NCBI GenBank assembly: GCA_051531975.1
Contig: JAOPTT010000006.1
Span: 494,977-558,976, forward strand
Direction of reading: 5' to 3'
DNA: 64,000 bases
Source of the DNA: Spirochaetaceae bacterium
Lineage (GTDB): Bacteria; Spirochaetota; Spirochaetia; DSM-2461
Below the pieces are notes generated by a model. That model ran no database searches and was not told where the DNA came from. It saw only the letters and a program-made list of their open reading frames with translations. Positions 1 through 64,000 of the stretch are shown here, piece after piece. Within the stretch, counting starts at the first letter, position 1. Each line of letters starts with the position of its first letter. A program made the position numbers and the translations under genes.

Positions 1-72
1 ACACTTCGAAGTCAAACACAGGGCCGAGGTACCTTTGCCATGGAATTTAGCCATTATGCACCTAAAGTTTAA
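1..72 (+). CDS. fusA: Elongation factor G, C-terminal fragment (truncated by window edge)
   Basis: Frame 1 reads TLRSQTQGRGTFAMEFSHYAPKV*, the conserved EF-G domain V end (LRSxTQGRxxFxMEFxHY). Confidence 0.88.
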   Translation, partial: TLRSQTQGRGTFAMEFSHYAPKV

Positions 73-891
73 TTATAAATAAAAATCCATAAGAGTCATC
101 ACTTGGCTCTTATAACTATTACCAAATATATTAAGGTGGTTCAGAATGTGATAGAGCTTATATAAATTCTCTCGCTTCTGCCACCCTTTTTTTAATGGAT
201 TAATCTCGTTATAGGAATTATAGAATTCCATACTAAATCCACCAAACAGTTTAGTCATAGCAAGTTCCATCTCTCTATGACCATAATAAACAGCAGGATC
301 AATTATAACTGGTTGGTTTTCATTATTACAAATAACATTTCCTCCCCATAAATCACCATGTATTAAACTTGGTTCCTCATGGGATCCATCTAATATATCA
401 GGAATAAGAACTCTTAATAATTTATATTTTTCATGAATAAAACTATATGCTTTTTTGTTTAACAGAGAAACTTGATAATCTAATCTGTTTTTAATATAAA
501 AAGTGTCCCAACATTCATCATATGAATTTATTTGTGGTGTCTCACCTATATAGTTATTTTCGTAAAAGCCAAACTTACTCGAATTATTTAGATGTAATTT
601 ACCGATACTAATCCCTAATTTAGTCTGAAAGTCTAATTTTTGTTTTGCTTGTTTTATATATTTTAAAACAAGACAATTCTCTGTAACTTTTTTGATTTCA
701 GGGACTAAAACATATTTACCAATCTCTTTTAATCCATTTGCTTCATTTTGTGATATTCCAACTTTTTTATATGTTTTAATAAAATAATCATTTTTCTCTG
801 TAAGAACTCTATAACTACTACCTATACATCCACCTGAAATGGGTAGTATATTAGATATTTTTTCATTAATTAAAGATTCAAAGTTTATCAT
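73..891 (-). CDS. Fructosamine/ribulosamine 3-kinase family protein
   Basis: GGCI N-terminal loop, FGF-x-x-NNYIG, PSLIHGDLWGGN, IIDPAVYYGHREMELAM motifs. Confidence 0.92.
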   Translation of the reverse strand: MINFESLINEKISNILPISGGCIGSSYRVLTEKNDYFIKTYKKVGISQNEANGLKEIGKYVLVPEIKKVTENCLVLKYIKQAKQKLDFQTKLGISIGKLHLNNSSKFGFYENNYIGETPQINSYDECWDTFYIKNRLDYQVSLLNKKAYSFIHEKYKLLRVLIPDILDGSHEEPSLIHGDLWGGNVICNNENQPVIIDPAVYYGHREMELAMTKLFGGFSMEFYNSYNEINPLKKGWQKRENLYKLYHILNHLNIFGNSYKSQVMTLMDFYL

Positions 892-1354
892 TAGATTTTA
901 AGTACTCTAAAAGCCCTAGGCAACTCTCTTCAAGAATTGTAATTACATTATCAAAACCATCAGGGCCTCCATAATATGGATCAGGGACGTCAGTATTAGA
1001 ATAGTTTGTAGAGAAACTTGTCATCATCATTATCTTATCAGAATAATCACCATCGATATCAATATTTTTTACATCAGTAAAATTACTTTGATCCATAACA
1101 ATAATCAGATCAAAATCATTAAAATCCTTATGTACAAACCTTCTTGATAAAGAAGTGAGTTGATACCCTCTTTTATACGCATGTTGTCTCATTCTTGAAT
1201 CAGAACGCTCACCTACATGGTATGCTGATGTTCCAGCTGAATCGATATAGATATCATTTTGTAGATTATGATCTATAATAAGTTTTTTAAAAATTCCCTC
1301 TGCTGAAGGACTCCTACAAATATTACCTAGACAAACAAATACAATTTTAAACAT
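878..1354 (-). CDS. Low molecular weight protein-tyrosine phosphatase
   Basis: VCLGNICRS P-loop and DPYYG motif. Confidence 0.95.
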   Translation of the reverse strand: MFKIVFVCLGNICRSPSAEGIFKKLIIDHNLQNDIYIDSAGTSAYHVGERSDSRMRQHAYKRGYQLTSLSRRFVHKDFNDFDLIIVMDQSNFTDVKNIDIDGDYSDKIMMMTSFSTNYSNTDVPDPYYGGPDGFDNVITILEESCLGLLEYLKSNDKL

Positions 1355-1487
1355 ATAATCCCCTATATTTATTATTCTACATATTATTCAATAAATCTAT
1401 AATAGTATTACTAAAAGTTTATATTTTGAATATTGAAACTTAGTTTGTTAAGATGTATTTTTATTAAAACTATATTAAGGATAAAAA

Positions 1488-1769
1488 ATGCTAAAATCTA
1501 ATGAATATTTTGATGGTAAAGTTAAATCTATTGGAATGAAAACTGAAAAAGGGCCAGCCACTATCGGTGTAATGGAAAAAGGTGAATATGAATTCTCAAC
1601 TACAAAGAATGAAATTATGGATGTCATCTCTGGTAGATTAAAAGTTAAGTTACAGGGAAAAAAAGAATTTAATACAATTTTAAAAGGCAAATCATTTAAA
1701 GTTAATGAAAACACTACATTTCAAGTTATTGCTGAAGTAGAAACTGCATACATCTGTTATTATAGTTAA
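1488..1769 (+). CDS. ppnP: Pyrimidine/purine nucleoside phosphorylase PpnP (YaiE/DUF1255)
   Basis: NEYFDGKVKS...GVM..GEYEFST..E.M.V.SG, ends Y.C.Y; 93 aa; RBS AAGGA upstream. Confidence 0.92.
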   Translation: MLKSNEYFDGKVKSIGMKTEKGPATIGVMEKGEYEFSTTKNEIMDVISGRLKVKLQGKKEFNTILKGKSFKVNENTTFQVIAEVETAYICYYS

Positions 1770-1770
1770 T

Positions 1771-2556
1771 TTAATTGTTAATAGCGTTATATATGGAAAG
1801 TGCAACAAGATTGGCATTCTCCATATTTTTATTTTTAAAGAAAGCTTCTAGTAAATTTACTGCAAGTTCATCTTGTTCAAGATAAAATGCACAAACAGCA
1901 GACAAATATTGTAATTCCTTGGGTAACAGATGAACAACACTGGAATCCGGCTCACTATAATGTAAAAACATAAAGGCTTTATACAAAGCCCCTTGAAAGT
2001 CCTCCATAACCATTAAACAGTATGTATAATAGATATAATAATCTTCCACATCAAAATCAGAATAATCAGGATCATCAATTTTAGCAAAAATATTAATTAC
2101 TTGCTGATATTCTCTATTATTTAATTCAATTAGTGCCTGTTTATACAGTGATATTTCTTGGTTATTAGTTAATTTATTATCTCCAACTAAATTTATAATT
2201 TTATCAATAGATTTAAAAAACATATTTAAATGTTCAATGCTTGTAATTCTTCTATCAGTTAGAAAAGTTGAAATATCACTAAATCTTAGGGGCGATATAG
2301 AATAAAAAGAATCGCCTATCATTATATCTACCCAAGTTTCTCTTCCAGTTATAATTAATGAGTCTAAATATAATAAATTTCCAATTTCAGCTTTAGCATA
2401 ACCCCCAATTTGTGAATCAAACAGTTCTGCATCACCTGTAACATTTAATATTACACCTTTATCCTCTCTACAATAAATAGAAATTGAAAATGATATTAGA
2501 GATAATAGAATTAATAATCGAACAAAATGAGAGATCATATAACAACAATAATACAC
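1771..2556 (-). CDS. Exported hypothetical protein with a FecR-like N-terminal beta region and TPR-like C-terminus (true start probably 2538)
   Basis: Hydrophobic signal-like N-terminus; VTGDAEL...IGNLL..DSLIITGRET.VDI resembles the FecR N-domain; helical A/Y-rich C-terminus. Confidence 0.5.
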   Translation of the reverse strand: MYYCCYMISHFVRLLILLSLISFSISIYCREDKGVILNVTGDAELFDSQIGGYAKAEIGNLLYLDSLIITGRETWVDIMIGDSFYSISPLRFSDISTFLTDRRITSIEHLNMFFKSIDKIINLVGDNKLTNNQEISLYKQALIELNNREYQQVINIFAKIDDPDYSDFDVEDYYIYYTYCLMVMEDFQGALYKAFMFLHYSEPDSSVVHLLPKELQYLSAVCAFYLEQDELAVNLLEAFFKNKNMENANLVALSIYNAINN

Positions 2557-2598
2557 AGAAAATGTTTTTTCAAATAAAAAGTATTAATTATTTTTAAT

Positions 2599-2636
2599 AT
2601 ATGTTTCAATTTGTATATAATTAAATTGAAACATAT
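2599..2636. repeat. 14-bp perfect inverted repeat with 10-nt spacer
   Basis: ATATGTTTCAATTT-gtatataatt-AAATTGAAACATAT. Confidence 0.8.
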
Positions 2637-2670
2637 GTATTAATGCCAAAAGAAAATATAGTTCATATAA

Positions 2671-2698
2671 ATAAAAAGATGCCTAGGCACCTTTTTAT
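2671..2698 (-). terminator. Rho-independent terminator after alaS
   Basis: Minus strand AAAAAGGTGCC-TA-GGCATCTTTTT directly at the alaS stop. Confidence 0.7.
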
Positions 2699-4479
2699 TA
2701 TTTTAATACACCTTTTATTCTTCTAACACCAGCAGAAGATGATTGCTCTTTTTTTATTTTAAATGTTCCAAGAGAACCTGTATTTTCCATATGAGGACCA
2801 CCACATACTTCTAAACTAAAATCCCCCATCTGGTAAACTTTAACTTGCTCTCCGTACTTACTAGAGAAAAGAGCCATTGCACCTCTCTCTTTTGCTTGTT
2901 CAACAGTCATAGTTTCCATGGAAATTTTATGATTATCAGAAATTGCTTTATTAACCATATCTTCTACAGATTTTATCTGCTCTGGAGTCATTTTTTCAGG
3001 ATGACTAAAATCAAACCGTAAACGTTCAGATGTGATATTACTACCTTTTTGATTGACATGATCACCAAGAATAACTTTTAGAGCTTTATGAAGCAGATGT
3101 GTTGCAGTGTGATATTTTGTGGACATTTCAGAATCATCAGCTAATCCACCTTTAAATATTTTGTCGGCACCTTTTTTTGACATCTCTTTATGTTTTAGAA
3201 ATGCTTTATCAAAACCATCCCTATCAACTGTCATACCCTCTTCCTTAGCTAACTCTTCAGTTAATTCTAAAGGGAATCCATATGTATCAAAGAGATTAAA
3301 TGCTACCCTACCTGGGATTATCATTTTAGGGTTTCTTTTTAAGTTTGGCAGTAGTTTTGCAAATTCAGCTTCACCTTTTTTTAGTGTTAAACCAAATTTA
3401 TCCTCCTCAGCTTCGAAAACTGAGAATATAAATGATTTTTTCTCTAATAATTCAGGATACTGGTCTTTATACATTTCTATTACCATATCTGAAGGTTTAG
3501 AAATAAACTTGCCCTCTAATCCAAGTTTTTTTCCATGTCTAATTGCTCGTCTAAGTAGTCTTCTAAGAATATAACCTTGCCCTACATTAGAAGGTTGCAC
3601 ACCTTTCTCGTCTCCAATAATAAAAGTTGATGTTCTTATATGATCACAAATAATTCTAATTGACATATCAGTTTCTTCATCTGTTCCATATGTTTTTCCA
3701 CTTAGATCTTCTATTAATTTTATTAAAGGTTGGAAAAGAACAGTTTCATAGACAGATTTTTTTCCTTGTAACATAGTAATGGTTCTTTCAACACCCATTC
3801 CAGTATCAACACAAGCTCGTTCCATAGGGACAAAAGAACCATCTTCTTGCTTGTTATATTGCATAAATACGTTATTCCAAATTTCAAAATATTTACCACA
3901 ACTACAACCTGGTATACATTCACTTGAACATGCATCAATACCAGTATCAATAAACATTTCTGTATCAGGACCACAAGGACCAGTAGCTCCAGCAGGACCC
4001 CACCAGTTATCACTTTTGGGTAGTTTATATATTTTATTATCAGGTATACCTAGCTCTTTCCAATACCCTATAGATTCATCATCACAGGGTGCATCATCAT
4101 CGCCCTTAAAAACTGTTACTGATAACTTATCAATATCTATTCCAATAACATCTTTTAAGAAGTGGTAACTCATATTTATTGCTTCTTTTTTAAAATAGTC
4201 TCCTAATGACCAGTTACCTAACATCTCAAAAAAAGTTAAATGTGTAGCATCACCAACATCATCAATGTCACCTGTTCTAATACATTTTTGAACATTAGTT
4301 AATCTTTTACCTGAAGGGTGTTCTTCTCCTAAAATAAAAGGTACTAGAGGGTGCATTCCAGCAGTAGTGAAAAGAACTGTTGGATCGTTCTCTGGGATTA
4401 ATGATTTACCAGAGATCTCTTTGTGGTTGTTAGAGACAAAAAACTCAATATATTTTCTTTTTAATTCCTGTATATTCAT
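2698..4479 (-). CDS. alaS: Alanine--tRNA ligase (short form, no C-Ala domain)
   Basis: DPTVLFTTAGM, QKCIR, FFEMLGNWS, EIWNNVFMQY, DTGMGVER, editing HTATH...CGGPH, ends at GVRRI. Confidence 0.97.
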   Translation of the reverse strand: MNIQELKRKYIEFFVSNNHKEISGKSLIPENDPTVLFTTAGMHPLVPFILGEEHPSGKRLTNVQKCIRTGDIDDVGDATHLTFFEMLGNWSLGDYFKKEAINMSYHFLKDVIGIDIDKLSVTVFKGDDDAPCDDESIGYWKELGIPDNKIYKLPKSDNWWGPAGATGPCGPDTEMFIDTGIDACSSECIPGCSCGKYFEIWNNVFMQYNKQEDGSFVPMERACVDTGMGVERTITMLQGKKSVYETVLFQPLIKLIEDLSGKTYGTDEETDMSIRIICDHIRTSTFIIGDEKGVQPSNVGQGYILRRLLRRAIRHGKKLGLEGKFISKPSDMVIEMYKDQYPELLEKKSFIFSVFEAEEDKFGLTLKKGEAEFAKLLPNLKRNPKMIIPGRVAFNLFDTYGFPLELTEELAKEEGMTVDRDGFDKAFLKHKEMSKKGADKIFKGGLADDSEMSTKYHTATHLLHKALKVILGDHVNQKGSNITSERLRFDFSHPEKMTPEQIKSVEDMVNKAISDNHKISMETMTVEQAKERGAMALFSSKYGEQVKVYQMGDFSLEVCGGPHMENTGSLGTFKIKKEQSSSAGVRRIKGVLK

Positions 4480-4512
4480 GAAAAATATAATACAATAAAT
4501 AATAGTTTTTTA

Positions 4513-5634
4513 TCAATAGATCCAATCATCATCACCAAGGATTCTGAGTTCTCCAGATTCTTCTTTATTTCTAATTAAATTTATAAAATCTTTAGTCATG
4601 CGATCAGCATCACTTTTTTTAACAAGTCCAAGGATTTCCATTTCAGCTTCTACTAAAAGCCTTCGACCTTCAGACATAGCACCCCAGATTCGCCCTTGAA
4701 TATCCTTTGATTCACCTTTAATCAAAAAAACTAAATCTTGGTCTGTAATTTCTTGAATTATTTTTTGAAAATCAATAGGTTCAATATTATAAATTATATC
4801 AATCGTATATAACCTGTCTCTAATGGTTTCTCCTAAATCAGGATCAGAACTTTCAATATGTTGTAATATATTGTCTTCAGATGATCTATCCATATGTTTT
4901 AGAATATCTGCTAATGCCCCTCTACCATCTAATTCCACACTATCTGTATTTCCCATCTTAATAATTTTTTCAGTTAAACTTTCAGAAATGATACTAATTA
5001 CTTGTGGGCTTACTTGTTTTAATTTTGACATTCTTAAAACAATTTCTTTTTGTTGATCTGGTGGTAACGATTCAATTATAGGGGAAGAATATATTGGAGA
5101 TAAATGATGTAAAACTATAGTTAAGACTGAAACACTCTCTTTTCGTAATACCATCATTCTTTGAGTGAAATCTAAATCATTTAAAAATGCAAACGGTTTA
5201 TCAGCACTATCAGGAACAGCTTTATATAATAGTTCATTACCTTTATCCTGGCCAAATGCTGAAATTAAAATACTTCTAGCAGTTTCAACCCCACCTTGGT
5301 TTCTATTATATGCAGTACTATCTTTACCAAACTCTTGTAAAAGTAGATACGCCTCACTTTTACCAACTCTATCAATCTTGGTGATTTCCATTGATACTTT
5401 TTCAATTTCATTTGGTGGCAAGTGTGATATAACTTTCGAAGCTTCATCTGTACCTAAAATCAAAAGTAATTTTGCAACTTTTGTATATTTATTTTCTTCT
5501 TTTGTAGTTTTTATTAAACCTTGTTTAGGTTGTGGGGTTTTATGGATTACAGGTGTTTCTAAAGGATCAGTTTTAACTAGTGATCCTGTAGAAACTGATT
5601 TATATGCCTGAATACCTCTTTTATACTGATTCAT
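4513..5634 (-). CDS. fliG: Flagellar motor switch protein FliG paralogue (divergent, FliG1-like)
   Basis: K.A.LL..LG...AS.V..HL...EIE, GG....IL..A.G, PF.FL, C-terminal IR..EE.GE. Confidence 0.82.
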   Translation of the reverse strand: MNQYKRGIQAYKSVSTGSLVKTDPLETPVIHKTPQPKQGLIKTTKEENKYTKVAKLLLILGTDEASKVISHLPPNEIEKVSMEITKIDRVGKSEAYLLLQEFGKDSTAYNRNQGGVETARSILISAFGQDKGNELLYKAVPDSADKPFAFLNDLDFTQRMMVLRKESVSVLTIVLHHLSPIYSSPIIESLPPDQQKEIVLRMSKLKQVSPQVISIISESLTEKIIKMGNTDSVELDGRGALADILKHMDRSSEDNILQHIESSDPDLGETIRDRLYTIDIIYNIEPIDFQKIIQEITDQDLVFLIKGESKDIQGRIWGAMSEGRRLLVEAEMEILGLVKKSDADRMTKDFINLIRNKEESGELRILGDDDWIY

Positions 5635-5717
5635 ATGTTATAGTACCTACTAGTTTAATTTATTTACAATAGTTATTGACTAAATTACAAGATTTTAATA
5701 TAAATATATTCGTAAAT

Positions 5718-5790
5718 GCCGCTGTAGCTCAGTCGGTAGAGCAGGGGACTGAAAATCCCTGTGTCAAGAGTTCAAGTCTCTTTGGTGGCA
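5718..5790 (+). tRNA. tRNA-Phe (GAA), CCA not encoded
   Basis: Cloverleaf: acceptor GCCGCTG/TGGTGGC, D-arm GCTC/GAGC, anticodon loop CTGAAAA, T-arm AAGAG-TTCAAGT-CTCTT; followed by TCA. Confidence 0.96.
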
Positions 5791-5792
5791 TC

Positions 5793-5828
5793 AAGAGTTA
5801 AAAGATCTAATCTTTTAACTCTTTTTTT
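5793..5828 (+). terminator. Terminator hairpin after tRNA-Phe, overlapping the 3' end of the convergent gene
   Basis: AAGAGTTAAAAGAT-CTA-ATCTTTTAACTCTT followed by a T run. Confidence 0.75.
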
Positions 5829-7015
5829 ATGTACTTTATAATTGCAGGAGTAAGTCTCTTAACAGTTTCTTCGATGAGTTCCCTGGAATTATCAATAGAA
5901 TAATCTTGCACTTCAACCTGAGGAACGATAGGATCTCCCATACCAACAAGTCCCATTAAAAGAGAATCAGTACCACTAGAACTACCTGAAGAATGATTTG
6001 CTGCTGCTTTTAATAGGCTAGTTAACTCACTTTCATCAGGATTAATAATTAAATCACCTTCATCATTTTTATAATTCTCAGCTTCTTGTTGTAATAAAAA
6101 ATCATCACCTGCATCAAAAGAGTCAATAATTAACTGTATAATCTGCATATCTTTAGCAAATACAAAACCCATATAAAATATAATTACTGTTAAAATAACT
6201 AAAAGAGTTGTTAATAACGACAACATAATACTATTTAAATAATCAGTAATTTGACCCTGTTCCATTATTATTCCAGTTATTGGAAGTATTAAATTATCAA
6301 TAGGTGAATATACGCCCTCTTCTATCTGCATAATAAGATAAGTATCTAATTCACTGCTTATTAGATCAGATATAATAGAATAGTCAGTAATCTTTTGTCC
6401 TTCCCTAGAAAAGAGTATAGAGTCATTTGTATAAAACAATATATCTTTTCGATTTTTAACTAACGTTAGGATTTCTCCATTGGCTGCAATATAATCAGAT
6501 TCCAAAATTCTAGATTCTTGCATCTGTAGACTACTTGTTGCTTTATTATCTATAACGATAATCCCTACAACAAATATCATTACTATTGTGACACCAATTT
6601 TCATAATTCTATCTTGGATCCAAATAGAGTCTGATTTCATCTTTTTTAAGAAACTAAAAACTCTTAAAAATCTAAGTATTCTTATTATTTTAAAGAAACG
6701 TCCAACCTTAATAATCTTAAAAACTGCAAATAGTGGTGTATTATCTAAGAAGAAAAATATTCCTGGGAGACTGGCTAAAAAGTCCACCCAACCATAACCT
6801 TTAGTTAGATATAATATAGGTTTATAGCTGATTATTCTTAATGCAAAATCAAAAACGAATATTACCGAAATAATTTTATTAGGTAATAAGACATAGGCTT
6901 TCAGAAAAGTATATTCACAAAACAGACCTATTATAGATATTATTATAAGAAAAGGATTAATTATATCTAAAATTTTTACAATATTTTTAAAATTATCTCT
7001 AGGATGTATAACCAT
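5807..7015 (-). CDS. Membrane protein with an Ion_trans-type voltage-sensor domain (S1-S4), two further TM helices and no recognisable pore filter
   Basis: S2 FVFDFALR, S3 WVDFLASLP, S4 KIIKVGRFFKIIRILRFLR (basic residue every third position); TM ~137-155, ~105-aa loop, TM ~263-286. Confidence 0.8.
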   Translation of the reverse strand: MVIHPRDNFKNIVKILDIINPFLIIISIIGLFCEYTFLKAYVLLPNKIISVIFVFDFALRIISYKPILYLTKGYGWVDFLASLPGIFFFLDNTPLFAVFKIIKVGRFFKIIRILRFLRVFSFLKKMKSDSIWIQDRIMKIGVTIVMIFVVGIIVIDNKATSSLQMQESRILESDYIAANGEILTLVKNRKDILFYTNDSILFSREGQKITDYSIISDLISSELDTYLIMQIEEGVYSPIDNLILPITGIIMEQGQITDYLNSIMLSLLTTLLVILTVIIFYMGFVFAKDMQIIQLIIDSFDAGDDFLLQQEAENYKNDEGDLIINPDESELTSLLKAAANHSSGSSSGTDSLLMGLVGMGDPIVPQVEVQDYSIDNSRELIEETVKRLTPAIIKYIKKELKD

Positions 7016-7032
7016 TTGACTCTCCGCTAAAT

Positions 7033-8205
7033 CTAAGATCTATAATCATTTTGAAAGATATCTTTTACAGATATCAAATCTTTTTTATTTGACATAAAAC
7101 GCTTTATTGCATTTTGAACTTCTAAGGACTCACTTTTATATGAAGATATTTTTCTAGAAGCAATACTTATAGCATTTTGAACTAATAATTGTCTTCTATT
7201 ATCTGCACTATATAACTTTTCTAGTTTCAACCTTTGTTCTAAAGGACTATTGTGATATTTAGCTGAAATTTCAAATATTTGAGCAGCTAATATAACAGAA
7301 AAAGTATGAGCAAAAAGCATAGCAACATAATAAACACTTCGAACACGACCAATTCTATCAGTTATAAATGCTTCTAAATTAGAGCTTAGATTAAGATTAC
7401 TTGTTTGGGCTGTAGTAGAACCATGAAATAAAATATAGAAGCCCATATATGTAAATATTTCTTGAGCATCATCCCCTCTTTGACTAATAAAAAAAGTCAT
7501 GAAATCTGTCAGAAAGTCAATAAATTTCTTATTGTTTCTACCTAGACAGAGTGCTAATACTTGTGGATTAATACGTCTTTTTTTAATTGCATCGGTAATT
7601 ATTGATGAAACAGCATCTTCATTAATACTTTTACCATTAATTTTTTTAATATTATGAGCATTTAGGTTAAATGCCTTTACTGCTAATTGGTATAGTTCAG
7701 TTGGATAATCGATATCTTCATTAACTATACTATTAGATGTGTTATTTGTTGAAGAATTACTAAGCTGATTTATCTTTATAAGATTGTAATATAGCAGTAC
7801 ATCATTAGAACTTAACCCAATAGATTCTTTTATTAATGTATCCATTATATGTTTCTGTTTTATACTATCAAGTTTAACTAAATCTAATCCTTCTAAGTGG
7901 GATCTAAAAATATCTTTATTAATCAAAATTTTCTCTTCTGGTAAAAATGAAGAGAGCTGTTCTTCCGTTGTTATATCTCTACTAAAACCTCGACTTAATA
8001 ACATTGGTTGACTTATATCTGCATTATTATTCCCACTCTCTCTACATTTATTGTTCCAAATATCTTGAAATAATTTATATGAACTTTTGCTGTCACCTGG
8101 AAGAATTGTTGCAATTTTTTTAAATAATTGTTCAGCGCTTATCTTTTCACTTAATATAGAGTCAGTTAAATAACTTCCTAATTGGACAATATCTTTCTTA
8201 TCCAT
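7033..8205 (-). CDS. Hypothetical protein (390 aa, probably soluble and helical)
   Basis: Long ORF whose start overlaps the upstream kinase stop (TAATG); no recognised motif. Confidence 0.7.
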   Translation of the reverse strand: MDKKDIVQLGSYLTDSILSEKISAEQLFKKIATILPGDSKSSYKLFQDIWNNKCRESGNNNADISQPMLLSRGFSRDITTEEQLSSFLPEEKILINKDIFRSHLEGLDLVKLDSIKQKHIMDTLIKESIGLSSNDVLLYYNLIKINQLSNSSTNNTSNSIVNEDIDYPTELYQLAVKAFNLNAHNIKKINGKSINEDAVSSIITDAIKKRRINPQVLALCLGRNNKKFIDFLTDFMTFFISQRGDDAQEIFTYMGFYILFHGSTTAQTSNLNLSSNLEAFITDRIGRVRSVYYVAMLFAHTFSVILAAQIFEISAKYHNSPLEQRLKLEKLYSADNRRQLLVQNAISIASRKISSYKSESLEVQNAIKRFMSNKKDLISVKDIFQNDYRS

Positions 8206-10166
8206 TAAGCTTTTAATAAAATTCTGAATTCACAGAATTTCCCTACTGAAGATTTAATATTTAGTTTACCACCTGCATTATCTACATAATTTTTTATCAC
8301 ATTCATACCTACCCCTTGCCCTGCGAGATTATCAATATCATCTACTGTTGAAAACCCAGGGTTAAATATTAACTTAACTGCATCAGAAGACTTTAATTTT
8401 CTTGCTATTTCTACTGTTATTATATCTTTTTTTATAGCAGATTTAACAATTTTATTAAGATTTAAGCCTCTTCCATCATCTCTATAGATAAATTCTAATA
8501 CATTTTCCTTCTTTTTTAAAGAAATAAATATCTTTCCAGTAGGTTCTTTACCTTTTGAAAATCTTTCTTCAACATCTTCTATACCATGAGCAACAGAATT
8601 TCTAACAAATTGGTTTATAGAATCTTTGAATAATCTCCTATATTTTTCTGGAATTAATTTATTATCATATTGTGTTACATCTAGCTCTAACTCTCTATTA
8701 TATTCAACACCTAGTCGAACTAAAGATTTTTTTAATGACTCTTCAAAAATATATTTTTTATTTTTTATCTCTCCGCCAGCTTGTCCTTTGAAAGCAATAA
8801 TTTTTTCAATTAAAACATTAATTCCATCTAAATCATGTTTTAAATCTGCTAAATTAACTGTTAGTTTTAAAAGTTCACGCCATGTTGGTTTAGTATTACG
8901 TAATTCTTTAATATAGTCTTCAAAATCTTTTAGTTTATTTGCAATAGTTTTTAACCCTAATAACATAGCGTTACCTTTAATACTATGAACAGATGCAAAA
9001 ATATGGTTTATCAATTTACTGGTTTCATTAGTTTCAACTTTAAGGAAATCGTTTATTATACTTATTTCATCATGAGAATCTTTTAAAAATTCTTCCATTA
9101 GCTCTGGGTTAACATGGATTATTTGGAATAAACTTTCCATATTTTTTAAACTTTCATTTTCCTCTCTTGTTAACCGTTCTTCTAATAATACTTGAGTTGT
9201 AACATCTTTAAAAAGACCTAATATCTGTATCTCTCCATTTTTTAATAATATTCTTTCAAAATTGAATTCTAACCAAACTTGTGATTTCTCTGCATTTTCA
9301 CCATCGAAGTTCATTAATACTTTTTCAATTGGGTTAATTGAAGTTAAAAGTGTTGGATTAACTGTTTTATTATAAAACAATTCTAGATAATCTTTAGTTG
9401 CAATATAATCCCTTTGTGGGAGTTTACCTTTAATCAATTCCATAAAAGAATGGGATACAGTTGTTGATCCAAAAAGATTATTAAAATATGTTGATCGTTC
9501 ATCTGCTAAATTTAGATTTTCATCCAATAAAAATATACCCTGTTTAACATTATTTAATATCATAGTAGTTTGTCGTCTTTTAGCTACGAGGTTATCTGAA
9601 GTTTGCTCTAATTTATTAAATGCTTGAATACGTATTAATTCAAACGCAACAGTAAAAAGAGTTACTCCAATATATGCTCCGATAGCCCTACCACCCATTG
9701 CGACATTAACAGGGAGAGCTTCTAAACCAGTAATTTTAAATATAAGGAAATATGCTAGAATTCCAAAAATGAGGGTTAAAATGGATCCATGGATAATTCC
9801 AAGAAAAAATATCGATACTAACGGGAATAACATGATCCAAAAATAACCAGCTTTTTCTGATCCACTAGTGAATATCAACAACGCAAACAGTGTAAAAGCA
9901 ATATAACTTACATAAGTAGTACCTATTATTAGTTTTTTTGTTATGCCTACTAAAATTATAGAAATAGTTATTGTTATGGCTGTGATCCCTGTGAAAATTG
10001 AAATCAGGTAGGATTCCTCTATTATATCAACGACTGTAAAAGTTATTAAAATGATAACACTTATTAACGAAATACTACTTAAAACGGCACTTCGAGATCT
10101 TTCTTTTAAACCAGAATTTTCGGTACAACCAATATATAAAAATGATAAAAATGGATTCTTTTTCAC
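8205..10166 (-). CDS. Membrane-bound CheA-like histidine kinase (multi-TM, PAS-like, HPt, CheA-type HATPase; no CheW domain)
   Basis: 5-6 N-terminal TM helices; ILNNVKQGIFLLD; HPt VHSIKG; N-box VRNSVAHGIE; DDGRG; IFNPGFST; GQGVGM; protein ends right after the HATPase. Confidence 0.88.
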   Translation of the reverse strand: MKKNPFLSFLYIGCTENSGLKERSRSAVLSSISLISVIILITFTVVDIIEESYLISIFTGITAITITISIILVGITKKLIIGTTYVSYIAFTLFALLIFTSGSEKAGYFWIMLFPLVSIFFLGIIHGSILTLIFGILAYFLIFKITGLEALPVNVAMGGRAIGAYIGVTLFTVAFELIRIQAFNKLEQTSDNLVAKRRQTTMILNNVKQGIFLLDENLNLADERSTYFNNLFGSTTVSHSFMELIKGKLPQRDYIATKDYLELFYNKTVNPTLLTSINPIEKVLMNFDGENAEKSQVWLEFNFERILLKNGEIQILGLFKDVTTQVLLEERLTREENESLKNMESLFQIIHVNPELMEEFLKDSHDEISIINDFLKVETNETSKLINHIFASVHSIKGNAMLLGLKTIANKLKDFEDYIKELRNTKPTWRELLKLTVNLADLKHDLDGINVLIEKIIAFKGQAGGEIKNKKYIFEESLKKSLVRLGVEYNRELELDVTQYDNKLIPEKYRRLFKDSINQFVRNSVAHGIEDVEERFSKGKEPTGKIFISLKKKENVLEFIYRDDGRGLNLNKIVKSAIKKDIITVEIARKLKSSDAVKLIFNPGFSTVDDIDNLAGQGVGMNVIKNYVDNAGGKLNIKSSVGKFCEFRILLKA

Positions 10167-10184
10167 TTATGTTACATCCTTTAA

Positions 10185-10655
10185 TTACTTTATGATATTT
10201 TCTAAACCTACTGATACATAAAAAATCCCCTCAGAGAGTTCAAAAGGAATTGTTATTATTGGAATATTACTTGAGGGCCATGCTATTTTATGTGATGTCC
10301 CTTGCACAATTGATGGAAGAGAAATAACTAGTCTAAATTGTTCTAAACCTTTCTTAGCATTTCCTGCAATAATATTAACAACTTCTCCTGTAGAATCAAT
10401 TACATCATCATCAATATCTAGTATATCATAACCAACTAACTTCTGGGTTAACATAATAATTAGTTCTTTTGGAAAACTTAATGTTATGACACCTTTAGTC
10501 TCTCCTGCAATTCCAATAACTGCCGAAAGATCCCATCCTAAATCCTCTTCTTTACTAAATAGAAATGGATTTTTCATTATTGGTGTTTCATTATAAAATT
10601 CTTTAAAAATATTAATTGTAGCCTCAATAAAAGGTTCAATGTATTTTGTATCCAT
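10185..10655 (-). CDS. cheX: Chemotaxis phosphatase CheX
   Basis: YIEPFIEAT, SAVIGIAG...G, GEVVNIIAGNAK (ExxN), ISLPSIV. Confidence 0.92.
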   Translation of the reverse strand: MDTKYIEPFIEATINIFKEFYNETPIMKNPFLFSKEEDLGWDLSAVIGIAGETKGVITLSFPKELIIMLTQKLVGYDILDIDDDVIDSTGEVVNIIAGNAKKGLEQFRLVISLPSIVQGTSHKIAWPSSNIPIITIPFELSEGIFYVSVGLENIIK

Positions 10656-10663
10656 GAGCTGTC

Positions 10664-11041
10664 CTACCTTATAGTATCTAATACCTGTGTTATTTTATTT
10701 ACTAAATTACCTTCGCCTAATGGCTTTATTAAATAGTCGTTAACTCCTGCTTTAACAGCTTCTATTACATTATATTTTGCTGCTTCAGAAGTGATCATGA
10801 TTATAGGAAGTTTAGAATATTTTGCCATTGCTCTAAGTTCTTTTACAAGATCAAGACCATTTAAGTGTGGCATATTCCAATCAACAAGTAAGATGTCTAT
10901 TATTTCTCTTTCTAATATATTAAAAGCGTCTATTCCATTAGATGCTTCTACAAATTCAAAAGAATAAGATTTGCTTTGTAATAGTGTATTTTTTACAATA
11001 CTACGCATTATCCGGGAATCATCAACAACTAATACTCTCAT
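10664..11041 (-). CDS. cheY: CheY-like single-domain response regulator
   Basis: VLVVDDS, DWNMP..NG, PIIMITSE, YLIKP. Confidence 0.9.
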   Translation of the reverse strand: MRVLVVDDSRIMRSIVKNTLLQSKSYSFEFVEASNGIDAFNILEREIIDILLVDWNMPHLNGLDLVKELRAMAKYSKLPIIMITSEAAKYNVIEAVKAGVNDYLIKPLGEGNLVNKITQVLDTIR

Positions 11042-11100
11042 AATTATATTTTCCTATTAATATGATTTTTTAAAATACTAGCATATAAAATTAATAACGG

Positions 11101-14100
11101 TCAAATAGTTCTTTCTATTTCATCTAATAACTTTTCAAGTCTAGTATCTGAAACTTTGACTGGAAGTTTTATATTCCCAGCAAATATAGATACACGATAT
11201 TCCTCTAACATGGTTTTATATTGAATAAGCAGATCTAATTTATCTATTGAAGCTGCAGGTGATAGATTGGACATAATATAGTCATATTCATCGTGAAACC
11301 ATTTAATGTCCTTTTGCCTCTCTAAATCTTTAATTAAATTCAGAGATCCTTTATTAATTCTATCGTTTAATCCTTTTAGATATCTTAATAAACTAGTAAA
11401 AGAAATACTTGAAACTATAAAATCTTTAGGCATTAATCTTTCTAATTCGAAGTTTACATCTTCTAAAAACAGTTTTCCTCTTTTTATTAGATTTTTTGAT
11501 ACCCTAGAAAGGCTTTCTCTTACAAGTTTATATTCTGTAAATACTTCAGAGATATCATCATTTAAGTCATTTGCTTTATTTAATAGTAAAGGAGATAATT
11601 CTTCAATAAAATTATTAAATTCAACTTTATTACGTATTTCAATATTAATGTTATTTTTTATTAATCTATAAAAGAACTGAAAATAATAAATTTTCTCTCC
11701 ATCAAAATAGTTAGTTAAAAACCTATTTTCTGCTGTTAATTGAACTTCTGATTTAATTGCTTTTATTTGCTTATTTAAACTATTTAATACTAATAATGCG
11801 GTGCCATCTTTATGTATTCTTTTAGCTTCTTTTTCTCGATCGAATAACAATAATGACGTTGTCTCTTCTACAATTTTTAACCCAGGATAATATTGTATAC
11901 CTTTAATGATAATACTTTTCTCAATTGGTTCGTTAAAATCCCATTTTGTAATATTCGTTCTTTCATAATTTTCTTTAGCTTTTTTTATCTTTTTAATATT
12001 ATGAAGTCTATTAGAATAATCATCATATAATATTTCACCATCTCTACTAGATTTAATTTCCTTACCTCTTGTATCTAATATTGCGATTCGAACTCTTAAG
12101 TGTTCAGGTAATTTTGTATCATCCCATGTATTAACAGGAATATTAAATCTCCAGTTCTGATAAATATAATTACTTAATTGAGTATGAAGGCTTGAAGAAG
12201 TTATCTCCATGTTTTTGATTATATCCTCTGCAGTACTATTAATAGGAATGAGTTTTTTTCTATATTCTTTTGGTAATCCTTTTATTAAAGCAGTAATTCT
12301 CTCTTTTAAAAGGCCTGGTACAGCCATCTCTAGTCGTTCTTTAGGAACATCCATAGCTACAGTAGCTGGAACTTTTATAGTAACTCCATCTAACTCTTTA
12401 CCAGGATCAAAATGATAATCAATTTTAAAGGTAGATTCACCTATGGTATAGGTATCAGGAAATTCATTTAATCCTCCAGGAATTTCTGAATAAAGATCTT
12501 CCTCTTTCATTCTAAGGAATTTATCTCCACCTTGTTTTCTAATTAGAGATGTTAACTCGTTTAAAGAAGAGACATTTTGAATTCTAGAGTCATAAAAATT
12601 ATCTATAGAACTTTGATCTACTAGTATGTTTCTTTGTCTTAATTTATCTTCCATTTTTGATATTTTTTCGATTAAAGTTAGGTTAAAATCTAAAAAACCA
12701 TACTCTTTTCTCTGTTTTGGTGTTAGTTCACCTTCAACAAGGCATGATTTGATAAATATTTTTGTAGATTCTTGTTTATTATATTGTCCATAGGATACGT
12801 CTCGATTATAAACAATAGGTAATCCAAAAAGAGATACCCTTTCTAATGCCCTAACCTCACCTAACTCAACACTATAATAGGGTGCTGAGTAACTTTTTTT
12901 ACATAGATTTTCACCTAACCTCTCAAGCCACTCTACATCAATATTACCTACAGTTCTTAAAAACAGTCTACTAGTTTTAACTTGTTCATATGAGCAAACC
13001 CACTCTCCTGATGAGTTGAAAATACCAGACCCTGGATAAATCATACCCTCTCGATCTTTAGTTAACCTGTAAAAATTTTTCTCTTTTTTTAATGCTATGG
13101 TACTTAAATACCCTGCTAATATTGACCTATGGATTCTTCCATAATTATTATTTAGTTCTTTATTTGTCCAGTCTTCTTTAGGTAATGTTGTCTGTTTTAT
13201 ATTGTTTTCTTTGTTTTGTACTAAAAGCTGTCTATAAATATCACTCCACTCTCTCATTCTTTTATACGATATAAAATTTGTTTTACACCATTTTTTAATT
13301 TTTCCATTAGTACTGCTTTTTTGTTTCTTCTGTAACTGGTATTCATTCCAAATATTTAAAAGAGTTAAAAAGTCTGATTCAGGATGTTTAAATTTTGCCT
13401 GTCTCTCATCTGCTAGCCCTGATTGTTCTTTTGGTCTATTTCTTGGGTCATGCACGGATACTACTGCAGCTAATGCTGTTATTTCTTCAACACAACCCTC
13501 TATTTTTGCTTCTAATATCATTCTAGAGTCTCTTGGATCAATTGGATATTTCGACATTATTAAACCATATTGAGTCAAATGCCACAGATCTTTTACTTTT
13601 TTTATTGCTCCTAGCTCAATTAAAAGATCATATCCATCTTTAATTCCTGAGTTTGAAGGAGAATCTATAAATGGAAAGTTTTTTACATCATTTAATTTTA
13701 ATGCAATCATTCTCATGATAACTTCGGCTAAATTGGTTCGTTGAATTTCTGGCGGAGTAAACAGTGATCTTTTATTAAAATCAGCTTCTGAATATAAACG
13801 AATACAGATACCATTTTCTATTCTACCACAACGTCCTTTTCTCTGGTCAGCACTACTACGAGATATTGGGGATACAGGTAAACCCATTGTTCTTGTTTGT
13901 GGAGAGTACTGAGAAATTCTTGCAACACCAGAGTCAACAACATATTTAATACCTGGAATAGTCAAAGATGTTTCTGCTATATTTGTAGATACTATAACCT
14001 TACGACTATTTGTTTGTTTAAATACAGCTCTTTGTTCACTTTGAGTTAATCTAGCATACAGTGGTAGCAGTTCTACTTTACCATTATATCTTTTAGTTAA

Positions 14101-15006
14101 CTGATCGATACAGTCTCTAATATCCTGCTCAGTTGGTAAAAATGTTAAAATATCTCCACTATTTGTACTATCTAATAAATCAGAGGTTGCATTAGCAGTT
14201 CTTTCACCAAAACTTAATTCTAAATCCTCTTTCTCTTCTTCTTTGTAAATAACTTCAACAGGATATGTTCTTCCAGTTACTTCAATAACAGGAGCATCAT
14301 TAAATGCCTTTGAAAATTTCTCCGTATCAATTGTTGCGGAAGTTATAATAATTTTAAGATCTTTTCTTTTTTTTATTAAGTCTCGTAAGATACCAATAAT
14401 AAAATCGATATTAAGACTTCTTTCATGTGCTTCATCTATAATGATACAGTCATAGTTATTTAAAAATCTATCACCCTGAGTTTCTGCTAATAACATTCCG
14501 TCTGTTAAAACTTTTATATATCCGTCTTTAGAAAATTCTTCTCCAAATCTAATTTTATATCCAACATCTTTTCCAAGTGGAGTTTTTAACTCCTCAGCAA
14601 GTCTAGTTGCAACAGATATGGCAGCTATTCTTCTAGGTTGTGTACAAGCGATAATACCACTCTCTCCACAACCTGCCTCAAGGCAAAATTTTGGTATCTG
14701 AGTTGTTTTTCCTGATCCAGTCTGACCAGAAATAATTACAACCTGGTTTGTTCTAATTGTTTTTACAATTTCATCTCTTCTTTTTGTTACTGGTAGATCA
14801 TTATTGTAATACAATTTAGGTTTTTTATTTACTCTGGATATTCTTAAATCTATTGACTTTTGAATTCTTTTATCTAGTTCTAAAAGTTTTAATTCATTAG
14901 GATTTTTTTCAAGTTTTTTAAGATCTCTGAATAGATAATACCAATCCCTTTTATATACTTTATTAAGTTTATTATAAACTTTGTTATTGTTATTCATAAA
15001 ATACAT
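11101..15006 (-). CDS. hrpA: ATP-dependent RNA helicase HrpA
   Basis: GQTGSGKTTQ, TQPRRIAA, DEAH, SAT, TNIAETSLT, QRKGRCGR, C-terminal EEYRVS.FA; 1301 aa. Confidence 0.95.
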   Translation of the reverse strand: MYFMNNNNKVYNKLNKVYKRDWYYLFRDLKKLEKNPNELKLLELDKRIQKSIDLRISRVNKKPKLYYNNDLPVTKRRDEIVKTIRTNQVVIISGQTGSGKTTQIPKFCLEAGCGESGIIACTQPRRIAAISVATRLAEELKTPLGKDVGYKIRFGEEFSKDGYIKVLTDGMLLAETQGDRFLNNYDCIIIDEAHERSLNIDFIIGILRDLIKKRKDLKIIITSATIDTEKFSKAFNDAPVIEVTGRTYPVEVIYKEEEKEDLELSFGERTANATSDLLDSTNSGDILTFLPTEQDIRDCIDQLTKRYNGKVELLPLYARLTQSEQRAVFKQTNSRKVIVSTNIAETSLTIPGIKYVVDSGVARISQYSPQTRTMGLPVSPISRSSADQRKGRCGRIENGICIRLYSEADFNKRSLFTPPEIQRTNLAEVIMRMIALKLNDVKNFPFIDSPSNSGIKDGYDLLIELGAIKKVKDLWHLTQYGLIMSKYPIDPRDSRMILEAKIEGCVEEITALAAVVSVHDPRNRPKEQSGLADERQAKFKHPESDFLTLLNIWNEYQLQKKQKSSTNGKIKKWCKTNFISYKRMREWSDIYRQLLVQNKENNIKQTTLPKEDWTNKELNNNYGRIHRSILAGYLSTIALKKEKNFYRLTKDREGMIYPGSGIFNSSGEWVCSYEQVKTSRLFLRTVGNIDVEWLERLGENLCKKSYSAPYYSVELGEVRALERVSLFGLPIVYNRDVSYGQYNKQESTKIFIKSCLVEGELTPKQRKEYGFLDFNLTLIEKISKMEDKLRQRNILVDQSSIDNFYDSRIQNVSSLNELTSLIRKQGGDKFLRMKEEDLYSEIPGGLNEFPDTYTIGESTFKIDYHFDPGKELDGVTIKVPATVAMDVPKERLEMAVPGLLKERITALIKGLPKEYRKKLIPINSTAEDIIKNMEITSSSLHTQLSNYIYQNWRFNIPVNTWDDTKLPEHLRVRIAILDTRGKEIKSSRDGEILYDDYSNRLHNIKKIKKAKENYERTNITKWDFNEPIEKSIIIKGIQYYPGLKIVEETTSLLLFDREKEAKRIHKDGTALLVLNSLNKQIKAIKSEVQLTAENRFLTNYFDGEKIYYFQFFYRLIKNNINIEIRNKVEFNNFIEELSPLLLNKANDLNDDISEVFTEYKLVRESLSRVSKNLIKRGKLFLEDVNFELERLMPKDFIVSSISFTSLLRYLKGLNDRINKGSLNLIKDLERQKDIKWFHDEYDYIMSNLSPAASIDKLDLLIQYKTMLEEYRVSIFAGNIKLPVKVSDTRLEKLLDEIERTI

Positions 15007-15069
15007 TATGACAAAGTTAAAAGGAATTGACTAGTAATTATATTTTATATTTTTGTTCATTAATATGTT

Positions 15070-16230
15070 CTAGATTTTTTTATATCTTTTTAAAAGAATT
15101 AAAACAGGTATACCAATTAAAGCACATAATCCAAAAATCTGATATGTGAAATCAATTGAGTACATATCTGATATCTTTCCAGCTATAATTAACATAATTG
15201 ATGTTATACCAAAGTTTAGAGTTATAAAAATACCATTTGCCGTTGTTGGAAACTTAAAACCTCTGCTTTGTATTAGTGTGTATATTGCAGGCATAGATGC
15301 AAATGAGAAGAAACCTATTAAAATTAACATTGGGTATAGTGGTAAACTTGGTATTGTTACAAAAAGAACAATAAACAATGTTGCTCCAGATAATACAATA
15401 TACAATATTTTTTTTGGACCAATTTTATCAATAATGAAACCAACTACGACTACTCCTAAAACAGTAGAAGCCTGAACTATTGAAAGTGCGGCATTAGAAG
15501 TTAATAAAGACTCTCCTTTACTTTGTAAATAAAGTGGTAAAAAACTTTTCATTATTGTAGAAATTAATGATTTCTGAATTGATATACCAATAATAATTAA
15601 AAAAACACCTCTTCCTTCTTTTATTGTTTCAATTATAGATCCCTTCTTTTTTTCTTTTGCAGTCAATGATACATCGATTTTATTAAATGCAAAATAAAAG
15701 CCAAGGGATACTAACATTGAGATAGGTATTAAATAGTACATATTTTTAATACCAATAGTAGCAATTATTAATACGATTATCATTGGTCCTAAGGTTCTAG
15801 CAGCTTCTCCACCAATTTGAAACGATGTCATTGCAGCGCCAATACGATTTGGTGCTGATCTTTTTAGTAAAGTTGGAGCAGGTACATGAAAACCTGCAGC
15901 ACTTAATCCTGAGATAAAAACTAGTAATAATATCATATAATAATTAGGAGCTATTCCTAATAAGGTAATTGCAATTGAAGTGATTAATGGACAAAATATA
16001 ACAAACCATTTTGGATTATGTTTTTCTGCAAATCCTGCAATATTTGCGCTTAATAAAGATGGTATCCTTACAGCAATTAATATCCACCCTGTTTGAAGAT
16101 AATCCAGTTCAAAGGTTTGTTTTAAGACTGGCATAAGTGGTGTAACAAAAGCTGTAAAAATATCATGCCAAAAATGCCCAAAAGAGACTAAACCAATAAT
16201 GGATATAGCCCTTAATTTATCTCGATTCAT
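15070..16230 (-). CDS. MFS transporter (Fsr-like)
   Basis: About 12 TM; HF.HD, A.FH.PA, GG..A..LGP motifs. Confidence 0.88.
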   Translation of the reverse strand: MNRDKLRAISIIGLVSFGHFWHDIFTAFVTPLMPVLKQTFELDYLQTGWILIAVRIPSLLSANIAGFAEKHNPKWFVIFCPLITSIAITLLGIAPNYYMILLLVFISGLSAAGFHVPAPTLLKRSAPNRIGAAMTSFQIGGEAARTLGPMIIVLIIATIGIKNMYYLIPISMLVSLGFYFAFNKIDVSLTAKEKKKGSIIETIKEGRGVFLIIIGISIQKSLISTIMKSFLPLYLQSKGESLLTSNAALSIVQASTVLGVVVVGFIIDKIGPKKILYIVLSGATLFIVLFVTIPSLPLYPMLILIGFFSFASMPAIYTLIQSRGFKFPTTANGIFITLNFGITSIMLIIAGKISDMYSIDFTYQIFGLCALIGIPVLILLKRYKKI

Positions 16231-16970
16231 AAATGTCCAGTTAAAACCTTGTTACCTGTTTCTGTTATTAAAACCATATGTTCACACCGTGATGAAAGTT
16301 TTCCATCCCGGGTTTTTGTTACCCAGTTTCGATCTGTGATAGCTCGTCGACCTTGATTAATCATCGGCTCAATACAAAATATCATTCCAGGCTTTAAAAC
16401 TTCACCAACTCCAGGTGTACCATGATTAGTAACTGAAGGAGATTCATGCATATCTAAACCTATGAAGTGACCACTGTATTCGCGAACAACAGTATAGCCA
16501 TTTGATTCAGCATGACTTTGTATTGCATAACCTACATCACCTAATGTATTTCCTGGAATTGCTGCTTTAATGCCATTAAACAGACATTCCTCGGTAGTAT
16601 CAATTAACTTTTGTGCATCTTTAGATATTTTACCTACCCCAATAGTTCTAGAACAATCTGAATAATAACCATTTCTTTCTATAACTAAATCAATATCAAC
16701 AATATCTCCCTCTAACAGTTCCCTATCGTTAGGGATACCATGGGTTACATATTCATTAACAGATATACAACTTACACATGGGAAGCCATAATAACCTTTA
16801 CATGGGCCACTTACACCCATTTTATTCATCTCTTCTTCTATTAATCTATCTAATTCCAATGTTGTAATACCTGGTTTAACCCAAGACAGACTTTTGTTAA
16901 TTAAATCTGTAATAAGTTCTGCCATTATTGAAATTTCTTTTATCTCTTTAGTTGTTTTAATCATCGCCAT
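16227..16970 (-). CDS. map: Type I methionine aminopeptidase
   Basis: CISVNE.VTHGIP, GDIV.ID, D.SRT, GH.IG..MHE.P, IEPM, EH metal ligands. Confidence 0.95.
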   Translation of the reverse strand: MAMIKTTKEIKEISIMAELITDLINKSLSWVKPGITTLELDRLIEEEMNKMGVSGPCKGYYGFPCVSCISVNEYVTHGIPNDRELLEGDIVDIDLVIERNGYYSDCSRTIGVGKISKDAQKLIDTTEECLFNGIKAAIPGNTLGDVGYAIQSHAESNGYTVVREYSGHFIGLDMHESPSVTNHGTPGVGEVLKPGMIFCIEPMINQGRRAITDRNWVTKTRDGKLSSRCEHMVLITETGNKVLTGHL

Positions 16971-17009
16971 AATATAAAACTACAACAAAGTTATATCTTA
17001 GTCTATAAC

Positions 17010-17240
17010 CTAGGAATCAAGACTTAGTGTTTGTGCTTTTGCCATTAATCTAATTATTAAATTATCAAAGCTTCTAGTTAATCTCATCTGCTTATATATT
17101 GATCGAAGTTCCTTGTTTGCAATACTCTGTGTTATACCACCAATTTTGTATAACTTAATAACTCTTTGTTGTTGTAAATGCAGTGTTGCATACCATTTTA
17201 TTACAAAATATTCAGTACTTTTTAATATGTCTCTAATCAT
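17010..17240 (-). CDS. Small basic hypothetical protein (76 aa) downstream of the WYL regulator
   Basis: RBS AAGGAG 6 nt before an ATG at 17240 (MIRDILK...), in frame with the listed ORF 17010..17270. Confidence 0.6.
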   Translation of the reverse strand: MIRDILKSTEYFVIKWYATLHLQQQRVIKLYKIGGITQSIANKELRSIYKQMRLTRSFDNLIIRLMAKAQTLSLDS

Positions 17241-17292
17241 TAGTGACTCCTTCTGCAAACAATTTAACAAAGCGATGCGAAGGGTTGGTTCG

Positions 17293-18153
17293 TTATAAAT
17301 ATTCTTTTAAATCTTTTTTTATTTCATCTTCTAATGTTTTAGGTTCTACCACAATTATTTTTGGTAACCAATATTTAATTAAACCTTTAATCTCATCTAT
17401 AGAGTTAACTTTTAATTTTACAGTTAAAGAATTGTCAGAATTTGTAATTACACTGTCTCTGTCTGAAATTATATTTCGATCTAAAAAATATTCAGCAAAA
17501 TCAGATTTTATTTTTAAGACAATATTAACTTTATCCTCTCTAAACCATGGACTTGGATTATCTTCTATATCCTTTAAAAGTTTATCATCGATAATAAAGT
17601 GATTAATATCTCGTCTAACCTTTTTCATTTTATGAACACAATAACTTTTTACAACACCATCACTTTTTGCAAGTAAATACCATATCCCACTGTTATTTAG
17701 TAGTTTATATGGCTCAGAGACTAATTGTTTATTATTATAACTAAATTTGATTAATAATGAGTTAATGATTACATAATTAATCTCTTTAAAATCAGATGCT
17801 TTTGGAATACAACTTTTATTAACACTTGATTTAACTAATATTGTATCTCTAATTCTATTTCGTAATACATCATCAAGATCTGGATAAAGATCGATTATAC
17901 CAGATAGTTGACTAAAATCTTTAATATCTTTAGGTGTAATATTACCTAGATAACCAGGTACAAGTCTATAAATACCATTTCCAAGAGGTTCTATAATTTT
18001 AGGATCTAACCTCTCATTTAGATCTTTTTGAATAGTTCTTTCTGATACAGAAAACTCAATTGCTAGATCTTTTACATTTATTGATAATCCTGTATTTAGT
18101 TTCTGTAGAATCTCTGCTAAACGGTTTGCTAATAAAACTGCTTTTTCACTCAT
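17293..18153 (-). CDS. WYL-domain transcriptional regulator (wHTH-WYL-WCX)
   Basis: RL..IL..L...LA.EF.VS.RTIQ.D wHTH; EPYKL....GIWYL; C-terminal W.P.I.V.EP..L. Confidence 0.93.
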   Translation of the reverse strand: MSEKAVLLANRLAEILQKLNTGLSINVKDLAIEFSVSERTIQKDLNERLDPKIIEPLGNGIYRLVPGYLGNITPKDIKDFSQLSGIIDLYPDLDDVLRNRIRDTILVKSSVNKSCIPKASDFKEINYVIINSLLIKFSYNNKQLVSEPYKLLNNSGIWYLLAKSDGVVKSYCVHKMKKVRRDINHFIIDDKLLKDIEDNPSPWFREDKVNIVLKIKSDFAEYFLDRNIISDRDSVITNSDNSLTVKLKVNSIDEIKGLIKYWLPKIIVVEPKTLEDEIKKDLKEYL

Positions 18154-18214
18154 TTTTTAATATTATCACTGTTTTTCTATTTATCAAACAAACTGATTCA
18201 ATTATTATGCTTAG

Positions 18215-19570
18215 ATGATTAATTTAAAAGAAATAATACAAAATAAAAAAGCACTTTTATTCATGATAATAACAATGTCTTTACCAGCAATAATGGAAAT
18301 GTTTCTAAACACTATGTTAGGTGTGGCAGATACAATAATGATAAGTAGATTTATAGGAAAAGAAGCACTTGCTTCAGTCGGATTTGCGAACCAAATAGTT
18401 TATACATTGATATTTATATTTTCTGCATTTAATACTGGTGCTGTAGCATTAATATCCCGAGCTTTAGGAGAAAAAAACTATAAAAAACTTGAAGCCATAG
18501 CGGAGCAAAATATTACTCTGAACTTAATAATCGGTATAATTATTTTAGCTTTAGGATATATTTTTAGTAATTCTATTTTTAAAATTTTTGATATTTCAGA
18601 TAAAGTATATAACGATGCTATTAGTTATTTTAAAATAATAATGATCGGTTTTGTACCAATGTTTTTATGCTTTTCATTTGCCGCGACATTAAGAGGTTCT
18701 GGAAATACTGTAACTCCCATGGTAATTACAGGTGTATCAAATATTATTAATATTATTGGTAATTTTGTTCTAATATTAGGTATTGGTCCATTTCCAGAAC
18801 TTGGGATTGAAGGTGCTGCTTGGTCAACTTCTGGATCAAGAATGATTGCACTTCTTTTATATGTTTTTGTTATATATATTAAAAAAAGTAACATTCGATT
18901 AAAAATGAAATTTTTCTTTAATAAAGATATATTAAAACCATTATGGAAAATAAGTCTTCCAGGTGGTATTGAACAAGCTTTAATGCATATATCATTTGTT
19001 GTTATGGCTGTTATTGTATCTAAACTTGATACTGTTGCTGAAGCTACATTTAGAATATTAATTCAGATAGAATCTCTATCATTTATGCCAGCAGTTGGAA
19101 TGTCTATAGCTACTGCTACATTAGTAGGAAAATCTCTTGGTGAACAGGATCCAGACAAAGCATCTGAAGTAGGTTTTCTTTCTGCAGGAATGGGTGTTTT
19201 CTGGGGCATATTTATAGGTACTATATTTATAATTTTCCCTAACCAGATTATTGGAATTTTTACAAAAGATTCTGTCGTTATAAATACTGGAGCTCCTGTA
19301 ATGTTATTTATGGGGCTAAACCAGATGTGGTTAACGTTTACAATTGTAATTTCAGGAGCACTTAGAGGTGCTGGAGATACAAAGTATGTAATGACTAATA
19401 CATTATTAAGATTATGGATTATTTTTATACCCCTATCATTTCTATTTGTAAATATATTGAATTTGGGGATAGTTGGTGTTTGGTATGCAGAAATAGCTTC
19501 TTTTTTCTTTTTTGCAGCTCTTCTATTTTTTAGATTTAAAAGTAGAAAATGGGTAAAAGAATTAGTTTAA
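18215..19570 (+). CDS. MATE family efflux transporter
   Basis: D..M.....G..ALA.VG, LRG.G.T..PM, P.LG..GAA, LRGAGDT; about 12 TM. Confidence 0.93.
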   Translation: MINLKEIIQNKKALLFMIITMSLPAIMEMFLNTMLGVADTIMISRFIGKEALASVGFANQIVYTLIFIFSAFNTGAVALISRALGEKNYKKLEAIAEQNITLNLIIGIIILALGYIFSNSIFKIFDISDKVYNDAISYFKIIMIGFVPMFLCFSFAATLRGSGNTVTPMVITGVSNIINIIGNFVLILGIGPFPELGIEGAAWSTSGSRMIALLLYVFVIYIKKSNIRLKMKFFFNKDILKPLWKISLPGGIEQALMHISFVVMAVIVSKLDTVAEATFRILIQIESLSFMPAVGMSIATATLVGKSLGEQDPDKASEVGFLSAGMGVFWGIFIGTIFIIFPNQIIGIFTKDSVVINTGAPVMLFMGLNQMWLTFTIVISGALRGAGDTKYVMTNTLLRLWIIFIPLSFLFVNILNLGIVGVWYAEIASFFFFAALLFFRFKSRKWVKELV

Positions 19571-20734
19571 TTTTAAAGTCTGGTAGTTGAATATTTTTCT
19601 ATCTATCACTACCTGTTTAATAAAAATATTAAGTTTAGAATTTTGTAAAATATCTTCTAACCCATTTGTTAATATTAAGAATTTTAATTTATCATCAATA
19701 TCTGTTGTTGGGAGACTTTTTTTACGATTAAAGTTTTTTTTCTCATCTGTTAGATATATTTTTAATTTTTTATAAGCTTTTTCTAACCTGACAGTTTCCA
19801 TTCCACGCCAGCTATATAGTTGAATCATATGCTCTAATAATATAATTATTTCACAGTAGAGAGGCATCGTTCCTCTATAATAATAGTGTGGCGGAAGTGT
19901 ATTTATATCTTTTAACAGTGGCGATATAGAGTTAAAGAAACCTTCAGTATAACTATTAATTGGCATCCCTGATTGTTTCTGATCTCTATATAATTTGTTA
20001 TATAATTGTAATTTTTCAGGATAATATTTTTCAATTGTATTTAAATAGAATTCTTTCTGTCTTCCAGGCCTAAGTGTAACTGGAAATGGCATAATATAAT
20101 CAACTTTTAAATCCATTAAAGTAGTTATAAGTTTTTCTATCCCTTTATAATCATCTGAAATCCCAGGTAACAATGGCTGCATATAAATACCTACATTACA
20201 CCCTTCATCTTTAAATATCTTAACAGTCTCTAATCTCTCTTCTACAGTTGAGGCGTTTGGCTCCATATTAGATCGAGTGGTCTCATCTAGTGTATTTATA
20301 GACATCTGTAGAGTAAATCCACCCTTTTGATTAACTTTTTTCCAATTATCCAGATCTCTTAATACAAGTTTTGATTTAGTTAATACGGAGACATGAAATC
20401 CATATTCTGTAAACAGTTCACTACACCTTCCAGTTAAGTTATAATGTTTCTCTGCTTCTTGATATATATCGCTAATTCCTGAAGATAGATGAAATGGTGC
20501 ATTTTCTCGTACTTTTGGCAGTGCTTCATGTAATAGATCAGGGATATTAACTCTTGCTTTTATATCTTTAGAAAAATCACCTTCCAAATGATATTTTTCT
20601 GCTCTACCATCACAATAACTACAGTCATGTGAACACCCCATATAAGGTGAAAAAGCATACATGTTTCCAAACATAGACCCTGCAAAATAACTTTTACTAA
20701 AAGCTTTTTTTACTTTTATCTCAGTTAAACCCAT
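19562..20734 (-). CDS. SPL-like (Rv2578c-type) radical SAM protein
   Basis: SPYMGCSHDCSYC, D.YQ..E, LTKS.LV.RD.D, EP.A....RL, P.LPGI.D. Confidence 0.88.
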   Translation of the reverse strand: MGLTEIKVKKAFSKSYFAGSMFGNMYAFSPYMGCSHDCSYCDGRAEKYHLEGDFSKDIKARVNIPDLLHEALPKVRENAPFHLSSGISDIYQEAEKHYNLTGRCSELFTEYGFHVSVLTKSKLVLRDLDNWKKVNQKGGFTLQMSINTLDETTRSNMEPNASTVEERLETVKIFKDEGCNVGIYMQPLLPGISDDYKGIEKLITTLMDLKVDYIMPFPVTLRPGRQKEFYLNTIEKYYPEKLQLYNKLYRDQKQSGMPINSYTEGFFNSISPLLKDINTLPPHYYYRGTMPLYCEIIILLEHMIQLYSWRGMETVRLEKAYKKLKIYLTDEKKNFNRKKSLPTTDIDDKLKFLILTNGLEDILQNSKLNIFIKQVVIDRKIFNYQTLKLN

Positions 20735-21402
20735 CTTTTAAGAAATTCCTTTCTAGATAATATTTTAGCACCTAACTTCTTTTTATATTCCATATATGGA
20801 TGACCTAAATTCCAAAATTCTATGCCTTTAGACTCTAGCTCCCTTGCTAATAGTACAAGTTGAAAAGTTCCCCAATTATTAAACTCTTTATTATAAAAAC
20901 CAGTTAGACTAGTAAATGTTTTACCTATATAATAACCAACTTCTCCAGATGTAATAACATCCCCATGGTATAATAGAATTGTTGAAATTTGAAAGTTATC
21001 TTTAGCTAAGGTATATTCTTTTAATTTATATAATAGAGATATATAACTATCTGTAAACCAACACTCATCTCCATGATAAAGTTTTAACAGAGGTATAAAT
21101 GTATCAAGATCAAGTTTTTGCTCTAACTTATAATTTTTGTTGTATAATTTATTAGTTTTTTTGCTTATATGAAGATTTTTGAAATCTAATACAGCATATG
21201 CTTCTTGTATTTCTGGTAATAGAATATCTCCAATTCCTTTATAATTAACACTTGTTGAAATAAAACCTTTAATAGCTAATAATATATAAAGTTCAGGAGT
21301 AAAGTTATCGGTCCAATAATATCTGTTTTCTAAATCGTTATATATTCGATCTATCTCATGATTAATTTTTGAAATAGTTATAAATTCAATTTCATTTGAC
21401 AC
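20725..21402 (-). CDS. Leu/Phe-tRNA--protein transferase (Aat)-like GNAT-fold protein
   Basis: LHISK, W....I..L, GEVGY.IG..FTSLTGF, G..QL..L...L...G...W.LG..M.YK..LGA..L.R.EF. Confidence 0.68.
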   Translation of the reverse strand: MSNEIEFITISKINHEIDRIYNDLENRYYWTDNFTPELYILLAIKGFISTSVNYKGIGDILLPEIQEAYAVLDFKNLHISKKTNKLYNKNYKLEQKLDLDTFIPLLKLYHGDECWFTDSYISLLYKLKEYTLAKDNFQISTILLYHGDVITSGEVGYYIGKTFTSLTGFYNKEFNNWGTFQLVLLARELESKGIEFWNLGHPYMEYKKKLGAKILSRKEFLKRWV

Positions 21403-21490
21403 TAATAAACCTCAATAATTAATTTTATATTATTTCCCATGACTTTTAAAGAGACATAAATTATACTTTACATGATTTAAAGGACTAACA

Positions 21491-23392
21491 TTGAAACATA
21501 TAACTACTTTTTTATTTATTTTCATCTCTTTTTTTTTAACATCATGCCAGCAAATAGTTACAAGGAATAATGTATTAAATGGTCAAGTAGATTTATCTAT
21601 GATTAGCTCCACAGATAGTGAATTATCTAGATTAAATGGTTATTGGTATTATTGGCCAGATGAACTCTTGGATTATCAGGATGTTAAAAATCAGATCGAT
21701 TCAGGATATAATAATTATAGTTATTATCCCTTAGTCTGGCAAAAACTTAAAACATTTGATAAATATGAAGCTTTACAAAAAACTGGAACCCTAGCAATAG
21801 AATTATCTCTACCTTATGATATTGCTACTTGGGCTGTAAGAATCCCAAATGCAAACTCTGCAACAACACTGTTTTTTAATGAGCAAATAATATCCAAAAC
21901 TGGGAATACTTCAGAAACAATTGACAACTTTATTCCAAGTAATAAACTTAAAATTGGGAATATAACATCACCTAATGAAAAAAATATATTAATTGTTCAT
22001 GTATCAAATTTTTCAACTCCTTATACTGGTACATGGGATAGTCTAATCATTGGGAATCAAGATGATATCAACAACAAAAGAGTTTTGGATATAATATTAA
22101 CCTGCTTGATAAGTGGTGCCCTTTTTTATATGGGTCTATATCATTTATCTCTACATCTACTTAGAAGAGATGATAAAAGTACATTATGGTTTGGGTTTAT
22201 TTGTCTTTTAATGGGCATAAGAAACATGATTATGGGTGAAAGAATCATACTAGAATTATTACCAGACAGTTGGTTCTGGTGGAGATTTGGTTTTAACCTA
22301 GAACATTTGTCTGCTCATATGGTGTTACCCTTATTCTTTCTGTTTTTCAATGATATTTTTCCTAATCAGATACATAAGATTTCTGTTAAAATAGTTTCTT
22401 TTGTTGCAATTTTGTGGGCAATATTACAACTATTTACACCTATAATGTTTCATCAAAGGTTTCTTTCTTGGTATGAATATTTCTTATTTTTGAGTGCCTT
22501 ATATATGTTGAGTGTAATTATTAGGGCTTTTATTGCTAAAGAAGATGGATCTTTAATTACAATAACTGGTCTTACAATTCTAATTTTAACAACAATTAAC
22601 GATGTATTATTATCTAATGGTATTTTACAAAGTTTTTATATGTCTTCAGTTGGAGTTTTTGTCTATACATTTAGTCAAAGCTTCTTTTTATCAAAAAGGT
22701 TTGCAAAACTATTTAATATAATTGCTAGGTTCACTAAAGATCTACAAGAATTAAATAACTCCCTTGAACGATTTATTCCACATAGAATGTTAGAATTTTT
22801 AGGAAAAAAAAGTATCGTTGATATTAAGTTAGGTGACTATTCAAAACAAGAGATGTCTGTATTTTTCTTAGATATAAGAGATTTTACAACTTTCTCAGAA
22901 ACAATGAGCCCTCAGGATAACTTTAAATTTATTAACTCATTTTTAAAGAGGTTTGGACCAATAATTAGACAATGTGGTGGATTTGTTGATAAATATATTG
23001 GTGATGGTATTATGGCGCTTTTCCCTGATTCACCTGATAGTGCTTTTAATGCAGCTCTTTTAATTAGAGAAGAGTTAGTTAGTTTTAATATCGAAAGAGA
23101 GAGTTATGGACATATACCAATAGCTCTTGGTATTGGTATAAACACTGGAGAACTAATGCTAGGAACGATCGGGGAAAATCAGCGTATGGATTCAACTGTT
23201 ATATCTGATGCAGTTAATACAGCTAGTAGATTGGAAAGTTTAACAAAAGAGTTAAATATTGATATTCTGGTTTCTGAAACTTCAATGAATAAACTAATAG
23301 ATAAAAATCTATTTAAACTTTCCCATGCTGGTAACCAACATGTAAAAGGAAAGTCTGAACAGATTAATATCTATACTTTAAATAGATTATAG
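21491..23392 (+). CDS. Class III adenylate cyclase with 7TM-DISM-type sensor
   Basis: LNG.W.Y extracellular domain, 7 TM (YHL...F...C...RN), FLDIRDFT, VDKYIGDGIMALF, TVISDAVNTASRLE; TTG start. Confidence 0.92.
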   Translation: MKHITTFLFIFISFFLTSCQQIVTRNNVLNGQVDLSMISSTDSELSRLNGYWYYWPDELLDYQDVKNQIDSGYNNYSYYPLVWQKLKTFDKYEALQKTGTLAIELSLPYDIATWAVRIPNANSATTLFFNEQIISKTGNTSETIDNFIPSNKLKIGNITSPNEKNILIVHVSNFSTPYTGTWDSLIIGNQDDINNKRVLDIILTCLISGALFYMGLYHLSLHLLRRDDKSTLWFGFICLLMGIRNMIMGERIILELLPDSWFWWRFGFNLEHLSAHMVLPLFFLFFNDIFPNQIHKISVKIVSFVAILWAILQLFTPIMFHQRFLSWYEYFLFLSALYMLSVIIRAFIAKEDGSLITITGLTILILTTINDVLLSNGILQSFYMSSVGVFVYTFSQSFFLSKRFAKLFNIIARFTKDLQELNNSLERFIPHRMLEFLGKKSIVDIKLGDYSKQEMSVFFLDIRDFTTFSETMSPQDNFKFINSFLKRFGPIIRQCGGFVDKYIGDGIMALFPDSPDSAFNAALLIREELVSFNIERESYGHIPIALGIGINTGELMLGTIGENQRMDSTVISDAVNTASRLESLTKELNIDILVSETSMNKLIDKNLFKLSHAGNQHVKGKSEQINIYTLNRL

Positions 23393-23397
23393 TCAGC

Positions 23398-25512
23398 CTA
23401 TTCAGTAAAACCTGATACTAAAAATAGTAGTGGTGAATTCCAATATATAGTAATTTCATTTGTTGAATAACTAGGCTCTAGATCAAGATAACATTTTGCA
23501 GGAGCTTTTTTTGCAAGTTTCATTTTTGCAAAAGGATCTTGTAAACTCCTATTTGGTCCCCCTGCTAACATACCTGGAACTACTTTACCAACAAAAGTTG
23601 ATGGTCTATGATGTGGAAATTTCATGGAGACATCACCAAAACCTGATACAAAACTAATACCTAATGAGTTAATACCTAATAGATAATTCAAGTGATCTAA
23701 AGCTTGTTCTTTATATAGTTCGTTACCAGTAAGTCTATTTGCAAGTAATAATATAATTCCATTATCTGCAACTATTTCGTTACTTCCCCATTGATAATTA
23801 GTTCCTAACGAAATTCCAAAACCATCTTCTAGACTTTTAGAGCTTATTTTATCAGCTTTTTTAATAAATTCTTGTCTTAATTCTTCAGAAAAATTATCAT
23901 CTTTCACATCAGAATCAGTAAAGATATATGATATTACTCCATATGTACCCATATCAGCCCATCCTAAACCACTCCATGGTTCACCTTCAAAACTCTCTTT
24001 TGCATATGAGTGAAACATAGGATTTTCTGTAGCCAAAAAAAGTTCAACTGAAGCCCAAAACTTTTCATCTTTATCAATAAAATCGCCATACTCTCCTGTT
24101 GTAATACCTTCAGGGTTTTTAAAACCGGGGTATAGTTCATGCTCATCTAACCATGCCCAAGCTTTTAAAGCAGCTTCTAGAGCGATTTCTGAATAAACTG
24201 GATCTATCTCCCTATATAATCTAGAAGACATTGCCATAACTGCAGCAAAATCTCCTGTCGCTGTTGATGAAATAGGAGATATTATTAATTTATCTGAGTT
24301 TTTATCTGGCATTATGTTATCGATAAACTTTTTAGTCGTTACCTTATGATAAACACCACCAGTTTCTGGATCTTGCATTTTTAATAGCCAGTCTAATTCA
24401 TATCTAATTTCATTATATAACTCAGGAGTTTCTGTATAAAATATAGATGTTAACATTAAATCTGTTACTGCTTTTATACCAGGGCTGGTATATCTTCCAT
24501 AATCCCCTGCATCATGCCAACCACCTGTAACATCAACTTTTGTATCAGTATTATATACTGTAGCAAGATCAGTATGACAAGCAGAATGTGTCCAATCATG
24601 GGTAATATTTTCATCTAGATCAAAACCACAACGCTGATAATAAAACATTTCAAAAATAGATTTTTTTAATGGGTTGAAAATATCAGATTTAATTTCAAAA
24701 GATACAGAACTACCAATTTCAGGTACTTCAATAATATATTGTCCCTCTTTTACAAAAGCGGTAAAATCCCCAGTTACTACTTTATCTTTTGATGCTGGAT
24801 CATCTATGAAATCACCAAATAAGCCTTCATAAACTGTCTCATTAGTAGTTGCATCTTTTAAATAAAAAGATTTAACATCACTATTTACTCTAACAATTTT
24901 ACTACTATTAGTTAAATAACCTACTTGATTAACTGAAACATATGTTTTTACAATTTCAACTTTTTCTTCAATTGTATTATTATCTGTTGTTATAGATAGA
25001 TTATCAACTTTTACTGTATGAGCTGGTAGATCTCCATCTTCGAAATATCCTATATTATAACACAATTTTGCAAACTCATCTGTATCTTTTTCCATAACAA
25101 AATCAAATGTAAAAGTTTGCATATCTGGAGTTAACTGAATGTTTTCTTCTAAATATGCTGTATAAGGAGCGAAATCTAATTGAATTCTAATCTGAGCTTC
25201 TTTTGGTATTGTAGAAGCCATGTCTACCTGAAAAGTATAACTGTGACCTTTGATAAATGTTAAACCTGCATAATGAGCTTGTATATGCCATTCTTCGGTT
25301 CCAACATTGTCTATATTATAATGAATTTGACCTTCATTTACTTCAAACGAACCCTCGCCAGGGGATTTTACAAACAGTCCCCACCCCTCAGAACCATTAC
25401 TTAAATCACCATTTTCAATTAAATTCACCAATTCACCATCATTACTACTTTTGACTGATATACAACTTGATATAAAAGCTATAACAGAAATAATAAATAA
25501 AAATTTCTTCAT
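23398..25512 (-). CDS. Lipoprotein glycoside hydrolase family 9 (CBM4-Ig-GH9 endoglucanase)
   Basis: Lipobox ISS-C; CBM4-like NL..NG.....W...W.IQ; VNQVGY; GGWHDAGDYG; PHHR; YSTNEITIYWN. Confidence 0.92.
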   Translation of the reverse strand: MKKFLFIISVIAFISSCISVKSSNDGELVNLIENGDLSNGSEGWGLFVKSPGEGSFEVNEGQIHYNIDNVGTEEWHIQAHYAGLTFIKGHSYTFQVDMASTIPKEAQIRIQLDFAPYTAYLEENIQLTPDMQTFTFDFVMEKDTDEFAKLCYNIGYFEDGDLPAHTVKVDNLSITTDNNTIEEKVEIVKTYVSVNQVGYLTNSSKIVRVNSDVKSFYLKDATTNETVYEGLFGDFIDDPASKDKVVTGDFTAFVKEGQYIIEVPEIGSSVSFEIKSDIFNPLKKSIFEMFYYQRCGFDLDENITHDWTHSACHTDLATVYNTDTKVDVTGGWHDAGDYGRYTSPGIKAVTDLMLTSIFYTETPELYNEIRYELDWLLKMQDPETGGVYHKVTTKKFIDNIMPDKNSDKLIISPISSTATGDFAAVMAMSSRLYREIDPVYSEIALEAALKAWAWLDEHELYPGFKNPEGITTGEYGDFIDKDEKFWASVELFLATENPMFHSYAKESFEGEPWSGLGWADMGTYGVISYIFTDSDVKDDNFSEELRQEFIKKADKISSKSLEDGFGISLGTNYQWGSNEIVADNGIILLLANRLTGNELYKEQALDHLNYLLGINSLGISFVSGFGDVSMKFPHHRPSTFVGKVVPGMLAGGPNRSLQDPFAKMKLAKKAPAKCYLDLEPSYSTNEITIYWNSPLLFLVSGFTE

Positions 25513-25526
25513 ACACTATCCTTGTT

Positions 25527-25569
25527 TAATAATTATATTAGTTTCCGTAAACAACTAATATAATTATTA
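25527..25569. repeat. 17-bp perfect inverted repeat with 9-nt spacer upstream of the GH9 gene
   Basis: TAATAATTATATTAGTT-tccgtaaac-AACTAATATAATTATTA. Confidence 0.8.
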
Positions 25570-25598
25570 TTGTAGTGTTTTTTTAATTAGTCAAGAAA

Positions 25599-26060
25599 TT
25601 ATAAATTAATATATTTAAGTATTTCATTTTTATGTTCATCATTTTTTAAACAGTCAAAATACATTGTAGGTCGATTATTAGTCTTTATTTCAATTAAAGA
25701 TTGACTAAAAAACCGCCAAAAACCTTTTGGTGCTTCTTCTAAAATATATTCATCACCACTGTTTTTAATAGCATTTAATGCATCTTGTTCACGAACTTCT
25801 CTGATACTTTTAAGTTCTTCGGCTTTTACACCAAATTCTAATTTACTATAATTTGATTTCTTATTCATTGTTAAAATTGATGGCGCTGGGGCAAAATCTT
25901 CGAAATATAAAATCTTATTGATAATATAAAACAGACCACTTGTTCCTATCTGTTTATTTCCTTTCGAATTACCTACATATTTTGCAAAAGAAGAGTATAT
26001 AATTTTTCCATCATATCTCTCTTCACGCTCTTTAATAAACTTCTTTCTTTCTTCATCCAT
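25599..26060 (-). CDS. Hypothetical protein (153 aa)
   Basis: ORF co-oriented with its neighbours; GLFY....LYFEDF beta-rich pattern. Confidence 0.65.
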   Translation of the reverse strand: MDEERKKFIKEREERYDGKIIYSSFAKYVGNSKGNKQIGTSGLFYIINKILYFEDFAPAPSILTMNKKSNYSKLEFGVKAEELKSIREVREQDALNAIKNSGDEYILEEAPKGFWRFFSQSLIEIKTNNRPTMYFDCLKNDEHKNEILKYINL

Positions 26061-26099
26061 ATAAGAATAATATGCTTTTAATATAAATTTTAAAAGAGA

Positions 26100-27653
26100 T
26101 TACATATTTGTTTTTGCTTTATCTAAGTGAACAGAAAATGCACGCATTAAATGAACAAGTTTATTAAGTTTATCTGAACAATCTTCAAGCTCTTTAGCTA
26201 ATTCAGGGTTTGTGTTTTTAAAATAGATTACATTGTTAAGAATATTGGGTTTCATAGCAATAATATCAACGTTAATCGCAGTAATAAAGGCATTCATTTT
26301 AATTGCACTTTCAAATAATGCTTGAATTATACCATCTGCTTCGTTGTTTACAAACTTGATTGCATCTTGTGCTTTTAATTTAGTTTTACTATCTAAAATA
26401 CTATTTTTAATAATTTTTAAATATGGATCAACCTTTGAAAATGAAGGAATAGTTAAATCTTCTTCAAATTTCTTAATATCTTCAGATACCTGATTTAATG
26501 ATTCAAAATATCCATTAAATATGTTTTGCTTCTCTTTATGCATATACTCTGCGTTAACTTGAAATAATTTTAATGATTTTGAAATTTGATTATCAAAATA
26601 ATATACGTAAAAACTTTTGATAATCCTTATTGTTTCGATATATTTAAAAATTGGTAAACCGGCATCAAAAAATAAATTGCTATTTTCATCAGAATATACC
26701 TGACAAGTTAATAACTCTAAATCTTCAAATAGTTGATAAATTCTGGAATTTAGAACTTTATTTTTTTCCTGTTGTAAATATCTCTGCCTATCAACTCTAA
26801 ACTTATCTATTATTGGCTGATAAACATCTATTGGAAATGTATTTTCATATACTTTTACTGGTGGTTTGTTATTAAAATCTTTACTTATTAAGCATAAAAG
26901 ATCTTCAAGAAAACTATTTGTTAATATATTATCAAAAATATTATATAGACGTAAAATATCTTTAGTTAAATGCTCATAAGTATATGATTCCGCTGCTTCA
27001 GAATAACTTAAAGAAATAGTCATTATTGGGTCTACGACAATTCTTTCAAACTCAACAATTGCTCCAGATAAAAAATATAGGTCTAAAATAGATGCTTGTA
27101 TACTCTCCCCACTTACTGGATATGTTTCTCCATTACTTTTGAATTGAAACTGGTTAATAAGATTATCATAATTAAAAAGGACTAAATCTGCTAAGACCAT
27201 ATTTTTATTTAAATATTTATTACAGATTTTAAAATCTTTATGTTTAAATGATTTCATTCTCTCTTTAAAAGTAGAATCAACGGTTTTAATACCACCAGAA
27301 CCATGACCAGTCAATTGTGTTATAATATTTTTTAATTCTAGATCTTCTAATGTATAATTTACTTTTTCTAAAATATTGGATACTACAGCTTTTTCGAAGT
27401 TCTCCTCATGTTCTTCTCCTCCATTTAGATTGTTTTGATATACAGGTCGAAGTCTTTTAGAAATATCTGCCATGTCTTCAATTATTTTTAAAAATTCTAA
27501 TTTAAATGAATCTGAAATAGGATCATACAGATCTCTTTTATGCTTCCTAATTGTAATTATAGCTCTTTTAATACTTCTTTTATTATCTTGATCTTGTCCC
27601 ATAATAGGTCCGTAAGCTAATATGAAATTTTTTAATTTATCTACTAAGCTCAT
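26100..27653 (-). CDS. Conserved spirochaete helical protein (possibly DUF5312-like)
   Basis: 517-aa soluble ORF overlapping the upstream response regulator by 4 nt; family call is tentative recall. Confidence 0.5.
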   Translation of the reverse strand: MSLVDKLKNFILAYGPIMGQDQDNKRSIKRAIITIRKHKRDLYDPISDSFKLEFLKIIEDMADISKRLRPVYQNNLNGGEEHEENFEKAVVSNILEKVNYTLEDLELKNIITQLTGHGSGGIKTVDSTFKERMKSFKHKDFKICNKYLNKNMVLADLVLFNYDNLINQFQFKSNGETYPVSGESIQASILDLYFLSGAIVEFERIVVDPIMTISLSYSEAAESYTYEHLTKDILRLYNIFDNILTNSFLEDLLCLISKDFNNKPPVKVYENTFPIDVYQPIIDKFRVDRQRYLQQEKNKVLNSRIYQLFEDLELLTCQVYSDENSNLFFDAGLPIFKYIETIRIIKSFYVYYFDNQISKSLKLFQVNAEYMHKEKQNIFNGYFESLNQVSEDIKKFEEDLTIPSFSKVDPYLKIIKNSILDSKTKLKAQDAIKFVNNEADGIIQALFESAIKMNAFITAINVDIIAMKPNILNNVIYFKNTNPELAKELEDCSDKLNKLVHLMRAFSVHLDKAKTNM

Positions 27654-28117
27654 GAAAAAGACTTCCTTTTTGTTGCTTTATTCAGTTTATCTACAACTAA
27701 TTTCAACTTTTCTAAAATTAGTTTTCTATCTAATGGTTTTACAATGTAATCTTTAGCTCCACTATTAATTAATTCTAAAACTATTTCTGTATCACTTTCA
27801 GATGTAACCATAATGACATGAACAGATGGATATTTTTTTTTCAACTGTTTTAATACAGCCATACCATCCATTTTTGGCATAATATAATCCAACAAAACTA
27901 AATGAGGAAGTTCATTCTCTATCATGAAAATACCTTCAGCTCCATCTTCAGCTTCGCCAATAACTTCAAAACCAGTTGATTTTAATATTTGACTCATAAT
28001 TCTTCTATCAATAAATGTATCATCAATAACTACTACTTTAACAGTACGTCCATTTTTAAGAACACCAATAGGTGTCATTGGTTTACTAGAAACTAATTTA
28101 TCACTATTATTACCCAT
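27650..28117 (-). CDS. CheY-like response regulator with N-terminal extension
   Basis: VVIDD, EAEDG, LDYIMPKMDG, IMVTS, YIVKP. Confidence 0.9.
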   Translation of the reverse strand: MGNNSDKLVSSKPMTPIGVLKNGRTVKVVVIDDTFIDRRIMSQILKSTGFEVIGEAEDGAEGIFMIENELPHLVLLDYIMPKMDGMAVLKQLKKKYPSVHVIMVTSESDTEIVLELINSGAKDYIVKPLDRKLILEKLKLVVDKLNKATKRKSFS

Positions 28118-28226
28118 AGTATTAATAATATTAGATTATTTAACTATTGACTACTAATTATTTAAATAAGAATTTATTAATTCTAAAACATATAATTAAG
28201 TAATACTGAATTAAGGCTATATTTAA

Positions 28227-31200
28227 ATGAGAATAACTAGAAAACTAACACTTATATCATTATTTTTTTCGATATCAATATCTTTAATATCTACATATAA
28301 ATTAAAAAATGATCTATATACCAATAAATTACATTTGCAAACAGAAATTCTTCAAAAAGAGCTTTTTCATGTAGAAGCTATGATGTTAAATTTTAAAAAT
28401 GAAATCCAAAAAGATATTTTGTTATTACTTACTGAACCTACAGTTATTATAAATGAAAAGAAACTATACACATCATATTTGAATGCGGCTTCCGATGAAT
28501 TTGTATATAATCCTTCAATAGAAGAAAATAGTATAATTACAACTTTTAATAGATATTCAGAGAATAATCCTCAAGTCGATTATATCTATTTAGGTTTAGA
28601 AGATAGTTCTTATGTTATGAATGTTCCAATTATGGATCAATTTTCAGATGCATCAACTAGGTTTAATTATGACCCTAGAACTAGACCATGGTATAAAAAT
28701 GCAAAAAATAGTCCTGAAAAGCTTATATTAACTAAATTTTATCATGCACCACAAAATAAAGTTTATTTTATAACTGCTACTTATGGGATTACACAAGACA
28801 ATGTTTATTTAGGAGCTATTGGTTTAGATATAAATGTAGATAATCTAATAAATTATCTACAGGGTGTTGGTATCAGACAAGTTGGTGCTTTTGGAATTAT
28901 ATTTAAAGATTCAACATTATTAATTGAAGATAATGATAATATACTGATTAATGATATTGATAAAAGTAGCTCCTCATTATTATCAGATTTAACTTACAAC
29001 AATCAAAAGGGTTTTGGAAGTTTAGAAGATTCTTATATCTTTGCATTAAAGTCAGAAAAGCTACCCCATGTATATTTTTTCAAAGTTCCGAAGAGCAATA
29101 TTGAGGAAAGTATATTAAGTTTTGTAATTAATTTTGTCATAATATTTGTTTTAACAATTCTTCTACTTAGTATGTTATATTTTATTTCTGTCCATATATT
29201 TGTTACAAAACCTATTTTAGCATTAACTAATGAAGCAATTAATTATAAAAAAAGTGGTACTTTTAATGATAACAATCTAAAAAAATCAACTGATGAAATC
29301 GGAAGTTTAACAAATACTTTCTCATTAATGTTTCATGAAATTAAGGATCATAGAGAGAATCTTGAAAATTTAGTCCAAGATAGAACCATAGAATTAAAAA
29401 AACTAACTAGAGTTGTAGAACAGAGTCCAACAACAATTCTAATCACCGATCAAGATAGTTATATAGAATATGTAAATCCATATTTTACTGAAATAACAGG
29501 TTATACTCCTGAAGAGGTTATTGGAAAAAAGCCGAATTTTTTTAGTGCTAATGTTAACCCAAAATTGAATTTTAAAGATCTTCAAGAAATTTGTTTATCT
29601 GGAAAAGTATGGAATGGTGAATTTCTTAATAAGAAAAAAAATGGAGAATTATACTGGGAACATGCATCTATATCTGCTTTAAAAGTAGAAAATGATAAAA
29701 AAGTTCACTTTATCTCTGTTAAAACTGATATAACTGAGCAAAAAAAATATGAGACTGAGTTAGCATTAGCAAAAGAAAAAGCTGAAACTGCTGTAAAGAT
29801 AAAATCAGATTTTTTAGCTAATATGAGCCATGAAATAAGAACGCCAATGAATGCTGTCATTGGTTTAAATAACCTAATTTTAAGAAGTGAATTAAATGAT
29901 AAACAGAGAGATTTTTCTAATAAAATTGAAAAATCAGCCTCAAATTTATTAGGGATTATTAATGATATATTGGATTTTTCAAAAGTAGAAGCTGGAAAAC
30001 TTAGTATTGAAGATGTTGAATTTTCTTTAGATGTACTCTTAGATGATATAGTAACAATTGTAGCAGAAAAAGCTCATATAAAAGGTTTAGAACTTATAAT
30101 TCATAATAAAAACACACCTAATAATCTAATTGGTGATCCTTTAAGGCTACAGCAAGTAATTATCAATTTAGTTAGTAATGCAATTAAGTTCACATCCCAG
30201 GGTGAAATTACTATAACATTATGTTGTGAGGTTATTGATGATAAGAACTCAATTTTACATTGCAGTGTTAAAGATACTGGGATTGGACTAAGTGCGAAAC
30301 AATTAGCAACTCTTTTTAATGCATTTTCTCAAGGAGATACATCAACAACTAGAGAATATGGAGGCACCGGATTAGGTCTAATAATATCTAAAAAATTAGT
30401 AACAATGATGGGAGGGAGTATTAATGTTGAAAGTAAAATAAATATTGGTTCTAACTTTTACTTTAATATCAATCTAAAATTACCTTCAGAAAAAGATGAA
30501 AAACTTTGTTATCCACAAAAAACATTAAATAAACAAATAATCATAATTGATAATAATTATAGTAATAGAATGCTTTTATCAAATTATTTTATTGATAATT
30601 TTTTTCATGTAATAAATAAAGCTACACTAGAAGATTTAGATGAAGATATTATAAATAACATTGATGATAATACATACATCTTTGTGGATCATATTGCTCT
30701 TCTTAGTTTAAATAAAGTTATTCCAAAATATGCTCATATTATATTAATGACTAAAATGTGGGATGTCAATGTAGCTAAATTCTTAGAAAATTTTAAAAGC
30801 ATTCACTATATAAACAAGCCTATTTTAGAACATCAATTATTTAAAAGCATAATTAATAAATTTAGATTTCCCGATATCCCTCTACAAAATATAGTTGAGT
30901 CAAAAAGCTATTCAAAAAACTTAATAAATATTAAAGGATCTAATATTCTACTTGTTGATGATAATGAAATAAATACGGAAATTGCGAAAGAGTTATTATT
31001 ATCTGAAGATTTTAATATTGATATTGCAACAAATGGTTTAGAAGCTGTTAAGTTGGCGGCAGTTAAAGAGTATCAAATAATTTTTATGGATTTACAAATG
31101 CCTGTAATGGATGGTTTCCAGGCTACGAAACAGATAAGACAATTTAAGGACTATTATGAATTACCAATAGTTGCTTTAACAGCGGATGTATTAAGTAGTG

Positions 31201-31898
31201 TAGAACAAGATGCGATGGACTGCGGAATGAATGATTTTTTAACAAAGCCTTTAAAAGAAAAAGAACTGTTTAAATCATTGATAAAGTGGATAAAACCAAA
31301 AAATAATGAATCTCGTTACCTGTTTACTGGAATGGCAGAAGCACTTGATCGTGTAAATAATAATGATGAGTTATATAATAAACTTTTAAATACTTTTTTT
31401 TCTAAGCACCATAATGACATTGTTGATATAACTCAATATATTGATAGTGACAATTTTGAACAAGCTGAAAACTTAGCCCACTCGTTAAAAGGTATTGTTG
31501 GTAATATAGGCTTTAATGATTTATCGATATTTGTTACTGAGTTAGTTGAAGAAATACGTTCTGATATTCCGATAAAACAAAACATTTATAATCTTATTGA
31601 AAAGATTTTTTATAAACAATTTGAACTTAAAAAGATATTAAAACCAAGATTGGAAAATAAAGCAAAAAAGTTGGAAGAAACGAATAATGAAGATTATATT
31701 GAAATAGAGATGTTAAAAATTATTGATAATTTAAAAAAATCATTAGAAGAATATGATATAAAATCTAAAGATTATATATTACAACTTAAACCTCTATTTA
31801 GTAATAGAGGACAAACTGAATTTTATTTAGACTTATTTGAAAATATTTCAGCATATAATTTTGAAGAAGCATTAAGTTTATTAAAGAAGGAGTATTAA
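28227..31898 (+). CDS. Hybrid sensor histidine kinase (dCache-HAMP-PAS-HisKA-HATPase-degenerate REC-REC-HPt)
   Basis: YDPRTRPWY (dCache), DEIG.L (HAMP), YVNP.F..ITGY (PAS), FLANMSHEIRTPMN, NL..NA.KFT, GGTGLGL, MDLQMP, AHSLKG. Confidence 0.94.
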   Translation: MRITRKLTLISLFFSISISLISTYKLKNDLYTNKLHLQTEILQKELFHVEAMMLNFKNEIQKDILLLLTEPTVIINEKKLYTSYLNAASDEFVYNPSIEENSIITTFNRYSENNPQVDYIYLGLEDSSYVMNVPIMDQFSDASTRFNYDPRTRPWYKNAKNSPEKLILTKFYHAPQNKVYFITATYGITQDNVYLGAIGLDINVDNLINYLQGVGIRQVGAFGIIFKDSTLLIEDNDNILINDIDKSSSSLLSDLTYNNQKGFGSLEDSYIFALKSEKLPHVYFFKVPKSNIEESILSFVINFVIIFVLTILLLSMLYFISVHIFVTKPILALTNEAINYKKSGTFNDNNLKKSTDEIGSLTNTFSLMFHEIKDHRENLENLVQDRTIELKKLTRVVEQSPTTILITDQDSYIEYVNPYFTEITGYTPEEVIGKKPNFFSANVNPKLNFKDLQEICLSGKVWNGEFLNKKKNGELYWEHASISALKVENDKKVHFISVKTDITEQKKYETELALAKEKAETAVKIKSDFLANMSHEIRTPMNAVIGLNNLILRSELNDKQRDFSNKIEKSASNLLGIINDILDFSKVEAGKLSIEDVEFSLDVLLDDIVTIVAEKAHIKGLELIIHNKNTPNNLIGDPLRLQQVIINLVSNAIKFTSQGEITITLCCEVIDDKNSILHCSVKDTGIGLSAKQLATLFNAFSQGDTSTTREYGGTGLGLIISKKLVTMMGGSINVESKINIGSNFYFNINLKLPSEKDEKLCYPQKTLNKQIIIIDNNYSNRMLLSNYFIDNFFHVINKATLEDLDEDIINNIDDNTYIFVDHIALLSLNKVIPKYAHIILMTKMWDVNVAKFLENFKSIHYINKPILEHQLFKSIINKFRFPDIPLQNIVESKSYSKNLINIKGSNILLVDDNEINTEIAKELLLSEDFNIDIATNGLEAVKLAAVKEYQIIFMDLQMPVMDGFQATKQIRQFKDYYELPIVALTADVLSSVEQDAMDCGMNDFLTKPLKEKELFKSLIKWIKPKNNESRYLFTGMAEALDRVNNNDELYNKLLNTFFSKHHNDIVDITQYIDSDNFEQAENLAHSLKGIVGNIGFNDLSIFVTELVEEIRSDIPIKQNIYNLIEKIFYKQFELKKILKPRLENKAKKLEETNNEDYIEIEMLKIIDNLKKSLEEYDIKSKDYILQLKPLFSNRGQTEFYLDLFENISAYNFEEALSLLKKEY

Positions 31899-31903
31899 TT
31901 TAA

Positions 31904-32932
31904 ATGTTAACAAACCTAGATTCAACAATATTAATTGTTGATGATATAGTTGAAAATCTAGATGTATTATCTGGAATATTAGGCAAAAAATATAATTTAA
32001 AAGCTGCAACTAGTGGTGAAATGGCTTTAAAAATAATAAAGCTACATAAAATTGATCTTATTTTACTAGATATTATGATGCCAGGTTTAGATGGTTTCGA
32101 AGTTTGTAAAAAGATAAAATCTGATATTGATACTAAAGACATTCCTGTAATATTTGTTTCTGCAAAAGGTGAGCAAGCTGATGAAACAATGGGATTTTCA
32201 CTTGGTGCTGTAGACTATATAACTAAACCAATAAATGCTTCAATACTACTCGCCCGTACAAAAACACACTTAATGTTGGCAGATAAAACAGAATATCTTA
32301 ACCATAGAGTTAAAGAAAGAACAAAGGAATTAGAAACCACCCGCCTTGAGCTTATTAAGTGTTTAAGTCGAGCTGGTGAATTTAAAGATAATGATACAGG
32401 TCTTCATGTATATAGAATGAGTAAATATAGTCAACTAATTGCACTAGAGTATGGTTCAACAGATGAAGAAGCTGAATTAATATTACACGCATCACCTATG
32501 CATGATGTTGGTAAAATTGGAATTGCAGATGATATTCTTTTAAAACCAGGTAAATTAGATAAAGATGAGTGGAAAAGTATGAAATTACATCCGCAATATG
32601 GTTCAGAAATAATTGGGAATCATAATTCAAAAATAATTAAAGCTGCAAAATTATCATCATTAACTCATCATGAAAAGTGGGATGGAACTGGGTATCCGAA
32701 CAATTTAATTGGAAAAAAGATACCATTTATTGGTAGAGTTGTTGCAATTGCTGATGTTTTTGATGCATTAACAAGTCAACGTCCATATAAAGAAGCATGG
32801 AAAATAGATGATGCAGTTGATTTAATAAATAAAGAATCAGGGAAACACTTTGATCCAGAGCTTGTAGAAGCTTTTAATAGAGTATTACCTCAGATTATTG
32901 ATATAAAAGAGAATTTCAAAGAGACCTATTAA
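31904..32932 (+). CDS. REC-HD-GYP response regulator (c-di-GMP phosphodiesterase, RpfG-like)
   Basis: LLDIMMP; HDVGK; HHEKWDGTGYP; ADVFDAL...RPYK. Confidence 0.94.
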   Translation: MLTNLDSTILIVDDIVENLDVLSGILGKKYNLKAATSGEMALKIIKLHKIDLILLDIMMPGLDGFEVCKKIKSDIDTKDIPVIFVSAKGEQADETMGFSLGAVDYITKPINASILLARTKTHLMLADKTEYLNHRVKERTKELETTRLELIKCLSRAGEFKDNDTGLHVYRMSKYSQLIALEYGSTDEEAELILHASPMHDVGKIGIADDILLKPGKLDKDEWKSMKLHPQYGSEIIGNHNSKIIKAAKLSSLTHHEKWDGTGYPNNLIGKKIPFIGRVVAIADVFDALTSQRPYKEAWKIDDAVDLINKESGKHFDPELVEAFNRVLPQIIDIKENFKETY

Positions 32933-32979
32933 TATTACTATATTTTAGACTATACATTTATTCTATTTAATGTTAATTT

Positions 32980-33066
32980 TCCACTTCGAAAGTGGATTTC
33001 CGGTCATAAACGTATTATTTTACAGTTTAACTCGCCTTGACTGGAGCATTTTAATGCAGGCTGGTT
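32980..33066 (+). promoter_or_regulatory. Putative structured 5' leader of rhlE
   Basis: TCCACTT/AAGTGGA hairpin, then CCGGTC/GGCTGG enclosing internal hairpins, immediately before the AGGAG RBS. Confidence 0.5.
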
Positions 33067-33078
33067 CAGGAGACAAGA

Positions 33079-34320
33079 ATGACATTTGACAAACTCGGTT
33101 TAAAACCGGAGTTACTTAAGGCAGTAGAATCTAAGGGATACAAAACTGCAACAGCAATACAAAGTGGATCAATTCCAGCAATTTTAGAAGGAAAAGACCT
33201 ACTAGGTGGAGCCCAAACAGGTACAGGGAAAACAGCAGCATTTGCCCTACCTATTTTAGATAGATTAAGTGAATATGATATAAAAACTAAACACCCTAGA
33301 GCCCTGGTATTAACTCCCACAAGAGAATTAGCAGCCCAAGTTGCAGAAAGTTTTATTCATTATGGTAAAAACTTAAAATTAAAAACTACTGTTATATTTG
33401 GTGGAGTAAAAATAAACCCACAAATTGCAACTCTAAAAAATGGTGTTGATATAATTGTAGCGACACCAGGAAGACTTTTAGATCATATGAGTCAGGGAAC
33501 AATTAATTTAAATAAAATTGAAGTTTTAGTATTAGATGAAGCTGATAGAATGTTAGATATGGGTTTTATTAGAGATATTAAAAAAATAACAGCTAAACTC
33601 CCTAAAAAACGACAAAACTTAATGTTTTCAGCTACCTATGGTGGGGATATTAGAAAATTAGCAGAGGAACTTTTAAATGAGCCTGTTTCTGTTGAAGTAA
33701 CAAAAAGAAATAGTGCAGCGGATAAAGTAACTCAAATTGTTCACAAAATTGATAAAGGACAAAAAAGACATCTGTTACAACATCTGATTAAAACTGAAAA
33801 TTGGTACCAAGTATTAGTATTTGTTAGAACTAAACATGGGGCTAATAGATTAGCAAAAGCTTTAGATAAAGAAGGTATTCCTTCCGCAGCTATTCATGGT
33901 GATAAAAGCCAAGGTGCCAGAACTCGAGCATTGAATGATTTTAAAAAAGGTGATCTTCAAGCATTGATTGCAACAGATGTTGCAGCTAGAGGACTTCATT
34001 TAGATGATCTATCCTACGTAGTAAATTATGATTTACCACAAGTTTCAGAAGATTATGTTCATAGAATTGGTCGTACCGGTAGAGCTGGTAAAACTGGTAT
34101 TGCTATATCCTTAGTTTGTGCCGAAGAACATTCTCAATTAAAACAAATTGAAAAAATGCTTAAGAAAAATATTGAAGTGATTGGCGTAAAAGGTTTTAAA
34201 CCAGTCAAAACTGAAAGAAATTCAGCACCAAAAAATAAAAAGGTACCTGATCCTTTTAAATATAATCCTAAAGCACCAAAACGAAAAAGTAGTAATTTTA
34301 ATAGAAGAAAAAACTCTTAA
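33079..34320 (+). CDS. rhlE: DEAD-box RNA helicase RhlE-like
   Basis: [45 protein letters not shown]; basic tail. Confidence 0.92.
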
Positions 34321-35354
34321 CTATTTTTATTTATACCACAGGATGATCTTAAACATAAATTAGTGGCTAAGATGATCTCCTGTGGTCCAGTTTTTCTTTC
34401 TTCTATTAAGTCGTGTAATAGTAGACCAGCATTTTGGCCAATACCAAAAGCATTTTGTGAAATTGTTGTAAGATCTAATACAGAAGACATTGGAAGATCA
34501 TCAAATCCTAAAATAGATATATCTTCTGGAATAGAAAGACCAGAAGATATAGCTGCTTTATAAGCACCATAGGCCATTACATCACCAGAAGTAAATATTG
34601 CACTAAAAGTTCTATTTAGAAGTAACTTTTTAACACCTTCAGCTGTAGTAATCATATCGTAATCACCAGAAATTAGATTATTCTGATTAAATATAATTCC
34701 TTTCTCTTCAAATGCCTTAATAAATCCATTGTATCCATCTTGATCAACACAACTATCATTTATATTTAATACTGTATCCCTATCACCTGTTATGTATAAT
34801 ACATCTTTATGACCTAAACTTAAAAGATAATTTGCAGCGTTATAAGCACCTGTATATGTTTCTGAACCAACAAAACAAATTCCTTTAATGTCAACTTTTC
34901 TACCAAGACATACAATAGGTAATTCTATTGATTCTAATCTAAGTTCTTGCTTACATTTTGTATGGGTTGGTATATAAATTAATCCAGTGACACCTATTTT
35001 AATTAGAGAATCAACACATTCCATAGATTTATCTGGATCATTTCGTGAATCCATTATCGATACTTTATATCCAAAATTATAAAATGTATTTTGGATTTCC
35101 TTTATAAGGTTAGCAGAGTATGGATTCTCAATATTTGGGACAACTATTCCAACATGTTGACTTATAGAACTTCGATCTCTGTTTTTAGTAGGTCGAATAT
35201 AACCTAATTCTTCTATGGCACTATTAACTCTGAAGCTTACATCAGCACTAACACCATCAAATCCATTTATAACTCTTGATACTGTAGCGGTTGAAACTTC
35301 TGCTCGTTTTGCGACATCATCTATAACTATTTTTTTTCTTGATAAATCTTTCAT
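34317..35354 (-). CDS. LacI-family transcriptional regulator of the divergent nucleoside cluster
   Basis: I.DVA.RA.VS.ATVSRV.N HTH; IPEDIS..GFDD, LTTI.Q. Confidence 0.93.
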
Positions 35355-35427
35355 TAACTACATATTACGGTATTATGATAATATTTTCAAGAAATTTATC
35401 TGTAATCAACTACCTTCTCTCCGAAAG

Positions 35428-35499
35428 TTACAATATTTTACATAATTTTACATTTTATTACAGAAAACATTTTACAACGAATAAATAATAGACTATTAT
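35428..35499 (+). promoter_or_regulatory. Phased TTACA repeats and sigma70-like promoter of pdp
   Basis: TTACA at 35428, 35438, 35448, 35458 and 35472; TTTACA(35471)-N17-TATTAT(35494). Confidence 0.62.
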
Positions 35500-35534
35500 A
35501 TTAATAAGACCTATAACATAAATAAGGAGTTGTT

Positions 35535-36848
35535 ATGAGAATTGTAGATATTATTCAAAAGAAACGTGATGGAGAGATATTAGATAATAATGAAATTTCT
35601 TTTTTATTAGATGAATATTTAGAGGGTAATGTTCCAGATTATCAAATGTCGGCATTTTTAATGGCTGTTTATTATAAAGGCATGGAAAAAGTAGAACTTA
35701 AAACATTTACTGAAAAGATGATGAATTCAGGAGATATTATAGATTTTGATGGGGTTAATAAAGTTCTTATAGATAAACATAGTACTGGAGGTGTTGGTGA
35801 TAAAACAACAATTGCACTAGCTCCCCTATTTGCAAGTTTTGATATTGGTACAGCAAAATTATCAGGTCGTGGTTTGGGCCATACTGGTGGAACTATTGAT
35901 AAGTTTGAAGCAATCAAAGGTTTTAGCTTCCCTCAAACAAAAGAAGAACTAGTCGATTTAGTAAATAAATGTGGAACTGGAATAATGGGATATTCTGATA
36001 AAATTGTTCCTTTAGATAAAAAACTATATGCACTGCGTGATGTAACTGCAACTGTATCTAGTATTCCATTAATTGCGGCTTCTATTATGAGTAAAAAATT
36101 AGCTGTTCACGCAGACGGTATTATATTAGATGTAAAAACTGGTAGTGGCGCTTTTATGAAAGATCTAAAACAAGCTCAAGAGTTAGCAAAAACAATGAGA
36201 GATATTGGTGAATCAATGGATCGCAAAGTTGTTACATGTATAACTGATATGGATCAGCCGTTAGGTTTTGCAGTAGGTAATTCTTTAGAAATTATTGAGG
36301 CTATTGAAACAATTAAAGGTAATGGACCAAAAGAGTTTTCTTATTTAGTTGAAACTTTAGCAGCTATAGGATTGCAGTTAAAAGGTGATGTTAAAGATCT
36401 TGAAAAAGGTCGAGAGATGGTTAGAGATGTTATAAAAAGTGGTAAACCTGTACAGATGTTAAAAGATTTTATTGAAGCTGCTGGTGGTGATCCAAATGTT
36501 GTGGATGATTATAGTATATTACCTACAGCTAAAAGCAGTATTGTCGTTATGTCTACCTCTGCTGGTTTTGTTAACAAAATCGAAGCTGAAACTGTTGGTA
36601 AAGCGGCAATGGTACTTGGAGCTGGAAGAGCAACAAAAGAAGATATAATTGATCATGCCGTAGGTATTGTATTAAATAAAAAAATTGGAGATGTGGTAAA
36701 AATAGACGAAGAGATTGGTACTATTTATTACAATGATGATACAAACCTTGAGGACTCTATTAACATGCTGTTAGGAGCTTATACAATTGAAGAGACAAAA
36801 GGAGATGTTAACGATATTGTAATTGAAATAAAATCAGTTAATATCTAA
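35535..36848 (+). CDS. pdp: Pyrimidine-nucleoside phosphorylase
   Basis: KKRDG, DKHSTGGVGDK, SGRGLGHTGGT.DK, LYALRDVT, SIMSKKLA, DVK.G.GAFMK. Confidence 0.96.
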   Translation: MRIVDIIQKKRDGEILDNNEISFLLDEYLEGNVPDYQMSAFLMAVYYKGMEKVELKTFTEKMMNSGDIIDFDGVNKVLIDKHSTGGVGDKTTIALAPLFASFDIGTAKLSGRGLGHTGGTIDKFEAIKGFSFPQTKEELVDLVNKCGTGIMGYSDKIVPLDKKLYALRDVTATVSSIPLIAASIMSKKLAVHADGIILDVKTGSGAFMKDLKQAQELAKTMRDIGESMDRKVVTCITDMDQPLGFAVGNSLEIIEAIETIKGNGPKEFSYLVETLAAIGLQLKGDVKDLEKGREMVRDVIKSGKPVQMLKDFIEAAGGDPNVVDDYSILPTAKSSIVVMSTSAGFVNKIEAETVGKAAMVLGAGRATKEDIIDHAVGIVLNKKIGDVVKIDEEIGTIYYNDDTNLEDSINMLLGAYTIEETKGDVNDIVIEIKSVNI

Positions 36849-36854
36849 ACCATT

Positions 36855-37841
36855 ATGGATAATATAAAGAAGGTTGAATTACATTTACATTTAGATGGCT
36901 CTCTAAGAATTGAAACAGTTAAAGAACTTGGTGTAAATTTAGGTCTGTTTTCAGAAAATTATTCTACACAAGAAATTAAAAATAAACTCTGCATTAATAA
37001 AGATGATAAAACATTAGTAGATTATTTAGAAAAATTTAATCTTCCAATTCAAATCCTTCAAACTAAAGACTCACTAGAGAGAGTTGCCTATGAGATTGTA
37101 GAGGATTTATCATTAGAAAATACGATATATGCTGAAATAAGAGTAGCTCCTATTCAGCATATGAAAGAAGGGCTAACAGGTGATGATATTGTGGAAGCGA
37201 TTTTAAAAGGGTTTAACAAAGCTTCTAGTAAATATCCTATAACTGTTAATCTTCTGCTATGTGCTATGAGACATCTACCTGCTAAGGATAATGAATTTTT
37301 ACTAACATTAGCTGATAAATATAAAAAATTAGGTGTTGTTGGATTAGATTTAGCTGGTGATGAAGCTGGATATTCTGTTGATTTATTTAGAGACTTTTTT
37401 AACAAAGCCAAAAAAATAGGAATACCATTTACTATACATGCTGGAGAAGCTAGTGGAACTGAAAGCATTGTTAAAGCAATAGAAATAGGGGCAAAAAGAT
37501 TAGGGCATGGCATTCGAGCTTATGAGGATGAAGATGTTATGGATCTTATTAAAAAAAGAGACATTTGTCTGGAGTGTTGCCCTAAAAGCAATCTTGATAC
37601 AAATGCCATAAAAGATTTTAATGAATATCCTATAATTAAATATTTAAATGTTGGCATAGCAGCTACATTAAATAGTGATAATAGAACAGTATCTGATACT
37701 AATTACGATAAGGAACTACTATTATTAAACAGGTATTTAACTATAAACACAGACGATATTAAAAATTTTAATATAAATGCAATTAACCATGCATTTATAT
37801 CAGAAGATAAAAAAGAACAGCTGTTAAATCAGCTAAATTAG
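36855..37841 (+). CDS. add: Adenosine deaminase
   Basis: ELHLHLDGS, GLDLAGDE, HAGE, RLGHG, CP.SN, NSDN. Confidence 0.94.
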   Translation: MDNIKKVELHLHLDGSLRIETVKELGVNLGLFSENYSTQEIKNKLCINKDDKTLVDYLEKFNLPIQILQTKDSLERVAYEIVEDLSLENTIYAEIRVAPIQHMKEGLTGDDIVEAILKGFNKASSKYPITVNLLLCAMRHLPAKDNEFLLTLADKYKKLGVVGLDLAGDEAGYSVDLFRDFFNKAKKIGIPFTIHAGEASGTESIVKAIEIGAKRLGHGIRAYEDEDVMDLIKKRDICLECCPKSNLDTNAIKDFNEYPIIKYLNVGIAATLNSDNRTVSDTNYDKELLLLNRYLTINTDDIKNFNINAINHAFISEDKKEQLLNQLN

Positions 37842-37849
37842 GAGATAAA

Positions 37850-38515
37850 ATGGAATTAAACAAATACATAGACCACACAGTATTAAAAGCAACAACTACA
37901 ACTGGGGACATAAAAAATTTATGTGCAGAAGCTAAAGAATATAACTTTTTTTCAGTATGTGTTAATGGATGTTATGTTGAACTTGCTAAAAATGAATTAA
38001 AAGGTAGTGATGTAAAAATTGCTGCAGTAATTGGATTTCCTTTAGGTGCAATGTCTAAAGAATCAAAGGTATTTGAGGCAAGCAGATCTATTAAAACTGG
38101 AGCCAATGAAATTGATATGGTACTAAATGTTGGATTCATGAAATCTAATATGTTTACTGAAATTGAAGATGAAATTCGAGAAATTAAACAGGCAATTGGA
38201 TCTAATGTTTTAAAAGTTATTTTAGAAACATGTTATTTAACAAAAGATGAGATCAGAAAAGCTTGTGAATTATCTGTTGCTGCAGGTGCTGATTTTGTAA
38301 AAACTTCAACAGGTTTTGGTACAGGCGGAGCTACTTATGAAGATGTTGAAATAATGCAATCAATCGTAAAAGGAAAAGCCCAAATAAAAGCTTCTGGTGG
38401 AGTACGGGATCTAGAAACTGCTACAAAATATATTGAAATGGGTGTTACTAGACTTGGAACAAGTTCTGGTGTTCAGCTAATGACTACAGGGAAAGCTGTT
38501 GAAGGTCAATATTAA
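37850..38515 (+). CDS. deoC: Deoxyribose-phosphate aldolase
   Basis: IDHT.LK, V.GFPLG, EIDMV.N, KVILET, FVKTSTGF, KASGG. Confidence 0.97.
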   Translation: MELNKYIDHTVLKATTTTGDIKNLCAEAKEYNFFSVCVNGCYVELAKNELKGSDVKIAAVIGFPLGAMSKESKVFEASRSIKTGANEIDMVLNVGFMKSNMFTEIEDEIREIKQAIGSNVLKVILETCYLTKDEIRKACELSVAAGADFVKTSTGFGTGGATYEDVEIMQSIVKGKAQIKASGGVRDLETATKYIEMGVTRLGTSSGVQLMTTGKAVEGQY

Positions 38516-38525
38516 GGAGAAAATT

Positions 38526-39692
38526 ATGACAAGTGTAGAACGTGTAACACTTATAGTTTTAGATAGTGCAGGTGTTGGAGAACTTCCAGATGCTAAAGAT
38601 TTTGGAGATGTAGGTTCTAATACTTTTGCACATATAGCTGATAGTACCGGTGGTTTAAATCTTCCAAATATGGAAAAACTAGGTCTTGGTAATATCACAC
38701 CGATAAAAGGTGTTAAACCTTTAGAAAATTCATCTGGAGCATATGGAAAAGCTGATGAAAAATCTAAAGGTAAGGACACCACTGTTGGACATTGGGAACT
38801 TGCTGGTCTTGTAAAAGATACTCCATTTCCATCATATCCAAATGGTTTTAGTAAAGAAGTATTAGATGAACTTACAAAAAGAACTGGTCGTAGTTGTTTA
38901 TGTAATAAACCATATTCAGGAACAACAGTATTAGATGATTATGGAAAGGAACAAAATGAAACAGGTAGTTGGATTATTTATACATCTGCTGACCCGGTAC
39001 TTCAAATTGCTGCCCATGAAGATTCGATACCTTTAAAAGAGTTATATAAAGCTTGTGAAATTGCTTTAGAGATTTGTAACGAAAAATCCCCAGTTGCAAG
39101 AGTAATTGCTAGACCATATCTAGGAGAAGATGGCAACTACACTAGAACTACAAATAGACATGATTATGCAATTAGTCCTGATGGCCCAACAGTTTTAGAT
39201 AGAATCAAAGCTGGGAATAAAGATGTTATAGCTATTGGTAAAATAAGCGATATTTTTTGTGGCCAAGGAATAACTGATACTAGAGGTACAAATAAAAGTA
39301 ATAAAGATGGAATTTTAAAAACTATCGCTGCTTTAAAAGAGGATACAAAAGGTCTGATTTTTACAAATCTTGTGGACTTTGACATGTTATATGGTCATAG
39401 AAGAGATCCTCTTGGATATAAAAATGCACTAGAAGAGTTTGATTCTTATCTACCTGAAATAATAGAAAATATGAAAGAATCAGAAATCTTAATACTTACA
39501 GCTGATCATGGTTGTGATCCTACTTATCCTGGATCAGATCATACAAGAGAATATATACCTGTTCTTGTTGCTGGAAAAGGACTAAATCCTACAAATTTAG
39601 GAACAAGAGAATCTTTTACTGACATCGCTTCCACAATTGAAGAGTTATTACTTGGAAATAAAATGCCTGGAAGTTTTGCTGGAGAGATTTAA
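38526..39692 (+). CDS. deoB: Phosphopentomutase (start reassigned to the ATG at 38526)
   Basis: IVLDS.G.G..PDA..FGD, GKDT..GHWE, YTSAD, NLVDFD..YGHRRD, TADHG.DP...DHTRE; RBS AAGGAG before 38526. Confidence 0.96.
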   Translation: MTSVERVTLIVLDSAGVGELPDAKDFGDVGSNTFAHIADSTGGLNLPNMEKLGLGNITPIKGVKPLENSSGAYGKADEKSKGKDTTVGHWELAGLVKDTPFPSYPNGFSKEVLDELTKRTGRSCLCNKPYSGTTVLDDYGKEQNETGSWIIYTSADPVLQIAAHEDSIPLKELYKACEIALEICNEKSPVARVIARPYLGEDGNYTRTTNRHDYAISPDGPTVLDRIKAGNKDVIAIGKISDIFCGQGITDTRGTNKSNKDGILKTIAALKEDTKGLIFTNLVDFDMLYGHRRDPLGYKNALEEFDSYLPEIIENMKESEILILTADHGCDPTYPGSDHTREYIPVLVAGKGLNPTNLGTRESFTDIASTIEELLLGNKMPGSFAGEI

Positions 39693-39706
39693 TAAAGGAG
39701 TCGTTT

Positions 39707-40099
39707 ATGACAAAAGATAAAATCTTAGAACTTATTTCTAAAGCAAAAGCAGTTAGAGATATGGCATATACACCCTACTCTAACTTTAAAGTTGGTGCTG
39801 CAGTTATTGATGATAAAGGTAATTTACATGTTGGTGCGAATGTTGAAAATGGCTCTTATGGCTTAACAAACTGTGCAGAACGAACTGCTATATTTTCTGC
39901 TGTTACAAGTGGAATGAAAAGTATTTCAGCAATTGCAATCATAGCAGATACTACTGATCCAGTTAGTCCTTGTGGTGCGTGCAGACAAGTTGTTAGTGAA
40001 TTTTCTGACAATAATACTGTTGTAATATTAGCAAATTTAAAAATGGACTATGTGGTTATGAATATTGATGAAATATTACCATATAGATTTAAATTATAA
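39707..40099 (+). CDS. cdd: Cytidine deaminase (homotetrameric type)
   Basis: AY.PYS.F.VGAA, NVEN.SYG...CAER, SPCGACRQ. Confidence 0.96.
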   Translation: MTKDKILELISKAKAVRDMAYTPYSNFKVGAAVIDDKGNLHVGANVENGSYGLTNCAERTAIFSAVTSGMKSISAIAIIADTTDPVSPCGACRQVVSEFSDNNTVVILANLKMDYVVMNIDEILPYRFKL

Positions 40100-40110
40100 G
40101 GAGAATTTTT

Positions 40111-40362
40111 TTGGATTTTTTTGGAATAAACTTTTTAGAACTTTTTGGATATTTAGGCTCATTTGTAGTACTTGTATCACTTACAATGAGTTCTATAGTC
40201 AAGCTTAGATGGATAAACCTTCTAGGTGCTACTATGTTTACAATTTATGCACTTATGATTGGTGCATACCCTGCAATTTTTATGAATGCAGGTATAATAG
40301 TAATTGATATTTACTACCTAATCAAACTTTACAAACTACAACATCAAACTACATTTTGTTAA
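40111..40362 (+). CDS. Small membrane protein, YgjV/Imp-like (3 TM)
   Basis: GY..S..V..S..M......LR.INL.GA..F..Y.......P....N; TTG start with AAGGAG RBS. Confidence 0.72.
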   Translation: MDFFGINFLELFGYLGSFVVLVSLTMSSIVKLRWINLLGATMFTIYALMIGAYPAIFMNAGIIVIDIYYLIKLYKLQHQTTFC

Positions 40363-40378
40363 TAGATGCTAATAATAA

Positions 40379-40406
40379 GGCTACTCATTTTGAGTAGTTT
40401 TTTTTT
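40379..40406 (+). terminator. Rho-independent terminator ending the pdp-add-deoC-deoB-cdd unit
   Basis: GGCTACTCA-TTT-TGAGTAG followed by a T9 run. Confidence 0.85.
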
Positions 40407-40425
40407 GGTCAAATCGAAAGTCAGA

Positions 40426-40510
40426 TGTAACAAAATGTAATCCATTGAATTAAATGACACTTTATTACATTTTTCATTTGACGTATTACATATTCAAATG
40501 TAAGATTACA
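40426..40510 (+). promoter_or_regulatory. Promoter of the nucleoside ABC operon with TGTAA/TTACA half-sites
   Basis: TTGACG(40478)-N17-TAAGAT(40501); TGTAA at 40426, 40436, 40499; TTACA at 40465, 40486, 40506. Confidence 0.65.
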
Positions 40511-40537
40511 GCATTAGAGAGAAAGGAAGGAAAACGA

Positions 40538-41608
40538 ATGAAATTATTTAAACTTTTAATTATTGGATTAGTAACAATGCTTGTTGCTGTTTCATGTTCA
40601 AAAGAAGAAACAAAAGTGACTACAACAAAAATTGGTATGGTTACAGATGCTGGAACAATAGATGATAAATCTTTTAACCAAGGAACATGGGAAGGAATAT
40701 TAGAAGCAGAAAAAGAGTTAAAAATCCAACCAAAATATCTTAAACCAGCTGGAACAACTGAAGCTGATTATTTAAAAGAGATTGGAAACCTTAACGATGC
40801 AGGTTACAAATTCATTGTTACTCCTGGATTCAAATTTGAAACAACAATATTTATTGCTCAAACTAAATACCCAGATACAAAGTTTGTAATTTTAGATGGT
40901 TCTCCCCACGCTGGAGACTACAACAATGTTGTGGGACCAAATACTGTCGCTATATTTTTTGCAGAGCACGAAGCTGGTTTCTTAGCTGGTTTTGCAGCAG
41001 CAGTAGAATTGCAAGAAGGTGATTTTGGATTTATTGGTGGGATGGAAATACCTCCAGTACAAAAATTTAACTGGGGATTCCAACAAGGTGTAGCATATGC
41101 AAATAAAGAGTATGGAACATCTATCACTTTAAAACCAGAAAATATCTTATATCAAGGAACATTTCATGATGTAGCAGCTGGTCAACAGTTAGCAGCTCAA
41201 ATGTTTGATAGAGATGTAGATGCTATATTCTGTGCAGCTGGAGGAGTTGGTGTTGGTGCTATTAACGAAGCAAAAGCTAGAGCTTCCCAAGGAGCTAAAA
41301 CATGGATAATTGGTGTAGATGTTGACCAATATACAGATGGTATATACAAAGATGAAACTTCTGTAATTTTAACATCAGCTGTTAAAAAAATCGATGTTGC
41401 AACATTTAAAATGATTGATGCAGACTTAAGTGATGAATTTCCAGGTGGAAAAACACTTCTTTTTGATTCTCTAAATAATGGTGTAGGAATTCCTATATTA
41501 AATCCTAACCTTTCAATTGAGACAGAAGTTAAAGCTAAAGAGATCTTTGGTATGTTAAAAGCTGGATTACTTGCAGTTTCAGGCGAACAAGGTGAATTAA
41601 TTAAATAA
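40538..41608 (+). CDS. BMP-family nucleoside-binding lipoprotein (PnrA/TmpC-like); start reassigned to 40538
   Basis: Lipobox VAVSC; VTD.G.IDD.SFNQ..WEG, F.E.EAG.LAG, IGVD.DQ, TSA.K. Confidence 0.93.
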   Translation: MKLFKLLIIGLVTMLVAVSCSKEETKVTTTKIGMVTDAGTIDDKSFNQGTWEGILEAEKELKIQPKYLKPAGTTEADYLKEIGNLNDAGYKFIVTPGFKFETTIFIAQTKYPDTKFVILDGSPHAGDYNNVVGPNTVAIFFAEHEAGFLAGFAAAVELQEGDFGFIGGMEIPPVQKFNWGFQQGVAYANKEYGTSITLKPENILYQGTFHDVAAGQQLAAQMFDRDVDAIFCAAGGVGVGAINEAKARASQGAKTWIIGVDVDQYTDGIYKDETSVILTSAVKKIDVATFKMIDADLSDEFPGGKTLLFDSLNNGVGIPILNPNLSIETEVKAKEIFGMLKAGLLAVSGEQGELIK

Positions 41609-41614
41609 ATAATA

Positions 41615-41633
41615 TGGGGCATTTAATGCCCCA
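41615..41633 (+). other. GC-rich hairpin without U-tract between the binding protein and ATPase genes (likely mRNA-stabilising)
   Basis: TGGGGCATT-T-AATGCCCCA. Confidence 0.55.
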
Positions 41634-41650
41634 ACAACGGGAGGGACTAA

Positions 41651-43177
41651 ATGGACTATGTAGTTGAAATGTGTAATATAACTAAAGAGTTTCCAGGTAT
41701 AATTGCAAATGATAATATATCTATAAATCTTAAAAAGGGTGAAATTTTAGCCCTATTAGGTGAAAACGGAGCAGGTAAATCAACACTAATGAGTATACTT
41801 TTTGGTTTATATAAAGCCGAAAAGGGTGATATAAAAGTTAATGGTAAAAAAGTAAAAATTAATAACCCAAATCAAGCCGGTGATTTAGGTATTGGTATGG
41901 TACATCAACACTTTAAATTAGTTCATAACTTTACAGTTACAGAAAATATTGTTCTAGGGATGGAACCAAAAGGTCTATCATTAAACCTTGATACGGCATC
42001 AAAAAGAATTAAAGAGTTATCAGATAAATATAATTTAGATGTAGATCCAAATGCAAAGATTGAAGATGTTTCAGTTGGGATGCAACAGCGAGTTGAAATT
42101 CTTAAAATGTTATATAGAAATGCAGAAGTATTAATATTTGATGAACCTACAGCTGTATTAACTCCACAAGAAATAAAAGAATTATTAAAAATAATGAAGA
42201 ACTTAATAAATGAAGATAAATCAATTATATTAATAACTCATAAATTAAAAGAGATTAAAGAAGCAGCAGACCGTTGTACAGTAATTAGACGTGGTAAAGT
42301 AATTCAAACAGTGGAAGTAAAAGATAGCTCTGTATCTGATATGGCAGAGATGATGGTAGGTAGAAAAGTATCATTTAAAATTGATAAAAAAGAAAAACAA
42401 TTAGGTGAAACAATCCTTGATATAAAAAATATAAATGTCCTAAATAGCAGAAGAGTTTTAGGTCTTAAAGATTTCTCATTATCTGTTAAAAGTGGAGAAA
42501 TTGTTGGTATTGCAGGAGTTGATGGAAATGGACAAAGTGAACTTATTGAAGCAATTACTGGTTTAAGACCATTAGAAAGTGGACATATTTATCATAAAGG
42601 TTCTGATATTTCTAATTATACAATAAATGAAAGATTTAAATCTGGAATATCACATATCCCAGAGGACAGACATAAACATGGTCTGGTCTTAGACTACTCA
42701 ATTGAAGAAAATATGGTATTAGAAGTTATTTCTGATCAGCCCTTTTCAAAAAATGGTTTCATTAAAAAAGAACCAATAAGAAAACATGCTGAAGAAATAA
42801 TTACAGATTTTGATGTTAGATCTGGCCAGGGTGCTATTACAAAAACAAGATCTATGTCCGGTGGAAACCAGCAAAAAGCAATTATTGGACGTGAAATAAA
42901 GCATAACCCAGATCTTTTAATTGCAGTACAACCAACTAGAGGGTTAGATGTTGGATCAATTGAATATATCCATAAAAGACTAATTGAACAGAGAGACAAT
43001 GGTAAAGCTGTTATTTTAATTTCATTAGAACTTGATGAGGTTTTAGATCTATCAGATAGAATTGCTGTTGTAAATAGTGGAAATTTAATAGGAATTGTTG
43101 ATTCCAAAAAAACTAATGAAAACGAAGTTGGATTAATGATGGCTGGAATAAACAAAGGAGAAAACATTGAAAAATAG
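41651..43177 (+). CDS. Nucleoside ABC transporter ATP-binding protein (two ABC domains)
   Basis: GENGAGKST, VHQHF, DEPTAVL, SGGNQQK, PTRGLD. Confidence 0.94.
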   Translation: MDYVVEMCNITKEFPGIIANDNISINLKKGEILALLGENGAGKSTLMSILFGLYKAEKGDIKVNGKKVKINNPNQAGDLGIGMVHQHFKLVHNFTVTENIVLGMEPKGLSLNLDTASKRIKELSDKYNLDVDPNAKIEDVSVGMQQRVEILKMLYRNAEVLIFDEPTAVLTPQEIKELLKIMKNLINEDKSIILITHKLKEIKEAADRCTVIRRGKVIQTVEVKDSSVSDMAEMMVGRKVSFKIDKKEKQLGETILDIKNINVLNSRRVLGLKDFSLSVKSGEIVGIAGVDGNGQSELIEAITGLRPLESGHIYHKGSDISNYTINERFKSGISHIPEDRHKHGLVLDYSIEENMVLEVISDQPFSKNGFIKKEPIRKHAEEIITDFDVRSGQGAITKTRSMSGGNQQKAIIGREIKHNPDLLIAVQPTRGLDVGSIEYIHKRLIEQRDNGKAVILISLELDEVLDLSDRIAVVNSGNLIGIVDSKKTNENEVGLMMAGINKGENIEK

Positions 43178-44216
43178 AAAACTATGGGTTGCTATAATTT
43201 CGGTTATTTTAGGTTTACTAGCCGGAGCTATTTTAATGGCACTTATTGGTAATAATCCTTTTGAAGGTTATTTATACCTATTCAAAGGTGGATTAATGAG
43301 TGTAGAGAGAGTTGGTAATACACTTGCCACTGCTACACCAATTATTTTAACTGGTCTCTCTGTTGCTTTTGCCTTTAAAACTGGTCTATTTAACATTGGT
43401 GCTTCAGGACAAATGTTAATGGGAGGTCTAGCTGCAACAGCAGTAGCTTTAACTGTAACTCTACCTAAACCATTAATGTTACCAATAATTATTTTAGCTT
43501 CAATTATAGGTGGTGGATTATGGGGTTTTGTTCCCGGTTATTTAAAAGCTAAGTTTAATGTAAACGAAGTTGTTGCAACAATAATGATGAATTGGATTGC
43601 ATACTGGACAGTTTATTATACTGTTCCTGCTTATTTCAAAGGTCAATCATTAGAAACTGAATCAAGAATTATTCCTTTTTTTGCATCGTTAAAAGTTAAA
43701 TGGTTAACAGATCTATTTGATGGTTCTTATATGAATCTAGGTTTTATTCTAGCAATTATTGTGGTTATTGTAATTTCAATTATTTTAAATAGAACTGTAA
43801 TTGGTTTTCAGATGAAAGCTGCTGGATATAATAGAGATGCTGCAGAATATGCAGGAATGAACGTAAATAAAAACATAATACTTTCTATGGTTATAGCCGG
43901 TAGTTTAGCTGGTTTAGCTGGGGCAACTTATTATATAGGTTACTCTTCAAATATTCAGATAGGTATATTACCAACTGCGGGATTTGATGGGATTGCCGTT
44001 GCTTTATTGGGAGCAAACAATCCATACGGTGCAATGGCTGGAGCAATTTTCTTTGGATTATTACATTCAGGAAAAGGATTTATGAGCGCCATGACAGATA
44101 TTCCTCCAGAAATTGGAGATACAATTATTGCAACTATTATATATTTCTCTGCTGTTAGTGTTTTAATTGAGAGATTCTTAATATCAATATCAAAAAAAAT
44201 TAAGGAGCGAAAATAA
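43167..44216 (+). CDS. Nucleoside ABC transporter permease
   Basis: GLFNIG..GQ, NEV..TIM.N, GFDGI.VALLG. Confidence 0.93.
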   Translation: MKNRKLWVAIISVILGLLAGAILMALIGNNPFEGYLYLFKGGLMSVERVGNTLATATPIILTGLSVAFAFKTGLFNIGASGQMLMGGLAATAVALTVTLPKPLMLPIIILASIIGGGLWGFVPGYLKAKFNVNEVVATIMMNWIAYWTVYYTVPAYFKGQSLETESRIIPFFASLKVKWLTDLFDGSYMNLGFILAIIVVIVISIILNRTVIGFQMKAAGYNRDAAEYAGMNVNKNIILSMVIAGSLAGLAGATYYIGYSSNIQIGILPTAGFDGIAVALLGANNPYGAMAGAIFFGLLHSGKGFMSAMTDIPPEIGDTIIATIIYFSAVSVLIERFLISISKKIKERK

Positions 44217-45163
44217 TGGATGTAATTTTAAACTTATTCCCATATGCTATTGCTTTTACAATACCACTTTTAATTACAAGTTTAGGTGGTCTATTTAGTG
44301 AACGAAGTGGAGTTGTAAATATTGGTCTAGAGGGATTAATGATTGTTGGTTCTTTTGCTAGTGCAATTGTTATTAGTAGTGTTCAGGATATATTTCCACC
44401 AACTGTAGCTCTTTGGCTAGGATTATTTGCAGCAATGTTATTTGGTGCGTTATTTTCACTATTACATGCATTTGCTAGTGTTAGTTTAAATGCAAATCAG
44501 GTAATTAGTGGTACAGCTATAAACATGATAGCTGGAGCATTAACAGTTTTTATAGCAAGAAGTTTTACAGGTAGTGGTAATGTAAGAATTAGAATGGGAT
44601 TTAGTAGATTTTCTATTCCAGTTTTAAAAGATATACCAATTATTGGTAAAATGTTTTTTACTAATACATATGCTACAACCTGGTTAGTAATTCTAATATT
44701 AGTAATATCATGGTTTGTAATATATAAAACAGCATTTGGTTTACGACTTAGAGCCTGTGGTGAACATCCACAAGCTGCTGATGCTGCTGGTATTAAAGTA
44801 CATGTAATTAGGTATCTAGGAGTTATTATTTCAGGTGCGTTTGCAGGTTTAGGTGGTGGTGTAATACTAGTTACTTACTCTGGAGAATTTAATGGATCTG
44901 TTGCTGGTCTAGGATTTTTAGCATTAGCTGCATTAATCTTTGGGCAGTGGAAACCATTAGGAATTGTGGGAGCAACATTCTTTTTTGGTTTTGCGAGTAC
45001 TATTGCAAATGTATCCCAGGCAGTACCAGCATTAGCAAATATTCCTGGAATAATTTTAAAGGTATTCCCATATGTAATGACATTATTTGCATTAATACTA
45101 TTTTCAAAAAGTTCCCAAGCTCCAAAAGCAATTGGAGAACCATTTGATTCTGGTAAAAGATAA
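44216..45163 (+). CDS. Nucleoside ABC transporter permease
   Basis: SERSGVVNIGLEG, GLRLRA.GE.P.AA, GF.ALAA.IFG.W. Confidence 0.93.
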   Translation: MDVILNLFPYAIAFTIPLLITSLGGLFSERSGVVNIGLEGLMIVGSFASAIVISSVQDIFPPTVALWLGLFAAMLFGALFSLLHAFASVSLNANQVISGTAINMIAGALTVFIARSFTGSGNVRIRMGFSRFSIPVLKDIPIIGKMFFTNTYATTWLVILILVISWFVIYKTAFGLRLRACGEHPQAADAAGIKVHVIRYLGVIISGAFAGLGGGVILVTYSGEFNGSVAGLGFLALAALIFGQWKPLGIVGATFFFGFASTIANVSQAVPALANIPGIILKVFPYVMTLFALILFSKSSQAPKAIGEPFDSGKR

Positions 45164-45188
45164 TACTACAATATAATAAGGAGATAAA

Positions 45189-46016
45189 ATGAAAGATTTA
45201 GAAAATTTACAAAAAGCTGCGGAATACATACAGCAGAAAGTTACAAATATGCCTACAAGGGCAATTATTCTAGGCTCTGGTCTTGGAGAATTAGCTGAGG
45301 ATGTAAAAAATCCTGTATATTTAAATTATACTGATATCCCAGGTTTCCCTTCCTCAACTGCACCTGGCCACAAAGGTAGACTTGTTATTGGTGAATTAGA
45401 GGGAGAAAACGTACTTTTAATGCAGGGAAGATTTCACTTTTATGAAGGTTATGATATGAGTGTTGTAGTTTTCCCAGTTAGAACTATGAAACTTTTAGGT
45501 ATAAAAGACTTAATAGTTACAAATGCAGCTGGTGGAGTAAATGAATCATTTAAACCAGGTGATTTAATGTTAATTTCTGATCACCTATCAATGTTTTGTA
45601 AAAATCCACTAATGGGGCCTAACTACTCCGATTTTGGACCACGATTTAATGATATGTCAGATCCATATAACAAAAAATCTAGAGCACTAATCCATAATTT
45701 AGCAAAAGATTCTGGTCTTGATCTAAAAGAAGGTGTATATGCTTATATGACTGGACCAAGTTATGAAACTCCAGCAGAGATCAAAGCATTAAGAACTTTA
45801 GGTGCTGACGCAGTTGGAATGTCCACTGTTCCAGAAGTAACTACAGCTGTTCATGCAGGGATAAATGTATTAGGAATATCATGTATTACGAATATGGCTG
45901 CAGGTATATTAGATCAACCACTAGATGGTGATGAAGTTATAGAAACAGGTCAAAAAGTTAAAGTTAAATTCTCTAAACTAATTGTTGATATTTTAAAATC
46001 AGACATATTAAGTTAA
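45189..46016 (+). CDS. punA: Purine-nucleoside phosphorylase (trimeric type, PunA-like)
   Basis: ILGSGLG, GRFHFYEG, TNAAGG, GPSYETPAE, AVGMSTVPE, ITN.A. Confidence 0.93.
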   Translation: MKDLENLQKAAEYIQQKVTNMPTRAIILGSGLGELAEDVKNPVYLNYTDIPGFPSSTAPGHKGRLVIGELEGENVLLMQGRFHFYEGYDMSVVVFPVRTMKLLGIKDLIVTNAAGGVNESFKPGDLMLISDHLSMFCKNPLMGPNYSDFGPRFNDMSDPYNKKSRALIHNLAKDSGLDLKEGVYAYMTGPSYETPAEIKALRTLGADAVGMSTVPEVTTAVHAGINVLGISCITNMAAGILDQPLDGDEVIETGQKVKVKFSKLIVDILKSDILS

Positions 46017-46042
46017 AAACTTAATTTCACCTTGAATTTCTG

Positions 46043-46076
46043 CCTAGATCTATTAGAATTCAATAATGGATCTAGG
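46043..46076. repeat. 13-bp inverted repeat overlapping the putative promoter and RBS of the hydrogenase operon
   Basis: CCTAGATCTATTA-gaattcaa-TAATGGATCTAGG; AGGAG at 46074-46078, ATG at 46085. Confidence 0.75.
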
Positions 46077-46084
46077 AGAAAATC

Positions 46085-47710
46085 ATGAAGGATAAAGAGA
46101 GTGTAATAGATACATTATTAGTAGAATATAAATTAAAAAAATTTAATCTATTAGATATCTTAACAGATATAAAAAGAGAGTTTAAGACTATAAGTCCAGA
46201 ACTAATTCTTCTATTATCCAAAAAATTAAAAATACCAGCAATAAAAATTGAAGAAGTTCTTACGTTTTATAGTTTTTTAGGTACTGAAAACACTGGAAAA
46301 TACACTATAAGAGTCTGTAAAACTATCTCATGCATTATTGCTAATAAATCAGAAATACTTAATGTAATAGAAATTGAAACAAATACTAAACTAAACAGTA
46401 CCTCAGAAGATAATCTATTTACAATAAAAGAGTGTAACTGTCTTGGAATGTGTGACCAGGGACCTGCTATTTTAATAAATAACATTTTATTATCATCAAT
46501 TAAATCTTATGACATTCCAGTTATAATCACATCATGTAAAAATGGTAATTTTAATGATAAATATGGCCATAGATATGTATCAAATATACATAAAAAATCA
46601 GAATTATACAATTTTCTTGAATCTAAAAGTAATTTCAACTATTTAATCTTATCAGCAGAGGAGATAATAAAAAAAATAACTGAATCAGGGCTAAGAGGTC
46701 GAGGTGGAGCAGGCTTCCCTACTGGCCTTAAATGGGAAACTACTAAAAAAATAAAATCCGATATTAAATATATAATCTGTAATGCAGATGAAGGAGAACC
46801 GGGAACTTTTAAAGATCGTTTCTTACTTGATAAATACCCGGATAAAGTTATTGATGGTTTATTAGCTGGTGCAAAAGCTATTGGAGCTACTGAAGCAGTA
46901 ATATATTTACGAGCAGAGTATACATATTTATTAGAAAAACTTCAAAAAGCAATAGATGAATATGATTTTAATATCTCAATACATCTTGGTAGTGGTTCCT
47001 ATGTTTGTGGAGAAGAAACCGCATTAATTGAATCCCTTGAAGGCCACAGAGGAGAAGCTAGAATAAAACCACCTTACCCTACAGAATATGGATTTAGAGG
47101 AAAACCTACTGTTGTAAATAATGTAGAAACTCTAGTTGATGTGAGCTTAATTCTTGAACATGGAGTATCATTTTTTAATTCAGTAGGAACAGACAAATCT
47201 AAAGGTACTAAGTTTTTTAGTATATCTGGGGATTTAGAAAAACCGGGAATATATGAACTTCCATTTGGAATTACAATCCATGAGTTATTAAATGAACTTA
47301 ATGTTATAGATGTTCAATCAGTACAGATGGGAGGAGCATCAGGTCTAAATATAGCTCCAAAAGACTTTAAAAATGTTATAGCCTACGAAGCTGTACCTTC
47401 TGGTGGTTCAATAATTATTTTTAATAAATATAGAGATATGCTTAAAGTTGCTCAAAATTTCATGGAGTTTTTTGTAGAAGAATCATGTGGACAATGTGTA
47501 CCCTGCCGAGAAGGTTCTATTAAAATATTAGATGGCATAAATCAGATTATACGGGGTAACGGTTCTAAATTTTATTTAGCTAAACTTATATTATTAGCAA
47601 ACAACATTATGATCTCTTCTAAGTGTGGCTTAGGTCAGGTATGCGGAAATTCTTTTATATCAATTATAGAAAATAATCGGCAAGAAATTGAATCTAGGTG
47701 TAAGGAGTAA
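46085..47710 (+). CDS. Fused NuoE-NuoF-like (HydC-HydB) flavin/NADH-binding hydrogenase subunit
   Basis: CKTISC...CLGMC [2Fe-2S]; SGLRGRGGAGFPTG.KW; NADEGEPGTFKDR; YVCGEETAL; ESCGQC.PCR.G...C [4Fe-4S]. Confidence 0.92.
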   Translation: MKDKESVIDTLLVEYKLKKFNLLDILTDIKREFKTISPELILLLSKKLKIPAIKIEEVLTFYSFLGTENTGKYTIRVCKTISCIIANKSEILNVIEIETNTKLNSTSEDNLFTIKECNCLGMCDQGPAILINNILLSSIKSYDIPVIITSCKNGNFNDKYGHRYVSNIHKKSELYNFLESKSNFNYLILSAEEIIKKITESGLRGRGGAGFPTGLKWETTKKIKSDIKYIICNADEGEPGTFKDRFLLDKYPDKVIDGLLAGAKAIGATEAVIYLRAEYTYLLEKLQKAIDEYDFNISIHLGSGSYVCGEETALIESLEGHRGEARIKPPYPTEYGFRGKPTVVNNVETLVDVSLILEHGVSFFNSVGTDKSKGTKFFSISGDLEKPGIYELPFGITIHELLNELNVIDVQSVQMGGASGLNIAPKDFKNVIAYEAVPSGGSIIIFNKYRDMLKVAQNFMEFFVEESCGQCVPCREGSIKILDGINQIIRGNGSKFYLAKLILLANNIMISSKCGLGQVCGNSFISIIENNRQEIESRCKE

Positions 47711-47713
47711 ATA

Positions 47714-49504
47714 ATGATAAAAGTAGTAATAGATAATAAAGAAATATTAGTGGAGAAAGATACAACAATTTTGGAAGCTGCTAAAATATTAAAAATAAGT
47801 ATACCAACACTGTGTTATCATAAAGATTTAATTCCATTAGGTTTATGTCGTATATGCTTAGTTGAGATAAAAGGTGTAAAAAACCTAGTTGCTTCATGCT
47901 CTTATAAAATAATTTCAGAAATGGAAATATATACATTTTCTGACCGTGTAAGAGAAGCGAGACAAACAATCATAGATTTAATGATTAGCTCCCATGATAA
48001 CAATTGTACAATATGTGATAGAGCAGATAATTGCGAATTACAGCAACTAGCAGTACAGTACGGTTCTTCAAGCTATCCATACGGAAATACAATTACCGAT
48101 AACCGAGTTTATAACCTTTCATCATCAATTTCTAGAGACTATAGTAAATGTATTCAGTGCAGAAGATGTATTCAAACATGTGATTTTTTACAAGACATTG
48201 GGATATATGGAGTAAAAAACAGAGGATCAGATACCCAAATTAGTACTTTTAATAACAATTCATTAATAGAAACTAAATGTATTAACTGTGGCCAATGCAT
48301 TAATAGATGTCCAACAGGTGCACTAAAAGAGATCGAATCAATAACCGATGTATGGGAAGCTATAAAAGATCCAAACAAATATGTTGTTATACAAACAGCT
48401 CCTGCACCAAGAGCTGCAATAGGAGAATGTTTTAATTATCCACCAGGTAATTCATATACATACCAGCTTAATACTGCATTAAAAAAGATTGGTTTTAATA
48501 ATGTATTTGATACATGTTTTACTGCAGACTTAACAATAATTGAAGAAGGAACGGAACTTTTAGAAAGGATTAAAAAAGCAGAGAAACTACCCTTATTCAC
48601 CTCCTGTTCTCCTGGTTGGATTAAATATATTGAGCATAATTACCCAGAATATTTAAATAATCTTTCAACTTCAAAAAGTCCTCATGAAATGTTTGGAGCA
48701 ATAATAAAAACATATTATGCAAAAAAGAAAAATATTGATCCAAAAAATATTGTGGTTGTTTCTTTAATGCCCTGTACAGCTAAAAAATTTGAAATATTAA
48801 GACCAGAAATGGTAGACTCTGGATATCAAGATGTAGATTATGTTTTAACAACTAGAGAGATTGGTAAAATGATAAAACAAGCTGGTTTAGAGTTAAAAGA
48901 TTTAGGTAAAACATATTTTGATGATCCTTTTGGTGATGAAACAGGGTCAGGGATAATTTTTGCCTCAACTGGAGGTGTTATGGAGTCAGCATTAAGAACT
49001 GTTTACCACATAACAACAGGCACACCCTTAGAAGCAGTTACCAACTCCCTAAAAGCTACAACCATAAGAGGTTTTGACGGAGTTAAATATGCTGAGTTTA
49101 AAATTGAAACCGTCGCAGATGTTCCACAGTTATTATCTTCCAAAATTGATAACTTTGATTTTTTACTTGGAGCAACACTTAAAGTTGCAGTATGTCATGG
49201 AACTAAAAATGCTAAAAAGGTTTTAGATAATATAAAAAATGGTGGCGAATTCAGTAAATGCCATTTTATAGAATTTATGGCCTGTCCTGGAGGTTGTTTA
49301 GGAGGAGGAGGACAACCAATTCCAACAAATGATGAAATCAGAAAACAACGAATGTTTGCTGTGTATAATAATGATGAAGAGTCAGAAACAAAACTTTCAA
49401 GTTATAACAGTGCTGTATTAGAGATATATTCTCAATTTTTTAATAATCAACCAGGAGGAGAATTAGCACATAAATTATTACATACCCAATATATAGAACG
49501 ATAG
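47714..49504 (+). CDS. hydA: [FeFe]-hydrogenase catalytic subunit (group A)
   Basis: PTLC..CR.C [2Fe-2S], H...C..C.....C, two CxxCxxC; H-cluster motifs TSCSPGW, MPCTAKKFE, EFMACPGGC.GGGGQP. Confidence 0.95.
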   Translation: MIKVVIDNKEILVEKDTTILEAAKILKISIPTLCYHKDLIPLGLCRICLVEIKGVKNLVASCSYKIISEMEIYTFSDRVREARQTIIDLMISSHDNNCTICDRADNCELQQLAVQYGSSSYPYGNTITDNRVYNLSSSISRDYSKCIQCRRCIQTCDFLQDIGIYGVKNRGSDTQISTFNNNSLIETKCINCGQCINRCPTGALKEIESITDVWEAIKDPNKYVVIQTAPAPRAAIGECFNYPPGNSYTYQLNTALKKIGFNNVFDTCFTADLTIIEEGTELLERIKKAEKLPLFTSCSPGWIKYIEHNYPEYLNNLSTSKSPHEMFGAIIKTYYAKKKNIDPKNIVVVSLMPCTAKKFEILRPEMVDSGYQDVDYVLTTREIGKMIKQAGLELKDLGKTYFDDPFGDETGSGIIFASTGGVMESALRTVYHITTGTPLEAVTNSLKATTIRGFDGVKYAEFKIETVADVPQLLSSKIDNFDFLLGATLKVAVCHGTKNAKKVLDNIKNGGEFSKCHFIEFMACPGGCLGGGGQPIPTNDEIRKQRMFAVYNNDEESETKLSSYNSAVLEIYSQFFNNQPGGELAHKLLHTQYIER

Positions 49505-49592
49505 AGCATAAACATTACATAAGTGTAATAAATCTGAAATGTACAAGAAAGGATATAAACATATATTATGTATGTACAATTTAGGAGCACTT

Positions 49593-50597
49593 ATGGAAAA
49601 TACAATGACAAAAATAGTAGATATAAATGAAATTAATAGCCGAGTAAAAGAGACATCAGCTTGGATTAATAATTTTCGTAAAGAGATGGGAAGAGTTGTT
49701 ATTGGTCAAAATAGATTAATTGATAGACTTTTAATAGCAATGTTAACTGATGGGCATGTATTATTAGAAGGTGTACCTGGGCTTGCAAAAACCTTAACTC
49801 TTAAAACATTAGCAGAATGTATTAATATTGATTTCAAAAGAGTTCAATTTACTCCTGATATGTTACCAGCAGACATTACAGGTACTGAAATATATAACCC
49901 TAAAAATTTAGATTTTATTATTAAAAAGGGACCAATTGACGCGAACCTTATATTAGCTGATGAAATTAATAGAGCTCCAGCAAAAGTTCAAAGTGCTCTA
50001 TTAGAAGCAATGCAAGAGAAACAAGTAACAATTGGAACAGAAACGTTTAAACTACCCCAGCCTTTTTTAGTATTAGCAACACAAAACCCAATAGAACAGG
50101 AAGGTACATACCCACTTCCAGAAGCACAACTAGATAGATTTATGCTTAAAGTTGTAATTGATTACCCTACTCCATCTGAGGAGAGAATTATACTTGATAT
50201 GGGTGGAAGTAACTTACCAGATAGAGTCGATAATGTCGTTGATATAAAAGAATTATTAGAAGCAAAAGATGTTGTTAAAAATATATATATGGATGACAAC
50301 ATAAAAGACTATATAGTCTCAATAGTTTATGCCACTAGAGATCCACAAAAATATAATATAGACATACAAGATTATATTAAAATTGGTGCATCCCCTAGAG
50401 CAACATTATGTCTTAGAGATGGAGCTAAAGCATATGCTTATTTACAAGGTAGAGGTTATGTTACTCCAGCAGATATTAAAGCTATTGCTCCAGATATACT
50501 TAGACATCGAATTGGAATAACTTTTGAGGCAGAAGCTGAAGAACTAACAAGTCTAGATATATTAAATAAAATACTAGAAACCGTACCGGTACCTTAA
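49593..50597 (+). CDS. MoxR AAA+ ATPase (start reassigned to 49593)
   Basis: HVLLEGVPGLAKT, QFTPD..P.DI.G, DEINRAPAK.QSALLE, TQNPIEQEGTYPLPEAQ.DRF; RBS AGGAG. Confidence 0.95.
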   Translation: MENTMTKIVDINEINSRVKETSAWINNFRKEMGRVVIGQNRLIDRLLIAMLTDGHVLLEGVPGLAKTLTLKTLAECINIDFKRVQFTPDMLPADITGTEIYNPKNLDFIIKKGPIDANLILADEINRAPAKVQSALLEAMQEKQVTIGTETFKLPQPFLVLATQNPIEQEGTYPLPEAQLDRFMLKVVIDYPTPSEERIILDMGGSNLPDRVDNVVDIKELLEAKDVVKNIYMDDNIKDYIVSIVYATRDPQKYNIDIQDYIKIGASPRATLCLRDGAKAYAYLQGRGYVTPADIKAIAPDILRHRIGITFEAEAEELTSLDILNKILETVPVP

Positions 50598-50599
50598 AC

Positions 50600-51493
50600 A
50601 TGGAAAAAAACTTTACAAAAGAAGTTTTAAAAAAAGTAAAAAATCTCGAAATTAAAACTAAGAGTTTAGTTAATGATGCTCTTGCAGGACAATATCACTC
50701 TATTTTTAAAGGTCAAGGAATGAACTTTAGTGAGATTAGAGAGTATGTTCACGGTGATGACGTAAAAAATATAGACTGGAATGTAACTGCGAGACAAGGA
50801 ACCCCTCACATTAAAAAGTACGATGAGGAGAGAGAACGAACAATATTACTCATGGTTGATATTAGTCCTTCAACTCTTTTTGGATCTTCTAATAATAAAA
50901 AAGAAGTTATTGCTGAATTAACAAGCGTTTTAGCATTCTCTGCTGATAAAAATAACGACAAAGTTGGTCTGATCTTATTTACTGATCGTATTGAACTGTT
51001 TATACCACCAGGTAAAGGAAGAACCCATCTTTTAAGGATAATTAGAGAATTACTTTTTTTTGAACCTGTGGGAAAAGCAACCGATGTCATTAAGGTTTTA
51101 GATTTTGTGAATAAAAGCTTTAGTAGAAAAGTTGTTACTTTTTTAATTTCAGATTTAAGTTTAGATACTTTACCGGAAAATTTTAAGAGAAAAATGAAAT
51201 CTACAGGTAAACACCATGATTTAATAACTATTAGAATTAGAGATAAAAATGAGTTAGATATACCTAATGTAGGAATTATAACATTAGAGGATTTAGAAAC
51301 AGGTGACATATTAGAAGTTGATACAAGTAGTAAACATACTAGGAAATTATATAAGAAGTTATTAATTCAGAGGGATGAAAAGATTAGTTCGTTGATTAAA
51401 GCATGTGGTATAGACTTTTTAGACATAAGAACAGATGAAAACTACATGCCTGCTCTACTAAAGTTTTTTACATTAAGAGAAAGGCGAGGATAA
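50600..51493 (+). CDS. DUF58 family protein
   Basis: S.FKG.GM.F.E.REY..GDD...IDWNVTAR, D.S.S, SD. Confidence 0.93.
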   Translation: MEKNFTKEVLKKVKNLEIKTKSLVNDALAGQYHSIFKGQGMNFSEIREYVHGDDVKNIDWNVTARQGTPHIKKYDEERERTILLMVDISPSTLFGSSNNKKEVIAELTSVLAFSADKNNDKVGLILFTDRIELFIPPGKGRTHLLRIIRELLFFEPVGKATDVIKVLDFVNKSFSRKVVTFLISDLSLDTLPENFKRKMKSTGKHHDLITIRIRDKNELDIPNVGIITLEDLETGDILEVDTSSKHTRKLYKKLLIQRDEKISSLIKACGIDFLDIRTDENYMPALLKFFTLRERRG

Positions 51494-51991
51494 ATGGAAG
51501 ATATTATAGAAATATATGAACCTATATATAGAGAAACAAGTAAAGTACTTCCTATAACTCTTTTGTTTCTATTAATTTTACTTATTGGTATAGGACTGTT
51601 TTTTTTGTTTAGGTATATAAAATATAAAAAAAGTATTATTACACCTGAACACAAATATAAAAAATGTTTAGATAGTTTTTTAATACTTCAAAATAATATT
51701 GAAAAAAAATCCACCCATGATTTTGCAGATAAAGTTAGTTATTTATATAAGAAATACTTAACAGATCTTTATTCTACAGATTTCAACTCTACAACAGCTG
51801 AAGAGATGATAGAAAAGTTACTTCTATTTAATGTAGACAATGTACTAATTAAGGATATGTTTATTAATATTATAGAGCCTTGCCAATTTGGGAAACTACA
51901 TATAAACATTGATCAAAAAAATATAACCATTAAAAATTGTGTAGATAGTATTACAACGCAATATAACAAAAAGGTAAATATAGATGCTTAA
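51494..51991 (+). CDS. Single-TM hypothetical protein of the Bat operon
   Basis: N-terminal TM then K.YL....TA.E; lies between DUF58 and the VWA gene. Confidence 0.65.
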   Translation: MEDIIEIYEPIYRETSKVLPITLLFLLILLIGIGLFFLFRYIKYKKSIITPEHKYKKCLDSFLILQNNIEKKSTHDFADKVSYLYKKYLTDLYSTDFNSTTAEEMIEKLLLFNVDNVLIKDMFINIIEPCQFGKLHINIDQKNITIKNCVDSITTQYNKKVNIDA

Positions 51992-52973
51992 ATTTCAAGA
52001 ACCTCTGTTTTTAATAATAATTCCAATAATTATTGTTATAACTATATTACAACTAAGAAAGAAAAAAAGCAGTGGTATAGGGTTTTCTCAATTAACAATA
52101 TTAAAATTAGCTGCAAAAAGAAATAAACTAACAAATCTACCCTATCTTCTTAGAACATTAAGCTTAATATTTTTAACTTTATCATTATCTGGACCAATAA
52201 AAGAAAACTCAATAGAAGATAATAATGCAAGTGGTATAGATATTATTATTGCACTAGATGTATCAGGTAGTATGGATGGTTTAGACTTCTCTACAAAATT
52301 AAAAAAACAAACTAGATTAGATGCTGTTAAAGTTGTTGTTAAAGAATTTATTGAGAGTAGACCAAACGATAGAATTGGTGTTGTTGCCTTTGCAGGAGGA
52401 CCATACCTTGCAAGTCCATTAACTCTTGATCATGGTTGGTTATTTAAACGATTAGAGCTTTTAAACACAGGTATGATAGAAGGTGGAACTGCCATTGGAT
52501 CAGCAATTGCTTCTGCATCAAATAGTTTAAACCGAGTTGAAAGTAAATCTAAAATCATCATATTGTTAACTGATGGTGAGAATAATAGCGGAACTATAGA
52601 ACCAACACAAGCAGCTGAAGCTGCTGCAGCACTAGATATAAAGATCTATACTGTTGGTGCTGGAAAAGAAGGTCAGGCTCCATATGAAGTTAAAGGCTTT
52701 TTTGGAAGTGAAATTCAATATGTTGATGTAAAAATAGACGAAGAGATGTTAACAAATGTTGCTACTACCACAGGTGGTACTTATTTTCGAGCTAAAGATA
52801 TTAAATCATTAAAAGGAGTTTATGATCAGATAAACAAAATGGAAACAACAACTAGAGTTGCAAATAAATCTATTTTATATAAATACTATTTTATGATTCC
52901 ACTAATTATAGGTTTAGCTTTTTTAATACTAGAAATTATCTTAACTTCCTCAAAATTAAGGAGAGTTTATTAA
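51984..52973 (+). CDS. batA: VWA-domain membrane protein BatA
   Basis: N-terminal double TM, DVSGSM MIDAS, DR.G...F, GTAIG, LLTDGENN, C-terminal TM. Confidence 0.88.
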   Translation: MLKFQEPLFLIIIPIIIVITILQLRKKKSSGIGFSQLTILKLAAKRNKLTNLPYLLRTLSLIFLTLSLSGPIKENSIEDNNASGIDIIIALDVSGSMDGLDFSTKLKKQTRLDAVKVVVKEFIESRPNDRIGVVAFAGGPYLASPLTLDHGWLFKRLELLNTGMIEGGTAIGSAIASASNSLNRVESKSKIIILLTDGENNSGTIEPTQAAEAAAALDIKIYTVGAGKEGQAPYEVKGFFGSEIQYVDVKIDEEMLTNVATTTGGTYFRAKDIKSLKGVYDQINKMETTTRVANKSILYKYYFMIPLIIGLAFLILEIILTSSKLRRVY

Positions 52974-54553
52974 TGGAATTTCAATACCCTTTATTACTAC
53001 TATTATTACCACTGTTTTTAATCTCATATATACCTGTTTCTATCTGGAAAGAGAAAAAAAATAATAAAAACTTAAAACTGTTTATTGGAAATAATAGTAA
53101 AAATTTATTACCAACCATAAATAATAAAATAAAAATCATTAAATATATTCTTCTGTTTTCATCAATAATTTTATTAATTATATCTTTAGCAAGGCCACAA
53201 AAAGGTTTCATTTGGCAAGAGGCAACAACTAGTGGAATAGATATTGTAATTGCTATAGATACATCAAAAAGTATGGAAGCAATAGATGTAACCCCAAATA
53301 GATTAACTAGAGCTAAAATGGCATTATTAGAACTTAGCAGCCAATTAAATGGCGATAGAATTGCATTAATACCATTTGCAGGTTCATCATTTGTGATGAC
53401 TCCATTTACTGCTGATTATAATATATTTAATCAAAGTGTATCTTCAATAAATACTCAGATTATACCAAAGGGTGGAACAAATATTAAAAGTGCTATCTCT
53501 AGCTCAGAGGAACTGTTTAAAGATAAAAATTCACATAAAATATTAATTCTTGTCACAGATGGTGAAGATTTAGCAAATAAAGGAATAGAAGAAGCTAAAA
53601 GAGTTGCAGATTTAGGAGTTCAAATTTTTACAGTTGGGGTTGGGACAAAAGATGGTGAATTAATTCCAGACCCATCTAAAAAAGGACAATATCTTAGAGA
53701 TAAAAAAGGTAATGTTGTTAAATCAAGGTTAGATGAAAATTCTTTAATTCAAATAGCCAAATCAACTAATGGTGATTATAGACATATTTCTTCAAGTGGA
53801 AATGGAATTCTAGAAATTTACCAAGAAAAACTTTATGAACTAGAACAACTCGATAAAAGTGAACAACGTAGTAGAATACCAATAGATTTTTACAGATGGT
53901 TTTTACTACCAGCAATCATTTTATTATTATTAGAGTTTTTAATAGTTAATATAAAAACAAAAAAAATAAATAAAAAAACTATATTAACATCGCTATTACT
54001 TTTAAACATGACTGGTCTTTTCTCAACTCCTGCTGATGATGCATTTAAAAAAGGGGATATAGATAAAGCTATCTCTTTATATCAGAAGGAGAAAAAAACT
54101 CCAGAAACTCTGTACAATCTTGGAACAGCTTATTATATAAAAAATGATTTTGTCTCTGCTGTAACTCAGTACCAGGATGGACTTGAAAAAGCTAATGCAG
54201 ATTTACAAAGTAGAATTTTATTTAATTTAGGAAATAGTTTATACAGAGTAAGTGAACAAACTGAAGAGATGTCAGAAAAAATTGACCTTTTAAAAGCATC
54301 CTTAGAAAGTTACAAAGGCTCTTTAGCTTTAAAAAACAGGGATAAAAAGGTTCAAAAAAACCATGATTTTATAAAAAATATCTTAGATCAAATAGAACAG
54401 AATCAAGATGAACAAAAACAAACTGATGAATCTATAACTGAAGAAATGACAAAAGAAGAGGCTGAAGCTCTGTTAAAAGCACTAGAAGGTGAAGAAGTTG
54501 ACCTGAAATATATATTAAACAGTGACGATAACACATATAGTGGTGAATGGTAA
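52973..54553 (+). CDS. batB: VWA + TPR protein (BatB/BatC-like fusion)
   Basis: DTSKSM, P.RL..AK, TDGED; TPRs YNLG.AYY and FNLGN.LY; acidic tail ending in W. Confidence 0.82.
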   Translation: MEFQYPLLLLLLPLFLISYIPVSIWKEKKNNKNLKLFIGNNSKNLLPTINNKIKIIKYILLFSSIILLIISLARPQKGFIWQEATTSGIDIVIAIDTSKSMEAIDVTPNRLTRAKMALLELSSQLNGDRIALIPFAGSSFVMTPFTADYNIFNQSVSSINTQIIPKGGTNIKSAISSSEELFKDKNSHKILILVTDGEDLANKGIEEAKRVADLGVQIFTVGVGTKDGELIPDPSKKGQYLRDKKGNVVKSRLDENSLIQIAKSTNGDYRHISSSGNGILEIYQEKLYELEQLDKSEQRSRIPIDFYRWFLLPAIILLLLEFLIVNIKTKKINKKTILTSLLLLNMTGLFSTPADDAFKKGDIDKAISLYQKEKKTPETLYNLGTAYYIKNDFVSAVTQYQDGLEKANADLQSRILFNLGNSLYRVSEQTEEMSEKIDLLKASLESYKGSLALKNRDKKVQKNHDFIKNILDQIEQNQDEQKQTDESITEEMTKEEAEALLKALEGEEVDLKYILNSDDNTYSGEW

Positions 54554-54563
54554 AAGGAAAAAG

Positions 54564-56231
54564 ATGAAAAAATTAACGCTAACAATCATACTTTTAACTA
54601 TTTTAAATAGTTTATATTCCCAAACGATAGATATTGAAATTCAAAACCCATATATTTCTCTTGGAGAATGGACAACATTAAAAGTTACTGCATCAGGTGA
54701 TATTAAAAGTATTAACTATAGTGACCCAGTTGGAATGACAATAACTCAGATAGGAAACAACAGTTCTATTAGTACATTTAATGGAAAAAAAACTACAAGT
54801 TATATATTAAGCTTTAGAATTAAACCTCTAAAAAAGGGAGAGCTATTAATACCGACATTTTATATCGAAAATTCAAACGATGAAATGATTTCAAGTATTA
54901 AAACTAAACTTTACGTTAATGAAAAAAAACAGGATTCTCCAAGTAATCACAACTATTATAGCTCTTTTGAATCTGAATTTGTAAAACTATATATAGATCT
55001 ACCAGAAAGAAACTTATATGTAGGAGAAGCAGTTCCAGTAAAAATGACCGCATATTTTTCTACAAAATATCAACCTAGAATTGAGAGACACCCATATATG
55101 AAGACTGGTTCTTTTTTATTAGATACAGGAGAAAATTATACCAATGATCAACCAGAAGTTCTTATTGATGGAGAAAAATGGATACAAATTGAATGGAACA
55201 GCCATTTAACACCACTTAAAGCTGGAGAATTAGATCTTGAGATAGTTTTTGATAGTTACATTGAAATCCCATCAGGGAATTCAGGGTTCTTTTCATCATC
55301 AAAAAGGGAAGAATTTAAAACTTCGACAGAACTTCAAACAGTGGATATAAAAACTTTACCTTCGATAAATAAGCCAATTGGATTTACTGGTGCAATTGGA
55401 AATTTTTCTATGGATAGTAGTTTAACTCCTTTAGATGCACAAGTTGGGGATCCTTTAACTTTAACTTTTGATATTTATGGTCAAGGTAATTTCCAAAGGA
55501 TAACTATGCCCCAAATAACTTCAGATTTAATAAACTGGAAATTATATCCTGAAACTTCAACATATAAAGGGTCAAACAAATCAAATTTCATGGGAATAAA
55601 AAGTTTTCAACAAATTCTTTCACCTACAAGCATAGACATCAACAGTTCCCCTACTTTGGATTTCTCATATTTTGATCCTGAAAAAGAGAAATACATTATA
55701 CTAAAAAATGAAATATTACCTCTGAATATTACACCTGGAACTTTTCAGGATAAAGAAATCTCTGAAAAACTTAACGAAAACTTCAAAGAAATGAAGCAAG
55801 AGATGAGACATAAAAAAAGTAGTAAAACTACAAATTTCTCATCAATTATTGGTACACCTATATATTCAATATTAACAATAATTTCTTCAATTTTTATATC
55901 ATTGTCTATTATATTTCAGTTATTATTATACAGGAAAAAAAGGCCTGTGGATAAAACATCAAAAGAGCAAAGGTCATTATTAAGTCAAATAAAGAAATGT
56001 GAAAATGAAGAGAATTTTACTCAGGCACTAGAACTATACACAACAATAATTAAGAAATCCATATCATCCAAAAGAAATATAAACTCAGATTCAATAGCTT
56101 CTTCAGATTTAAAAAACAATGTATTAAAGAAAGTATTACAAAAATCAGAAGAAATTAAATATTCAAATAAAAGTATAAAATCTACTGAATATATAAAAAT
56201 CACCGATCAAATTATGGAGCAGTTAAAATGA
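54564..56231 (+). CDS. batD: BatD-like protein (start reassigned to 54564)
   Basis: Signal peptide, YVGE.V, LP....P..F.GA.G.F, G.GN, YFDP....Y, C-terminal TM. Confidence 0.85.
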   Translation: MKKLTLTIILLTILNSLYSQTIDIEIQNPYISLGEWTTLKVTASGDIKSINYSDPVGMTITQIGNNSSISTFNGKKTTSYILSFRIKPLKKGELLIPTFYIENSNDEMISSIKTKLYVNEKKQDSPSNHNYYSSFESEFVKLYIDLPERNLYVGEAVPVKMTAYFSTKYQPRIERHPYMKTGSFLLDTGENYTNDQPEVLIDGEKWIQIEWNSHLTPLKAGELDLEIVFDSYIEIPSGNSGFFSSSKREEFKTSTELQTVDIKTLPSINKPIGFTGAIGNFSMDSSLTPLDAQVGDPLTLTFDIYGQGNFQRITMPQITSDLINWKLYPETSTYKGSNKSNFMGIKSFQQILSPTSIDINSSPTLDFSYFDPEKEKYIILKNEILPLNITPGTFQDKEISEKLNENFKEMKQEMRHKKSSKTTNFSSIIGTPIYSILTIISSIFISLSIIFQLLLYRKKRPVDKTSKEQRSLLSQIKKCENEENFTQALELYTTIIKKSISSKRNINSDSIASSDLKNNVLKKVLQKSEEIKYSNKSIKSTEYIKITDQIMEQLK

Positions 56232-56947
56232 CAAAAAAAATAGTATTGATTATACTGTTTCTAATGACAGCAAAAATTTACTCAAACTCATTCCAAAGAG
56301 GAAACTTAGAGTTTACTAATAAAAATTATAGTGTTGCAATTGAATCATATCTTGAAGATATTAAAAAAAATGGAAACAACCAAAATACTCTTTTTAACCT
56401 AGGAAATTCTTATATAAAATTAGATAAATATGGGGAAGCCCTATCTGTTTTATATAAAGCAAGACTTTTATATCCTAGAGATGCTAATATAAATTTACTA
56501 ATTAAAGAGATAGAAGAAGACCTTAACCTCGAGAATCAATTTAAAAGATTCAAAATAATTTCTTTCCGAGAAAACTGGATACTAACACTTATACTTCTAA
56601 CTTGTTTATCATTTATATTGTTTATAATAAGTTATTTATCTTATACAAAACAACGAAACTTTCTTCTATTTCGACTTAGAAAAGCAGCTATAATTATATT
56701 CTTAATTTTATTACTAGTCTCTATTACAGGTAATATCATAGATAACTCAGGAAAAAAAGCTGCTATTGTATTAGTTACATCAGAAATACTTATATCCCCA
56801 TATGTAGGTAGTGAACAGAGCTATAAAGCAAAAGAAGGTATAAAAGTTACTATAATAGATGAATTTGAAAACTTCTACAGTATAATTGAAGCTGATGGTA
56901 AATATGGTTGGATTGAAAAAGATAAGTTAGGTATCTTATGGAAGTAA
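56228..56947 (+). CDS. batE: BatE-like TPR + SH3b protein
   Basis: GN..F....Y..AI..Y, FNLGN.Y, two TM, EG..V.I......G..GW. Confidence 0.8.
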   Translation: MTKKIVLIILFLMTAKIYSNSFQRGNLEFTNKNYSVAIESYLEDIKKNGNNQNTLFNLGNSYIKLDKYGEALSVLYKARLLYPRDANINLLIKEIEEDLNLENQFKRFKIISFRENWILTLILLTCLSFILFIISYLSYTKQRNFLLFRLRKAAIIIFLILLLVSITGNIIDNSGKKAAIVLVTSEILISPYVGSEQSYKAKEGIKVTIIDEFENFYSIIEADGKYGWIEKDKLGILWK

Positions 56948-57522
56948 TAACTTTAGGTTCTAAATCTCCTAGAAGATTAGAACTGCTTAAAAGGTTGGAT
57001 TACAAAGTTGTTGTAAAACCACCAAAGATTAAAGAAGAGATGGATCTAAACTTATCAGTTGAAGAAAATGCAATAAAAATATCTATGGATAAACTTAATT
57101 ATATTAAAAAACATAACCCAGATGATAAATGGATATTAACTGCCGATACTTTTATCGTTTATAATAATAAAACACTTGGAAAACCTATAGATAGAACAGA
57201 TGCATTTAATATGCTTAAACTGCTATCTGGAAAAAGACATAAAGTTTTGACAGGTATCTGTATCTACTCAAAGATTCAAAACAAAATATTAACAGATGTA
57301 GATGTTACAGAGGTGCATTTTAAAAAAATTACAGATGCTCAAATAAATGATTATTTAAGTTATAACGAGTGGCAAGATGCAGCAGGAAGTTATCAGATAC
57401 AAAACAGAGGTGAAATTTTAGTACAGTATATAAATGGCTCATTCTCATCAGTTATGGGGTTGCCAATAAGCCGTATTTATGGCATGTTTACAACATTAAA
57501 TTTTAATAATCCGGTAATCTAA
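56938..57522 (+). CDS. maf: Maf nucleotide pyrophosphatase
   Basis: S.SPRR.ELL, ADT, LGKP, LSG..H.V.TG, AG.Y.IQ, V.GLP. Confidence 0.93.
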   Translation: MEVITLGSKSPRRLELLKRLDYKVVVKPPKIKEEMDLNLSVEENAIKISMDKLNYIKKHNPDDKWILTADTFIVYNNKTLGKPIDRTDAFNMLKLLSGKRHKVLTGICIYSKIQNKILTDVDVTEVHFKKITDAQINDYLSYNEWQDAAGSYQIQNRGEILVQYINGSFSSVMGLPISRIYGMFTTLNFNNPVI

Positions 57523-57571
57523 TTACTGAGAAAAAAGCGAAGGGTGCTTATTTAAGCAAGGGAGGCCAATT

Positions 57572-58357
57572 ATGGCAGTAGTAACAATGAAAAACCTATT
57601 AGAATCAGGTGTTCACTTTGGACATCAGACAAAAAGATGGGAACCAAAAATGAAAAAGTATATCTTTACATCAAGAAACGGTATACATATCATTGATTTA
57701 CAAAAGACAATCGTAGCTATCAAAGACGCTTACGATGCAGTTAGAAAAGTATCTTTACAAGGTAAATCTGTACTTTTCGTAGGTACAAAAAAACAAGCTC
57801 AAGGTGCAATTAAATCAGAAGCAGAGCGTTGTGAAATGTATTACGTGAACCAGAGATGGCCAGGTGGAATGTTAACAAACTTTTCTACAATCAAAAAGTC
57901 ACTTCATAGACTTAAAAAAATTGAAAAAATGGAAATTGATGGTACATTTGATGCACTTACTAAAAAAGAGGTTTCTAAATTAGTTAAAGAACAAACTAAA
58001 TTAGAGAGAACTTTAGGTGGAATCAAAGAAATGAAAGATCTTCCTGGTATTCTTTTTGTAGTTGATACAAAAAAAGAAGCTATTGCTGTAGCTGAAGCCA
58101 GAAAACTACACATACCTATAGTTGCAGTTGTTGATACTAACTGTAGCCCAGAAGGAATCGACTACCCTATTCCTGGAAACGACGATGCAATTAGAGCAAT
58201 TAGTTTATTTACTTCTGTAGTAGCAAATGCTGTTATTGAAGCAGAAAACGAAACTGGTTTAAGAGTTATTGAAACTTTACAAGAAGAAGAAGCTGAAGAA
58301 AAATTAAGAGCTGAACAAGCTGCTGCTGCAGCTGCTGCTCAACCAGGAGAAGCGTAA
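57572..58357 (+). CDS. rpsB: 30S ribosomal protein S2
   Basis: [31 protein letters not shown]. Confidence 0.98.
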
Positions 58358-59181
58358 TGGCAGTATCACCACAAGATGTTAAAAAACTACGTGAAGCTAC
58401 TGGTGCAGGAATGCTTGATTGTAAAAAAGCATTAATTGCTGTAGATGGTGATTTTAAAGCTGCTGAGAAGCACTTAAAAGAACAAGGTCTTGCAAATGCC
58501 GGTAACAGAAGTGATAGAGCAACTAACGAAGGTGGAGTGTTCACTAAAGTTACTGCTGACAAAGCTATTTTAATTCAAATAACTTGTGAAACTGACTTTG
58601 TTGCTAAGAATGACAAATTCAAAGAAGCTGGTGAAACTGTATTAAATGCAATTGTTGCTAAAGGTTTTACAGAACCAAACGAAGAGTTATCTGACCTTTT
58701 AAAAGAGTATATTGCTATACTAAAAGAAAATATGGTTTTAAAAACTGTAATTGTAATGGACATTGCTTCTGATGAAGTTGTTGTTGATTATGTACACAGT
58801 GGTTTAGTAGCTGTATTAACTAAAGTTAAAACTAGTGATATTGCAAATGCTGCAGTTAAAGCTTTTGCTTTTGATTGTGCTTTACATGTTGCAGCTTTCC
58901 AACCAATGTACTTTGATAGAACAAAAGTTGATGCTGAATACTTAAAAGAACAAGAAGATATTTTTGTAACACAAACTGCTAACTTAGGTAAGCCTGAAAA
59001 AATTGTTGCAGGAATCGTTAAAGGTAAAGTAAACAAGCACCTTGCACAAATTTGTTTTGTTGATCAGAAGTTTGTTAAAAATGACAAGATTTCAGTTGCT
59101 GCGGCAGCAAAAGAAGTTGCTAAGGAAGCTGGAATTACAGTTGAATTAGTTGATTATGCTCTTGCAGTTGTAGGTAAATAA
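58357..59181 (+). CDS. tsf: Elongation factor Ts
   Basis: VK.LRE.TGAGM.DCKKAL, CETDFVA. Confidence 0.97.
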   Translation: MAVSPQDVKKLREATGAGMLDCKKALIAVDGDFKAAEKHLKEQGLANAGNRSDRATNEGGVFTKVTADKAILIQITCETDFVAKNDKFKEAGETVLNAIVAKGFTEPNEELSDLLKEYIAILKENMVLKTVIVMDIASDEVVVDYVHSGLVAVLTKVKTSDIANAAVKAFAFDCALHVAAFQPMYFDRTKVDAEYLKEQEDIFVTQTANLGKPEKIVAGIVKGKVNKHLAQICFVDQKFVKNDKISVAAAAKEVAKEAGITVELVDYALAVVGK

Positions 59182-59192
59182 TATTAATACTT

Positions 59193-59221
59193 CAGGCTAT
59201 CATTATTGATAGCCTGTTTTT
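59193..59221 (+). terminator. Rho-independent terminator after tsf
   Basis: CAGGCTATCA-TTAT-TGATAGCCTG followed by TTTTT. Confidence 0.85.
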
Positions 59222-59238
59222 ATAAAAAGGAATAGAAA

Positions 59239-59781
59239 ATGGATAGTATAAACGCTAGTGCTGAACAAAAGATGAAAAAAAGTATTTCTGCACTTAAAAA
59301 TGAATATAATTCAATCAGAACAGGACGAGCTTCAGCTTCAATTTTTGATAAAATAAAAGTTGATTATTATGGTGCTCCAACACCTTTGAATCAGTTGGCA
59401 ACTATCAGTATTCCTGAAGCTAGATTAATAGTAATTCAGCCTTTTGATAAAAACTCATTAAATGAAATAGAAAGATCAATTTTTGCCTCAGACTTAGGTT
59501 TAACACCTGGAAATGATGGGAAAGTTATTAGAATAAATATTCCACCACTAACTGAAGATCGTAGAAAAGAGTTAGTAAAACAAGCAAAAAGTATTGGTGA
59601 GAATGCAAAGATTGGAATAAGAAATATTAGAAGAGATTCTAATGACCTAATTAAGAAGGGTGATTTTTCTGATGATGCTAAGAAAGATGGTCAAGTTGAA
59701 ATACAAGAAGTAACTGATAAATATATTAAACAAGTTGATGTTGTCTTTAAAGAAAAAGAAAAAGAGATAATGGAAGTTTAA
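59239..59781 (+). CDS. frr: Ribosome recycling factor
   Basis: IRTGRA, VDYYG.PTPL, P.LTE.RR..LVK, RNIRRD. Confidence 0.97.
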   Translation: MDSINASAEQKMKKSISALKNEYNSIRTGRASASIFDKIKVDYYGAPTPLNQLATISIPEARLIVIQPFDKNSLNEIERSIFASDLGLTPGNDGKVIRINIPPLTEDRRKELVKQAKSIGENAKIGIRNIRRDSNDLIKKGDFSDDAKKDGQVEIQEVTDKYIKQVDVVFKEKEKEIMEV

Positions 59782-60488
59782 TGCAGAAGAGTTCAACTCT
59801 TCCATCCCATATAGGTTTTATTATGGATGGTAACGGTCGATGGGCAAAAGAAAAGGGTCTGATAAGAACAAAAGGACACCAAGAAGGCCTTGAGACCGCT
59901 AAAAAAATAATCAAATACGCATCTGATATTGGTATAGAATTTGTATCGTTATATGCCTTTTCAACAGAAAACTGGAAAAGGGCTGAAGAAGAAGTATCTT
60001 TTTTAATGTTATTAATTAAAAAACATCTTAAAAAAGAGTATAATTTTTATAGAGAAAATCAGATTAAAGTTGTTCATAGTGGCGACTTAGATGGACTTCC
60101 TAAAGATGTCCAATATGAGATAACCACAGCTATAAACGATACAAAAGATTTTACAGGTTTAACTGTAAATCTTTTGATTAATTATGGCGGAAGAGATGAA
60201 ATTACAAGAGCTGTTAATAAAATTTTAAATGATAAAAGTATTAAAAAAATAACTGAAAGTGATATAACTAATAATTTGGACAATCCATTAATTCCAGATG
60301 TGGACTTAATGATTAGAAGTAGCGGAGAAGAGAGATTGAGTAACTTTTTACTTTGGCAATGTGCATATTCGGAGTTTTATTATTCTAATGTATTATGGCC
60401 AGATTTTTCAGTAGAAGATCTTAATGTTGCTATTGATGCTTATAAAAATAGAAATAGAAAATTTGGTGGTTTAAATGATAAAAAATAA
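59781..60488 (+). CDS. uppS: Undecaprenyl diphosphate synthase
   Basis: IMDGNGRWA, FSTENW.R, NYGGR.EI, RLSNFLLWQ. Confidence 0.96.
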   Translation: MQKSSTLPSHIGFIMDGNGRWAKEKGLIRTKGHQEGLETAKKIIKYASDIGIEFVSLYAFSTENWKRAEEEVSFLMLLIKKHLKKEYNFYRENQIKVVHSGDLDGLPKDVQYEITTAINDTKDFTGLTVNLLINYGGRDEITRAVNKILNDKSIKKITESDITNNLDNPLIPDVDLMIRSSGEERLSNFLLWQCAYSEFYYSNVLWPDFSVEDLNVAIDAYKNRNRKFGGLNDKK

Positions 60489-61338
60489 TGTAATTCAGCG
60501 TGTAGTACTTTTTTGTGGGGCAATCCCAGTAATAATAGCAGCAATATTTTTATTACCACAACAATCACATCTTTTTTTTAACACTGCGGCTATAATAACT
60601 AGTTTTATAGCATCTAAAGAACTTATTTCAATGTTTAAATTTAAAGGTATTAAGCTAAACTCTGTGCTACTACCCTATTTAAGTATTCCACTACCATTAG
60701 CTTCATATATTATGGTTAGATTTGGTATTAATTACGATCTTTTCTCAATTGTATTAACTTCTCTAATTATATTTATTCTTCTTATTTCAATCTCAACAAA
60801 AAAGAGTGAAAATGATTTTTCAAATAATATAACTTTTATTTCTACATCAATGTTTGTGGTAGTTTATCCTAGTTATTTTATATCTTATATAGTTAGATTT
60901 TCTGAATTTCAGAGTTCTAGTTTAGTTATCTGTTACTTTATTTTAATTGTTTTCATGAATGATTCAGGTGCATGGTTATTAGGTGTGCTTTTTGGAAAAA
61001 ATAACAGAGGCGTTGTAAAAGTAAGTATGAATAAAAGTATTATGGGATTTGTTGGTGGTACTATAGGTACATTTCTTTTTATGGGAATAGCTAGAAACTT
61101 TATCCCAGAAATATCGTCAATGCCAATTTATATCTACATAATATTATCTGCAATTTTAGCTTTAGTAACAATAACAGGTGATTTAGTTGAATCTGCAATA
61201 AAAAGAAGTGCAAAAGTAAAAGACTCAGGTAATGTGATAATGGGTCGAGGTGGACTTTTAGATTCCATTGATTCTTTACTATTAGCTGCACCAATTTTTT
61301 ATTATATTATTAAAACTTATGCTGAAAAAGGTATGTAA
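60475..61338 (+). CDS. cdsA: Phosphatidate cytidylyltransferase
   Basis: ND..A...G..FGK, GDL.ES..KR...VKDSG...GG.LD..DS. Confidence 0.93.
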   Translation: MIKNNVIQRVVLFCGAIPVIIAAIFLLPQQSHLFFNTAAIITSFIASKELISMFKFKGIKLNSVLLPYLSIPLPLASYIMVRFGINYDLFSIVLTSLIIFILLISISTKKSENDFSNNITFISTSMFVVVYPSYFISYIVRFSEFQSSSLVICYFILIVFMNDSGAWLLGVLFGKNNRGVVKVSMNKSIMGFVGGTIGTFLFMGIARNFIPEISSMPIYIYIILSAILALVTITGDLVESAIKRSAKVKDSGNVIMGRGGLLDSIDSLLLAAPIFYYIIKTYAEKGM

Positions 61339-62474
61339 TGAAAAAAATATTTCTACTCGGTGCAACAGGTTCAATAGGAAAAAGTACAATTGATATAGTT
61401 GATGATTTCCCAGATAAGCTTCAGTTAGTAGGATTATCTGCTCACTATAATGATTTAAAACTATCACAATTAGGATTAAAATATAATATTAATGATTTAG
61501 TTTTAACTGGTTCCGAAAGTTCTGATTATTCAAATATATGCGATTTTGGTTTAGATTCATTATTAAAAAAAATTAAAGAAAGTAAAGCTGATATTGTTGT
61601 TAATGGAATAGCTGGTTCAAGTGGATTATTACCTTCTATAATGACAATTGAAAGTGGTAAAGACTTAGCGTTAGCAAACAAAGAAACAATGGTTATGGCT
61701 GGTCCTATAATTAACGAATTGGCATCAAAACATGAAGTAAAACTACTTCCTGTTGATTCAGAACATTCTGCGATATTTCATCTTTTAGAAAACTGTAAAC
61801 CAGAAGAACTAGATGAAATTATTTTAACTGCATCAGGTGGAGCATTTAGAGATAAAAGTATAGATGAGCTTAAAAATGTTACTTTACAAGATGCTTTGAA
61901 ACATCCAACCTGGGATATGGGTGAAAAAATAACTATAGATTCTGCTTCTATGGCTAATAAAGGGTTAGAAGTAATTGAAGCTGCTATGTTATTTGATATA
62001 GATATTGATAAAATAAAAGTTTTAATTCATCCTCAAAGCTATATCCATTCGTTAATAAGAAAAAAAGATAACTCCATGTATGCCCAAATTAGTGCTCCTG
62101 ATATGAAATTACCAATTCAGAATGCAATATTTTACCCTAATATGGAAAGAGTTAGTTCAGCATATTTAGATCTGATCAATAAGGAACTTACATTTTTAGA
62201 ACCAGATTTAAAAAAATATAAAATGTTAGAATTAGCATATACATCTCTAAAACTTGGAAATGCTTATACCATTGCATATAATGCTGCAAATGAAGTTTTA
62301 GTTGAAGCATTTGTTAATAATGAAATAAAGTTTTTAGATATCCCTAATATTACTGAGATAATTTTACAGCAGAATATAACAATTAAACCAACTACTATTG
62401 ATAATATTATAAAAATTGATACAGATGTAAGAAAAGAAACATTAACTCAAATAAGGAAACATTTTGATAATTAG
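61338..62474 (+). CDS. dxr: 1-deoxy-D-xylulose-5-phosphate reductoisomerase
   Basis: LGATGSIG, ALANKE, PVDSEH, TASGG.FR, HP.W.MG.KITIDSA, NAANE. Confidence 0.97.
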   Translation: MKKIFLLGATGSIGKSTIDIVDDFPDKLQLVGLSAHYNDLKLSQLGLKYNINDLVLTGSESSDYSNICDFGLDSLLKKIKESKADIVVNGIAGSSGLLPSIMTIESGKDLALANKETMVMAGPIINELASKHEVKLLPVDSEHSAIFHLLENCKPEELDEIILTASGGAFRDKSIDELKNVTLQDALKHPTWDMGEKITIDSASMANKGLEVIEAAMLFDIDIDKIKVLIHPQSYIHSLIRKKDNSMYAQISAPDMKLPIQNAIFYPNMERVSSAYLDLINKELTFLEPDLKKYKMLELAYTSLKLGNAYTIAYNAANEVLVEAFVNNEIKFLDIPNITEIILQQNITIKPTTIDNIIKIDTDVRKETLTQIRKHFDN

Positions 62475-63717
62475 ATACATTTTACCAATATTTGCTCTGA
62501 GTATTGTTATAGCAATTCACGAACTTGGACACTTACTAACCGCGAAACTTTTTGGTGTTCATGTGGAAGTTTTTTCAATTGGAATTGGAAAAAAACTTAT
62601 TACTTACACAAAAAACAAAACTCAATATGCCCTATCTTTAATACCTTTAGGTGGTTATTGTAAACTAAAAGGTGGTGATATCCAGAACCCAATCGAAGAT
62701 AATGATTCAATGGATAAAACCCATCCACTAAAAAAAATCCTTATCTATTTTGCGGGACCTTTTTTTAACTTTTTACTAACTTTTATAATACTATCAACTG
62801 TATATTTATTACCTGTTCATCATATTTTACCTCCAACAGTTCTGCCTGTAACAGAAAAGAATTTACCAGCAGCTGAGGCAGGAATCATCAATGGTGATAA
62901 AATATTATCTATCAATAATATTCCAATTAATTCCTTTGATGATATTGCTAAAAATTTAAGTTCAAATAAGTTAGATGTTATAGTTGAACGAGGACAAAAT
63001 ATCATAAACCTTACAGTTTATCCTCAAACAATTGAAGGTAAATCCTTTATAGGTGTTTACCCATATATACCATTAACAATAATAGATACAAATAAAAATT
63101 CTATACTAAAACCAAATGATAAAATAATAGCTCTTAATGAAGAAAATGTTGATAATTATTTTTCTCTAATTAATAGATCTAAAGAGTTAGAAAAATTCGA
63201 TTTAACTATAATTAGGGATAGTTTAATATTAAAAGAAACATTATCTATAAAAGATTTACAAAATATTACTTTTATTAAGAAGTACTCCTATACTCCATTT
63301 AAAGCTATTTATCTTGGATTTACTAATACTTTAGATATGTTAAAAAGGATAGCTACACTTCTTTTTGATTTATCTAAATCTGGCCAGGTAACTAAAAACA
63401 TATCTTCACCTTTAAGATTAGTTTATGATATTGGTAATAGTATTGACAGCATTTATTCTATTAGCAATTTATTGGTAAGTATACAGACCTTTTTAACTAT
63501 TATTGCATCAATTAGTTTAAGTTTAGGTTTTATTAACTTGTTGCCAATACCCATTTTAGATGGAGGTCAAATATTACTAAATATTATATCTTTATTTAAA
63601 GGAAAACCAATTAATAAAAAAATTGTATATGGATATCAAACAGCTGGTTTAATTATTGTATTATTACTTTTTACATTTGGACTAACTAATGATATTTTTT
63701 ATTTTGGAGACTTATAA
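62464..63717 (+). CDS. rseP: RIP metalloprotease RseP
   Basis: HELGH, IPLGGY, AGP..N, PDZ (GD.I..IN), NLLPIP.LDGG. Confidence 0.93.
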   Translation: MIIRYILPIFALSIVIAIHELGHLLTAKLFGVHVEVFSIGIGKKLITYTKNKTQYALSLIPLGGYCKLKGGDIQNPIEDNDSMDKTHPLKKILIYFAGPFFNFLLTFIILSTVYLLPVHHILPPTVLPVTEKNLPAAEAGIINGDKILSINNIPINSFDDIAKNLSSNKLDVIVERGQNIINLTVYPQTIEGKSFIGVYPYIPLTIIDTNKNSILKPNDKIIALNEENVDNYFSLINRSKELEKFDLTIIRDSLILKETLSIKDLQNITFIKKYSYTPFKAIYLGFTNTLDMLKRIATLLFDLSKSGQVTKNISSPLRLVYDIGNSIDSIYSISNLLVSIQTFLTIIASISLSLGFINLLPIPILDGGQILLNIISLFKGKPINKKIVYGYQTAGLIIVLLLFTFGLTNDIFYFGDL

Positions 63718-64000
63718 TGAATAAAAAAATTATTTTAGTATTGCTTTTTTTACCAACTCTCTTATTTGCAAAAAAGGTTATAAATTCTGGTCATCAAACA
63801 CCTGTAAAATTTATTAAATATTATGAGTTAGAAGATAGTTTTTTTTCCTTGAGCGAGGATGGAACTTTAGTAATTAAAAAGAGCACTGATAAAAAAATAT
63901 CCAGAAGATTTTTTTTGACTAACAGTAATATTACACAGTTTGTTTTATCAAATAAAAATAATCAACTAGCTATTGTTGAGTCAGATAATTCTACTACTTT
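63717..64000 (+). CDS. Exported WD40-like protein, N-terminal fragment (runs off window)
   Basis: TAATG coupling to rseP; MNKKIILVLLFLPTLLFA signal, then SGH...V...FFSLSEDGTL (WD40-like). Confidence 0.6.
   Translation, partial: MNKKIILVLLFLPTLLFAKKVINSGHQTPVKFIKYYELEDSFFSLSEDGTLVIKKSTDKKISRRFFLTNSNITQFVLSNKNNQLAIVESDNSTT

Follow-up and report, generated by a model that had tools for sequence, protein, structure and literature searches.

To our knowledge, voltage sensors coupled to an output other than a pore have been described only in a few eukaryotic proteins, namely Ci-VSP, Hv1, TMEM266 and SLC9C1. Hv1 ends after S4, with no S5 or S6, and carries an Asp in the middle of S1 and the motif RxWRxxR in S4. 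In the accessible part of PMC6392501, TMEM266 is described as a functional voltage sensor of unknown output. The accessible parts of PMC13661669 and PMC13095418 treat the non-channel roles of voltage-sensor domains (VSDs) in eukaryotes only, with bacteria appearing just for their Nav channels, and the latter states that Hv channels do not occur in bacteria or archaea. Our literature search for a pore-less VSD family in spirochaetes found no publication; what it retrieved concerned SthK and the Nav channels of bacteria.

Here we describe a gene from a Spirochaetaceae bacterium, located in a 64,000-nucleotide stretch of contig JAOPTT010000006.1 (the window; G+C 29.4%), whose predicted product combines a VSD with two further transmembrane helices and lacks a recognizable pore. 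On balance, we favor the reading that this protein is a voltage-sensing, non-conducting receptor whose signal goes to a partner protein encoded next to it. It probably reports voltage rather than conducting ions, because its sensor is complete, it has no pore, and it is co-inherited with a cytoplasmic partner. An earlier note on this DNA, made from the sequence alone, had proposed a voltage-sensing receptor or an Hv-like conductor rather than a K+ channel, and with a complete VSD and no P-loop the first of these is the best reading here as well.

The gene and its voltage-sensor domain

The gene and the features of its sensor are as follows.

5807..7015, minus strand: gene P0001 for the pore-less VSD protein, 402 aa in the ORF listing, with 80 homologues
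6632..6997, minus strand: voltage-sensor domain S1-S4, residues 7-128
6632-6718, minus strand: S4, residues 100-128, with seven phased basic residues in the translation

The earlier note had the coordinates of the gene exactly right, and overlooked that it lies on the minus strand, that it encodes a folded periplasmic domain and that a partner gene adjoins it. The plus strand across 5807..7015 contains no open frame, being interrupted by stops throughout. A scan for promoter-like sites gave 62 against 66.8 expected, which is uninformative because the DNA is 29% GC, and the only hairpin near the gene (5793-5823) lies after a tRNA-Phe gene.

A word-indexed search retrieved 80 relatives of 255-601 aa, most of them matched over 84-100% of the query; 75 of the 80 have a precomputed PF00520 match, and every relative whose source is named carries a spirochaete label. 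When 1.84 billion cluster representatives were searched exhaustively with phmmer, just 64 clusters matched at E <= 1e-3, 38 of them at <= 1e-30. By these searches, the family is real but narrow. NCBIfam gave no match for either the VSD protein or its partner. A search at 705-2010 aa, which counts as weak evidence, gave no relatives; taken with the 255-601 aa range of the 80 relatives, this shows that the gene is not what is left of a longer fusion protein. Nor is it a truncated cyclase pseudogene, an outcome that the earlier note had named as fatal to its reading; the 80 mostly full-span relatives and the lack of any cyclase domain in 42 family members rule this out.

The identification of the N-terminal part as a voltage sensor, which the earlier note had made, is borne out by profile matches to solved structures, by the Pfam score and by the modelled fold. 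When the family profile was compared with the PDB, 14 sequences were matched at E 7.8e-6 to 7e-3, all of them Kv, Cav or Nav channels and all confined to profile positions 16-125; the charge-transfer residues of Kv2.1 (FxxE and the Asp of S3) and its S4 align with F53/D56, D78 and S4 of our protein. In a six-frame search of the genome, the window gene scored 44.4 bits against Pfam Ion_trans (PF00520; cut-off 25), and a Pfam scan found this domain in 37 of the 42 family members; hmmscan of the window protein by itself returned no Pfam match. An AlphaFold2 model built on a 42-row alignment (mean pLDDT 77.7) places helices at residues 7-34, 39-63, 66-90 and 104-128, a bundle that can be superposed on solved VSDs, and strong hydropathy spans were found for S1, S2, TM5 (135-163) and TM6 (259-293). 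These comparisons identify the N-terminal part as a true voltage-sensor domain.

All seven S4 charges listed in the earlier note (K100, K103, R106, K109, R112, R115 and R118, at every third residue) are present and are Lys or Arg in 42 of 42 aligned sequences. Its counter-charges and charge-transfer residues (E34, F53, D56, R60 and D78) are likewise all there and conserved across the same alignment, in which F53, N46, R60 and D78 are invariant, position 56 is Asp or Glu in 42/42 and position 34 is Glu or Asp in 42/42. This pattern of S4 and counter-charges is, on the evidence of the alignment, not due to chance. By segment, conservation in the 42 sequences is highest in S4 (0.82), followed by the S4-S5 linker (0.76), the helix after TM6 (0.71) and TM5 (0.68), which indicates that the sensor is under purifying selection.

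TM5, TM6 and the periplasmic insert

The part of the protein that would hold the pore of a channel comprises three features.

6545..6631, minus strand: S4-S5 linker and TM5, residues 129-157; within helix 131-177 of the model, hydropathy peak 2.83, conservation 0.76 (linker) and 0.68 (TM5)
6257..6544, minus strand: periplasmic stalk and alpha/beta insert at the P-loop site, residues 158-253; pLDDT 81-90, conservation 0.28-0.34
6161..6256, minus strand: TM6, residues 254-285; within helix 254-302 of the model, hydropathy 2.64

In the model, the linker, TM5 and a stalk form one continuous helix (131-177) that leads into a small alpha/beta domain, predicted at pLDDT 81-90 to consist of strands at 192-197, 200-203, 226-230, 235-239, 242-245 and 248-252 and helices at 182-188 and 213-219. 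The last of these strands passes straight into helix 254-302, which comprises TM6 and a cytoplasmic extension. The earlier note had described the stretch between TM5 and TM6 as a hydrophilic loop of about 105 residues with no filter; the spacing (about 105 residues, and 89-114 across 42 relatives) and the missing filter stand, whereas the loop is modelled as a folded domain. Its second late transmembrane helix, ending FVFAKD, is present at residues 284-289, but the spacing T..V.....F.KD that it gave for this helix does not match the sequence exactly, with T270 and V273 fitting, F280 one residue off and K288-D289 further on.

The most serious alternative to a receptor is that the protein is an unconventional voltage-gated channel or transporter, conducting either through a filter-less pore formed by TM5 and TM6 in an oligomer or along an Hv-like or omega path, with the partner as an auxiliary subunit. 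There is some reason to take this seriously, since an S4-S5 linker is followed by two transmembrane helices at the positions of S5 and S6, bearing conserved Gly and Thr residues, and since the absence of a P-loop need not mean the absence of conduction; P-loop-less cation channels such as TMEM175 exist. We nevertheless think it unlikely. The model contains no re-entrant helix between TM5 and TM6 and no filter, a normal pore helix and filter being the structural check that the earlier note had set for itself, and a filter motif of the TxGYG or TxExW type is absent from this region in 41 of 42 sequences, the one exception being a chance TEDAW. The would-be filter region is also the least conserved in the protein (0.28-0.34 in the 42 sequences, though its length is kept), and it is nearly deleted in one relative (L017), where the insert has shrunk to about 15 residues; in another (L091) it has shrunk to about 45, and in both the VSD, TM5, TM6 and cytoplasmic part are conserved. 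The Ion_trans match of the window gene spans profile positions 5-140 of 241, and among 15 orthologues that hit this family it stops at position 120-157 in 14; the exception, L090, reaches 198 and would fit better with a channel. For the SthK-like cNMP-gated K+ channels encoded beside the gene pair in three other loci (L005, L008 and L011), Ion_trans positions 2-236 are matched, along with Ion_trans_2, and the channel in L005 bears TTIGYGD. As predicted from the model and the alignment, then, the VSD protein has no K+/Na+-type pore.

The Hv-like form of this alternative, which the earlier note had kept as an option, fares no better. The protein has two extra transmembrane helices, the buried part of S1 (residues 20-33) has no acidic residue and the Phe plug is invariant, unlike in Hv1. 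The statement in the accessible part of PMC13095418 about bacteria and archaea also speaks against it.

As for the insert itself, a Foldseek search of the whole model against the PDB returned nothing at E <= 0.001 (the sensor WalK came second, at E 0.11), and matches in a protein atlas scored 0.82-0.87 for residues 135-300 only, with sub-threshold leads to receptor-type sensors for the insert at 0.82-0.83. The modelled order of secondary structure, namely a long helix, a five-stranded antiparallel sheet with helices and two transmembrane flanks, fits that of PDC/Cache domains. On our reading, the insert is a variable accessory outside the core of the protein, possibly sensing a ligand or the envelope.

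The partner protein and the chemotaxis neighbourhood

The genes surrounding the VSD gene, in order of position, are listed here; the entries for FliG, the CheA-like kinase, CheX and CheY are given as local context only.

4513..5634, minus strand: FliG paralogue, downstream of the VSD gene
5717-5792, plus strand: tRNA-Phe, between the VSD gene and the FliG paralogue
7033..8205, minus strand: partner gene P0122, directly upstream of the VSD gene, for a 390-aa all-helical protein of no known family
8205..10166, minus strand: CheA-like kinase (MASE6, Hpt and HATPase_c, no CheW/P5 domain), its stop overlapping the partner start by 1 nt
10185-10655, minus strand: cheX
10664-11041, minus strand: cheY

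Of 24 distinct loci, the window included and duplicates counted once (L094 = L013, L084 = L014, L092 = L015), 22 have the partner gene directly upstream of the VSD gene. Among the loci from public genomes, a homologue is found immediately upstream in 16 of 17, and the same adjacency holds in genomes G401, G350, G057, G059 and G005. Among 401 genomes of the phylum, in which related genomes are non-independent observations, the partner was found in 10 and the VSD family in 9, all nine VSD-positive genomes having the partner (9/9); the tenth partner match is a fragment at the end of a contig in a genome that is 80% complete. In two genomes (G244 and G264), both genes are kept although they lie on different contigs. 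Across the genomes sampled, the partner is thus obligately co-inherited with the VSD gene.

All 50 members of the partner's family are unnamed or labelled "hypothetical". None of the 50 has a Pfam domain, 15 homologues searched against Pfam gave nothing better than E 0.012, and the protein atlas contained no usable match. The conserved His/Asp metal-binding residues of the HD/PDE phosphohydrolase superfamily were looked for on its helical fold (model pLDDT 82.9) and not found. The patchy distribution of the module made us consider a defense system, which was set aside after PADLOC returned 0 matches for the six proteins tested, the partner included. The conserved core of the partner is its C-terminal half; the partners of L001 and L002 lack residues ~60-150, the form in G350 matches profile positions 172-399 only, and the partner of L088 is short and consists of the C-terminal half alone.

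In the window, the minus-strand series cheY, cheX, CheA-like kinase, partner and VSD gene is tightly packed, with gaps of 8, 18, -1 and 17 nt. The order hrpA-cheY-cheX-cheA'-partner-VSD-fliG-alaS is kept in all three gene-bearing genomes of the genus (that of the window, G401 and G402, the last being locus L013). The kinase is an extra system, because the genome has 16 CheW-domain matches, and, being anchored by MASE6 and without P5/CheW, it would need an input other than chemoreceptor arrays. The FliG paralogue scores under the TIGR00207 cut-off and is the second of three FliG_C matches in the genome.

This setting raises the possibility that the module, as it occurs in this genus, supplies an accessory chemotaxis pathway with its voltage input, which would be a special case of the receptor reading and no alternative to it. 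The partner would relay S4 movement to the membrane-anchored CheA-like kinase, and CheY and CheX would act on the motors with the FliG paralogue. Such a relay would supply the rapid electrical signal that has been proposed for spirochaetes. We give this only a small chance of being right. In its favor are the packing from cheY to the VSD gene, the order kept in 3/3 genomes and a kinase that calls for a non-array input. Papers of 1981 and 1983, judging by their titles, reportedly dealt with membrane potential and with voltage clamp in the chemotaxis of Spirochaeta aurantia. From the accessible part of PMC7225975, moreover, CheY-P diffusion is calculated to take ~5 s per 10 um, which is too slow for coordination of the cell poles, and the signalling behind that coordination is listed there as an open question.

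Against it, the linkage is specific to the genus. The VSD gene occurs in 2 of 24 other genomes of the window's family, and in 0/21 of those from other genera. No che or fliG gene adjoins the pair in any of 21 loci outside the genus, L001 having a cheX 5 kb downstream, and even in the window an opposite-strand tRNA gene parts fliG from the VSD gene. Elsewhere the neighbors vary: 5TMR-LYT/PAS histidine kinases overlap the partner start in L001 and L002, SthK-like channels adjoin the pair in the three loci mentioned above, an MscS channel and a hybrid kinase lie nearby in L015 and a GAF-HD-GYP protein in L091, and at other loci the neighbors are sugar-metabolism genes, HflX or peptidases. Of the 401 genomes, 44 contain a match to the N-terminal 350 residues of the MASE6 kinase, and full-length homologues occur in ~10 of the 401, none of which carries the VSD/partner pair; the only pair-positive genomes to match the kinase are G000 and, partially, G059. 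This distribution rules out a family-wide tie between the pair and the kinase and, together with the varied neighbors, marks the che link as a lineage-specific arrangement. Because the pair was found in none of the genomes sampled from the largest spirochaete families (0/75, 0/38 and 0/17), it is not a general spirochaete mechanism either, and a universal component of spirochaete motility is ruled out by its presence in 9-10 of 401 genomes and in none of the 21 genomes from other genera of its own family. Less likely again, in our view, is the fuller scenario in which an electrical signal running along the spirochaete cell would switch the motors through the array-independent CheA-like/CheY/CheX series beside the FliG paralogue.

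The acidic segment, a possible mechanism and known systems

The cytoplasmic end of the VSD protein was divided into two features.

5981..6160, minus strand: acidic segment after TM6, residues 286-345 (FAKD...IDSxDAxDxxLL...E.E..L), net charge -10
5810..5980, minus strand: disordered linker (346-374) and C-terminal amphipathic basic helix (375-402), as modelled

The earlier note had described an acidic tail with no enzyme domain, which agrees with the net charge of -10 over residues 286-345 and with the absence of any Pfam domain from the tail. Across the 42 family members, no Pfam domain other than Ion_trans was found, be it a cyclase, phosphatase, HAMP, kinase or MCP output. Beyond the acidic segment the model is disordered (pLDDT < 50 for 346-378), with a helix at 375-401. 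Conservation in the 42 sequences is 0.71 for residues 286-313 and 0.49 for 314-345, and in a comparison of six divergent members residues 289-334 account for 10 of the 21 columns that do not vary (D289, L295, D298, S299, A302, D304, L307, E328, E330 and L334). The acidic segment after TM6, and not the VSD, is therefore indicated as the most widely kept feature of the protein.

One divergent lineage (L088, with G350/G368) has lost most of its S4 charges and kept the acidic motif. Since the module persists there without most of these charges, voltage sensing would be dispensable for whatever the pair does. This is an argument for regarding the VSD fold as a mere membrane scaffold, in which case the protein would be an ordinary two-TM receptor with a periplasmic domain, or an anchor for the partner, and voltage would not be its signal; the greater universality of the cytoplasmic motif over the VSD points in the same direction. 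We consider this quite improbable. In the main family, no part of the protein is conserved more strongly than the seven gating charges, the Phe/Asp/Asp of the charge-transfer centre and the S4-S5 linker, which is hard to square with a passive anchor, and the periplasmic domain, which would have to be the sensor, is the least conserved part and dispensable.

Under the voltage-sensing receptor reading that we favor, S4, with its seven gating charges, would move with membrane potential, as its conservation suggests. Its movement would be passed through the conserved S4-S5 linker to the P-loop-less two-helix module of TM5 and TM6, and from there to the conserved helix of strongly acidic character on the inner side of the membrane, whose presentation may be altered as a result. 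The 390-aa helical partner would then read the acidic segment. Binding between the two is suggested by co-inheritance and by charge complementarity, the partner having a net charge of +6 over its residues 290-390 against the -10 of VSD-protein residues 286-345; prediction of the VSD protein and partner as a complex scored 0.17 and 0.13 where the mark is 0.32, and this was counted neither for nor against binding. As the last part of the cheY-cheX-cheA-like operon in this genus, the module may pass voltage information into a motility pathway.

If this reading is right, the family would represent a bacterial voltage sensor that neither conducts nor acts as an enzyme and that has a protein partner of its own. 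As a small system, it would lend itself to work on how S4 movement is transferred to an effector other than a pore and would open a route to how bacteria sense their own membrane potential, and its natural variants, one without the periplasmic insert and one with a degenerate S4, would help to dissect the mechanism. In this genus, the che/fliG context also allows a direct test of the old idea that electrical signals act in spirochaete motility; the family-wide data, though, oppose a general link. Were an electrical signal indeed to switch the motors, the membrane-potential signalling that was suggested for spirochaete chemotaxis in the 1980s, and the coordination of the two poles, would have a molecular candidate in this module.

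In sequence, the closest relatives of the protein are the Kv, Nav and CNG channels, and in its way of working it comes nearest to Ci-VSP, TMEM266, Hv1 and SLC9C1. With Kv2.1, Kv1.2, BacNav and SthK it shares S1-S4, charge-transfer centre and S4-S5 linker, homologous by profile and by fold, and its S5- and S6-like helices lie in the same places; it differs from them in having no pore helix and no selectivity filter, and it leaves the pore half of the Pfam profile without a match. The likeness to ion-channel-like adenylyl cyclases that the earlier note proposed is not upheld, as the fused class III cyclase domain of those proteins is absent from all 42 members and, on the weaker evidence of the search at 705-2010 aa, the family has no longer relatives of that size. 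Compared with WalK and with PDC/Cache sensors of the PhoQ/DcuS type, the modelled arrangement is similar, consisting of a transmembrane helix, a long stalk helix, a small alpha/beta domain, a second transmembrane helix and a cytoplasmic signalling helix. In contrast to those sensors, to which it has no significant match, the protein has no HAMP, kinase or MCP output, and its insert is dispensable in L017. From SLC9C1, the sperm Na+/H+ exchanger with a VSD, it differs in lacking a transporter domain. Like Hv1 and TMEM266/HVRP1, it has a voltage sensor without a pore domain, but those proteins stop after S4 with a coiled coil, whereas here TM5, a periplasmic domain and TM6 follow; unlike Hv1, it has no Asp in mid-S1 and no Trp in S4. 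Ci-VSP and TPTE, finally, carry a fused PTEN-like phosphatase, which is absent here, the presumed effector being a separate protein; this bacterial family has, in addition, two extra transmembrane helices and a periplasmic domain after S4.

Neighbours of the pair in other loci

The voltage-sensor (VSD) protein and its helical partner have different neighbours in different orthologous loci:

L005:7292-8602, L008:7435-8745 and L011:7398-8729, SthK-like cNMP-gated K+ channels (Ion_trans, Ion_trans_2 and cNMP_binding domains)
L001:3865-7551 and L002:6007-8853, membrane histidine kinases (5TMR-LYT/PAS/HisKA_2/HATPase)

At the first three loci, which belong to one clade, the SthK-like channel gene is the immediate upstream neighbour of the partner and VSD genes, and the L005 channel contains TTIGYGD; at locus L006, an ORF of the same size occupies the position of the channel gene. 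This arrangement would thus place a channel that sets voltage next to a putative voltage reader. At L001 and L002, the histidine kinase gene overlaps the start of the partner, which is shortened in both loci and does not contain residues ~60-150.

Detection and variants of the VSD family

When the VSD protein of the window (5807-7015, minus strand) was searched against Pfam with hmmscan, no match was retrieved, even at E 1, whereas the six-frame search of the genome detected Ion_trans at this gene with 44.4 bits. The disagreement is probably due to a composition-bias filter acting on this protein, which is rich in Ile, Lys and Phe. Two loci carry variant forms:

L088:7893-10234 (genome G350; also in G368), divergent subfamily, 537-aa VSD-like protein with its partner
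L017:1627-2616, orthologue of 329 aa with a short TM5-TM6 loop

The L088 protein has lost most of its S4 charges by deletion and keeps the cytoplasmic DSxDAxDYxLL motif intact; its partner, at 239 aa, consists of the C-terminal half only. In the L017 orthologue, a loop of ~15 residues replaces the entire periplasmic insert. In genome G244, the VSD family profile also matches at a second site, less strongly (G244:C175:17901-18680; E 7e-26, profile positions 10-279), and the 468-aa ORF there may be a paralogue.

Chemotaxis and flagellar genes around the pair

Other features of the window are as follows:

8205-10166, minus strand, CheA-like kinase of atypical make-up (a MASE6 domain in the membrane, plus Hpt and CheA-type HATPase_c)
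5717-5823, tRNA-Phe(GAA) on the plus strand, separating the VSD gene from fliG, with the hairpin that follows it
4513-5634, minus strand, FliG paralogue scoring under the TIGR00207 cut-off
1771-2556, minus strand, 261-aa ORF between a LMW phosphotyrosine phosphatase and alaS

The C-terminal end of the CheA-like kinase has no CheW/P5 domain, and about ten full-length homologues (665-788 aa) are encoded by other spirochaete genomes. Signalling through this kinase does not appear to pass through chemoreceptor arrays. The window's own genome (5.46 Mb) yielded 16 CheW-domain matches, six of them CheA look-alike ORFs of 688-788 aa, which points to unusually numerous chemotaxis pathways for a genome of this size.

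After the tRNA comes a hairpin with a 14-bp stem (5793-5823). It extends into the final codons of the VSD gene and may serve as a terminator for both convergent transcripts. The 261-aa ORF had no match in either Pfam or NCBIfam. The FliG paralogue, the second of three FliG_C matches in the genome, adjoins a short AlaRS (593 aa, NF002436 type), much as in Borrelia, where fliG1 and alaS are neighbours.
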